64,000 bases of DNA from the human T2T-CHM13v2.0 reference genome, Homo sapiens: assembly GCF_009914755.1 (NCBI RefSeq), contig NC_060926.1; one strand, 5' to 3'. The position numbers and the translations under genes were made by a program. Shown here one piece after another: positions 1 through 64,000 of this stretch; position 1 is the stretch's first letter; each line of letters opens with the position of its first letter. A model generated the notes under the pieces. That model was not told the origin of the DNA. It worked only from the letters and a program-made list of their open reading frames with translations, and did no database searches.

Positions 1-699
1 AGAAGCCATAAGAGAGAAAAACCACAGCTCTGCATTTTAGATCGGTATTTCTCAGACGTCAATAATGTATAACCTCTAGTGTTTATTGAACTTTCTTTAC
101 TGCAATATTACCTAATTATACTTAAAGTTTCAGGCTTATTGATCTTTTACAACCAAGATAATTTAAAATGTTGAAAACCACAAAACTGTAAAAACAAAAT
201 ACAGTCTCAACAATATTTATTTAATGTGGCACATGATATTGTTTGAGGACAGTGAATGGTTATTTTCAATATGAATATAGTTCTGAAGTACATAGCATAG
301 GAATTTTTAAAATTTGTGTAGAACATTGTACCCAGCACAATACACTTAATTATTCCTCAACTTTTCTCTTTGCATACTACTTTTTCCCTCAACTTTTCTC
401 TTTGCATACTACCTTTCTCTTGGCAAAACTATGGCATAAATTTTGCATAGTGGTTGATTTTCATAAGGAAAACATACAACTTTCCCCTACCAAGCGCTCT
501 TCTGGGGCTTTATTGATGTTTCTTGCTTGATTTCTTTTGTCTGAGACAATTAAAATAGTTCTAACTAGCACTTATTCTGGCATAAAAATTGATAATCATA
601 ATCTCCTTTCTCTACCAACCATTCTAGGTTTTCCTTATCGTTAGTCTACTTGCCCTGAAAGTAGTACAGATATGTAAATACCTGAGAGGACCTGCTTAT

Positions 700-1450
700 G
701 GCACTGTTAGTAGACCACAGTTGCTGAAAATTTCCATTTACAGGTACCCATTAGGATGGAAGCACCAAGAAGCATGGGTCTACTCTGCTGGGATTCCTCT
801 GCATTGCAGACATACACCTCTTTGCCCACATTATGTAGCAGCATGATAACCAGAATCAATTTCCCCTGCCAATATAGTCACTCTCTTCTTGTCATGCTGA
901 TCTACTGACAAAAGAATCTTGGTCAGCCTTCACAACTTTAGATATGACAGAAATATTACTATGCTCCAACAGAAGTGCCCCCTCCCTGATAATTGAGCAG
1001 TAGCATGTCTCCATTACAATAAAATCTAAAGTTGTATCGGGAAAGCACAGTCCCACATGAATCATTACGAATTAGAAGGTAACAGGCACTATTTATTCTC
1101 CGTAGTTCACAGGCCTATGCCTACCACTTTTTAGGTACACAGTACCAATTAACGGTCATTGATTCAAAATATAGTTATCATTTTGAAAGAATATTACCAT
1201 CCTTGCAGGGTCATTCTCATTTCAGAAGTCTTAGATAAACCGTTAAGAGGCTATTTGATGTTTAATTAATCTGACAACCATTGGGTGATTCGGTATTTGG
1301 TGGAACCAAACCAATGGACCCCATGCCATTTGTTCATTGCTCTCAATCTTTTATATAAACTGAACACACTGGTGTATAGCAATGTTGTGCAACATTCTAG
1401 CTTTAATAAAGAAGCCATTTCAGCAGCAAATAAGATCCATTTCAAAATGC
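700..1450 (-). mobile_element. Degraded ERVL-class internal fragment (integrase end and dUTPase)
   Basis: The minus strand at ~840-880 translates VTILAGEIDSGYH, resembling the ERVL dUTPase GVIDPDY motif. ~1200-1340 resembles the ERVL integrase core. Many stops and frameshifts; ends approximate. Confidence 0.6.
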
Positions 1451-3334
1451 CGTTGCCAAAATATTAAATATTGAATACTAAGGGAGCAGCCTCATATCAG
1501 TAAACTCTCATATCTAATTATATAGTCTACTACTCCTTATCCAATGACCAGAATTTTCATGGACAAGCTGGTAAGCATTGAGGCCCACTTAAATTATTTT
1601 AAATATATATTTTAGTTAAAAATAAGCAAAAATGTGCACAAATAAATATTCTATCTATGGTCTCACAGTTTTCCAATGGGCTTATGTTTATGTGCATGAT
1701 TTCTAGTAGGTGAGAGTTAACTTGGAATTTTCAGTTCTTTCCAAATGCATTACTGTCCTTATTTCAATGCCCTTCAAAGTTTATCGGCATTTAACTGAAA
1801 TCTGCTAACTGTAGAAAAATAGAAACATATTTTGAAAATAGTCAGATCCCAAATACAAACAGTTATATATTTACACAATCTGATGCTTGCATTTGCAAAA
1901 TATTTAATGAGTTTAAAAGTCAGATTCATTATTTAAACAACTCATGGGACAAATATTGAAAAAGAAGTAACTTTATTTAGTACAATTCCAGAAATATTAT
2001 AAGAAATCTTATTTTAAATCTGATACAAGGGATTCATTTATATCTTGGCATTAGGAAGAGATAAAGAGCAGATGACAGAGAAGGGTGTGTAATTAAAATG
2101 GAGGATGGTGGCTTATCTGAAATACAGACTGCTGAATTTTAATTTCCTTCTGACATATTGAAAAGTTTTGCTGAACTTAAACCTACTTATTGTTGAGCCT
2201 CTACTGGGTGTACATTGATAAAACCTTCTCTTCATGAAGATTTTCTTGACTCTAAGATAGAGATATTGTTTGTGCACTTGAAGGTTTCCACTATGCCCAT
2301 AACTTCTTGTGCTCCATTTTCCTATCTGCCTGTGGAAAACCAAACCCTTTTCTTACAGCTTTGCAATTGTCTTAATGACCTTTATAAGTGTGTTGGCATT
2401 ATCCCTCATTAATATACTCTAAAACCCTAGATTGACCTAAGAACTTATTTCATATAGTAATTGCTAAACAGAAAAGTTTAACTGCTTTCCAAAACAGTAA
2501 TGCAAATGATTCAATAAGGATCTTTCCTAATTACACTCTGGCAATTTGTGTTTTCCAATATTCACTAATTCACATAACCAGTATTACTATGTTACATTGT
2601 AGATACATATCTGTTGGCCACCCTAGCATCATGTAATTTAGTCTTATGAGTTTTATAAAGAAGGAATTGACGGTGAAACAGGTAACCATTTTTCTTGTTA
2701 ACACCTTGACAATTAGTTATTATCTTATTTCATCTAATCTAAGACATGATAGATTTTCAGAGTAACCATTATTTCATGTGTACTATTAAGAAAGAAAACC
2801 TACAGCTAAAATGGGCATTCTTTTATTATAAGATCAACCTAAATTACAGAGACTGTTAAAACGTATTTTGAGAATTTTCATTTTAGCATTATAAAATATG
2901 GTAAATAAAATGCATTCTCCATCCATCAAAAATAGAACTCAGTATTTAATAGTATTTATGAAATTCTGTAGAATATACACCTAATAAATATCAGACAGAC
3001 CTACACTAAAAAGCATTCAAATGTGCATAAAAATGTAACTTATCAAGGACCTATTCTAATTTAATGAGTGAAATAATAAGAGAAATGTGTCAGATATTTT
3101 TCTGCCCTCTTCAGCTTCCAGTGAAATCCCACATTGAAAACTGGCTTACATAAAACCTAAGGCGAATCTACCAGGCTTTCTACAAATGAGTATTATTGCC
3201 AGAAAATTAGGCAGTTCTTCTAAGATGTTTTTCTAGATATTAAAGTTCACAAAGTAGAATATGTGGTTGTAAGTAGCAGTATTACAAGGTCTGCTCAACT
3301 TTCTTCAAGTTGAAATAATAGTACACAATTAATT

Positions 3335-3806
3335 ACTCTCAACAAATGGCATGAGAACAAATGGACACCCATGTGCAAAAAATTGAGCCTAGACACAGAC
3401 CTTCCACCTTTCACAAAAATTAACTCAAAATGAACTATAGACTTAAATGTAAAATGCAAAACTATGAAATACCTAGAAGACAACATAGGAGAAAATCTAG
3501 ATGACCTTGGGATTGGTAATGACTTTTCAGATACCACACCAAAGGCACATCCATGAAAGAAAGGATGAATCAACTTTATCAAAATAAAAATGGTCTGTTC
3601 TGCAAAAGACCCTGTTAAGATAATGAAAAGGAAAGCCATACACAAAAAAATATACAAAATAAAAAAAAATTGAAAAGAGAAAAGAAAAGCCACAGACAGA
3701 AAAATTGTTTCCAAAAGGCATATCTGATAAAGGATTGTTATCAAAAATATACAAAGAACTCTTATGACTCAACAATAAAAAAAACCAACAACCCAATTTA
3801 AAAATG
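3335..3806 (+). mobile_element. Old L1M (L1MC-like) ORF2 3' fragment, 5' part of an interrupted element
   Basis: Typical L1M ORF2 end (acaaaaattaactcaaaatg...ctagaagacaacataggagaaaatc). It stops at cccaatttaaaaatg and resumes at ~10400. Confidence 0.8.
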
Positions 3807-3807
3807 A

Positions 3808-4220
3808 AATCAACCTATGTGTCCACCAATGGATGATTGAATTTAAAAATGTATACCATGGAAAACTATTCAGTCATACAGAAGAATGAAGTTGTTTTTT
3901 GCATCAACATGGACAGAACTGGAGGCCATTACCCTAAGTGAAATTACTCAGAAACAGAAAGTCAAATATCACATGGTTTCACTTGAAAATAGGAACTAAA
4001 CAATGGGTAAACATGGACATACAGAGTGGAAAAATGAACACTGAAGACTTGGGAGGCTTAGAGAGGGAAGATGGTTGAAAAATTACCTATTGGGTACAAT
4101 TTTCACTATTTGAATGATGGGCACACTAAAAGCTTAAGCTTCACCACTATGCAATATATTCATCTAATAAAACTGCACTTGTAACCCCTAAATCTATAAA
4201 AAATTAAAAATTGTAAAAAC
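3808..4220 (+). mobile_element. L1PB/L1MA-type 3' end
   Basis: atcaacctatgtgtcc...aattacctattgggtacaat...ctgcacttgtaacccctaaatctataaaa followed by an A-rich tail. Confidence 0.75.
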
Positions 4221-5234
4221 TGAGAATCCCTCCAAGATGGCCAAATAGGAACAGCTCCAGTCTACAGCTCCCAGCATGAGCAATGCAGAAGACAGGTGAT
4301 TTCTGTATTTCCAACAGAGGTACTGGGGTCGTTTCACTGGGACTTGTTGGACAGTGGGTGCAGCCCATGGAGTGTAAGCTGAAGCAGGGTGGGCATCACC
4401 TCACCCGGGAAGAGCAAGGGGTTGGGGAATTCCCTTTCCTAGCTAAGGGAAGCCATGACAGACGGTACCTGGAAAATTGGGACACTCCCACCCTAATACT
4501 GCACTTTTCCAATGGTCTTAGCAAATGGCACACCAGGAGATTATATCCCACGCCTGGCTCAGAGGGTCCCACACCCATGGACCCTTCCTGACTACTAGCA
4601 CAGCAGTCCGAGATCAAACTGCAAGGTGGCAGCGAGGCTGGGGGAGGGGCATACGCCATTGCTGAGGCTTGAGTAGGTAAACAAAGCGGCTGGGAAGCTC
4701 AAACTGGGTGGAGCCCGCCACAGCTCAACAAGGCCTGCCTGCCTCTGTAGACTCCACCTCTGGGGGCAGGGCATAGCTGAACAAAAGGCAGCAGAAACCT
4801 TTTTAAACATCCCTATCTGACAGCTTTGAAGTGAGTAATGGGTCTCTCAGCACAGAGTTTGAGATCTGAGAATGGACAGACTGCCTCCTCAGGTGGGTCT
4901 CTGACCCCCGAGTAACTGGAAGACAGCTACAAGTAGAGGCCGACTGACATCTCATACAGCCGCATGCCTCTCTAAGACGAAGTTTCTAGAGGAAGGATCA
5001 GGCAGCAATACTTGCTATTCTGCAGCCTCTGCTGGTGATGATACCCAGGCAAACAGGGTCTGGAGTGGACCTCCAGCAAACTCCAACAGACCTGCAGCAG
5101 AGGGTCCTGACTGTTAGAAGGACAACTAACAAACAGAAAGGAATAGCATCAACATAAAAAAAAATGACATCCACACCAAAACCCCATTTGTAGGTCAACA
5201 TCATCAAAGACCAGAGCTAGATAAAACCACAAAG

Positions 5235-6256
5235 ATGGGGAGAAACCAGAGCAGAAAAGCTGAAAATTCTAAAAACCAGAGTGCATCTTCTCCTCCAAAG
5301 GAATGCAGCTCCTCGTCAGCAATGGAACAAAGCTGGACAGAGAATAACTTTGATGAGTTGACGGAAGTAGGCTTCAAAAGATCAGTAATAACAAACTTCT
5401 CCCAGCTAAAGGATGATGTTCTAACCCATTGCAAAGAAGTTAAAACCTTGAAAAAAGATTAGTTGAATGGCTAACTAGAATAAACAGCATAGAGAAGACC
5501 TTAAATGACCTGATGGAGCTGAAAACCATGGTACGAGAAATACGTGACGCATGCACAAGCTTCAGTAGCCAATTCAATCAAGTGGAAGAAAGGGTACCAG
5601 TGACTGAATATCAAACGAATTAAATGAAGCAAGAAGAGTTTAGAGAAAAAAGTGTTAAAAGAAACAAATAAATCCTCCAAGAAATATGGGACTATCTGAA
5701 AAGACCAAATCTATGCCTGATTGGTGTACCTGAAAGTGACGGGGAGAATGGAACGAAGTTGGAAAACACTCTTCAGGATATTATCCAGGAGAACTTCCCC
5801 GACCTAGCAAGGCAGGCCAACATTCAAATTCAGGAAATACAGAGAATGCCACAAAGATACTCCTCAAGAAGAGCAATCCCAAGACACATAATTGTCAGAT
5901 TCACCAAGGCTGAAATGAAGGAAAAAATCTTAAGGGCAGCCAGAGAGAAAAGTCAGGTTACCCACAAAGGGAAGCCCATCAGACTAACAGCAGATTTCTC
6001 AGCAGAAACTCTATAAGCCAGAAGAGATTGGGGGCCAATATTCAACATTCTTAAAGAAAAGAATTTTCAATCCAGAATTTCATATCCAGCCAAACTAAGC
6101 TTCATAAGTGAAGGATAAATAAACTCCTTTACAGACAAGCAAATGCTGAGAGAGTTTGTCACCACCAGGTCTGCCTTACAAGAGCTCCTGAAGGAAGCAC
6201 TAAACATGGAAAGGAACAACTGGTACCAGCGACTGCAAAAACATGCCAAATTGTAA
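5235..6256 (+). pseudogene. L1 ORF1p, disrupted
   Basis: Fragments MGRNQSRKAENSKNQSAS... and ENTLQDIIQENFPDLARQANIQIQEIQR are separated by frameshifts and stops. Confidence 0.92.
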
Positions 6257-6319
6257 AGATCATTGTTGCTAGGAAGAAACTGCATCAACAAATGAGCAAA
6301 ATAACCAGCTAACATCATA

Positions 6320-10143
<3,824 letters not shown>

Positions 10144-10399
10144 ACAGTGAGAACACTTGGGTACAGGGTGGGGAACAACACACACTGGGGCCTGACATGG
10201 GGTGGTGGGAGTGGGGAAGGATAGCATTAGGAGAAATACCTAATGTAAATGATGAGTTAATGGGTGCAGCACACCAACATAGCACATGTATACATATGTA
10301 ACAAACCTGCAAGTTGGGCACATGTAGCCTAGAACTCAAAGTATTAAAAAATAAAATAAAATAAAAATAATAAAGGAAAAAAAAAGAAAAAAGAAAAAC

Positions 10400-11535
10400 A
10401 GACCAAAGTCTTTAATAGACATATAGATAGCAAATAAGAACATAAAAATATTCTCTACATTATATTTAATCAGTGAAACACAAATGAAAACAACAGTGAG
10501 TTACTCACTACACACTTATTGGAATGGCCAAACTCCAGAATCCTGGAACACCCAATGCTGCTAAGGTTGCAGAGTAACAGAAAACCTCACTCATTGCTGT
10601 TGGGAATGGGGGAAAAAAAAAGTACAGCCAGCCACCTCAAAGGACAATTTACTGGTTTCTTATAAAACTAAACATACTCTTACTGTACCTTAACAAGTTG
10701 AAAACTCTGTGTTCACATACAAACCTGCATGTGAATGTTTGCAGCAGCTTTTTTCATAATTACCAGAACTTGGAAGCGATTAAGATATCCTTTAGTAACT
10801 GAATGGATCATTCAGTAACTGCATAGATCATTTATTTTCAGCACTAAATAATATTCCATTGTCTGGATGTGCCAGACATCATATTGCATTGTCTGGATGT
10901 GCCAGACAACGGAATATTATTTAGTGCTGAAAAGAAATGATGTCTGGCACATCCAGACAATGGAATATGATGTCTGGCACATCCGGACAATGGAATATGA
11001 TGTCTGGCACATCCAGAGAAAGGAATATTATTTAGTGCTGTAAATAAATGAGCTATCAAGCCAAGAAAAGATGTGAAGGAAACTGAAGTGGCTATTATTA
11101 AGTGAAAGAAGCCAATCTGAAATAGGCGTATACTGTATGATTCCAACTATATGACATTATGAAAATGTCAAAATTATGGGGACAGAAAGATCATCATTTG
11201 CCAGGGGTTGAAAGGGAGGAAGGGATAAATAGGTGGCACACAAAATATTTATAGGGCACTGAAACTACTCTGGATCATACTACAGTTGTGGATACTTGCC
11301 ATTATACATTTGTCCAAACCCATAAAATGTACAATACCCAGTAACCCCTAATGTAAACTGGGGTCTTTCAGTGATAAAGATGTGTCAGTGCAAGTTCATT
11401 AATTGCAACAACACACCACTCTGGTAATGAAGGAACCTGTGTATGCATAGGGGCAAGAGATATGGGGAATCACTATACCTTCTCAATTTTTCTGTGAACC
11501 TAAAATTGCTCTAAAAAATAAAGTCTAATTAAAAA
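10400..11535 (+). mobile_element. L1MC-like 3' end (continuation of 3335-3806)
   Basis: Resumes at gaccaaag...aatagac and ends ctgtgaacctaaaattgctctaaaaaataaagt. Confidence 0.8.
10823..11056. repeat. Nested inverted and tandem repeat of a hairpin-containing 30-bp unit
   Basis: 10823-10908 is an ~86-bp near reverse complement of 10971-11056. The unit tgtctggcacatccagacaatggaatatga occurs in both orientations. Confidence 0.9.
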
Positions 11536-12249
11536 TATAAATAAACCACCACTAGGGTAACACATTTTGTTTTGTATTCTATAATCAACCATGACAATCT
11601 CCGGACCATGATAATCTCCAGACCATGATAAAAAGCTGTGTTCTAAGAGGATTTAATAAAGTAAGACACCAGAGAACAGTGTGTACATAGTATCACAAAC
11701 AAAATCTTTATTGAATTTCACACAGCATAGAGGAGTATTTCCTTATCCTAAGTAATTCAAAATAAATATTTGACAAGTATTTCTGTACTAATCAGTTATT
11801 GAACTTCTAGTTGTATTTCATGCAACCATTGTTTCTAAGACTTAAAAAGTGTTAGCCAAAGAAGGAACGAATGAGAAAGATGAATTCCAACCATGTTTAA
11901 GTGAATCCCCAAAGTTAATTAAGGTAAAACACCTTATAAAGAATTCCCTGGGTGCCAAGCTGTATAACTATACTTTGGTAAATCAAAAAATTATAATTTT
12001 TCTGTTGTTTGAATTTTTAATGTATATGTTTTATGAAAACAATAGTTATTTTGTTTTTAAATGTCCTTACATTTATATGCTATAATATAATTACTAGCTG
12101 CGTATGCCCATGCTTTCTGTTAATTGTAAGCTCTCTGTGGGAGGGTATTTTGTCTTTTTAATGTAATACTCAAGACACGCAAAATATGTTAACAGATGTG
12201 TAATTTGTCATAATAATTATAACATGAAAAGCCATAAGCACACCAATCA

Positions 12250-15150
12250 TCTTAGGAATATACGTATTCCTACGATAATAAATGCTTGATGCTCCACGTA
12301 TTCTTTCTGACTCTGTATTTCTTCCACCACTAGTGGTACCAACTATCCTCAATTTTATTATTCATGGTTTTGCTGTCATGTTATGGTATTATTCACTCAT
12401 GGATGCTTTCTGATGTGATATATCTTTTTTTTTTTAGCTTTATAAATATCAAGGTTTTTCTCCCCTAACATGCACCTATGCTGTTGCATGTAACTATAGC
12501 TCATTCATATTCCCTATTTTATACAATTCAACTGTTTGAGTCTCCCCAAATTTACTTACCCCATTTTCCTGAATGCCATTTGGTTTGTGTTCAGGGGATC
12601 AATGTTTGTTTGTTTTTCCTATTGTGAACAAGACACACTGCACATTCATGCCAGACCTCCTGCAAACCAGTAAGTTTCTCAAGTGAACACACACACATTC
12701 ACACAAACACAAAGAAATGGATGAACTGTGTTTTATAATGTGTCCACCTTTATGAGTTAATGCTTTTTAAAAGTGAATTATTTATACCTCTACCAGAAGT
12801 ATAAAAGTACATTCAGTCCTCCATATTTTTGCCAACATTTAATATAGCCAGGATTCTTGACTTGTGTTATGTGTTGCTTTGTAACCAATTTGGGGGTATA
12901 AAATGCTATCCTATTGTCGGATTAATTACCATTTTTCTGATCAGTAATGTAATTATGCATTCTTTTATTTCATTCACATTGTTTTTTCTCTTTTGTAAAA
13001 TATCTCCTAATGTATTATGCTTACATCAAGGTTGAATCATTGATTATATATGGGTTTTGAGGCATGGTTTCTTTCAGCAAATTTTTTTGAGATTCATAAA
13101 TTCTTCGGGTAGTTGTAGTTCATTCTTTTTTATTATTGAGTACCATTTGGCTGTATACACTTTATCAGTTTTTCTATTGACAGTTTTTGACTATTATGAA
13201 TAAAGAGGCTCTAAATAGTTGCTTGTAAACAGTCATTGCCTGAACATAGTTTTTTTCTTTAATTTTCCTTGGGCAAATAGCTGAAAGTGAAGTTGTAAGG
13301 TCATATGGTAAGTATGTTTAACACTTACCAAAGCTGTTAGTTTTTCAGTGTCTATATGCAATTTTATATTCTCACTAGAAATGGATGAGTGTTACAGTTT
13401 TGCCAATCCCTACTACCACTTGATATTGTCAGTCTTCTTGATTATAACCATTCCAGTGGATGTGCAGTAGAATTTCATAATGGTGTTGAGTCGCATTTTA
13501 GTGCAACTCATGATGTTTCACATCTTTTCATTTGGTTATCGGTCATTTTTATATCTTCCATGTGAAATATTCCGTTGTTTTTTCCTATTTGGGGAGCCGA
13601 GTACCTTTTCGTAATTTAATTGTGAATGTTTATATATTCTAAATAAAAGCTGTTTTTCAGATATATGTATCATGTTTCACAGCGGGGTTTTTTCCACTTT
13701 GTGGCTTGTAATATATTTTCTTAATAATATTTTTAAACAACATAGGTTTTTGATTCAATAAAACACAATTTATTACTTTTTCTTACATGGCTCATGCTTT
13801 TTCTGTTTTTACTAAAAATATTTGTTTATCCCCAAATTGCAAAAATTTTCCCCATGTTTTCTTCAAGAAATATTATAACTTTAGTTTTTTTAGATTTACG
13901 TTTATACACCACATTTTAAGTTGATATTGTTGTACGTAAGATAAAGGTTCAAGTTCATGTTTGCTAAGTTATGTCTTGTTGCTCTGCATCTAATTTTTTG
14001 GTATTGAAAAAATACGACACATATATTTTCCCATTGACACATCATGGTAGTGTTCGTAAGAATGTTAGTGGACCATATACACTGTGGGTCCATTTCTAGA
14101 TTCTCTTCTGTTTCATTGACCTATGCAAATTTCCCTAGAGTCAGTCTTGGAATCAAATAGTTCAAATATTCAAGTTTTGTTATTCTTTAGCAAAACCCTT
14201 TTGGCTGTTTTAATTCCTCTTGTCAATATAACATATTTAATTATAGTGATAATTTTATGCTAAAGTCAATTGGCATTTTGATTTGAATTTCACTGAAGCT
14301 GTTTATCAATTTGATGAGAACAGATACCGTAGCATTATTGAATCTTCTGATTCCTAAACATGGCATATCTCCATTAATATATATATTATTTAATTTCTCT
14401 CAGGAGTGCAATTATAACACTCATTATTGCTTTTAAATTTTCAATTTCCAATTGTTCATTGTAAAAATATAAAAATATAATTGATTTTTTGTGTATTAAC
14501 CATGTATTCTGTGATCTTGCTAAACTCACATATTAATGTTTAGTGGAATTTTTTGTAGATTGCTTTGGATTTAATATATACACAATTATGGCATCCGACA
14601 ATAAAGACAATATCCTTATTTATATATCTGTATGTTTTATAATTGCTATTATTTATTTTCCTTTCCTTAATTCACTGGTTAGGAATTCTAGCGGAAGTCG
14701 TAAAGTGGCCATTATTGGTTTGTTCTTGATATTAGGAAGAAAATATTCTTTTTCATTATGAAATGTGATGTTAGTATAGGTTTGTTGTATATGTCCTTTC
14801 TCAGATTGAGAAAATAGGTATTTAAATTTTTCAAATTATTTTTCAGCATTCATTAATTGAGTTGGTAGAATGCTGTTTTCCTCTTATATTCTCCCAATAT
14901 AATGAAACATATAAAATGGTTTTCAAAAGTTGCAACAGTATTTTTATTTTGCTTGAAATTTGTTTCACAGTAGGATATATTGACTATATTGGTGAATATT
15001 TCATGTACTGCAGTTGAATATGTATTTTTCAGTAAGTATGTGATACATTCTGTTAGGTTGATTGATAACATCTTATATATTCTTATTGGTGTTCTCTGTG
15101 TGTATTCTATTATTTACTCATCGAATAGTCGATATCTAGAACCATAATTG
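12250..15150 (-). mobile_element. Highly diverged L1M fragments (antisense)
   Basis: T-rich antisense L1 3'UTR/ORF2-like text, e.g. agcattattgaatcttctgattc and gtattctgtgatcttgctaaactcac. Continues at 15592-15925 and 16832-17560. Confidence 0.65.
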
Positions 15151-15166
15151 TGGATTTGTCTTTTTC

Positions 15167-15525
15167 TCTTTTTTTTTTTTTTTTTAATTATACTTTAAGT
15201 TTTAGGGTACATGTGCACGTTGTGCAGGTTAGTTACATATGTATACATGTGCCATGCTGGTGCGCTGCACCCACTAACTCGTCATCTAGCATTAGGTATA
15301 TCTCCCAATGCTATCCCTCCCCCTTCCCCCCTCCCCACCACAGTCCCCAGAGTGTGATATTCCCCTTCCTGTGTCCATGTGATCTCATTGTTCAATTCCC
15401 ACCTATGAGTGAGAATATGCGGTGTTTGGTTTTTTGTTCTTGCGATAGTTTACTGAGAATGATGGTTTCCAATTTCATCCATGTCCCTACAAAGGACATG
15501 AACTCATCATTTTTTATGGCTGCAT
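15167..15525 (-). mobile_element. Young 5'-truncated L1 (L1PA2/early non-Ta L1HS-like) 3' end
   Basis: Poly(T) followed by a near-consensus 3'UTR with the GAG diagnostic (cccactaactcgtcatctagc). 15-bp TSD ggatttgtctttttc at 15152-15166 and 15577-15591. Confidence 0.93.
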
Positions 15526-15577
15526 CGTTTTTTCACTGACCCGGTGAGGCGGGGGGGTGAGCCCCGAGGGGCTCTCG
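15524..15577 (+). pseudogene. 28S (LSU) rRNA fragment, ~54 bp, inverted relative to the adjoining L1
   Basis: atcgttttttcactgacccggtgaggcgggggggtgagccccgaggggctctcg matches recalled human 28S (...CTCTGATCGTTTTTTCACTGACCCGGTGAGGCGGGGGGGCGAGCCCCGAGGGGCTCTCGCTTC...) with one C>T at a CpG. Confidence 0.88.
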
Positions 15578-15925
15578 GATTTGTCTTTTTCACCCACCAG
15601 TTTGATGTGTGGTTTGTTATATACATCAAAGCTCTGATTTAGATCTTTCACATATACCTTCTTAACAAGTTTACTGCTTTATTATTATAAACCGTTACGT
15701 TTTATGCTTGGTAATATTCTGTCTTCTGAGGTCTATTTTGTTAATATTGTAGAGTCAAATCAGTTTTCTTAATATTAGTGTTTGCATGGTGCATATTTTG
15801 CCATTGTTTTACTTTGTCATATTTTTATCTTTAAAGTGAGTTTCTTGCAGAGAATACTTAAGGCTCTTTTATTTTTTATTCATTCTAATCTGAATCTCTG
15901 ACATTTGATTGAAATTTTAGACTAT

Positions 15926-16827
15926 TGTCAATGAAAAATAGTCAAACTTTGTAAAATATTTTATAAGGTCTATTCTAAGCCAAATCTGAGCGGCCAAGGC
16001 CCAAGACAACAGTCTCAAGAGGTCCTAAGAACACATGCCCAATGTGGTTGGGCTACAGCTTATTTTTATACTTTTAGGGATCAAAAGTTATAGGCAGATA
16101 TCAATCAATACATGTAAGGCATACATTCGTTTGGTCTGGAAAGGCAGGACATCTTGGAGCAGGGGCTTCCAGGTCATAGGTGTATTTAAAGATTTTCTGA
16201 TTGGAAATTGGTGTAAGAATTAAGTTATTATCTAAAGACCTGGAATTAATAAAAAGCAATGTCTGGGTTAAGGTAAGGGACTGCAGAGGCCAAGATTCTT
16301 ATTATGCAGATGAAATCTCCAGGTAGTAGGTTTCAGAGAAAAGAGTTGGTAAATGTCTCTTATCAGACCTAAAAAGGTATCAGATTCTTAAATTTCTCTT
16401 GGATTAAGAAAAGACCAGGAAAAGGAAAAAGACTCTCTATTGAATGTAGATTTTTCCCCACAAGAGACAGCTTTGCAGGACCATTTCAAAACACATCAAG
16501 GAAATATATTTTGAGGTAAAATATTTTGGTTTCTTTCAGGGCCTACTATCTGTCATGCAATGCTATACTACTGTCAGGTTGAAATTTGGTATTTTATTGC
16601 TACACACAGTCTGTTTTGACATTCTTAGGATCTCTGTTTTAATGTCAATGCTGGTGAGTTATGCCTGAATTCCAAAAGGAGGATAGTATAATGAGGCATG
16701 TCTGACCCTTCCTTCCTTCCCATCATGGTCTGGAGTAAGTTTTCAGGTTTTCTTTGGAATCCCCTTGGCCAAAAGGTGGGGACATTCAATCAATTGGGAG
16801 TGTTTGAAATTTTATTTTTTATTTATA
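15926..16827 (-). mobile_element. MER4-family (MER4D-like) ERV1 solo LTR
   Basis: Starts tgtcaatgaaaaatagtcaaactttgtaaaatatt; ~900 bp; 4-bp TSD ctat at 15922-15925 and 16828-16831. Confidence 0.85.
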
Positions 16828-17561
16828 CTATTTATTATTAATGTAATTATTAATAAAAATAGGTTGGTGTCTATGATCTGAAAATATATATTAAAATTGT
16901 CTCATCTTTTCTTTGGTCGTTCTATTTCTTCTTTTCTCCTTGATTTATTTTGAGTTTATGAGATATATTTCTAATTACATTTTATGTCCTCTGCTGGCTT
17001 ATTATTTATGCCTTTTTATTTTATTTCCTAGTGGTTATTCCTGAACTTATAATAGTATTTTAACTTATCACAGTCTATCACCTAATTTATTATTTTACAT
17101 ATAATTTATTAAGAGTACAAAAGTACAATTCCATTTCACCTCTTTCATCCTAGTTGCAATTTTGACAATAGCATTTAATCTCACAGATTTTGCAAACCTC
17201 ATAAGACGTTATTATTTTTGCTTAAAACAGTTAACCATCAGTTTAAGAGGTTTGTTTCAAGTGCTTTATATACATATTTTGCATTTCTGGTGTGCTTTAC
17301 TTCTTTGTGCAGATCAAAATTTTTATCTGGCATAACATTTCTTCTGAAGTTTCTCTAAAATTTTTTATTGGGTTGTTACTCTAAACAAGTTCTCCCAGTC
17401 TTTGAAAAATTATATAGTTTCTCTTCATTTATAAAATATATTTTATAGTTGACTGATAATTTTATTGTTTCCACATTTTAAGAGTATCATTCCATTGTCT
17501 CTTGAAACATATAGTTTATGATGAGAAGTATATGGTACTCTATTAGTTCCTTTTTTGTAGA

Positions 17562-17800
17562 AGACAGCAAACTTTCTCTGCAAAAATCTAAATTGTAAAT
17601 ATTTTAGAAAATAAATATTTTAGGCTTTGTCGCTGATAAAAGGTCTATGAGACAAAAGATCTCTGTCTCATATCCTTTTTTCTGTTTTTTATTGTTGTTT
17701 CTAAACTTGTAAAAAATGAGAAACTCATTCATAGTTTGAGAACTGTACAAAAACAGGCCATTAACTAAATTTGACCCATGGGCTGTAGTTTGCTGGCCTT
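17562..17800. mobile_element. MER58-like hAT-Charlie MITE
   Basis: Terminal motifs cagcaaactttc... and ...tttgacccatgggctgtagtttgctg. Confidence 0.7.
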
Positions 17801-17959
17801 TTCTCTATTGTAATTACATGTCCTTTTAATTTTTATTATTGTAATATTTTTATCTTGTTTTTTAGAAATTTATGTGTTTCTATCTTTGGTGTTCCTTAGC
17901 TAACATATATATGACATATATAATTCCCAAGATTAGTTATAACATAGTTATCAATATTT

Positions 17960-18960
17960 TAATAGCCTTATTGATGGATAATTTTCATGACATAAAGTCC
18001 ACCTGTTTTAAGTGTACAATTTAATGACTTTTAGTAGATTTTCAGTGTTAATTCTTTCATCATCATAATTAAGTTTTAATACATTTTCTTCGTCCCAAAG
18101 AAATTGTTTATTCCCTTTTGTGGTCAGTCTTCTATTCCATCTCAAGCACAGGAAATTTCTAATCTATGTTCTGTCTCTGTAGATTTTCCTTATCTGAACA
18201 TCTCCTATAAATACAGTCAGATAGTTGGTCTTTTGCTTATTGTAGTGACTCTCATCTAGGAGTAGTTTTGCAACCAGGGAATATCTTACAATGTCTACAG
18301 ACATGTCTAGGTGTCACAACTAGGGTGGGTGCTATTAGCATCTAGTAGATGGATGTCAGGGATGTTAGTAGACACTCTACAAAGTAAAGACAGCTTCTGC
18401 ATGACAAATAATTGTTTATCCTCAAAATTCAATACTACTAAAATTCAGAAACTCAGACTTAGTATAATGTTTTGGAGGTTTATCCATATCATAATTTTAT
18501 CCATTGTTCGGTCCCTTGTATTGCTAAATGATTTTTATTATGTGGATATACAACATTATAACATATGTAACAGAGGATGCACATTTACATTGCTTACATT
18601 TGTGGCATCTTTTGCATTGCTGCCATGAACAGTTGTTTGTAAGACCTTTTATATATATACATTTTCATTTCGCGGGTAAATGCCTAAGAGTAGAATTGTC
18701 AGAGCATATAATTATTTTTCTGTTTATTAGTCATTTACATATCTTTGAGAGTATGTAATAAATATATATATGAGCCATCATATATCTTTATTTTGAGACT
18801 TAGTAATTCCATTAAACTCCATTGCTTATTTTACTTTGGTTTAGATATCCCCTTATTATTGGCTTTTAATGTTCTTTATACATTTTAGATATGAGCACTT
18901 TATCCTACATGTGGTTTGGAAATATTTTGTCTGTGGCTTGTCCTTTCGCTTTCTTAATAA
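17960..18960 (-). mobile_element. Old L1M 3' end (antisense), interrupted by MER20
   Basis: ctgttttaagtgtacaatttaatg...tgtctctgtagattttccttatctgaacat...cttagtataatgttttggaggtttatccat. Confidence 0.6.
18243..18455. mobile_element. MER20 hAT DNA transposon
   Basis: caatgtctacagacat...tgtcacaact...gctattagcatctagtag...aattgtttatcctcaaaa. Confidence 0.7.
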
Positions 18961-20438
18961 AATCTCTTGTCTCACACATACATACACCCCTCACACACAC
19001 CTCTCAAGAGTAGTAAATATATTGACATGACAAAAAAAATCAGAAAATATACGAAATAAACATGAGCGAGAGGTTATCTGAAATGCTTCAATGCATTGGT
19101 TTGTATTTTCAATTTGGAAAGATTGAACTTACTCCTTTATGTTTTTTAAGCAAGCCTGAAGTTAAAGCATTTGTAAAGGCTTTTGTTTTCACTGTGTTTA
19201 CATATTTTATAGAGAATGAACTTATCTCCTTTGCTTGGTCTGTTTCTCTTTGGAAGTTATTGCCAGAAGTCTCAGGGAGCTCTGCATTCATAATTGAAGT
19301 CAATCTTCTCATGTTCTATCTTCTAGAGATAGAAACACTATGTTCATATCCTTTACAAAATAAACCTATCTTGAATGCTAATTATTCAGTCACCTCACAA
19401 CTCTTTCTTCCCTAGGGTAAACACTACACTTTTTTATCCTAGCCATAGTGTTTATAGTTTTCATCCTTGAGCAGTTTGAGGCTTGTTAAAACACTCTTTA
19501 GTTTCTCCACATACTTTTTTAACTTAATAAATATTTCAGATAAAGAATAGCTATATTTGCATTTTTAAAACATGAGCATCATTAAACTTCTAATAAGAAT
19601 ACAAATACACAGTTAATATATGCATCTATATGATTTTGAATTTATGTTCAGTTTTATGAATTTTCACATGAATTTTGCACTGTTGATATTCATACATGCA
19701 TAGTGGGTCATTTGTTATCATGCCAAAAGTTATCATTTGCTGTAGTATTACAGACACTTTTCATGAATAAATAATCTTTGTTGGTATTCCTCTCAAAAGG
19801 CTTATACAAAGTCTCTATCACACACTACTGAATAATCATTTTACTGTCGAACTTTTGAATAATTCTAGAAAAAATTTTTAAAAAGCAAGAAGAATACACA
19901 CTAATGATTAATTAATGATTGAGAATAATATATCATCTAAAATGTTCGGAAAGATACGAAAAATGACAAAAGTCGACATACTTTAATAAGCAATGTAGCA
20001 ATGGAAAGACACTGAGGAAAGTGTGTTAGTGATTGTGTTTTTGGTTGCCAAGAATTTGAGACTATTTTCCTGTAAATGGTCACCACGGTGGATATTAATA
20101 TTAAAAAACAGTTTAAGGGAAAAGAGATAATGTTTAAGAAACAATCAATAAATGGTTGTATAATATTTACTGAAAACCAATTATGTGCTAGGCCAGTGTT
20201 ATACACTCACAAAACAATAGTAAACAGGACAGAAAGTTGTGAGAACTAAAATCTAATCAGAACAAACTCATTCATACAAACAAATTTGTTTTCAGGTAAT
20301 CCTTACAAGAACTTTTTGAGATGTATATAATGATTTCCATCAAATGATTTAGCAAACTGAGGCTTAGGAGGATGCAGTTCTATGCCCGAATACAGGCAGA
20401 CATCAGAGATATTGCAGATTTAATTCTATGCCCGAATA

Positions 20439-20776
20439 CAGGCAGACATCAGAGATATTGCAGGTTTAATCTCAGACCACTACAATAAAGTGAATATTGC
20501 AATCGGGCAAGTGACACAATGTTTTTTTGCTTTCCAGTGCATATACAAGTTATGTTTACACTAGGCTGTACTCTATTAAATGGTGTGCAATAGCATTATG
20601 TCTAAAATAACAATGTACACACCTTAATTAAAACTATTTTATGGCTAAACGATGCTGACACCAAGACATGAAATGATCACACACTATAGGACAGAGCTGA
20701 TAGATTTGCTTGCCACAAGCCTTAAATTTGTAAAACATGTGATATCTGTGAAGCACAATGTAATGAGGTATACCCT
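20439..20776 (-). mobile_element. Internally deleted Tigger1 derivative
   Basis: Termini caggcagacatcagagatattgcagg...cagaccac and ...atgaggtataccc, flanked by TA dinucleotides. Confidence 0.75.
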
Positions 20777-22049
20777 ATATCTGAACATGAAAAGAAGTCT
20801 TGTTCTAATCAATGTTTTCAAACTAAAATATCAATTTATCTCCAATCTACCCCATATATTAGCCAATATGTTCACAAGAAAGACTCATGCAAAGCTTGCA
20901 TATTTAAATGAATAGCTACATATCAATCCAAATTAGAGTTCTGTTTCTCATATTTTCCTTATTCAACATGCATCCCAAGTAGAAATGTGCTTATAAAGAC
21001 TTCTGCCCATGACACTGTAAAATATCAAGTAAAAGGGTATTCCCAATTATTAGCACTCACAATGATTTCTCAATTAGATATTAATACCTAGCTTGGAATA
21101 CTGCTGGTCATCTGTTGAGCTAAATTACATGAAGTACTTTATCCCTAGATTACTTACGCAACTCTGTATTTATAAAATGAGGTTTCTGTGACAATAACCT
21201 ATTCAATTTTAGTTGTGTTTGAGTAAGCAAAAACAAATATCTTCAGAACTAATCACTTATAAATTATTTCTATTCAGGACTATCCAATAGTCAAGAGGCA
21301 GAAATCTAGCCCCCATTGTTTGATGTCCAACATGTAACTGTGAAAATATTTTTGAACATTAAAATATCAAGAAAACAATAAAGTAATCACACCAAGAAAG
21401 AAAAAATTCTGGAACTGAGTCAATTCAAAACCCATATATACCCTGGGTAAATATATGAAAACTCTTCTGTGTCAATAAAGTGACTGCAAAATAGCAGATA
21501 ATAAGATATATATGATTTATAAAAGAAAAAACTCAGAATTATGGTGAAGGGTTACAAAAACTGAAGTGTAATAGTGTAAATAAAAAAGATTTACATTTAA
21601 TAAAATACAAAGTTTCAGTTATATTTAAATTTTAAAAAATCATATAATCTTATTCTTTAAAAGGTAAAATTTTTATGTATGACTATTGGTGTTTTAACAG
21701 CTATGACGGTGTTTTTGCGCAGCAGCAATTCTCAATCCAAATTTAGAGCTCAGATATTTGATTTCTGTTAGTGCTATTTGCTAAAAGGAAGCTGAGATAT
21801 TTGGGGGTTGTGGATTCTGCATCCCGGTGAAAAATAATAGAGGCTAAAAATAGGCTTAGAACATCTTTATCCCACAATAAAGCAAAACATAGTTTCAAGG
21901 ATGTAATGAATTGCTCTAAAACAAGCAAAGAAACGGTCTTTTCCTCATTAGATTTAATTATAATATGTGTTTGAAAGGTTATAAATATTAGATGATACAT
22001 TGGTTAGTCCTGCTACATACCAAACATTTCTGAAGTCTCGATGACTTAT

Positions 22050-22400
22050 AATAACATTCAATCCTCATCCATATTGTATACATGCATACATGCTACTGCA
22101 GCTCTGTTTAGCATGATTTTATGTGTCTTTTTCTGGGACCCAGGCTAAAAGGATATTCTCAATGTGAGACATGCACTTTCTTGGGACAGAGGAGAGGACC
22201 AAAAGAGACCAGTCTGCACCATAAAATCTTAAGACTTCTGCTTAGTTATAGGCTATGTTAGATCCACTCACATCCCCTTAGGCAAAGCAAGTTGCATGGC
22301 TAAGTCCAACATTGTTGAGGGAAGAAAAGATATCCCTCTTATGGGAGGAGAGAGAGAGTAAATATTTGCATAAAATAATATATTCTATCACAGCATTCCA
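22050..22400. mobile_element. Old MaLR LTR (MLT1J/K-like) fragment
   Basis: ctgggacccaggct...ccactcacatcccctta ggcaaagcaagttgcatggctaagtccaacat. Confidence 0.5.
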
Positions 22401-22992
22401 AATAAGACAATTATAAGATATAGAAGTATATACAGTAGAACATGTTGAATTTTTAATTAAATATTTAAACTGAAGTGCTAACAAGCATAAGTATTTTCTT
22501 TAAATACAGGCCAGTTCATGAACTATAGATACATGTTATGTTTTCTTTCATTTTATTTTGAAGTGTGGTGATGGGTGTGGAAATACCAGTTAATTTCAAT
22601 CGTTATTAATAATGAAAAGAAAAAAGTGATGCAACATTTATTCACTATAGGTGGTCATACTCTGTGATGAAGCAGAAAGAAATTTGAACTCTGTTTCAGT
22701 TGACAAATCAGCTAGCATCCTAAGAGAAGAGCTAATTGTGCTGGTTAGGTTTCTTATCCCTCAGGATTTAAATCTTCTATTAATTACAATAAGATACAAT
22801 TAAGGCTTACATGTATTATCACATAAATTACCTCCATCAGGTTAATATATAAGGATGCCAGGATAATGGGTCATACAGCACTGAACAAATCTAAAGAACA
22901 CATCCTTCTATAGAACAACAATCTGAAAAAGGATAAAAGTAAAACAAATGGAAAGAAAGTGGTTTCAAAAAATCCCGATGAGGGCTTTTTTT

Positions 22993-24256
22993 ATAGTACT
23001 ATTGTTGCTTATCAGTACATAGTACATTCATACATAACAACACATTACGAATCCAGTTCACATGCATATAGGCACGTATTAATAATGTCTTAATCAACTG
23101 TTACACATTTACTATTATTAGCTGTACAATCAAATCTAATCCACGTGGATATTGATCCGTACTATATATCCTTGATATTACATAGTACATACCTTCATTC
23201 ATCAACCATGGCAAATTTTAGTCCGGACATCCCTTGTCCACATGGTTATCAATTTTTGGTCTACCTACCAATTTTTGGTCTCTTAATCAACCAACCTCTT
23301 AGAAATCATCATCCCACTCGGGAGTGCTACCCTCCTTGCTCCAGGCCCATAACATTTGGGGGTGAATATACTGAAACTATACCTGACATCTGGTTCTTAC
23401 TTCAGGGCCATAATACTAAGATCGCCCACATGTTCCCCTTAAATAAGACATCTCAATGGACTAGTGACTGCCACCCTATTAACCAGTCAGGGGAGGACTG
23501 TCATGCATTTGGTATTTTTAACTTTGGGGGATGCTGTTACTCCCCATCGCGGAAGGCCTGGTCCCTGCCAGATCTGCTGTAGACGAACTCGGATTTGATT
23601 CCTAACAAACTAATTGTAGAAGCTGAGCTTATATTGAATATTCCGGGTTGACATAATAACCATAAGGTTAATTAATTCATGCTTGAAAGACATAACAATC
23701 AAGACGCTCAGGCACTTACCCTCACGCACTTTCGAGAACTATTTTTGATTAAATCCGCGACCCCTCTCCTCCTATCTGTGACTTTACCATCAACCTAAGT
23801 AAACTGTATCCTTGCCAAATCACAAAAACAAGAGACTAAAATGCAAACTAGTCAGAGTCCAGAGATCATATTTTAACCACAAACACTCCAACAGCTACTC
23901 CTCGACTGATGTAATTTTTCTAAAAATCTTAAGACTCTCCTACCAAAGTAATCCCCATTTTGTATAACAAATATAATAACTAAATTTCCACCCTAATACT
24001 AATACACCTTGAGCATCTCCCTCTGAAAGCCCTGCCCCATTATATCATACCCTAAATTAACCATACTCTAATTATGACCAATCCTCCCAGCTAAACCTCT
24101 GCCAATAAAGACCCTGAATTTCCAGAACTCTAAACAAATATTTACACTTCTTTCTTTCTCTTTCTCTCTCTCTCTTTTTCTTTCCCTTCTTTCTTTCTTT
24201 CCTTCCTTTCTTTCTTTCTCTCTCATATTTTAACTTTTCTACTAAGTATTTATATA
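22993..24256 (+). pseudogene. NUMT control region (D-loop)
   Basis: TAS-like gtacatagtacat; central domain gctccaggcccataac...tggttcttacttcagggccat; CSB1-like ttaattcatgcttgaaagacataac (~23672); CSB3-like tgccaaatcacaaaaacaa (~23813). Confidence 0.85.
24147..24224. repeat. (CTTT/CT)n microsatellite within the NUMT
   Basis: Pure pyrimidine tract, seen directly. Confidence 0.9.
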
Positions 24257-24327
24257 GTTAATGGATGTTAATTATTCAAAGCAAGACACTGAAAATGTCT
24301 AGTTGGGTCCACACCACCCGATGAACA
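24257..24327 (+). pseudogene. MT-TF-like: NUMT tRNA-Phe
   Basis: gttaatg...aaagcaagacactgaaaatgtct; GAA anticodon. Confidence 0.85.
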
Positions 24328-25276
24328 GATAGGTTTTGTCCTGGCCTTTTTATTAGCTCTTAGTAAGATTAAACATGCAAGCTTCCCTGCCCCAGTGAAA
24401 ATCCCCTCTAGATCACCGGGTCAAAAGGAGCAGGTATCAAGCACGCACGAATGCAGCTCAAAACACTTTGTTAACCACACCCCCACCGGAAACAGCGGTG
24501 ATAAATCTTTAGTAATAAATGAAAGTTTGACTAAGCTATACTAATGTTAAGCGTTGGTTAATTTCGTGCCAGCCACCGCGGCCATACGATTAACCCGAGC
24601 TAATAGGACTCGGCATAAAGAGTGTTTAAGGTCTACCCTCAATAAAGCTAAACCCCATCTAAGTTGTAAAAAACTCAGCTGAAATAAAATATACTACGAA
24701 AGTGGCTTTAATACCCTGAAGACACAATAGCTAAGATGCAAACATTAGTTACCCCACTATGCCTAGCCATAAACTCTAATAGTTACATTAACAAAAACAG
24801 TCGCCAGAGTACTACAACAGCTTAAAATTCAAAGAACTTGGTGGTGCTTTATATCCCTCTAGAGGAGCCTGTTCTATAACTGATAAACCCCAATACACCT
24901 CACCACCTGTTGCCCTCCAGCCTTATACTGACTGCTATCTTCAGCAAACCCTTAAAAGGCTATAGAGTAAGCACAAGTACGCACATAAAAACATTAGGTC
25001 AAAGTGTAGCCCATAAGGTGGCAAGAAATGGGCTATATTTTGTATGTCCAGAAAATCTCATGACAATTCTTATGAAATCTAAGGACTCAAGGAGGATTTA
25101 GCCATAAACCAAGAGCAGAGCACTTGGTTAAATAAGGCCGTGAAGTACGCACACACCGCCCATCACCCTCCTCAAATATTACTGTAGAAATCACTATTAC
25201 TAATAACTTTCTACATGCATACAGAAGAGATAAGTTGTAACATGGTAAGCATACTGGAAAGTGTGCTTGGACAAAC
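24328..25276 (+). pseudogene. MT-RNR1-like: NUMT 12S rRNA
   Basis: gtgccagccaccgcggccatacgatt and gtaacatggtaagcatactggaaagtgtgcttgg. Confidence 0.95.
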
Positions 25277-25345
25277 CAAAATGTAGCTTAACTCAAAGCA
25301 TCCGGCTTATACCCAGAATATTTCAGCATGACCTGATCAATTTGA
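25277..25345 (+). pseudogene. MT-TV-like: NUMT tRNA-Val
   Basis: caaaatgtagcttaactcaaagcatccggctta..., located between 12S and 16S. Confidence 0.85.
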
Positions 25346-26903
25346 ACCAACTCTAGCCCCGAACGTTGCTAAAAATATTATCAAAATATCTTAAACCATT
25401 TACCTTAGACAAAAGTATAGGTGATAGAAATTTTTATCCTGGTGCAATAGACATAGTACCATAAGGGAAAGATGAAAGAACTGTATCAAGACCTAAAAAT
25501 CAAAGACAAGCCCTATACCTTTTGCATAATGTATTAACCAGAAATAACTTTACACAGAGAACGACAGACAAGTCCCCTGAAACCAGATGAGCTACCCAAG
25601 AATAACTGAAAGCGCACACCCACCTATGTGGCAAAATAGTGGGAAGATTGATGAGTAGGGGGGACAAGCCTACCAAGCCTAGTGATAGCTGGTTGTCCAA
25701 GATAGAGTTTTAGTCCAACTTTAAACTTACCCACAGAATTACTTAATCTCCTTGTAAGTTTAACTGTTACTTTAAAGAGGGACAGCTCTTTAGAGCGTAG
25801 GAAACAACCTTCCTATAGAAAGTAAAAAATATTATTACCACCATACTTGGCCCAAAAGCAGCCACCAATTAAGAAAGAGTTTAAGCTCAACGTCTAACTA
25901 CCTTAAATTCTAATCGCTCTACTGAACTCCTAACATCACTTTGGACTAATCTATTACTTAATAGAAGCAATAATGTTAGTATAAGTAACATGAAGACATT
26001 CTCCATTGCATAAGCTTACAGCAGACTGGAATAACCCATTGACAGTTAACAGCCTAATATTAATAAATGATACAATAAGCACCCTATTATTTACACTGTT
26101 AACCCATCTCAGGTAAGCTCTAAGGAAAGATTACAAAAAGTAAAAGAAACTCAGCAAATCATACCCTGACTGTTTACCAAAAACATCACCTCTAGCATTA
26201 ACAGTATTAGAGGCACTGCCTACCCAGTGACATATGTTTAACGGCCACAGTATCCTGACAGTGCACAGGTAGCATAATCACTTGTTCCCTAAATAGGGAC
26301 TTGTATGAATGGTTACATGAGGATTCAGCTGTCTTACTTTTAATCAGTGAAACTGACCTATCCGTGAAGAAACAGATATAAACAAATAAGAGAAGAAGAC
26401 CCTATGGAGCTTTAATTCATTAATGCAAATAAAAACTCAAACAAGCCTACAGGCCCTAGCCTACTATCCTTGCATTTAAAATTTTGGTTGAGGTGACCTT
26501 GGAGCATAATTCAACCTCCGAACAACCTAAATTAAGACTGCACTAGCCTAAGTGAGTTAAAACACACTGACCCAATGATTCGATCAACAGAATAAGTTAC
26601 CCTAGGGATAACAGCTCAATCCTATTCTAGAGTTCATATCGACAATAGGGTTTACGACCTCGATGTTGGATCAGGACATCCAAATGGTGTAGCCACTATT
26701 AAGGGTTTGTCTGTTCAAAGATTAAAGTCCTATGTGATCTGAGTTCAGACTAGAGTAATCCAGGCCGGTTTCTATCTATTTAACATTTCTCTTAGTATGA
26801 AAGGACAAGAGACATAGGCCCACTTCATAAAGTGCCCTCACTCCATAGATGATGCTCTCTCATTCTAACAAATCATCACACACACTATTCAAGAACAAGG
26901 TTT
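25346..26903 (+). pseudogene. MT-RNR2-like: NUMT 16S rRNA
   Basis: ctgtttaccaaaaacatcacctctagc and tttacgacctcgatgttggatcaggacatcc. Confidence 0.95.
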
Positions 26904-26978
26904 GTTAAGATGGCAGAGCCCAGCAATTGCATAAATCTTAAAACTTTATAATCAGAGGTTCGACTCCTCTTCTTAACA
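26904..26978 (+). pseudogene. MT-TL1-like: NUMT tRNA-Leu(UUR)
   Basis: gttaagatggcagagccc...cttaaaacttt...cttcttaaca. Confidence 0.9.
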
Positions 26979-26980
26979 AC

Positions 26981-27930
26981 ATGCCTATAACTAACCTTCT
27001 CCTACTCATTATCCCCACTCTTATTGCTATAGCATTCTTTACACACATCAAACGCAAAATTTTAGGCTATATACAACTATGCAAAGGACTGAACATTGTA
27101 GGTTCCTACGAGATGCTTCAACCATTCAGTGATGCAATAAAACTTTTCACCAAAGAACTGTTACAGCCCTCAGCAAGTACTATTACCCTTATATTACTGC
27201 TCCAGTCCTTGCCCTTTCTATCACTCTCCTCTTACAAACTCCCCTCCCTATACCAAATCCTCTAGTTAATTTTAATATAGACCTCCTTTTTATACTAGCC
27301 ACATCAAGCCTGACCATCTATTCTGTGATCAAGATGAGCACCTAATTCAAAATATGCACTAATGAGTCCATTACAAGTTATGGCCCAGACAATGTCTTAT
27401 GAGGTCACCCTAGCCATTATCCTACTATCAGTCCTACTGAGAAGCGGCTCGTTTAACTTACCAAACACTCGTCATAATGCAAGAATTCGTATGACTGCTC
27501 CTACCATCATGGCCCCTAGACATAATATGATTTATCTCCACACTAACTAGCAGAAACTAACTGAGCCCCTTTTGATCTAGCAGAAGGATAGTCAGAGTTA
27601 GTCTCAGGCTTCAACATTGAATATGCTGCAGGCTCATTGGCCCTCTTTTTTATAGCAGAATACATGAATATTATCATAATAAATGCCCTAACCTCTTACT
27701 TTCCTAGGAGCACGACACATGATATATTCACCAGAACTCTATACCACAAATTTCATTACCAAAACCCTTCTTTTAACCACCCTATTTTTTATGAATTTCA
27801 ATGGCATACCCTCGATTCCACTACAACTTACTCATATACCTTCTGTGAAAAAACTTCCTACCACTTACACTAGCATTCTACATATATCTCAATGCCTGTC
27901 CTAATTTCCAGCATCCCACCCCAAACATAA
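26981..27930 (+). pseudogene. MT-ND1-like: NUMT ND1 pseudogene
   Basis: [19 protein letters not shown]...[11 protein letters not shown] and [19 protein letters not shown]; frameshifted. Confidence 0.95.
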
Positions 27931-28136
27931 GAAATATGTCTGACAAAAGAATTACTTTGATAGAGTAAATAATAGAGATTAAATTCCTCTTATTTCTAGA
28001 ACTATAGGAATTGAACCTACCCCTGAGAATTCAAAATTCTCCATTCTACCTATTACACCATGTCCTAGAGTAAGGTCACCTAAATAAACCATCAGACCCA
28101 TACCCTGAAAATGTTGGTTACACCCTTCCCATACTA
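27930..28136. pseudogene. NUMT tRNA cluster Ile(+, 27930-27998), Gln(-, 27997-28067), Met(+, 28069-28136)
   Basis: agaaatatgtctgacaaaagaattactttgatagagt and agtaaggtcacctaaataa...cccataccc. Confidence 0.9.
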
Positions 28137-29179
28137 ATTAATCCCTTGGCTCAACTTATTATTACTCTTACTATTTTCACAGGAACTCTTATCACCACAA
28201 TGCTAGGCTCACACTGATTTCTCATCTGAACAGGCCTGGAAATAAACATACTAGTCCTTATCCCAAACTTAACTTAAAAAATAAATCCCTGCTCTGCAAA
28301 AGCAGCCACTAAATATTTCCTTACACAAGTAACTGCATCCATAATTCTCATGATAGGTATCCTTTCCAATAGGCTGTCCTCCAGACAAGGAACAATAATA
28401 AACACTATTAATCAATGTTCATCCTTAATAATAATAGTAGCCCTAATGATAAAACTAGGAATAGCCCCCCTTTCACTTCTGAGTCCCAGAGGTAACCCAA
28501 GGAATCTCTTTAACATCTGGTATACTTTTTCTCACATGACAAAAACTAGCCCCTATCTCGATCATGTTTCAAATTTTCCTATCAACACGAACATCCTCCT
28601 GTTGATCACAATCCTATCCATTATAGTGGGTGGTTGAGGAGGACTTAACCAAACACAATTGTGTAAAATCCTAGCCTACTCCTCAATCACTCACACAGAC
28701 TGAATAATTAGCAGTACTAATCTATAACCCAAACATTACCATTCTAAACTTTATTATTTACCTCATCTTAACAACAACTGCATTTCTAGCACTCAACCTG
28801 AGTATAAGCACCACAACCCTGTCACTGTCTCATGCCTGAAACAAATTAGCATGGTTGACACCTATAATTCCACTAATTCTATTATCCCTAGGAGGTTTAC
28901 CCCCATTAACAGGGTTCCTGCCTAAATGAATCATCATCCAAGAATTTACAAAAAACAATAGCCTTATTACACCAACCATTATAGCTATCATAACCCTACT
29001 CAACCTGTACTTTCATATAAGCCTAATTTATTCCATCTCAGTGACACTATTCCCTGCATCTAATAATATGAAAATAAAATGACAATTCGAAAACACAAAA
29101 CCCACACTACTCTTCCCCCGACTTCTCATCTCTTCTACCCTCCTCTTACCCATCTCTCCATTAATACTAACCATAACTT
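28137..29179 (+). pseudogene. MT-ND2-like: NUMT ND2 pseudogene
   Basis: ATT start after tRNA-Met; IKLGIAP; ggaggacttaaccaaacacaa; frameshifts. Confidence 0.95.
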
Positions 29180-29563
29180 AGAAATTTAGGTTAAATAAGA
29201 CCAAGGGCCTTCAAAGCCCTTAGTAAGTAAGTCACACTTAATTTCTGTAACAGGTCTGAGGACTGCAAGACTCTATTCTGCATCAATTGAACGCAAACCA
29301 AGCATTTTAATTGAGCTAAGCCCTTGCTAGATTGGTGGAATTCAAACCCATGAAAATTTAGTTAACAGCTAAACACCCTAATCAACTGGCTTCAACCTAT
29401 TTCTCCTGCTGTTGGGGGAGAAAGGCAGGAGAAGCCCCGGCAGGATAGAAGCTGCTCCTTTAAATTTGCAACTCAACATGAGAAATCACCTCAGCGCTGG
29501 TAAAAGGAGGCCTTGACCTCCATCTTTTGATTTACAGTCTAACGCTTACTCAGTCATTTTACC
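29180..29563. pseudogene. NUMT WANCY tRNA cluster with the light-strand origin (OL ~29400-29434)
   Basis: Trp(+) 29180-29247, Ala(-) ~29257-29325, Asn(-) ~29327-29399, OL stem ttctcctgct/ggcaggagaa, Cys(-) ~29433-29498, Tyr(-) ~29499-29563. Confidence 0.9.
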
Positions 29564-29578
29564 TTTTTTTCCCCACTT

Positions 29579-30090
29579 ATGTTCATCAATTGTTGATACC
29601 ACAAAGATATAGGAACACTAAAAGTGCTATTCGATGCGTGAGACGGGATAATAGGCACCGCCTTAAGCCTTCTAATTCGAGCAGACTTAGGCCAACTAGG
29701 AACTCTGCTAGGAGATAATCAGATCTACAATGTTATTGCTACCGCCCACGCATTCGTTATAATTTTCTTTAAGGTAATACCAATCATGATGGGGGGTTTC
29801 AGCAACTGTCTACTCCCTCTGATAATTCGTGCACCGATATGGCATTCCCCCGGATAAATAATATGAGCATCTGACTTCTCCCCCCATCTTTTCTACTCCT
29901 ACTTGTGTCCTCAATAGAAGCCGGCGCTGGAACCAGCTGAACAGTTTATCCCCCTTTAGCAGAAAACCTAGCACATGGAGGAGCCTCTGTGGACCTGATC
30001 ATCTTCTCGCTCCACTTAGCAGGTATTTCTTTTATTTTAGGGGCCATTAATTTTATTATCACAATTATTAACATAAAACCCCCCGCCATA
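29579..30090 (+). pseudogene. MT-CO1-like: NUMT COX1 5' third
   Basis: Ends in [32 protein letters not shown], then is truncated. Confidence 0.95.
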
Positions 30091-30179
30091 TTTTTATTCT
30101 TCTCTTTTTATTTCTTTTTTTTTTTATTCTTTTCCCTGTTCCTCCTGCTTATTACAGAAAAAAAAAAAAAAAAAAAGAC

Positions 30180-31815
30180 CCAGAAGGTACAGAAAAGGAA
30201 GGACACAGACTACGGACTTTGGCACCCATGATATGACCCAGTGATGAATTCCAAGTTTACTTTTGCCTCATATAGTTCAGAGTTGGTATCAGGAACTTGG
30301 AAATGCCCACGGGTGCAGAGAAGAAACAACAACAACAACAACAACAAAAGTTTGCTCTCTCTAGCCAAAGGACCTGAAAACTGTCAGCCTAGAAAGACAG
30401 AAAAAGTTTAGACCATAACTGCTCTACTCTAGCCAAATGTGAGAGGAAAAATAACAGACAAAAATAAACAAGCCAACTGTATCCACGCCCCCCACCCATG
30501 CCAACAAAGCTACCTGGAGAGTCTAGATTTCCACCTTTATCAGCTGTCCCCACTCCTCCCACCCAGGGTGGTGTCACAGAAGGCCATAGAGGGAGCTGGA
30601 ATTTTATGCCTGCCAGTTAATAACAAGGTCCCCTTTCCTGAATGTGTCAGTGGAGAACACAGAGAACCTGAACTTCCACCCCTACCTGACCATAATAAGA
30701 TGTCCCTCCACCATCCCCACTGGCTGATACCAGAGGAGGTCTAATTGAGTGGTAGAATTTTGCTACAGTCCAGCAGTAGCAAAGCTACTCCCTCCGCCCA
30801 TGGTGCCAGTGGAAATCAGGATGGGAAGAGTAATGACATATTCTGATTTCTCCCAGCCAGGGAGGTATCAGGGGAGGCCTAGCGTGGAGCTGAAACTCCT
30901 ACCCACACACAGTAGTAACAAGGAGCTCTCTTCCCTTCGATGCCGTGCATGTCACGTAAAGAATCAGGAGTTTTAATAGCATCTGGCAGTCATGAGGTGA
31001 AGACACCCCCCGTTTCTGCCAGAGTAGTATTGGAATAAGTCAGCTAAAAGAGATGGTTTATATATGATTCTTGGAGTCATAAAATAATGAAAATGATGCA
31101 AATTGACAGTCATATCAAAAAATAGGAAGATCTCAAACTGAATGGAAAAAGACAATTATTAGATGACAATACTAAGATTAGAGTTATCTGACATATTTTA
31201 AAACAGCCATTATTATAAAAATACTTCACTAAGAATTATAAACATGCTTGCTGATATGGTTTGGATACCTGTCCTCATCCAAATCTCTTGTACTGTAATC
31301 TCCAGTGCTGGAGATAGGGCCTGGTGGGAGGTGATTGGATCATGTGGGTGAATTTCTCATGAATAGTTTAGCACCATTTTCTTGGTACTGTCCCCATGAT
31401 GGTGAGTGAGTTCTTGTAAGGTTCTCGTGATAGTGAGTGAGTTCTTGTAAGATCTGGTCTTTTAAAGTATGTGGTAACTCCCCTCCCTCATTCCTGCATT
31501 TGCAACATGATCTGCCTGCTCCTCTTCAGCTTCCGGCATGATTGTACATTTCCAGAGGCTTTCCCAAAAGCTGAGTAGATGCCAGCATCATACTTCCTAT
31601 AAAGCTTGCAGAACCGTCAGCCAACGAAATCTCTTTTCTTTATAAATTACCCAGTCTCAGGTATTTCTTTATAACAATACAAGAATGGCTTAATACATTT
31701 GGAATAAATGACAAAAAGATAAATGAAATAAATAAAAAATATATAAAGTTTCACCAAGGTATAGAAGATACAAAGAAGAACCAAATGGAAATTTTGAAAC
31801 TGAAAAATACAATGA
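30180..31815 (+). mobile_element. Old L1M 5'UTR/ORF1 remnant, interrupted by MSTA
   Basis: ORF1-like gaagatacaaagaagaaccaaatggaaattttgaaactgaaaaatacaat, preceded by GC-richer 5'UTR-like sequence. Confidence 0.6.
31252..31697 (+). mobile_element. MST-family (MSTA-like) MaLR solo LTR
   Basis: tgatatggtttgga...ataaattacccagtctcaggtatttctttata...taataca. Confidence 0.9.
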
Positions 31816-31855
31816 CTAGGTTTTTGGCCAAGATGATTGATTAGAAACAGTAACA

Positions 31856-32266
<411 letters not shown>

Positions 32267-34864
32267 CTAGCATGGGGACTGATCAGGGAAACAGCTGGAC
32301 CCAGGGAGAATGAAGAAAAGCATGGCAGGGTCACAGCCCACCTGGGAGGACATGAAACCAACGGAGCCCCCACCCTCAGCCAAGAGAAGCAGTGAATGAA
32401 TGTGCGACCCTAAGAAACCAGGCTTCTTCCAGGGATCTTTGAAACCCTCTGATTTAGGAGATACCCTCATGGGCCCACTCCACGCTGGCCTTGGGTCTGA
32501 TACACAGAGCTGTGTGGAGTCTCAGCAGAGCACACACAGAGACCCAGGAGCTCTACATTCTCTGGCCTGGGGAATACCTGGCAAAAGTGACTGCAACTCA
32601 GGCAAGGCTGGTCTGTACACACCCCTAGAAAGGGAGCTGAGCAGTGTTGGTCTGAGGGCCCCACTTCCATGGCACCTCACGAGGTAAAACTGACTGGCTT
32701 GGAATTCCAGCCAGCTGCCGGTCACGGTGTGTGCCTACCTGAGATGGGATGGAACTTCTGGAGAGAGAGGCAGACTTGCCATCTTTGCTGTTCAGATGAC
32801 TCAGCCATTCCAGCGTGCAGGCTTCGGAGAGTCCAAATGGACTGGATGTGAAAGGGCATCCCCCAGCACACTACAGCTCCTTTATCAAAATATGACCAGA
32901 CAGCTTTAAGCGGGACGGGATCCTTTTTTCTCACTGAGCAGAGCCTCCCAGCCAGGGCCTCCAGCCACCTCCACTGGCGTTCTATGGACAGAGTTCTGAT
33001 TTCTCCTTGAGACAAACTGCCCGAGGGGAGGGGTGGGCCTCAACCTTTGCTAGTTGGGTTACTCAGCTGTTCCAGTCTGTGGGCTTTGGAGAGTCTAAGC
33101 GGACTGAGGCAGAAAGCAGTACCCGAGCACCTGGCCGCCACTTTGCTGAGGCGTGGCCAGACTGCTTCTTTATATGGGACACCTGGATCCATTCCTCTTC
33201 ACTGGGAGGGATTCAGCTGGGGCCTCCCGCCACCCCTGCTCATGTTCTACAGCTGACAGAGTTCTAATTTCTCCCTGGGACAGAGTGGCCTGGTGGTGGG
33301 GCGGGCTGCCACCTTTGCTGTTTGGGTGTCTCAGCCATTCCAGCCTGAGCAAGGCAGGGGCTGAAGGGATCACCCAACAAGCACAGCTGCTCTACCAAAA
33401 TCAGCCAGACTGCTTTTCTAAGTGGGGCCCTGATCCTGTTCTTCCTGTCTGGGTGAGAGCTCCCAACCGGGGTCTCCAGCCACCTTCTACAGGTGTGTTT
33501 GGGTGGCCACAGGTCTGTGCCTGCCTGGGACAGAGCTCCCAGAGAAAGGGACAATCTGCCATCTGTGCTGTTTTGCAGCCTTCACTGGTGATACTTCCAG
33601 GTACTGAAAAATGTCAGGTGACTAGGGTCTGGATTGGACCCTCAGCAAACCACCAGTAGCCCTACAGAAAAGTGCCATACTGTTAAAAGAAAAACAAACA
33701 AGCAAACAAAAAGAAATAAAACCCCATAAATTCCCCATCCAAACATCAGTCACCTCAAAGACTGAAGGTAGATAAGTCCACAAAGATGAGAAAAAGAGCA
33801 GAAACACTGAAAACTCACCCTCTTTCCACCAAATGACCACAACACCTCTCCAGCAAGGGATCAAAACCAAGCTGAGGCTGAGATGGCTGAAATGACAAAA
33901 TTAGGTTTCAGAATGTGGATAAAAATGAACTTTGCTTAGCTAAAGGAACACATTAGAACCCAACACAAGGAAGCTAAAAATCATGATAATGAGGGAGCTG
34001 ACAGCCAAAATAGCCAGTGTAGAGAAGAACATAACCAACCTGATGGAGCTGAGAGAAACACTACAAGAACCTCACAATGCAATCACAAGTATTAATAGCA
34101 GAATAGATCAAGCAGAGAAAAGAATCTCAGAACTTGAAGACTGTCTTTCTGAAATAAGACAGGCAGACAAGAATAGAGATTGAAAAAAGGAAATAACAGA
34201 ACTTCACAGAAATATAGGATTATGTAAGCAGACCAAATCTATGACTTATTGGTTGCCCGAAAGAAATGGGGAGAATACAACAAATTTGGAAAACATATTT
34301 CAGGATATCATATAGAACTTTTGCAACCTAGCTAGAGAGGCCAAGATTCAAATTCAAGAAATGCAGAGAACCCCAGTAAGATACTCCATGAGAAGATCAA
34401 CCCAAAGACACATAATAATCAGATTCTCCAAGGTCAAAATAAAAAAAAATATTAAAGGCAGCCAGAGAGAAAGGCCAGATCACCTACAAATGGCAGCCCA
34501 TCAGACTAACAGCCAACCTCTCAGTAGAAACTCTACAAGCCAGAAGAGATTGGGAGTCAATATACAACATTTTTAAAGAAAAGAAATTCCAAGCCAGAAT
34601 TTCATAAACGAAGCTTCATAAGTAAAGAAGAAATAAGATCTTTTTCAGACAAGCAAATGCTGAGGAATTCATTACCACTAGGCATGCCCTTACAACAGCT
34701 TCTGAAAGAAGCACTAAATATAGAAAGGAAAAACCATTACCAGCCACTACAAAAACACACTGAAGTACACAAACCAGTGACACTATGAAGCAACCATATA
34801 AACAAGCCTGCACAATAACCAGCTAGCATCATGATGACAGGATCAAATCCACACATAACAACAT

Positions 34865-37149
34865 TGTATTAGTCAATTTTTATGCTGCTGATAAAGACAT
34901 ACCCAAGACTGGGAAGAAAAAGAGGTTTAATTGGACTTACAGTTCCACATGACTGGGGAGGCCTCAGAATAATGGTAGGAGGCAAAAGGCACTTATTACG
35001 TGATGATGGCAAGAGAAAATGAGGAAGATGAAAAAGCAGAAATACCTAAAAAAACCATCAAATCTCATGAGACTTGTTCACTACCATGAGAACAGTATGG
35101 GGGAAACTGCCACCATGATTCAAATTATTTCCCACTGAGTCCCTCCCACAACACATGAGAATTATGGGAGTACAATCCAAGATGAGATTTTCATGGGGAC
35201 ACAGAGCCAAACCATATCATTCCACCCCTGGCCTCTCACAAATCTCATGTCCTCACATTTCAAAACCAATCATGCCTTCCCAACAGTACCCCAAAGTCTT
35301 AACTCATTTCAGCATTTACCCAAAAGTCCACAGTCCAAAGTCTTATCTGAATCAAGGCAAGTCCCTTCTGCCTATGAGCCTGTAAAATGAAAAGCAAGCT
35401 AGTTACTTCCTAGATACAATGGGCGTACAGGTATTATGTAAATACAACCTTTTCAAATGGGAGAAATTGGCCCAAATAAAGGGCTTACAGAGCCCATGCA
35501 AGTCCAAAATCCAGCAGGGCAGTCAAATTTTAAAGCTCCAAAATGATCTCCTTTGACTCCATGTCTCACATCCAAGTCACGCTGATGCAAGAACTAGGTT
35601 CCCATAGTCTTGGTCAGCTGTGTCCCTGTGGCTTTGCAGGGTATAGCACCCCTCGTGGCTGTTTTCACGGGCTGGTGTTGAGTGTCTGAGAATTTTCCAG
35701 GCACATGGTATAAGCTGTCAGTGGATCTACCGTTCTGGAGTCTGGAGGACTGTGGCCGTCTTCTCATAGCTCCAGTAGGCAGTGCCCCAGTAAGGACTGC
35801 GTGGGGACTCCAACCACACATTTCCCTTCCACGCTGCCCTAGCAGAAGTTCTCAATGAGAAGTTCCCCATGAGGGCCCCACCCCTGCAACAAACTTTTGT
35901 CTGAGCATCTAGGCATTTTCATACATCTTCTGAAATCTAGGTGCCTCAATTCTTGACTTCTGTGCACGAGCAGGCTCAACACCACATAGAAGCTGCCAAG
36001 GTTTGGGGTTTGCACACTCTGAAACCATAGACCAAGCTTTACCTTGGCCCCTTTTACAATGGCTGGAATGGCTGGGGAGCAGGGCATCAAGTCCCTAGGC
36101 TGCACACAGCATGGGGCCCCTGGGCCTGGCCCACAAAACCATTTTTTCCTCTTAGATTTCCAGGTCTGTGATGGGAGGGTCTGCCATGAAGACCCATGAT
36201 ATGCCCTGGAGACATTTTCTCCATTATCTTGGGGATTAACATTTGGCTCCTTGTTACTAATGCAAATTTCTGCAGCCAGCTTGAATTTCTCCTCAAAATA
36301 TGGGTTTTTCTTTTCTACTGCATTGTCAGGCTGCAAATTTTCCTAACGTTTATGCTTTGTTTCTCTTTTGAAAGTGAATACTTTTAACAGCACCCAAGTC
36401 ATCTCTTGAATACTTTTCTGCTTAGAGATTTCTTCTGCTAGATACCCTAAATCATCTCTCTCAAGTTCAAAGTTCCATAAATCTCTAGGGCAGGGGCAAA
36501 ATGCCGCCAGTCTCTCTGCTAAAACATAACAAGAGTCACCTTTGCTCCAGTTCCCAACAAGTTATTCATCTCTATCTGAGACCACTTCAGCCTGGATTTC
36601 GTTGTCCATCCCATTATCAGTATTTTTGACAAAGCCATTCAACAAGTCTCTAGGAAGTTCCAAACTTTCCCACATTTTCCTGTCTTCTGAGTCCTCCAAA
36701 CTGTTCCAACCTCCACGTGTTATCCAGTTCCAAAGTCGCTTCTACATTTTTGGGTATTTTTTCAGCAATGCTCCACTCTACTGATACCAGTTTATCGTAT
36801 TAGTCCATTTACGTGCTGTTGATAAAGACGTACCCAAGACTGGGAAGAAAAAGAGGTTTAATTGGATTTACATGTCCACATGACTGGGGAGGCCTCAGAA
36901 TTATGGTGGGAGGCAAAAAGCACTTATTACATGGATGCAGCAAGAGAAAATGAGGAAGCTGCAAAAACAGAACCCCCAATAAAACCATTGGCTCTTGTGA
37001 GACTTGTTCACTACCATGAGAACAGTATGGGGGAAACTGCACTCATGATTCAAATTATTTCTCACTGGGTCCCTCCCACAACACATGGAAATTATGAGAG
37101 TACAATTCAAGATGAGATTTGTGTGGGGACATAGAGCCAAACCATATCA
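34865..37149 (-). mobile_element. Complete THE1 (THE1C-like) MaLR element: LTR-internal-LTR
   Basis: LTRs at 34865-35219 and 36796-37149, ~1.58-kb internal region, degenerate 5-bp TSD aacat/gacac. Confidence 0.93.
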
Positions 37150-40100
37150 GACACTAATCTTAAATGTAAATGGGCTAAATGCCTCCATTAAAAGACACAG
37201 AATGGCAAGCTGGAAAAAAAAATGAAGAACCGTTGGTATGCTGTCTGCAAGAGACCCATCTCACATGCAAAGACATACATAGGAAAGACAAACATAGACA
37301 CACATAGGATGAAAATTTTTCAAGAAAATGGAAAACAGAAAAAAGCAGAGGTTGCAACCCTAGTTTCTGAGAAAACAGACTTTAAACCAACAAAGATTTT
37401 TAAAAAAACAAGAGCATTACATAATGCCAAAGGGTTCAATTCAACAAGAAGAGCTAACTATGCTAAATATGTATTCACCCAATACAGGAGGACCTAGAAT
37501 CATAAAGCAAGTTTTTAGAGACCTTTAAAGAAACTTTACTTCCACACAAGAATAGTGGGAGACTTCAACACCCCACTGTCAATATTAGATTATCGAGGGA
37601 GAAAATTAACAAAGATATTCAGGACCTGAACTCAGCTGTGAATCAAATGGACCTGACAAATATCTACAGAACTCTCCACCCAAAAACAACAGAATTCTTC
37701 ACATTGCCACATGGCGCATACTCTGAAATTGATCACATAAAATCAAAGCAAATGCAAAATAAATGAAATAATGACAGTCTCTTGGACCACAGCACAATGA
37801 AATTATAACTCAAGACTAACAAATTCACTCAACATACAACAACATGGAAGTTGAACAACGTGCTTCTGAATGACTTTGTGGTAAATAATGAAATTTAGGC
37901 ATAAATCAAGGAGTTCTTTGAAACTAATAAGAACAAAAGTACAAGTGCCAGAGTCTCTGGGACATAGCTAAGGCAGTGTTAAGAGGGAAATTTACATCAC
38001 TAAATGCCCACATCAAGCATTTAGAAAGATCTCAAGTTATCAACCTAACATCCCAACTAATAGAAGTAGAGAACCAAGAGCAAACAAACCCAAAACTAGC
38101 AGAAGATAAGAAATACCCCAAATCAGAGCTGAACTGAAGGAGTTAGAGACATGAAAAACCCTCCAAAGGATTGACAAATCTAGGAGCTGTTTTTTGAAAA
38201 ACATAATCAAATAGATAGATCACTAGCTAGACACAAAAAGGGAAAAAGAGAGAAGATTCAAATAAACACAATCAGAAATGATGAGAAGAATATTACCACT
38301 GATACCATACAAATGTAAATAACCCTTAGAGAATATTATAAACACCTCCGTGAACATAAAGTAGAAACTCTAGAAGCAATGAGTAAATTCCTGAACACAT
38401 ACACCCTCCCAAGACTGAACCAGGAAGAACTGGAATTGCTGAGTGGACCAGTAACAAGTTCTGAAGCTGAGGCAGAAATAAATAGCGTACCAACCAAAAA
38501 AAGCTGAAGACCAGACAGATTCATAGCTGAATTCTACCAGATGTACAAAGAAGAGCTGCTACCATTCCTACTGAAACTTTTTCAAAGAATTGAAAAAGAG
38601 GGATTCATTTCTAACCCATTCAATGAGGCCAACATGATCCTGATAACAAAACAAACCTAGCAGAGATAAAACTAAAACAGAAAACTTCAGGCCAATATCC
38701 TTGATGAACATCAATGCAGAAATCCTCAACAAAATACTGGCAAACTGAATCCAGCAGCACATCAAAAAGCTTATCCATCATGATCAAGTAGGCTTCATCC
38801 CTGGGATGCAAGGTTGGTTCAACATACTCAAATCATTAAAAGTGATTTATCACATAAACAGAGCTAAAGACAAAATCCACATGATTATCTCAGTAGATGC
38901 AGAAAAGACTTTCAATAAAATTTAATACTGCTTCTAGTTAAAAAGTCTCAAGAAACTAGGTATTGAAGAAACATATCTCAAAATAATAAAAGCCATCTAT
39001 GACAAAACCACAGCCAATATCATACTAAATGGGCAAAAACTGGAAGCATTCCCCTTGAAAACCAGCACAAGACAAGGATGCCCATTCTCATCACTCATAT
39101 TCAGCATAATATTGGCTGTTCTTGCCTGGGTAATCAGGCAAGAGAAAAAAAATTAAGATATTCAAATAGAAAGACAGCAAGTCAAATTATCTTTGTTTGC
39201 AGTTTCTGCATTTAGAAAACCCCATTGTCTCAGCCCAAAAGCTTCTTCAGCTGATAAGCAGCTTCAGCAAAGACTCAGGATACAAAATCAATGGGCAAAA
39301 GAAACTAGAATTCCTATACACCAACAACAGGCAAGCAGAGAGCCTTGCACAATCCTATTTACGATTGTCACAAAAAGAATAAAATTCCTAGGAATACAGC
39401 TAACAAGGGAAGTAAAGAATCTCTACAAGAAGAACTACAAACCACTGCTCAGAGCAATCAGAGATGACACAAATGGAAAAACATTCCATGCTCATAGATG
39501 GTAAGAATCAATATTGCAAAAGTGGCCATACTTCCCAAAGCAATTCATAGATTTAATGCTACTCCCATTAAACTACCATTGACACTCTTCACAGAACTAG
39601 AAAAAAAAATCTTAAAATTCATACGGAACCAAAAAAGAGTAAGAATAGCCAAGACAAACCTAAACAAAAAGGAAGCATCACACTACCTGCCTTCAAACTA
39701 TACTAAAAGACTACAGTAGCCAAAACACCGTGGTACTGGTAAAAGAACAGACACAGACCAATTGAACAGAATAGAGAACCCAGAAATAAGACTGTACACC
39801 TACAACCATCTGATCTATGAAAAACCTGGCAAAAACAAGCAATGGGGAAAGGATTCCCTATTTAATAAATGATGCTGAGAGAACTGGCTAGCAATATGCA
39901 GAAAATTGAAAATGGACCCCTTACTTACACCACATACAAAAAAGAACTCAAGATGGATTAAATATTTAAATGTAAAACCCAAAACTATAAAAAAACCCTG
40001 GATACAACCTAGGCAATAAGTTTCAGGACACAGGCACAGACAAACATTTTTTGATGAAGACCCCAAAAGTAATTGCAACAAGCAAAAATTAACAAGTGGG

Positions 40101-40163
40101 ACCTAATTAAACTGAGGAGCTTCTGCACAGCAAAAGAAATTACCAGAGTAAACAGACAGCCTA

Positions 40164-40701
<538 letters not shown>

Positions 40702-40934
40702 TCACACCAGTCAGAACAGCTATTATTAAAAAGTCAAAAAAAAATAGATGCTTGTAAAGTGGTGAAGAAAATGGAAGACTTTTACACTGTTGGTGGGAGT
40801 GTAAATTAGTTCAGCCATTACAGAAGACAGTGTGGCTGTTCCTGAAAACCTAGAGACAGAAATACCATTTGACACAGCAATACCATTACATTATTTACCC
40901 AGAGGAAAATAAATTATTCTGTTATAAAGGCATG

Positions 40935-41231
40935 GGCTGGGCATAGTAGCTCATGCCTGTAATCTCAGCACTTTGAGAGGCCAAGGTGGGTGGATCACTT
41001 GAGGTCAGCAGTTTGAGACCAACCTGGCCAACATGGTAAAACCCCCTCTCTACTAAAAATACAAAAATTAGCCAGACGTGGTGGCAGGTGCCTTTAATCT
41101 CAGGTACTCAAGAGTCTCAGAAGGGAGAATCTCTTCAACCCAGGAGGTGGAGGTTGCCGTGAGCTGAGATTGTGCCACTGCATCCCAGCTTAGGTAGCAG
41201 AATGAGACTCTGTCTCAAAAAAAAAAAAAAA
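40935..41231 (+). mobile_element. AluS
   Basis: Full dimer with poly(A). Confidence 0.95.
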
Positions 41232-41298
41232 TGTACATGTACACGACAAGTTCACTGCAGCACTATTCACAATAACAAAGGTATGGAATCAACCCAAA

Positions 41299-41520
41299 TG
41301 CTTGTTTTTGTCAGATTTTTCATAGACCAAATGGTTGTAGATGTGCAGTCTTATATCTGGGTGTTCTATTCTGTTCCATTGGTCCATGTGTCTGTTCTTA
41401 TACCAGTACCATGCTGTTTTGGTTACTACTGTAGCCTTATAGTATAGTTTGAAGGCGGGTAGTGTGGTGCCTCCTTTTTGCTTATGATTGCCTTGGCTAT
41501 TCTGGCTTCTTTTCTTTGGC
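41299..41520 (-). mobile_element. Inverted L1 ORF2 segment embedded in the host L1
   Basis: The minus strand encodes [29 protein letters not shown] and is homologous to ~39625-39841. Confidence 0.9.
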
Positions 41521-41949
41521 ACTGCATCATCCAATGATAGGCTGCTTAAAGAGAATGTAGTACATATACGGCATGCAATACTATGTAATCATAAAAAGCA
41601 ATGAGATTATGTTCTTTGCAGGGACATGGATGGAGCTGGAGGCCATCATTTTCAGCAAACTAATGCAGAACAGAAAACCAAATACCACATGTTCTCACTT
41701 ATAAGTCGGAGCTAAATGATGACAACACATACAAACATACAGAGGAACAATGCACACTGGGGCCTACCAGAGGGCAGACAGTGGAGGAAGGAGAGCTTCA
41801 GAAAAAATCACTAATGGATACTAAGCTTAATAACTGAGTAACAAAAAAATCTGCACAACAAGTGCCCATGACACACATTTACCTATGTAACAAACCTACC
41901 CATCCTGCACAAGTACTCCTGAACTTAAAAGTTAAAAGAAAGACACATT

Positions 41950-43860
41950 CAATCTATAAGTAAACTCTTAGAACTAAGTGAGTTGAGCAAGAACACATGA
42001 TAAAAGATAAACATTTAAAAAGGTTTTATTTCTATATACTAAAAATGAACCAGAAATATTAAAAATGCAATTTAGAATCATTCAAAAAACAGGAAATACT
42101 TAGATGTAAATCCATTAATAAATATACAGAATGCTGAAAGCTACAAAACACAGATGAAATAAGTCAAAGAAGACACTGATTTATTGAAAGTTTATTGCAT
42201 TTGAAGACTAAGATGCTATTTACCCCATTTGATACATAGGTTTGACATGACTTCTGTCAAAATCCCAGCAAAAAATTTTTGCTAATGTAAAATTTAAACA
42301 GAAAGGCAAAGGAACTAAAATAGCAATAACAATTTTGTATGAGAAAAATGAAGTGGGAAAAAAGTGTATCTGATTTTAAAACTTATTGTATAACTATAGT
42401 AATCAAAGCTGTATGGTATTGACAAAGGGGTAGACACATAGATTAATCTAAGAATAAATAATTGAGAAATAGACCCATCCGTATATACCCAACTGATTTT
42501 TGACAAAAGTTTAAAATTAATACAAGGAAGCAAAGATAGACTTTTCAACAAATGGTTCTGGGGCCACTGAACATTTGTAGGCAAAAAATAAGCTTCTACC
42601 TAAGCTTCATTCCTTTTACAAATATTAACTCAAAATGGATCACACTTAAGTATAACCATACAAATCTATAAAACTTTTAGTGAAAAAGCACAGAGGAAAA
42701 TCTTTAGAATCTCAGGGTAGGTAAAAAGTTCTTAGACTTGTCACCAAAAGCATAATTCATAAACAGAAGAATTGATTAATTTGAATTCATCATAAAACAA
42801 AATAAAACAAAACAGAAAGCATTTGTTCAACAAAATACCCAGTTAAAAGGATGAAAAGACAAGTTATATACCGGGAGAAAATATTTGTAAATCACACACC
42901 TAACAAAGCACTAGTACTTAGAATACATAAAGAACTGTGAAAACTCAACTGCAAAAGCAAAATAGCAATTCAATTAGAAAATTGACAGAAGATGTTTAGT
43001 AGCATTTCGTTGAAGAGAATATATACATAACAAATAAGCATATGGAATAGATTCAAAGCCATTTGCCATTAGGGAAACACAAAATAAATACCCAATGAGA
43101 TATCACCACACACTTGTCAAATTGCCTAAGTTTAAAAAGATGTGACAGCACAAAATACTGTTCAGGATGCAAACTCTATCATGTACACGTACTTTTGGGA
43201 ATGTACAGCACCTCTAGTAAACAGGCAACCTCTTAAAAAACTTAAGAGGCAACTACCACATAACCCAGCAATTGCACTCCAGAACACTTATCCCAGAGAA
43301 GTGAAGACTTAGGTGCATATAAAAACTCATACAGAAATGTTCACAGCAGCTGTATTCATTATACATGATTCCCCCAAACTAGAAACAACCCAGAGGTCTT
43401 TCAACAGAAGAAGGATTAAACTGACATATTTGTATGATGGAATAGAACTCAGCAATAAAAAGGAGTGAACTGTTAATACATTAAACAATCTGGGTGAATC
43501 TGAAGGGCATTATTGTGAGTGAAAAAAAGTCAATTTCAAAAGATTATATGCTATATTATTCCATTTGCACAAATTTTGAAATGAGAAAATTATAGAAATG
43601 CAAAACAGATTAGTGTTTCCCAAGGGTGATGTAGAGAGCGTTGGGAGGAGGGAAGTGGAAGTGGTTTTAAAAGGCAACATAACAGATCTTTCTGCTGATA
43701 GAAATGTTTTGTATCTGTCAACATCTTGATTGTGATATTGTACTTTAGTTCTTTCAAGATATTACCCTGGGAGAAACTGATAAAGAGTATATGTGATTTC
43801 TGTCTACTGTTTATTAAACTTACATGTAAATCTATAATTATCTCAAAATAGAAAGTTTAG
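41950..43860 (+). mobile_element. Old L1M (L1MD-like) ORF2 3' part and 3'UTR
   Basis: tcaacaaatggttctgggg; acataacccagcaattgcactcc; ends ctataattatctcaaaatagaaagtt. Confidence 0.8.
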
Positions 43861-44227
43861 TTACAAGAAAAAGTAATGGTGAACAAATAAACTTTAGTGA
43901 GAAAAAGTGCCCTGTGGTTCTGAATCATCACAAGAGAAATTTTCATAACTTAAATTTAAGTTAAGAAGAATCTATAGGTTTCTAACTCAGATCTTGTAAT
44001 TTTAGCTGATTGAGAAGGTATGAAAATAAGTATAGAAAAGTAACTCAAGATATGAGTAAAAGCAAGAATAAGAAAAAATTAAAAAGATAAAACCATGAAA
44101 AAATTACACATCAAATATCTTAATCATGTAAATGTTTTATACAATTTTAGCAAAAAAATGTAATAACTATGTATTTTCTATATTTTTGAGAAAAAATATT
44201 TGGTTTGTGATTATAATGGAATACATT

Positions 44228-47200
44228 TAAGTATACTATATATACACTATATGTACACTATATATACACTATAGTTTATATATAGTGTATATAAACTATA
44301 GTATATATGCACTATATATACTATAAATACACTATCGTATATATACTATACACTATGTTGTACTATACTATATATACACTATATATACCATATATGGCCT
44401 ATATACTATATATACACTAGTATATACATACTATATACACGCTATATATAGTATATACTACATACACGCTATATATAGTGTATACTACATACACGCTAAA
44501 TATAGTGTATACTACATACACGCTAAATATAGTGTATACTACATACACGCTAAATATAGTGTATACTACATACACGCTATATATAGTGTATACTACATAC
44601 ACGCTATATATAGTGTATACTACATACACGCTATATATAGTGTATACTATATATACGCTATATGCACACATAAACTATATATACAGTATATAATATGCGT
44701 ATACTATATACACAGTATATACTACATGTATACTATATATAGTATATAAGATATATACTATGTATATAATATATATACTAGGTATATATATCCATATATA
44801 TACTATATACTATAGTATATACATATATATGTACGTATATATGTATATGTACATATATATGTAGTATGTATATATATACATATATACACACTATAGTATA
44901 TACATATATATACTATATATACCCTATATAGAGTATATTATATATAGTATACTATATATACTATATATACCCTATATAGAGCATGTCTATGCTATATATG
45001 GCATACTCTATGTATACTATAGAGTATGCTATATATAGTATATAGTATACTCTATGGTATACTATATATACTATAGAGTATACTTTATAGTATATATACC
45101 TATATTATATATATATACATACACTGTATAGTATATATGGTATATATACTATATATGGCATATATAGTTTATATATATACTATATATGGTATATATAGTA
45201 TATATGGCATATATAGTTTATATATATACTATATATGGCATATATAGTTTATATATATACTATATATGGTATATATAGTTTATATATACCATATATGGTA
45301 TATATAGTTTATATAGTACATATAGTATATATACACACTGTATAGTATATATTATGTAGTATATATACTATATATACTGTATATATAGTATAAATACTAT
45401 ATATAGTATACACTATATACTATACACTATATATACTATATACTATATACTATATATAGTATACTATATACTATATAGTATACTCTATTGTACTATAGAG
45501 TATACTATATAGTATATAGTATACTCTATATGTACTATAGAGTATACTATATATACTATACATAAAATATTTTTATATATAGTACAGCGTATACTATATA
45601 CTATATATAGTATACTCTATATGTACTATAGAGTGTAGTATATACTATACAGTATACTCTATATATACTATACAGTACACTATATATACTATATATAGTA
45701 TATTTTATATATAGTACAGTATATACAGTATATATATTATACTATATGTAGTACATATATAGTTTAGTATATATAGTATATATACTATACTATATGTACT
45801 ACATATATAATAGTATATATAGTATATATACTATACTATATGTACTACATATATAGTTTAGTATATATACTAGTATATAGATATATAGTTATATAGATAT
45901 ATACTAGTATATATAGTATATATAGCATATATAGTATATATGCTATATATACTATATAGCATATACTATATATGCTATATATACAGTATATATAGCATAT
46001 ATAGCATATATAATATATATACTTTTGATATACATACTATATACAGTATATATAGTATATATACTGTATAAATATACTATATATACAGTATATGCACACT
46101 ATATGCTATATATACTATATACACTATATACAGTATATATAGTACACTATACTATATAAAGTATATATAGTATACAGTACACTATACTATATACATTATA
46201 TATAGTATATATTATACATAGTATATAGTATATAAATAGTATATATAGTATATACAGTATATATATAGCATACTTTATATAGTATACACAGTATATAGAT
46301 ACTATATATGCTATATATAGTATCTATATACTGTATATTATATATACTAATATAGTATATATGTATATATATACTGTATATATAATATATACATATATAG
46401 TATATATACTATACATACACACTATACATATGTATATATACTATACATACTATATACTATATATCCTATATATAGTATATAGTATATTATATATCCTATA
46501 TATACTATATAGTATATTATATATACTATATATACTATATAGTATATTATATATACTATATATACTATATAGTATATTATATATACTATATATACTATAT
46601 AGTATATTATATATACTATATACCATATATACTATATATACTATATAGTATACTATATATACTATATAGTATACTATATATACTATATAGTATATTATAT
46701 ATACTATATAGTATACTATATATACTATATAGTATATTATATATACTATATACCATATATACTATATATACTATATAGTATATACTATATAGTATACTAT
46801 ATATACTATATAGTATATTATATATACTATATAGTATACTATATATACTATATAGTATATTATATATACTATATACCATATATACTATATATACTATATA
46901 GTATATACTATATAGTATACTATATATACTATATAGTATACTATATATACTATATAGTATACTATATATACTATATAGTATACTATATATACTATATATA
47001 CTATATAGTATACTATATATACTATATATACTATATAGTATACTATATATACTATATATACTATATAGTATACTATATATACTATATATACTATATAGTA
47101 TACTATATATACTATATATACTATATAGTATACTATATATACTATATATACTATATAGTATACTATATATACTATATATACTATATAGTATACTATATAT

Positions 47201-48620
47201 ACTATATATACTATATACCATATATACTATGTATATACTATATATGCTATATATAGTATATATAGTATATATGCTATATATATAGTCTATATATAGCATA
47301 TATACTATATATACTATATATATAGCATATATACTATATATACTATATATAATATATATGGTATATACATAGTATCTATATGTAGTATCTATATATAGTA
47401 CCTATATATACTATATATAGGTACTATATATAGTATATATACTTTATATAGATACTATATATAGTATATATACTTTATATAGTATATATAGTATATGTAG
47501 CATATATAGTATATATAGTATATATAGTATATAGTATGTATAGTATATATGGATTATATTGTATATACAGTATATATACTGTATATACTATATAAATAGT
47601 ACATACAGTTTATACAGTATATATGTACTATATATAGTATATACAGTATATACAGTATATATGTACTATATATAGTATATACAGTATATACAGTATATAT
47701 GTACTATATATAGTATATACAGTATATACAGTATATATGCACTATATGTTATATACAGTATATACAGTATATATGTCCTATATAAATAGAATATACTCTA
47801 TATACAGTATATATGTACTATATAAATATATACACTATGTACAGTATATATGTACTATATAAATAGTATATACACTATATACAGTATATATGTACTATAT
47901 AGTGTATACAGTATATACAGTATATAGGTACTATATATGGTATATACAGTATATAGGTACTATATATGGTATATACAGTATATATGCACTATATGGTATA
48001 TACAGTATATATGCACTATATGGTATATACAGTATATATGCACTATATGGTATATACAGTATATATGCACTATATATGGTATATACAGTATATATGTACT
48101 ATATATGGTATATACAGTATATATGTACTATATATGGTATATACAGTATATATGTACTATATATGGTATATACAGTATATATGTACTATATATGGTATAT
48201 ACAGTTTATACAGTATATATGCAGTATATATGGTATATACAGTATATATGTACTATATATGGTATATACAGTATGTACAGTATACATGTACTATATACAG
48301 TATATACAGTATACATGTACTATATAGTATATACAGTTTATGCAGTTTACATGTACTATATACAGTATTTATAGTATATATAGCACATATATATGCTAGC
48401 ATATATTATACTATCAGAGGCTTGGCAGATATTCCATATATACTGTATATATACATATATATGGAGTATTTATACTGTATATATACTATCTATACTGTAT
48501 ATAGTATATATATATCATAAGTATATATATCAAATATATATATCATATATATGATATATATATCATGTGATATATATATATCAAAACTATATATATCTCA
48601 AAAGTATATATATACTTTTG
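44228..48620. repeat. ~4.4-kb AT-rich compound micro/minisatellite
   Basis: (TA)n interrupted by CTA, TAG and GTA; sub-arrays of 27 bp (~44440-44660), 30 bp (~46470-46620 and ~46960-47200), and 27/29 bp (~47930-48260). Confidence 0.97.
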
Positions 48621-48624
48621 ATAA

Positions 48625-48965
48625 TCTCAACAGTATGGATTATTCTCTAATAATTATGCTAAGTAAAAGTCACCGTACAAAATAAAATACTTACCATATA
48701 ATTGCAGTTACATAAAACTGTAGAAAATGCAAACCCATTGATAGTGAGTGAAAGCTGATTAGTGGTTGCCTAGGTACCTGAGGGTGGGGAAGATGGGAAA
48801 AAGAGGCTACAAACAGAAGTGAGGAAACTTTGTGGAGGATGAAAATGTTCATTATCTTGACTGTGGTAATGGTTTCATGGATATACGCATATGTCAACAG
48901 ATTAAATTATACACTTAAAATTTGTGTCATTTATTTTAGTTTAGTTATATATTGATGAAATTTAG
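48625..48965 (+). mobile_element. Old L1M 3' end
   Basis: ctgtagaaaatgcaaac...ttagtggttgcct...atcttgactgtggtaatggtttcatgg. Confidence 0.75.
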
Positions 48966-51064
48966 TAAAATTAAAGTAAAATGTGCTTTGATTTGTCCAG
49001 AGTCTCCAGAACATTAATTATTTCCAAGGCCAAAATAATTGCAAACACACGGCATGAGACCTTTACTTCAGGCCCTCTTTTCCACTTCTGCATGGACCTG
49101 GTCTTTCTTTCTAAGGAAATAAAAACCTAAATTCTCAGGGAGGACTGGCAGAAAGTTAATAATAAAGCTTTAGGCAAGAAAAGAAGAATCCAAAGCAAAG
49201 CACCTGAATTCAGGCTTCTTGCTCATGGCCAAAGTGTTTCATCTATGCTTCAAACATACTCGAATTTCATTAAGACCAAAATTTGCTCAAGAGTCCCATA
49301 CAAACAAATTATCTGCATGTTTATGAGATGTGGGGACTGCTGTACCCTGAACCCTTAGAAATAGATAAGTGGCCCTGGCCTTCAGTCAATGACTCTGAGA
49401 TGCTTCTTCTCTGTACAGTACCAGATTTCAGAGACTCAGCAAGACTCTCTAGCTCACATGAGGTCAATGGCTCCCAAATATCACAGCTTTATTCTACTTA
49501 AGCCTCATTTCCAACCTCCCAAATTCTAAAGGCCATTTTCATAAAGAGCAGACACAGTGTCAACTCAAGGACAACTATCAATACACAAAGTAAATTTCTC
49601 AACCATATGTACTATTGACTTCTGAAGGAGGAAATCATTGATCTATCTGTGCAGTGAAGGAAAATTTATTTAAAAAAATAATATGTGATAATCAAGTGTG
49701 GTAACCAATGTTGTTGAGGGGGAACAATGGGCTTTCAGAGGCTTTGCAGATATTCCACAAAAAGGGAAAGGAAAATGACAATCGTTCCAGTGAAATACAA
49801 ATAAGATGATAAAATGCAATCCCTTTGTTCATGCAGTTTAATTTCTAAGAAAAATATCTGGAGGGAAAAGCTCCTGTAATTTTAATTTTAATCATGAAGC
49901 AGAGAAATATTCTAAATTTTTTTAAAATGACACCCAACTTAGAATAAATAAAAGAACACATTTCTTAACTTATATTAAAAAAAGAGTTTTGTCCTTCAGA
50001 GTCTGATCTTGCCTCATACATATGAAATTGTTTCTGCCAAGTGATATTTTTTTTCTCTCCCCAAATTGAAGAAAAGATACTGTTCCCCTAAGACATGGTA
50101 ATACAATTTCCTTTTCTTCCATTTTGAGTTATCTGATATTTTAGCATGGAACTTGATTTTTTTTTTACAAGTATTGGGATCAGAGACATAACTCAAACCT
50201 ATTTTATCTACAGTACAAAATATAGTAGCATCATATTTTCTACAGCTACAGCCAACACAACCATAAATACATGAAGAAACATAGAAATCTCTACCATATG
50301 GAAGAGAGTTTCAAATTCATTAATTATGATTTAAGGAAAAACACATATTCTTTGGTGTTAAAAAACCTTGAGTTCAAGCTTATCTTCACCTCCAATAAGA
50401 GATGAACAGTAGAGTGTTAAAAATTTTCACTGAGATTCTAATGTGGTAGATACTAAACACCAAAGTAAATTGTGAAACAGATCACCCAAGTTAGATGACT
50501 CTGAAGCTCCCCCATCTCCAGAGTATTAAAAGGTCAGAAGAAGAGCAGATGGGTGAAGTAGAGAGGAGTGAATTTGCCTGGAGAAGTCTCTGCTGTGGGT
50601 TCCATGCTCCCACATAACGGAAGTGTGGGAGGCACAGGTTTCTCCTCTAAATTCTGATAAGAAGGTCCTCAAAAACATTGATTCATGAGTGTGATAAGTT
50701 ATGTCTGCTCTGCAGCTGAGAGAGAGAATGGGTTTGATCCCAACCAAAAAATAAAAAAATATAATAAAGCAAACAATTCTAGGATTATTTCAGGACACAT
50801 CCAGTGGTGCTGCCAAGGGAAAAGGAAGCCCCTCAGGAAGAAGTAAAGGTGGGCAACTGAATTCTTAGTCAATGCAGACGTCTTTGCAAGCCACCTGCCA
50901 AACTAGACTCAATGACTTGCTGCTGTGAGAAAACTTCAGGAGAGATCTCCAACAACTGGGATTGGAGGGGGTTCAGAAGACTCAAATCCCAGTCTTCAAA
51001 GGACCCAGGAGGGGAAGAGGCAGATGTAAATATCTGCCTGTAGAGAGGGCAAAGCTGTGATTAG

Positions 51065-51356
51065 CCTGTCTGGACATGGAAGGCCACGCCTGTAATCCCA
51101 GGATTTGGAAGGCCAAGTCAGGAGGATCTCTTGAAATCGTGAGTTTAAGATCAGTCTGGGCAACATAGCAAGACCCCATATCTACCCCCACAAAGAAAAA
51201 AAAATTAGCTGGCCATGGTGCTGCATACATGTAGTCCTAGCTACTTGGAAGACCTACATTGGAGGATAGCCTGAGCCCAGGAGTTGGAGGTTACAGTGAG
51301 CTATAGTCGCACCACTCCATTCCAGCCTGGGAGACAGAGAGAGATCATGTTTCTAA
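51065..51356 (+). mobile_element. AluJ
   Basis: ctgggcaacatagcaagacccc and gagcccaggagttggaggttacagtgagctat. Confidence 0.88.
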
Positions 51357-52249
51357 GATATGAGTCAAGGAGGATTGGAACTGCAAGAAAGAATTGCTGT
51401 TTTTTTCTTTCTGGAGGCTCATTTCTCATCTGCCTGAGGCCCTAACTGGGGAGGGGGACGTTGATGATTATATGGGATGGGACATTTCAATTTCTAATCT
51501 GAAACTATGTTTTACAATTTAAAATGATCCTAGGATTTCATATTCTCTAAAAGTAACCAAAACACTTATGAGATGCTTAAATATTCACTTAACAGAGTAG
51601 GGGCACCATTAGCCCTCTTGTGCTGTTTGAAAGAGAGAGTGGACTGCAAAAATTATTTTCTGTTTGCATTTTCTTGTTTAATATATGGGCTACCTACACA
51701 GTGTTAGAAAGTTATTTAGCTTCACTAAACATGTTTTTTCACTATTATTGAGATGCTTAAATAAGATAATATATGTAAATGATTGAATACAATTTAAAAT
51801 ACACTCATCTACCACTCTTGTGAATAGCGCCCTGAAGTCCTTCCCTACAATTGCTAGCTTCCTGTGGCCCTTCACATCCCCTTTCCTTTGACTTCTTCCC
51901 TTCATGCAATTCTTCTTTCTTCCTTCTGAGTCAGAATTGCTGTCACAAAACTCTTGCACTTTTGATTGTGAAAAGTAACAGGAAACAGGAAAGACTACAT
52001 CAAAAACATTAGGTTGACATCAAAGAATTATCTTTAAAAAATGGGAAAAGAAACATCAGAGATATACAAACAATTTATACCAGATAAAAGAATTTGAAAA
52101 GTAAAAACAAAAAATAGGGTCTTTTCTGGAAGAATCGATCAGCTATTCAGCTAGCTATTACCTAGATATTAAAAATGAAAACTTCTAATGGAGCCTCTGA
52201 ATTGTGGAGATAAAAATGAATTTTGTTTATAAGATTATATTTAATAAGG

Positions 52250-53760
52250 CAACGACAGAGGAACTTAAAATAGCTTGTTATCAAATATCACATTAATAGG
52301 TAATGCTAGTGATCAGAGAGTTGAAAGATGTGTAATTCAATAAAGTTTCAGTATTTATTCATAAAAATAAACACCTCAGTAAATAAATTAGTGCTAGTAG
52401 AATCACTCAAAAATAGTGTTTTTAACGGCTGACTACTTATGGCCAACAGTATATTTAGTGATACAATAATAAAGCATGCTTGTAAAACCTAGAAATAAAA
52501 GAAAATGGCTGGGATTATTATTATTATTTCCTATTGGTACAAAAACAATAGTCAATGAAATAAAACATCAAAAAGAAATAATTCAGATACTTTCTTGAAA
52601 ATGATGAAACAAATTTTTGCTCTTAGAAGTAAACAATCCAAGATTATCACCTTATGAATTATTGTAATTAATAATAATCTCTGTTGTGAATTATTTTGAA
52701 TGAACATATCAGTCAGTAATTGTCATATACATGGCAATAACTAATTTGAAGATGTAACAATTCCCAGGATGATTTTTAAATTGGAATACCCTACATAACA
52801 AGGTAATGAGTGGGGTCCAGGGAGGAGGGATATAAATATAGAACACAAGCCAAACAGGGAAAGTTGAATAAATGGAGAATCATACAGTGCTTCTTGAGAA
52901 GAAGAGCAAGGTTGTAATTGTGACAAATCACCAGAAGTTCATTTATATTTTTAAACTAATCTCAATCAAAAATTACAAGAAAAATACTCTCATTCTCACA
53001 TGGAAAATTAAAGAGATTAAAACAGTTCAATAGCAAAAATCATATTTTTAAGCAATGTTGATATCATGGGGCTTGAATTTTTAGTCCAACTTGTAAATGA
53101 TTTTAAAATATGCAGTAAAGCTGTAATCACTTAAAGCATAGAAAAATGATGACACAGAAAAGAGAAAGTAACATGAACTAAAATAGGGCTTTAAACATTT
53201 TCCAAGAATATATATCAAATATAATGTGATATTTTAAATGAAGTATCATAGATTTCAGGAAAGAAGAAAAACTACTTAACAAGAGCTACTGTAATTATTA
53301 AGTCAATTATAAAAATAATAATTTACATTATTTTCACATAATATTCTAAAGCAAATTCCAGAAGATTATAGTTTAAAAATAATAAAATAAGCCACGAAGG
53401 TGAAAACCCAACAGCTTTGATTCAAAATATTTAATAAGTCTATGCTTCAAAAGGTATTACAAACCCACTTAAAAGATAATCAACAAACAGGAAACCTATA
53501 TTTAAAAATATATATGCCAAAAACAAGGTTAATAGCTATATTCTCTAATGAGTTTACAAAATTGAAATTAAATGAAGTGAAGTTCTCAGTAGTTAAAAGA
53601 TAATTCACTAAAGAGAATATATAAATATCTAATAATCATATGCAGACTTTCAACTTAAGTAATCAAAGAAATGCAAATTAAAACAATGGGATATCATCTT
53701 CACCTTTAAAATGAGCAATTATGTTTCTGAAAGACTGATGAAATGCAAATTGTCACATAA
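52250..53760 (+). mobile_element. Very old L1ME-like fragments
   Basis: Scattered ORF2-like motifs, e.g. aatcaaagaaatgcaaattaaaacaatgggatatcat. Confidence 0.45.
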
Positions 53761-54032
53761 TTACCAGTCTGCAGGTTTTTTACTCATTCATCATTTTATT
53801 TATCCATTAAGCAAATAATTGTTCAAAACTAACTATGATTATGGTTCATGGCATTCAATTAATAGCTGTACCTTTCACCTCCAGACTTCCTGATTCTCTT
53901 GGCTCACAATAGGTGTGCCATCTTCTTTTAGATTAATTCCTCTATTTGCCTTCTATTACATTCCTATGCACATGATGTCTTTCTAACAAGCACAGAAGAA
54001 TGTTTCTTGCTTTATTGGAGGATTGAAGAGCT

Positions 54033-54560
54033 TATATTAGTTTCCTATTGCTGCTCCAACCAATTACCATAAACTTGGCGACTTAAAACAACACACGTTT
54101 CATCTTACAGTTGCGGTGGTCAGAAGTCTAAAGAGGATCTCACTGAGCTAGAATCAAGGTGTTTGCAAGGCTGCATTTTTTTCTGGAGGCTCTAAGACAA
54201 AATCCATTTTCTTGCCTTTTCCAGCTCTGGAGGCTGCCCACATTTCTTGGCTCATGGTCCTTTCCTATATTCAAAGTCAATGATGATTGTTTGAGTCTTT
54301 CTCATGACATCGTCTCTCTGCTTTTGATTCTTCTGCTTCCCTCTTCTTCATTTAGGAACCCTTGTGATTTCATTGGGACCACCCAGATAATCTCTTCATT
54401 TTAAGGCCGATAATTAGCAATCTTAGTTCCATCTAAGATCCCATCTTCCTTATCATGTAATACATTTACAGGTTTCAGAGACTAGGATATAACATTTCTG
54501 GCAAGGGTCAGGGGGTGGAAGAACAGGGTGGTGGGCGGGGGGATTACTAAATCTACCACA
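54033..54560 (-). mobile_element. MLT1C/D-like MaLR LTR
   Basis: tattagtttcctattgctgct...cttaaaacaacac...tctaccaca. Confidence 0.85.
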
Positions 54561-54589
54561 GTAGACTGGAAAAAACCATAGATTCTTAG

Positions 54590-54780
54590 TCATATTGTTC
54601 TGGTTTCGGATTTTCACTTTTTCACTTGTGTTCTATATTTGTGACACTGTACAAAATTTATAACTTCTTACACTATGGGTCTTCATTTGTACAATTAGAA
54701 AAACAAACAAGCTATTATAAAGATTAAAGATATCTCTAGTACACAGCAAACATTTAATAAATGGCAGCTATTGTCATTAT
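54590..54780 (+). mobile_element. MIR
   Basis: tgtgacactgtacaaaatttataactt...cttcatttgtacaat...aataaatggcagctatt. Confidence 0.6.
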
Positions 54781-56754
54781 TCAAAAAATTTACCAACATT
54801 TTGGCTTCAACCCAAGTCATACCTCCACAGTGGCCATTAACATACGTCCAATGAGGCCAATATTTCTCCCTGTGGCTTCCATCTGAACATACAGCAAAAC
54901 AATCAAACAGCAATTTCGTGACAACCATTGTGCTTACACCACCAAAATTCATTTCCCAAATACAAATAGTACATTTATTGTAAACTTCAAAACACTCAAA
55001 ATAATAGATATCATTTGGTTCTATTGGTGATTTAAATGTAAAAGGATTTAATTGTGAAACCAGAGAGATTATTAAAGAAATCAATGGAAGTAGAGGAATG
55101 ATTTTACAAGCTTATTGTGAGGGGAGAGGGAATGCTATGTTTATTTCAGGTATGTAAGTAGATAAAGTGGAATATAGAGTGATATTCTGGGAGTTATTTG
55201 TAATCACAGATTAAGTATGTATTTCCTGATCATTATTGCTTATTGATTTGTAGGGATTTGCATATTATTGCTCCCATTATCCATTCTGGGTTAATGGAAA
55301 AATTTTGTACTGAGGGAATATTAATTAATGCTTTACTGGTACTCAGAACTTAGCATTACAGCTATGTTTCATGGTAAAAAAAAAAAAAACAATAAAACCA
55401 ATTACAAAATAAACTATTGACATAATAGAAAATAATTTTGGTGAAAGAGTCACATATCTGGTGAGATGTAAAGCATAATACATCTGATGGCTCTTAATAT
55501 GATTCAAGCAGATAACAAATGACTGTGCCTTGAAATCGTTCTTTCTCAACTCTCTCTGTCAAAATCCTACCTGTTCTTAGCTCAATTTACCCATTATTAG
55601 ATGTTTCTTATTTTATATGTTCATAGCCTTTATCAAACTATATAATAGCACAGTATATAGATTCACCTTTAATTAGATCTTATAAACTTGATTCATGGAG
55701 CTGTGTCTTGATTGTGGGATTATCCACCCCCCAACATGGGAGCTTGCATTATTCCCCAAACATATTTGTACTCAGTAAATTCCAGCTGAATCAAAGTAGA
55801 TCACTGAATCATACAAAGATCAAAGATCTGCAATAACAGAGCTATGAAACCAACATTAAAAAAAAAAAAACATGAGATAACTCAAAAGCCTTGACATTTC
55901 AATTTATTTGGTTTTAGAACATGGCTTTATGAAATGTGTTAGCACTGTAAATCCCCTAATCCTCGAGCAGCCACCTACACTTAGGTGCTCAGGAGGCATA
56001 TCAGATAACACGCCAGGTCCATCAATATACAGTACTATCTAGCCAGGTCTTTGACCTCAAGCCGTGTATGGAGAGGTGGGTGAAAACTTTCCCGGTCTTT
56101 TCTGTGAGGACTGCGTCTGTCCCTCCAGCTTCAACCTGGAGTAGATGTATACTGTAGCTTTCTCAATACATTTGCTGAGCCCCTGAAGATTTCCCTCTAG
56201 GGAAACAGGTTTTCCTCTGGCCAGAGGTCAAACACCCAAGGTTGCACACCTGAAGTGTTAAAGCCCACTTGCATGATCTGGGCAAAGATAAACTTCATAG
56301 TGTCATCATTAAAATAAATACATAAATAAAATAAACAAATAAATAAGAAAAAAGAATCAGAATGCATCTAGGCAGAGCATTCACTTTCACATGGGGCAGG
56401 CATCATGATTCCCCGCTGCGACTGCCCACATTCATGGTATCTCTCTGGCTCTGGATTTGTGTAACTTTTCAATTTCTGATAATTTGAAGAAACGTATCTT
56501 AAATCACCCACCTCAGATGCTCCATGATGGTGCACACATCATCTTCCAAATTTATGGTCTTTTTCTGGGGCAATGTATGTCCGTGTACGTGAGTGTCTAG
56601 ATCCTAGGTCTGCCTCATTGTATCAGGTATTTGCGAACACAGGAGGAGTGATCTTTGACTTAGTTAAAAAAAAAAAAAAAGAGAGAGAGAAAAAAATAAC
56701 TATCCACAGAAGGCTTTCTTAGGCTTTGCTACTACCTTAAAAAATCTCCACCAT

Positions 56755-56828
56755 GCAGAGGCTTCAGTGAGCCAAGACTGTACCACTGCACTCCAGCCTG
56801 GGCAAGAGACTGAGACTCTGTCTCAAAA

Positions 56829-56885
<57 letters not shown>
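56755..56885 (+). mobile_element. 5'-truncated Alu 3' end with A/(TA)n tail
   Basis: gcagaggcttcagtgagccaag...ctctgtctcaaaa; TSD-like ct(c/t)caccatg at 56746-56755 and 56887-56896. Confidence 0.88.
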
Positions 56886-57349
56886 ACTTCACCATGTGTT
56901 AGCAATGCCAGGTTTGTCTTCCAGATCTATGAAATTTCCTCTTCTTTCCCTCAGAGTAGGGGAGGGGACTCTAAAAGTTACTGTCAATATTCAATGGAAT
57001 TCAGATATATATTTCAAACCAAACAACTGCTCTGCAAAGACTCCATCCAGAAATTCTTTAAAGTTTATCAATAGAGTTTTTCTCAGTTCATTTATACTGT
57101 CTTCTGCCCAAGCCTGGGAAGGAGTTAACAGATTTTTTTTTTTAGGGGGATGAGAAATTAGTAATAAGTATCTTGAATTTTTTTTAAATAATGATTTTCT
57201 TTCAAACAAGATTATCCTGAGGGAATGATCACGACAATAGCTACTTAGTGTAGATTATTATGCATTGAATCAGGCACTTTTTGTAAGCCATCTCATTTGG
57301 CCACACACAGAACTACTTGAGGAAAACATCTTTAGCTCCATGTCGAAGA

Positions 57350-57700
57350 TTAATTCAACAAATTCATTCAATTATTTATTGTTTACTATCTGCCTGACAC
57401 TATTCTATGTGCTGAGAGATAACAGATAATGAGACAGACAAAAATCTCTGGGTCAGAAACTTACATTCTAATTGGGTGAGCAAACCACAAATAAATAAGT
57501 AAAATGCATAGTACATTACTTTTTCCAGATGGTGATAATTGTCATGAATTAAAATCAAGCAGAAGAAAAAGATGGTAATGTCAGAGTCAGGGTACGGGTT
57601 TATAATCCTAAACAGGTTTCTTTAGGACCCCATTGAGAAAGTGATACCTTAGCTAAAACCTAGGGGAAATAAAATTATGAACAATAGTGAAATGCTGGAA
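57350..57700 (-). mobile_element. L2 3' end
   Basis: aattcattcaattatttattgtttactatctgcctgacactattcta...gagacagacaaaaatctctg. Confidence 0.65.
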
Positions 57701-57822
57701 TAAAGAACATTACTAACCACTATAAATGATAATAACAATGAGTGATGTAATAATAAGAATGTAATAGATTTCTTACAGAACCCAAGATTATGTTAATCTA
57801 GAGCTTGCTCTCTGAACCACTG

Positions 57823-58207
<385 letters not shown>

Positions 58208-58396
58208 TAATAGCAGTGTGCATAATTCTCTGGTAATTAATAATTAAAATTAAACAAAGTCATGAATTTTAAAGAATTACGGAACTTACTACAGTGTTAG
58301 TGGTTGTTCTGAATGCACATTAGTAATCTGTAATTCACAGACTTAGATTTTCGACTCCAGTACTTAACGCCATGACGAAAGTTTCCATTTTGATTT

Positions 58397-58497
58397 TTTT
58401 TTAATACTTTAAGTTCTAGGATACATGTGCAGAATGTGCAGGTTTGTTACATAAGTATACATGCGCCATGGTGGTTTGCCGCACCCATCAACCCGTC
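58397..58497 (-). mobile_element. ~100-bp 5'-truncated L1PA7/8-like 3' end
   Basis: tactttaagttctaggatacatgtgcagaatgtgcaggtttg...gcacccatcaacccgtc; TSD cattttgattt/tgttttgattt. Confidence 0.85.
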
Positions 58498-59220
58498 TGT
58501 TTTGATTTCTAACCAGACAGATGTGTCTGCATTTTACCTAATGGACCAGCAGGTAGAAGTCAGAGTTTAAAATTATGATGAGGATTGCACAGACGCTGTT
58601 CTTTTGATGTTTCAAATGTGCTTTCTATGTAGCCCCATCTGCATTTACCAAAAAAGAGATACAAATCCATTTAAATTGTATATAAATTCTCTAACAACAA
58701 AATTACAGGATATCAGTTCTCTCATGTTATAGTGACTTTTATAACTGTCTTCAAGACATTATGCTTTGCCGTTTGCGTATAACAAAATTAAAGTTTCCAA
58801 AAGTATTAAAGTCTTTTCTACCCCTTGATCATTTTCAGGGCTATGAAATCTCCAGTATCGGTTACTCTTAAGTTAACATAAGCAACCTACCATCAGTCAC
58901 TAAACCTTTAGTAGGTCATGTAAGAGGAAAATGGGAAACTCAACATTTATTGAGCCCATATTTTAAGACAAGCCTTTTTTTTTTTTTTTACTTTATTCTA
59001 ATATTTCATCGATATGGAGAATCCTTCATAACTATGAGACCAAAAAGACGTCCGAGCTGTGTATTATTTTCTCTCATTCATTACTTAGAAAACTGAGGTT
59101 CAGAAAAAATTAAGTCACTTGTATAAATTCGCAGAGTAATTATTATATAGCTGAGAACCCTGCTTGGGATTTCAGAAAATGTCCAGAGTTGCTCAGCCAG
59201 TAAGTGACAGATCTACACAG

Positions 59221-59930
59221 CGAAACGGGAAAGGTGCCCTCGCCCCCCTCGCAGGGCGGGCGGCGGGGCTGCGGCTCGTTTCTCCGGTGCCCGCTGCCCG
59301 GAGCTCTAGGGGAGCGCACGGACACTCAGGCTGTGGGGCCGCGAACCCGCGGCAGCGCCCGCGGGGGAGCGTTTGCAGCTCCCAAGGCTCCTTGGGCGCG
59401 TGTTACGGGGGTGCTTTTTCACTGTTGCCACCCGCAGGCTGCTTGCGCTCACCAGCTCCGTTAGGCCCTCTGCCTTATGGCAAGGACAGGGGGCTTTCTG
59501 TAACCCAGGTTCTTACCTTAGTGCACCGGAGAAATCGGATCGCACGTCGGCTGAGAGAATGAATGCAAGCTTTTCTATTGAGTGGTGGTGGCTGGGGAGG
59601 CCAGAAGGGGCTGGTTGTCCCCCCGGAGTCCGCCTCGGTCAATCCCCGCGTCGTTCCACCGGTCGATGGCCTGCCGCAGTCTGCCGGCGCCTGTCGCTGT
59701 GCTCTTCCACCGATGTGTTCCTCTCGACGCCCGGCCACTTGTGTGTTCTTCGGCTGGTGTGTTTCTCTTGACGCCCAGCTGCTTGTGTCTCCGCTCGCTA
59801 GGGTCTCGGGGTTTTTACAGGCAGAGGGTGGGGGACATGGCGGGTCAGGGTGGTCTGGGAAAATGCAACATTTGGGCGGGATAACAGGCTTGCCTGTCCT
59901 CACCTAGGTCCGTGGGCACAGGCCCGAGGG
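59221..59930. promoter_or_regulatory. CpG-island-like region coinciding with the LTR1; candidate promoter
   Basis: Highest CpG density in the window; GC box gggcgggcggcggggc at ~59254; minus-strand donor AAG|GTAAGA at 59517/59516. Confidence 0.6.
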
Positions 59931-59993
59931 TGGAGACATAGCCAGAGACCCGTTTTTCTCTATCTAGCACTTCCCTGCTCCCATCCTGTGTCA
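59221..59993 (-). mobile_element. LTR1-family (HUERS-P2, ERV1) solo LTR
   Basis: The minus strand runs tgacacagg...gcagggaagtgct...cccacggacctaggtgaggacaggc to ...ctttcccgtttcg; ~770 bp; 4-bp TSD acag/atag. Confidence 0.85.
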
Positions 59994-61102
59994 ATAGGAT
60001 TGAGCCCCAATTGATATATGTTTTCCCAGGACATCAAGCTGTCTCTAATACATCCAGAAGAAATAGGAAAGAGATCATATCAATAATGATTAAATGAGAA
60101 GGTCTCTGGGCATGTAAAGCCATGCGGACAGACTGGACTCTGAAAGCCATCTGCAGAGTCCACCAGGAGGCAACGTGCAGTAAGCATCCACATGAGTGGT
60201 AGGTAGTGTTGCTACATAGAGCAGAAGTCAGATTACTGAGAGATGGAACACACAGAGGTCTCTTGGGAGAAGTGTAGTTTAATAGAGCCTGGAAGCATGA
60301 GGAGGAATTTAATAATAAAGAACAGTTGGGAACCAGAAAAAGAACAAAAAAGGAAAACGAGGCAATGCCCGTGAGGCAAGGGTTGGTACATAATGGTTGT
60401 CACAGAGCAATGGCGGGCCCTGAAAGATGAGTGCATCTGCCTTACACTTTTGCCCAGTGCCATCCCTGCTTAACATTGATAGAATAATTATTAGGGCCCA
60501 ATTATACAATAAGCCTCAGTGATTTATGATGCTGTACAACCAGCACTGAATCAACCTGTCTCAGTAGCCATAAGTCTGCATAAAATTTTAATTACGAACA
60601 TCATAAGTTGGTCAGAGCATATGGAGAAAAATTGATTATGAATTTATGATGCAGTGAATTTTCCTGCTGAGTCGCTCTCCTCCTGATCAGGGCCTGGAGA
60701 CAGGATGACAAAGGCATGTAGGAGAAGCTAGATTCTTGACAAATGACTTGCTCTCTTTTAAAAGTGAAACTGGAGACTGGAGCAATGAGCACGTGCCAGA
60801 AGGGATGTCAAGAGACATCAGCTGGCTTAGTGACATTTTCATCCTGGCCTCAGGTGAAGTGCAGCTACCAGAGCTGTGACAGTGACATGCTAACCCACAC
60901 TGGCATATGACAGGATAGAACTAAGCCCAGGGATAGTCTTGGCTTGCTTAACAGCTCTTTCAACATTGCTAATGTAAGAGGATTTCCCAAATAGGTGAAC
61001 TATGTTTTCTCTTTACGATTTTATGGTTCAATAAGCATTTATTGAGAGCTGATGACGTGCCAGAAATCCAGTGACTGGTTGTTGTGATTTTTATTGCTAT
61101 GG

Positions 61103-61363
61103 TTTCTTTCTTTTCTTTCTTTCTTTCTCTTTCTTTCTTTCTTTTCTTTTCTTTCTTTCCCTCTCTTTTTCTCTCTCTCTTCCTTTCTCTCTCTCTTTCT
61201 CTTACTCTTTCTTTCTTTTTCTTTTTCTTTTCTTCCCCTCTTTCTCTCTTTCTCTCTCCTTCTCTCTCTTTTTCTTTCTTTCTTTCCCTCTCTCTTTCTC
61301 TCTTTCTTTCTTTCCCTCTCTTTTTCTCTCTCTTTCTTTCTCTCTCTTTCTCTCTTCTTTCCT

Positions 61364-61434
<71 letters not shown>

Positions 61435-61439
61435 CTTTT
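61103..61439. repeat. ~330-bp polypyrimidine (CTTT/CT)n tract, the expanded tail of an Alu
   Basis: Pure C/T tract lying inside the TSD of the adjacent antisense Alu. Confidence 0.95.
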
Positions 61440-61721
61440 GATGTAGCCTAGCTCTGTCTCCCGTGCTGGAGTACAGTGGCATAATCTCAGCTCACTGCAA
61501 CCTCTGCCTCCCAGGTTCAAGTGATTCTGTCACCTTCTGCCTCCCAAGTAGCTGGGACTACAGGCACACACCACCACACTCGGCTATTTTTTGTATTTTT
61601 AGTAGAGACGGGGTTTCATCATGTTGCCCAGGCTGGTCTTGAACTTCTGATCTCAGATGATCCACCCACCTAGGCATCCCAAAGTGTTGGGACTACAGGC
61701 ATGAGCCAACCGCGCCTGGCC
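61440..61721 (-). mobile_element. AluS (antisense)
   Basis: TSD tg(c/t)tatggtttctttct at 61095-61111 and 61722-61738. Confidence 0.95.
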
Positions 61722-61781
61722 TGTTATGGTTTCTTTCTAATTTTGTCTTGAGGTCTCTCTCTTGAAAGTAGCCAGAAGCCA

Positions 61782-62082
61782 GCTGGGCACAGTGGCTCAC
61801 GCCTTTAATCCCAGCACTCTGGGAGGCCGAGGCAGGTGGATCACCTGAGGTCAAGAGTTCTAGACCAGCCTGGTCGACATGGGGAAACCTCATCTCTACT
61901 AAATACACAAAAATTAGCAGGGTATGGTGCTGTGTGCATGTAATCCCAGCTACTCAGGAGGCTGAGGCAGGAGAATAGCTTGAACCTGGGAGGCAGAGGT
62001 TTCAGTGAGCCAGGATGGTGCCACTGCACTCTAGCCTGGACAACAAGAGTGAAACTCCATCTCAAAAAAAAAAAAAAAAAAA
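61782..62082 (+). mobile_element. AluS (Sq-like)
   Basis: Full dimer; TSD-like gta(g/a)ccagaagcca on both sides. Confidence 0.95.
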
Positions 62083-62631
62083 ATGTAACCAGAAGCCAAG
62101 GCAGCCACTCTTTAGGGGAGCAGGAGAGTCCTGACTGAGGAAATAGTTAGGTTCGAGTCAAATGAGAGACGATGAGGAAGTGAAACCAAATGCTTGTAAC
62201 AGATGAAATTTATGACTCATGGGTCCCAGAGATGTTAGGGGAGCTGATGGGAGGCCGACAAGAAGCCTGGAGGTGACAGGGAGCAAAAACCAGCAGATGG
62301 GGAGCAGGAGAGAGGACCTGTGCAACTCTGCCTTTAATAAGGTCCAGGCTGTTAACCCTCTGCCTTCTGGCAGGAATTGGTCACTGGTGGGGGACTTATT
62401 TACATGACTCTAGTGTTTACCATAAGGCTTTATTGTGGTCAGTGGCTAGGAGATGTGTTGGATTTGGGGTCAGTGGGATGAGGAACGAGCAGGCTATATT
62501 TCAACCAAATAGGGAGAGAAAGTTTTAACTAAGCCAAAGGTGACAGGATACAACCAGATTTCAAAAAACTGATATAAGAGCTAAAAATGGATGCCAACAC
62601 AGCAACTGTATTAAATAGATGTATGATACTG

Positions 62632-62634
<3 letters not shown>

Positions 62635-62673
<39 letters not shown>
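62635..62673. repeat. (TG)n microsatellite
   Basis: Seen directly. Confidence 0.95.
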
Positions 62674-62674
<1 letters not shown>

Positions 62675-62677
<3 letters not shown>

Positions 62678-62900
62678 GCCTGGATGTTTGACCTAACTGC
62701 AGACAACTTTGCAGGGTGAGTATAGATGCAGAACTTCCTGAGGGAGTGGCCAAGTCTTTGTAACTGCAACTACTTCTCCCTCTGCCCCTTCCATTTTCTT
62801 CATTTCCCCTAGAAGTGGTGATCCAGAGAATACTCCTATAAAAACTTTCTGTATTCGTCCCCATCTCAGAATCAGCTTCACAGGGAGCCGGACCTCCAAA
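62675..62900 (+). mobile_element. Old ERVL LTR (LTR16/LTR33-like) 3' part
   Basis: The end ccccatctcagaatcagcttcacagggagccggacct resembles an ERVL LTR U5. Confidence 0.5.
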
Positions 62901-62989
62901 GCTGCATATTATTTGTAGAAACTTGTTTCCTGGGTAAGCACCCAGAGCTTTACACAAGTGAAAACATGTATTAATATGCTCTTGCATCT

Positions 62990-63280
62990 TTTCTTCATTT
63001 ATTTACTCCAATATGTTTCATTAGTGCTTACTATGCAGCAAGCACTCCATTAGCCATTAGGGATAGAGAGGTGAAATAAAGCTCCCCACTGAAATTGTTC
63101 ACAGCCCAGTCAAGAAGACAAACTAACGATAACCATTTGGTGTGGTAAACAGTGTGATCAAGGACAAGGAGCTGTGGGAACACCGAAGAGGGATACCTAC
63201 CTCAATACGATTATTGGAAAAGGGTCAGGCAAGTCTCTGGAAATGGTAGCAGTTGAACCAAGTAGAAGTGTAGGCCATAT
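62990..63280 (-). mobile_element. L2 fragment
   Basis: cattagtgcttactatgcagcaagcact...gggatagagaggtgaaataaa. Confidence 0.55.
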
Positions 63281-63931
63281 GTTGCTTCTGGCTGAACACA
63301 CGACTGGGGAGGTAATCAGCAAGGAGGGAGGGCAGGCTCTGCCAGCTGGTACTGAATCCGAGCTGGTGCTCCTACACACACAGTCAGACAAAAGGCCCTG
63401 CACCAACATTCCAGGAAAATTCTGCCCATTTCCGTAGTCTGTCCATCTGTGAATCACCTTCAGTCTAATTTCCTGGTTTCTCCTGGATTATAATCACAAT
63501 TAGAGTGTGAAATTGGCAACCCCCCACCTCTGGACTTTGCAGAGGGATTGCCTTCTTCATACATAATAAACAAAGAAGTTGACAACCTCTGCACCAAGGC
63601 CACTAAAAACATGTGGTTGAGTAGTTCAAATGTAGGCTATTGATGTTGAATCTCTGACTAAAGGGCTCCACAGGTGTGATTAGCATAACTTTTTATGTTA
63701 CTGAAGTCAATATTCTGAGGCAGCTACTTCTGCACATTCCAAATTTAAGCTGCTAATGAATTAGTAAACAGGACTTAGGCTGAAACTGATGCACAGAGTT
63801 TCGACTCCCCACTCCCCACTCCCCACTTAACTCTAGTAGCTTGAAAGATACAAAATACTCCTTTAATTTTGTAGTCTTTAAAATGAGTTAATAATAAAGC
63901 CACTCTGATTCTCTATCTCTGTGAATACATA

Positions 63932-64000
63932 AATAGATGATTGATAGATATTATTAAATGATAGAGCTATAGATAGATGAGATAGATGATAGATGATAGA
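63932..64000. repeat. (GATA)n microsatellite
   Basis: Seen directly; runs off the window end. Confidence 0.85.

What the first reader, a model, noticed from the sequence alone, without database searches (positions are those of the whole stretch)
15152..15591. Young L1 fused to an inverted 28S rRNA fragment within one TSD: possible twin priming in trans on ribosomal RNA
Seen: one perfect 15-bp TSD (ggatttgtctttttc) brackets a minus-strand poly(A), ~340 bp of near-consensus L1 3' end, and 54 GC-rich non-L1 bases at the L1 5' junction. Recalled: those bases match human 28S rRNA around helix 79/ES31L, in the orientation opposite to the L1. Well-known small-RNA/L1 chimeras such as U6/L1 are co-oriented, whereas an inverted segment abutting the 5' TSD is the geometry of L1 twin priming. 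Junction microhomologies are 2 nt (at, L1/28S) and 1 nt (g, 28S/TSD). Inference: the second-strand 3'-OH primed ORF2p reverse transcription on a different RNA, possibly the ribosome associated with the L1 RNP, and the two cDNAs were then joined.
Basis: partly seen in the sequence, partly recalled or inferred. Interest (0 to 1): 0.8.

Follow-up and report, generated by a model that had tools for sequence, protein, structure and literature searches.

The report
L1 insertion carrying inverted 28S piece
One L1 retrotransposon insertion carries, at its truncated end, 54 bases copied backwards from 28S ribosomal RNA; this kind of chimera and its proposed mechanism are already published, so this is a new example rather than a new phenomenon.

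Summary
A perfect 15-bp target-site duplication (15152-15166 and 15577-15591) brackets three parts. They are an A17 tail, 340 bp of L1 3' end on the minus strand, and 54 bp (15524-15577) that match 28S rRNA at 53 of 54 positions. The 28S piece runs in the opposite orientation to the L1.

The L1 is not L1HS. It carries the GAG diagnostic (L1PA2 or older) and has only 2 private differences in 340 bp.

The geometry is what priming of reverse transcription from the second-strand 3'-OH on a 28S RNA would give. That makes trans twin priming the best explanation, at about 0.6. A single locus cannot exclude end-joining capture of an rRNA cDNA.

The idea is not new. Doucet et al. [quoted passage not shown] Law and Burns 2026 catalogued 18 28S/L1 chimeras, 3 of them antisense. 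This locus is not in their tables.

One added clue: an independent chr14 L1PA3 chimera holds the same 28S piece (about 4078-4129) in sense orientation, and a chr8 chimera shares its 5' end. This points to a discrete 28S fragment or a fixed reverse-transcription entry and stop, rather than random priming on a ribosome.

The parts
15152..15166 (.). Left copy of the 15-bp target-site duplication, GGATTTGTCTTTTTC. Its 3' end on the + strand is the first-strand primer.
   Evidence: Exact direct repeat with 15577-15591. Read in L1 orientation the cleavage site is GT/GAAA. That meets the 1T/3A criterion used in Table S3 of PMC13174262.
15167..15185 (-). Poly(A) tail of the L1 copy: A17 followed by GA on the minus strand.
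   Evidence: Read directly from the sequence.
15186..15525 (-). 5'-truncated L1 3' end of 340 bp, L1PA2-like. It carries GAG and A at the 3'-UTR diagnostic sites.
   Evidence: Genome hits at 96-99% identity. Alignment with 17 fetched copies plus a published L1HS and a published L1PA3 copy. 2 of 340 private differences. Meaning of GAG from a passage in PMC7026601.
15524..15525 (.). AT shared by the L1 and 28S sequences, a 2-nt junction microhomology.
   Evidence: Alignment to intact L1 copies and to rDNA.
15524..15577 (+). 54-bp 28S rRNA piece, sense on the + strand and so antisense to the L1. It equals nt 4077-4130 of a chr13 28S copy, roughly LSU-rRNA_Hsa 4040-4092, in the ES31L region.
   Evidence: 53 of 54 identical to rDNA. 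Rfam LSU match on the rDNA loci. Consensus numbering inferred from four anchor loci. ES31L range from a passage in PMC4114684.
15558..15558 (+). The only difference from rDNA: T in place of the C of a CpG.
   Evidence: Alignment. A 27-mer carrying the T occurs once in the genome, in the window itself.
15545..15562 (+). Stretch equal to the 18-nt sequence annotated as miR-6087, with 1 mismatch at 15558.
   Evidence: The miR-6087 sequence and its 28S placement come from Table 1 of PMC4969525, compared by eye.
15577..15591 (.). Right copy of the TSD. On the minus strand its 3' end (...AAATCC) abuts antisense 28S. The terminal C/G is shared with 28S, a 1-nt microhomology.

Best explanation
This is a single endonuclease-dependent L1 retrotransposition event of an L1PA2-like element.

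ORF2p nicked the + strand at ...TTTTTC/A and primed on the L1 poly(A). It copied 340 nt of the L1 3' end. After the staggered second-strand cut 15 bp away, the minus-strand 3'-OH (...AAATCC-3') was extended on a 28S-derived RNA. Extension started at about nt 4129/4130 with 1 nt of pairing and ended at about nt 4077. The two cDNA ends were then joined at an AT overlap and filled in. The result is TSD, antisense 28S, L1, poly(A), TSD.

This is trans twin priming, the model already published for inverted snRNA/L1 and other antisense L1 chimeras.

Shown here: the anatomy, the orientations, the overlaps and the single TSD. Inferred: the order of steps, the RNA nature of the template, and the enzyme.

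The template was more likely a discrete nuclear 28S fragment, or 28S with a fixed reverse-transcription entry and stop, than a random site on an intact ribosome.
For: - One exact 15-bp TSD encloses the tail, the L1 and the 28S piece. The 28S piece therefore arrived with the L1.
- No other copy of the 28S/L1 junction exists in the assembly. Only the window covers query positions 1-91 (40 of 227 candidates scored, best first). This argues against a chimeric source locus.
- Antisense 28S is continuous with the minus-strand TSD 3' end. That is the polarity twin priming requires. A first-strand template switch on sense rRNA would give the other polarity.
- The cleavage site GT/GAAA and the A17 tail are L1 endonuclease hallmarks.
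- The published antisense L1HS/28S chimera, fetched as L009, has the same layout. It has a 15-bp TSD, cleavage site AT/GAAA, antisense 28S 4543-4178 abutting the 5' TSD with a 3-nt overlap, and a 1-nt overlap to the L1.
- An RNA origin is favoured because the piece lies wholly in mature 28S. Its ends also recur in independent chimeras made by reverse transcription. The chr14 L1PA3 chimera holds 28S 4078/4081-4129 in sense orientation. The chr8 L1PA8 chimera's piece starts at the same ATCG.
- End-specific patterns that exclude rDNA found only these loci. For the 3' end, 3 of 3 genome matches were the window, chr14 and one chance hit with no 28S homology. For the 5' end, 2 of 2 matches were the window and chr8.
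- The model is in print (PMC4476161 passages; PMC13174262 passages).
Against: - Only 1 nt of pairing exists at the proposed priming site, and 2 nt at the cDNA-cDNA junction. These overlaps are equally compatible with end joining.
- From one locus, orientation gives at most about 2:1 odds against random-orientation capture.
- In the published catalogue 15 of 18 28S/L1 chimeras are sense. Second-strand priming on 28S is therefore the minority route.
- No orthologous empty site could be examined. Joint arrival rests on the TSD alone.
- Nothing here shows that ORF2p was the enzyme for the second cDNA.
Confidence: 0.6

Rival explanations
1. End-joining capture. A free double- or single-stranded DNA was ligated between the truncated L1 cDNA and the upstream target end while the insertion was being resolved. 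The DNA would be either an rRNA cDNA made elsewhere or a broken piece of rDNA. The orientation would then be a matter of chance.
For: The junction overlaps are only 2 nt and 1 nt, which is typical of end joining. Extra nucleotides at L1 5' junctions are discussed in PMC2912911 (passages). One locus cannot show an orientation bias.
Against: The piece lies entirely within mature 28S, which makes up about 5 kb of a roughly 47-kb rDNA unit. Both of its ends coincide, within 0-4 nt, with ends of pieces in independent sense-oriented chimeras. That is unexpected for random DNA breakage. A free cDNA of a discrete rRNA fragment would still fit, so this rival is weakened but not excluded.
Confidence: 0.22
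2. First-strand template switch onto an antisense rDNA transcript. ORF2p left the L1 RNA at the AT and continued on an RNA complementary to 28S. This would write sense 28S onto the + strand.
For: It yields the observed orientation and junction order. Template switching is the accepted route for sense chimeras.
Against: It requires an antisense 28S transcript. From general knowledge, not tested here, such transcripts are far rarer than mature 28S. It also does not explain why the ends match those of sense-oriented pieces copied from sense 28S.
Confidence: 0.06
3. Two separate events: a pre-existing 28S fragment at the site and a later L1 insertion, or the reverse order.
Against: Both segments lie inside one exact 15-bp duplication with no second TSD. 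A pre-existing fragment would lie outside the L1's TSD. The 28S piece has 1 change in 54 and the L1 has 2 in 340, which fits equal age.
Confidence: 0.04
4. Retrocopy of a chimeric source transcript: a locus elsewhere with antisense 28S upstream of an L1 3' end, transcribed and then retrotransposed as one unit.
For: 5' transduction-like chimeras exist (PMC13174262 abstract and section headings).
Against: No second copy of the junction is present in this assembly. Only the window itself spans it, where 40 of 227 candidates were scored, best first.
Confidence: 0.03

Closest known systems
[quoted passage not shown]
   Same: One TSD of 15 bp. A T/GAAA cleavage site. A short L1 3' end, 339 bp there and 340 bp here, with starts 12 nt apart. 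Antisense 28S abutting the 5' TSD with overlaps of a few nt.
   Different: The 28S piece here is 54 nt from about 4077-4130. The published one is about 366 nt from 4178-4543. The L1 here is L1PA2-like with GAG, not L1HS with ACG. This locus is absent from the paper's 4 readable supplementary tables. That check used an hg38 position estimated with a recalled coordinate offset.
[quoted passage not shown] 2015, MBE, PMC4476161)
   Same: The non-L1 RNA is inverted relative to the L1. The TSD encloses both segments. The endonuclease consensus is seen only when the site is read in L1 orientation. There is short complementarity between the RNA and the insertion site (passages).
   Different: The template there is U5, U1, U2 or U6 snRNA, truncated in a loop. 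Here it is an internal piece of 28S rRNA.
[quoted passage not shown]
   Same: Two reverse transcriptions start from the two ends of the staggered break. The inverted segment lies next to the 5' TSD. There is microhomology at the inversion junction.
   Different: In the canonical case both cDNAs copy the same L1 RNA. Here the second copies a different RNA.
Sense-oriented RNA/L1 chimeras such as U6/L1 and most 28S/L1, made by template switching or RtcB ligation (PMC13174262; PMC6789731, abstract start only)
   Same: A cellular non-coding RNA piece sits at the L1 5' end inside one TSD. The chr14 L1PA3 chimera carries the same 28S piece as this locus.
   Different: The orientation is opposite, so a first-strand switch or RNA ligation cannot produce this locus.
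Antisense tRNA-half/L1 and 5S(1-46)/L1 chimeras (Law and Burns 2026)
   Same: A short antisense fragment of an abundant structured RNA with recurrent ends. The authors propose twin priming.
   Different: Those pieces begin at nucleotide 1 of the RNA. This one has an internal 5' end, so it needs either a cleavage product or a reverse-transcription stop.

Membership tests
Inverted cellular-RNA/L1 chimera of the twin-priming type (Doucet 2015 Group IV 'twin'; Law and Burns 2026 antisense chimeras) | One target-site duplication encloses both the L1 and the non-L1 segment. | tested here: met
   Exact 15-bp repeat at 15152-15166 and 15577-15591. No other direct repeat brackets either part alone.
Inverted cellular-RNA/L1 chimera of the twin-priming type | The non-L1 segment is in inverse transcriptional orientation to the L1 and abuts the 5' TSD. 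| tested here: met
   28S is sense on the + strand. L1 is sense on the minus strand. The 28S piece ends at 15577, the first base of the right TSD.
Inverted cellular-RNA/L1 chimera of the twin-priming type | [quoted passage not shown] | tested here: met
   GT/GAAA meets the 1T/3A rule from the Table S3 legend. The tail is A17 followed by GA.
Inverted cellular-RNA/L1 chimera of the twin-priming type | [quoted passage not shown] | tested here: inconclusive
   Only 1 nt is shared. The published L009 shares 3 nt.
Inverted cellular-RNA/L1 chimera of the twin-priming type | Both segments arrive together, shown by an orthologous empty site. | not testable with these tools
   No primate or pangenome assemblies are held. 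Only the window's own assembly could be searched (header).
28S rRNA-derived sequence | Significant identity to mature 28S, with strand assigned by an rRNA model. | tested here: met
   53 of 54 identical, E about 1e-20 against one copy. Rfam RF02543 scores 2379 bits on the rDNA locus, with the piece at nt 4077-4130. A direct Rfam scan of the 601-bp region did not report the 54-nt piece.
Canonical L1 twin-priming inversion | The inverted segment derives from the same L1 RNA. | tested here: not met
   The inverted segment is 28S, not L1.
Template-switch or RNA-ligation chimera (U6/L1 type) | The non-L1 RNA is in the same orientation as the L1. | tested here: not met
   The orientation is opposite.
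L1HS (Ta or pre-Ta) | ACA or ACG trinucleotide at the 3'-UTR diagnostic site. | tested here: not met
   The window has GAG. The published L1HS copy L009 has ACG. Meaning of the motifs is from PMC7026601.

The most novel reading that the evidence does not exclude
A discrete fragment of 28S rRNA of about 52 nt is a recurrent substrate of the L1 reverse transcriptase. It lies in ES31L, at nt 4077-4130 of the chr13 copy, and covers the sequence annotated as miR-6087.

It has been captured at least twice with the same two ends. One capture was by first-strand switching or ligation (chr14, sense). The other was by second-strand priming (this locus, antisense). A third chimera (chr8) shares its 5' end.

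If so, the same small nuclear RNA can enter TPRT from either side of the break. The ends of rRNA pieces in L1 chimeras would then report rRNA cleavage products, or ORF2p stop sites, in the germline nucleus.
Probability: 0.4. Interest if true: 0.5.

Novelty: new member of a known kind. Interest (0 to 1): 0.3.

Why it matters
The locus adds a clean, little-decayed example to a recently catalogued class of 28S/L1 chimeras. It has an exact TSD, an intact tail, and 3 substitutions across the 340-bp L1 part and the 54-bp 28S piece. It was missed by annotation-based cataloguing, probably because the 54-bp piece lies mostly outside the masked interval 15142-15529. This suggests that short antisense rRNA pieces at L1 5' junctions are under-counted.

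The coincidence of ends with two independent sense chimeras gives a testable handle on what RNA species ORF2p meets at the second-strand end. It does not change the known picture of L1 biology.

Tried and rejected
- A direct Rfam scan of 15100-15700 at E up to 10 listed only 5 weak, unrelated matches and missed the 54-nt 28S piece. Identity was established through the genome's rDNA instead.
- A genome-wide list of dispersed copies of the piece, using a CpG-tolerant 22-mer with up to 2 mismatches, was swamped by rDNA. It gave 246 matches (controls 16 and 10) with only the first 100 listed. The 1-2-mismatch dispersed copies could not be seen. I replaced it with end-specific patterns that exclude rDNA. 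These run at 0 mismatches and so miss decayed copies.
- The chr11 hit has no 28S homology around it and was dropped as chance.
- Folding of the 54-nt piece and of a 121-nt context gave z-scores of -0.18 and -0.08. This gives no evidence of unusual stability.
- A full-text search for a 21-mer of the piece found 0 papers.
- PMC9915487 was opened for ES31L coordinates, but the version read does not contain the term.
- Phrase searches for chr2 coordinates in the supplements failed on syntax or tokenisation. A digit-prefix search worked.

Full report
**Anatomy**

The region was read on both strands. A repeat search found one exact 15-bp direct repeat, GGATTTGTCTTTTTC, at 15152-15166 and 15577-15591. 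In L1 orientation (minus strand), the following lie between the two copies:
- the right TSD copy;
- 54 bases of GC-rich non-L1 sequence (15577 down to 15524);
- 340 bases of L1 3' end (15525 down to 15186);
- A17 followed by GA (15185 down to 15167);
- the left TSD copy.

Read in L1 orientation, the cleavage site is GT/GAAA. That satisfies the '1T/3A' endonuclease-motif rule used in the Table S3 legend of Law and Burns.

**Identity of the non-L1 bases**

A direct Rfam scan of the 601-bp region did not report an rRNA match; it gave only 5 weak unrelated hits.

I then searched the window's own assembly with 15510-15600. Besides the window itself, this returned 39 matches on contig 13 at 98% identity over query positions 15-68, spaced exactly 46,970 bp apart. 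In that search, 40 of 227 candidates were scored.

Rfam places LSU_rRNA_eukarya on the + strand of these loci. One locus scored 1360 bits. A longer fetch scored 2379 bits over the complete model, at L011 1097-6179, which gives a 28S of 5083 nt.

The window piece 15524-15577 aligns to nt 4077-4130 of that copy at 53 of 54 positions, in sense on the window's + strand. It is the only rDNA-like stretch in the 64-kb window.

The single mismatch is T at 15558 in place of the C of a CpG. It occurs in no rDNA copy of the assembly; the 27-mer carrying it matches once, in the window. It is therefore most simply a post-insertion CpG transition.

A passage in PMC4114684 gives 4080-4166 (numbering of Anger et al.) as lying in ES31L. 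The helix number itself was not tested.

**The L1 part**

Genome search with 15140-15545 (minus) gave 42 matches from 40 scored of 1282 candidates. Apart from the window itself, identity was 96-99%.

I fetched 17 of the best matches with upstream flank. I also fetched two copies labelled in print: L009, which is L1HS, and L010, which is L1PA3. I aligned them all.

Intact copies read ...GGAATACTATGCAGCC... at the truncation point, and the window reads ...AAAAAACGATGCAGCC... Unambiguous L1 homology therefore starts at ATGCAGCC. The AT is shared with 28S (ATCG). Of the next 8 upstream bases, 4 also match.

Against the majority of the 17 copies, the window has 2 private differences in 340 positions. 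The median for those copies is also 2, but they were chosen as best hits, which biases them towards low divergence.

At the 3'-UTR diagnostic trinucleotide, the window and all 17 hits have GAG or TGAG-type variants of it. L009 has ACG together with the downstream G. According to a passage in PMC7026601, ACG marks pre-Ta L1HS and GAG marks L1PA2 or older.

So 'young, near-consensus' is right in the sense of low decay, but the element is L1PA2-like, not L1HS. The subfamily name is an inference, because no repeat library was available.

**Single event and polarity**

Both segments lie inside one TSD, so a pre-existing 28S fragment would have been left outside it.

On the minus strand, the right TSD copy ends ...AAATCC-3' and runs straight into antisense 28S. 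The terminal C pairs with G4130. This is the strand and polarity expected if the 3'-OH exposed by second-strand cleavage was extended on sense 28S RNA.

A template switch during first-strand synthesis would instead have put antisense 28S on the + strand, co-oriented with the L1.

No second copy of the 28S/L1 junction exists in the assembly. This argues against a chimeric source transcript.

**What is already known**

A literature search led to Law and Burns 2026 (Cell Genomics, PMC13174262; also on bioRxiv in 2025). I read the outline, the passages, sections 18 and 40, and parts 1 and 2 of supplementary file 2.
- They report 18 28S rRNA/L1 chimeras. By my count of the table rows, 15 are sense and 3 are antisense, which matches their 83%.
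- They propose twin priming for antisense chimeras of tRNA, 5S, U5 and mRNA.

Doucet et al. [quoted passage not shown]

This locus is not among the 18 rows. No coordinate beginning 1166-1170 occurs in any of the 4 readable supplementary tables. The hg38 position of about chr2:116.9 Mb that this check assumes rests on a recalled offset between assemblies. Three PDF supplements could not be read.

**Comparison with the published antisense example**

Using its printed TSD, I located the L1HS chimera of hg38 chr1:91.39 Mb in this assembly and fetched it as L009. It shows:
- a TSD of 15 bp and cleavage site AT/GAAA;
- antisense 28S 4543-4178 abutting the 5' TSD with a 3-nt overlap (CCA);
- a 1-nt overlap to the L1;
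- an L1 that starts 12 nt downstream of the start in the window.

The layout is the same as here.

**Recurrent ends: the one thing I can add**

I converted numbering through four anchor loci. On that basis the window piece corresponds to about LSU-rRNA_Hsa 4040-4092.

Two published sense chimeras have nearly the same 5' end: chr8 (4037-4362, L1PA8) and chr14 (4044-4091, L1PA3).
- In the chr8 copy (L029), the 28S homology begins at the same ATCG as in the window.
- I located the chr14 copy by anchoring the coordinate offset with a printed TSD, fetching 200 kb and running BLAST against 28S. This gave 1 hit.
- The chr14 piece runs from 4078/4081 to C4129 and then joins L1 sequence at the ORF2 start region. 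The ORF2 identification is by eye and from recall.

The window piece runs from 4077/4079 to 4129/4130. Two independent insertions therefore carry the same piece of about 52 nt, with both ends agreeing within 0-4 nt. They lie on different chromosomes, have different L1 truncation points and are in opposite orientations. A third insertion shares the 5' end.

Patterns built to detect these ends while excluding rDNA found nothing else.
- For the 3' end there were 3 matches (controls 0 and 0). These were the window, chr14, and a chr11 site without any 28S homology.
- For the 5' end there were 2 matches (controls 0 and 0). These were the window and chr8.
- Both patterns allow no mismatches apart from CpG decay, so decayed copies are missed.

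The published table also holds pairs of identical pieces joined to L1s of different length. Examples are 3637-4011 with 3635-4011, and 3637-4115 with 3636-4116. Reuse of discrete 28S pieces therefore looks general, and the authors themselves note the pile-up at 3,636.

The piece contains the 18-nt sequence annotated as miR-6087, which PMC4969525 places in 28S. PMC4338334 lists hsa-mir-6087 among doubtful rDNA-like entries. PMC6237757 reports the following for reads mapping to that hairpin and its flanks (passages):
- they are the most abundant class, at 17%, in a nuclear small-RNA fraction of HeLa cells;
- they are absent from the cell extract;
- they are mostly longer than the mature form;
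- they have non-random start points.

This is circumstantial support for an abundant nuclear fragment from this spot. A fixed reverse-transcription stop on intact 28S, caused by structure, protein or a modified base, would also explain the shared 5' end. I could not separate the two readings.

**Rivals**
- Capture of a free rRNA cDNA by end joining remains possible. The overlaps are only 2 nt and 1 nt, and one locus cannot show an orientation rule.
- Random rDNA breakage fits poorly with a piece wholly inside mature 28S whose ends recur.
- A switch onto an antisense rDNA transcript gives the right orientation but needs a rare template.
- Two separate events are contradicted by the single TSD.
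- A chimeric source locus is contradicted by the absence of a second junction copy.

**Verdict**

This is a new, uncatalogued member of a known class. The modest new clue is that a specific ES31L-derived piece is reused.

Noticed in passing
L040:2716-2765 (G000 C14:37444716-37444765): The published chr14 L1PA3/28S sense chimera carries the same 28S piece of about 50 nt as the window. It lacks the G of the first CpG and has two further changes. Between the printed 6-bp TSD and the piece lie about 12 extra bases of unknown origin.
   Followed up: partly
L029:452-793 (G000 C8:21869651-21869992): The published chr8 L1PA8/28S sense chimera starts at the same ATCG as the window piece. It joins the L1 through a GATA overlap of 4 nt.
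   Followed up: partly
L030:37-1999 (G000 C2:132715036-132716998, minus strand): A 28S-like stretch of about 2.2 kb (28S 2816-5010, 76% identical, many gaps). It is not among the 18 published L1 chimeras, and its origin was not examined.
   Followed up: no
Table S3 of PMC13174262: Pairs of 28S pieces with identical ends are attached to L1s of different length. Examples are 3637-4011 with 3635-4011, 3637-4115 with 3636-4116, and two pieces starting at 254. This suggests discrete 28S fragments as recurrent templates.
   Followed up: partly
window 15545-15562: The sequence annotated as miR-6087 lies inside the captured piece, with 1 mismatch. From recall, not tested: the annotated MIR6087 locus on chrX may itself lie in the published chrX 28S/L1PA2 chimera.
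   Followed up: partly
window 26904-30087: A block of mitochondrial pseudogenes (tRNA-Leu, ND1, ND2, CO1), according to the annotation supplied with the finding. I did not examine it.
   Followed up: no
L009:524 versus window 15525: The two young antisense 28S/L1 chimeras have L1 parts truncated only 12 nt apart (339 bp and 340 bp of L1). This may be coincidence.
   Followed up: no
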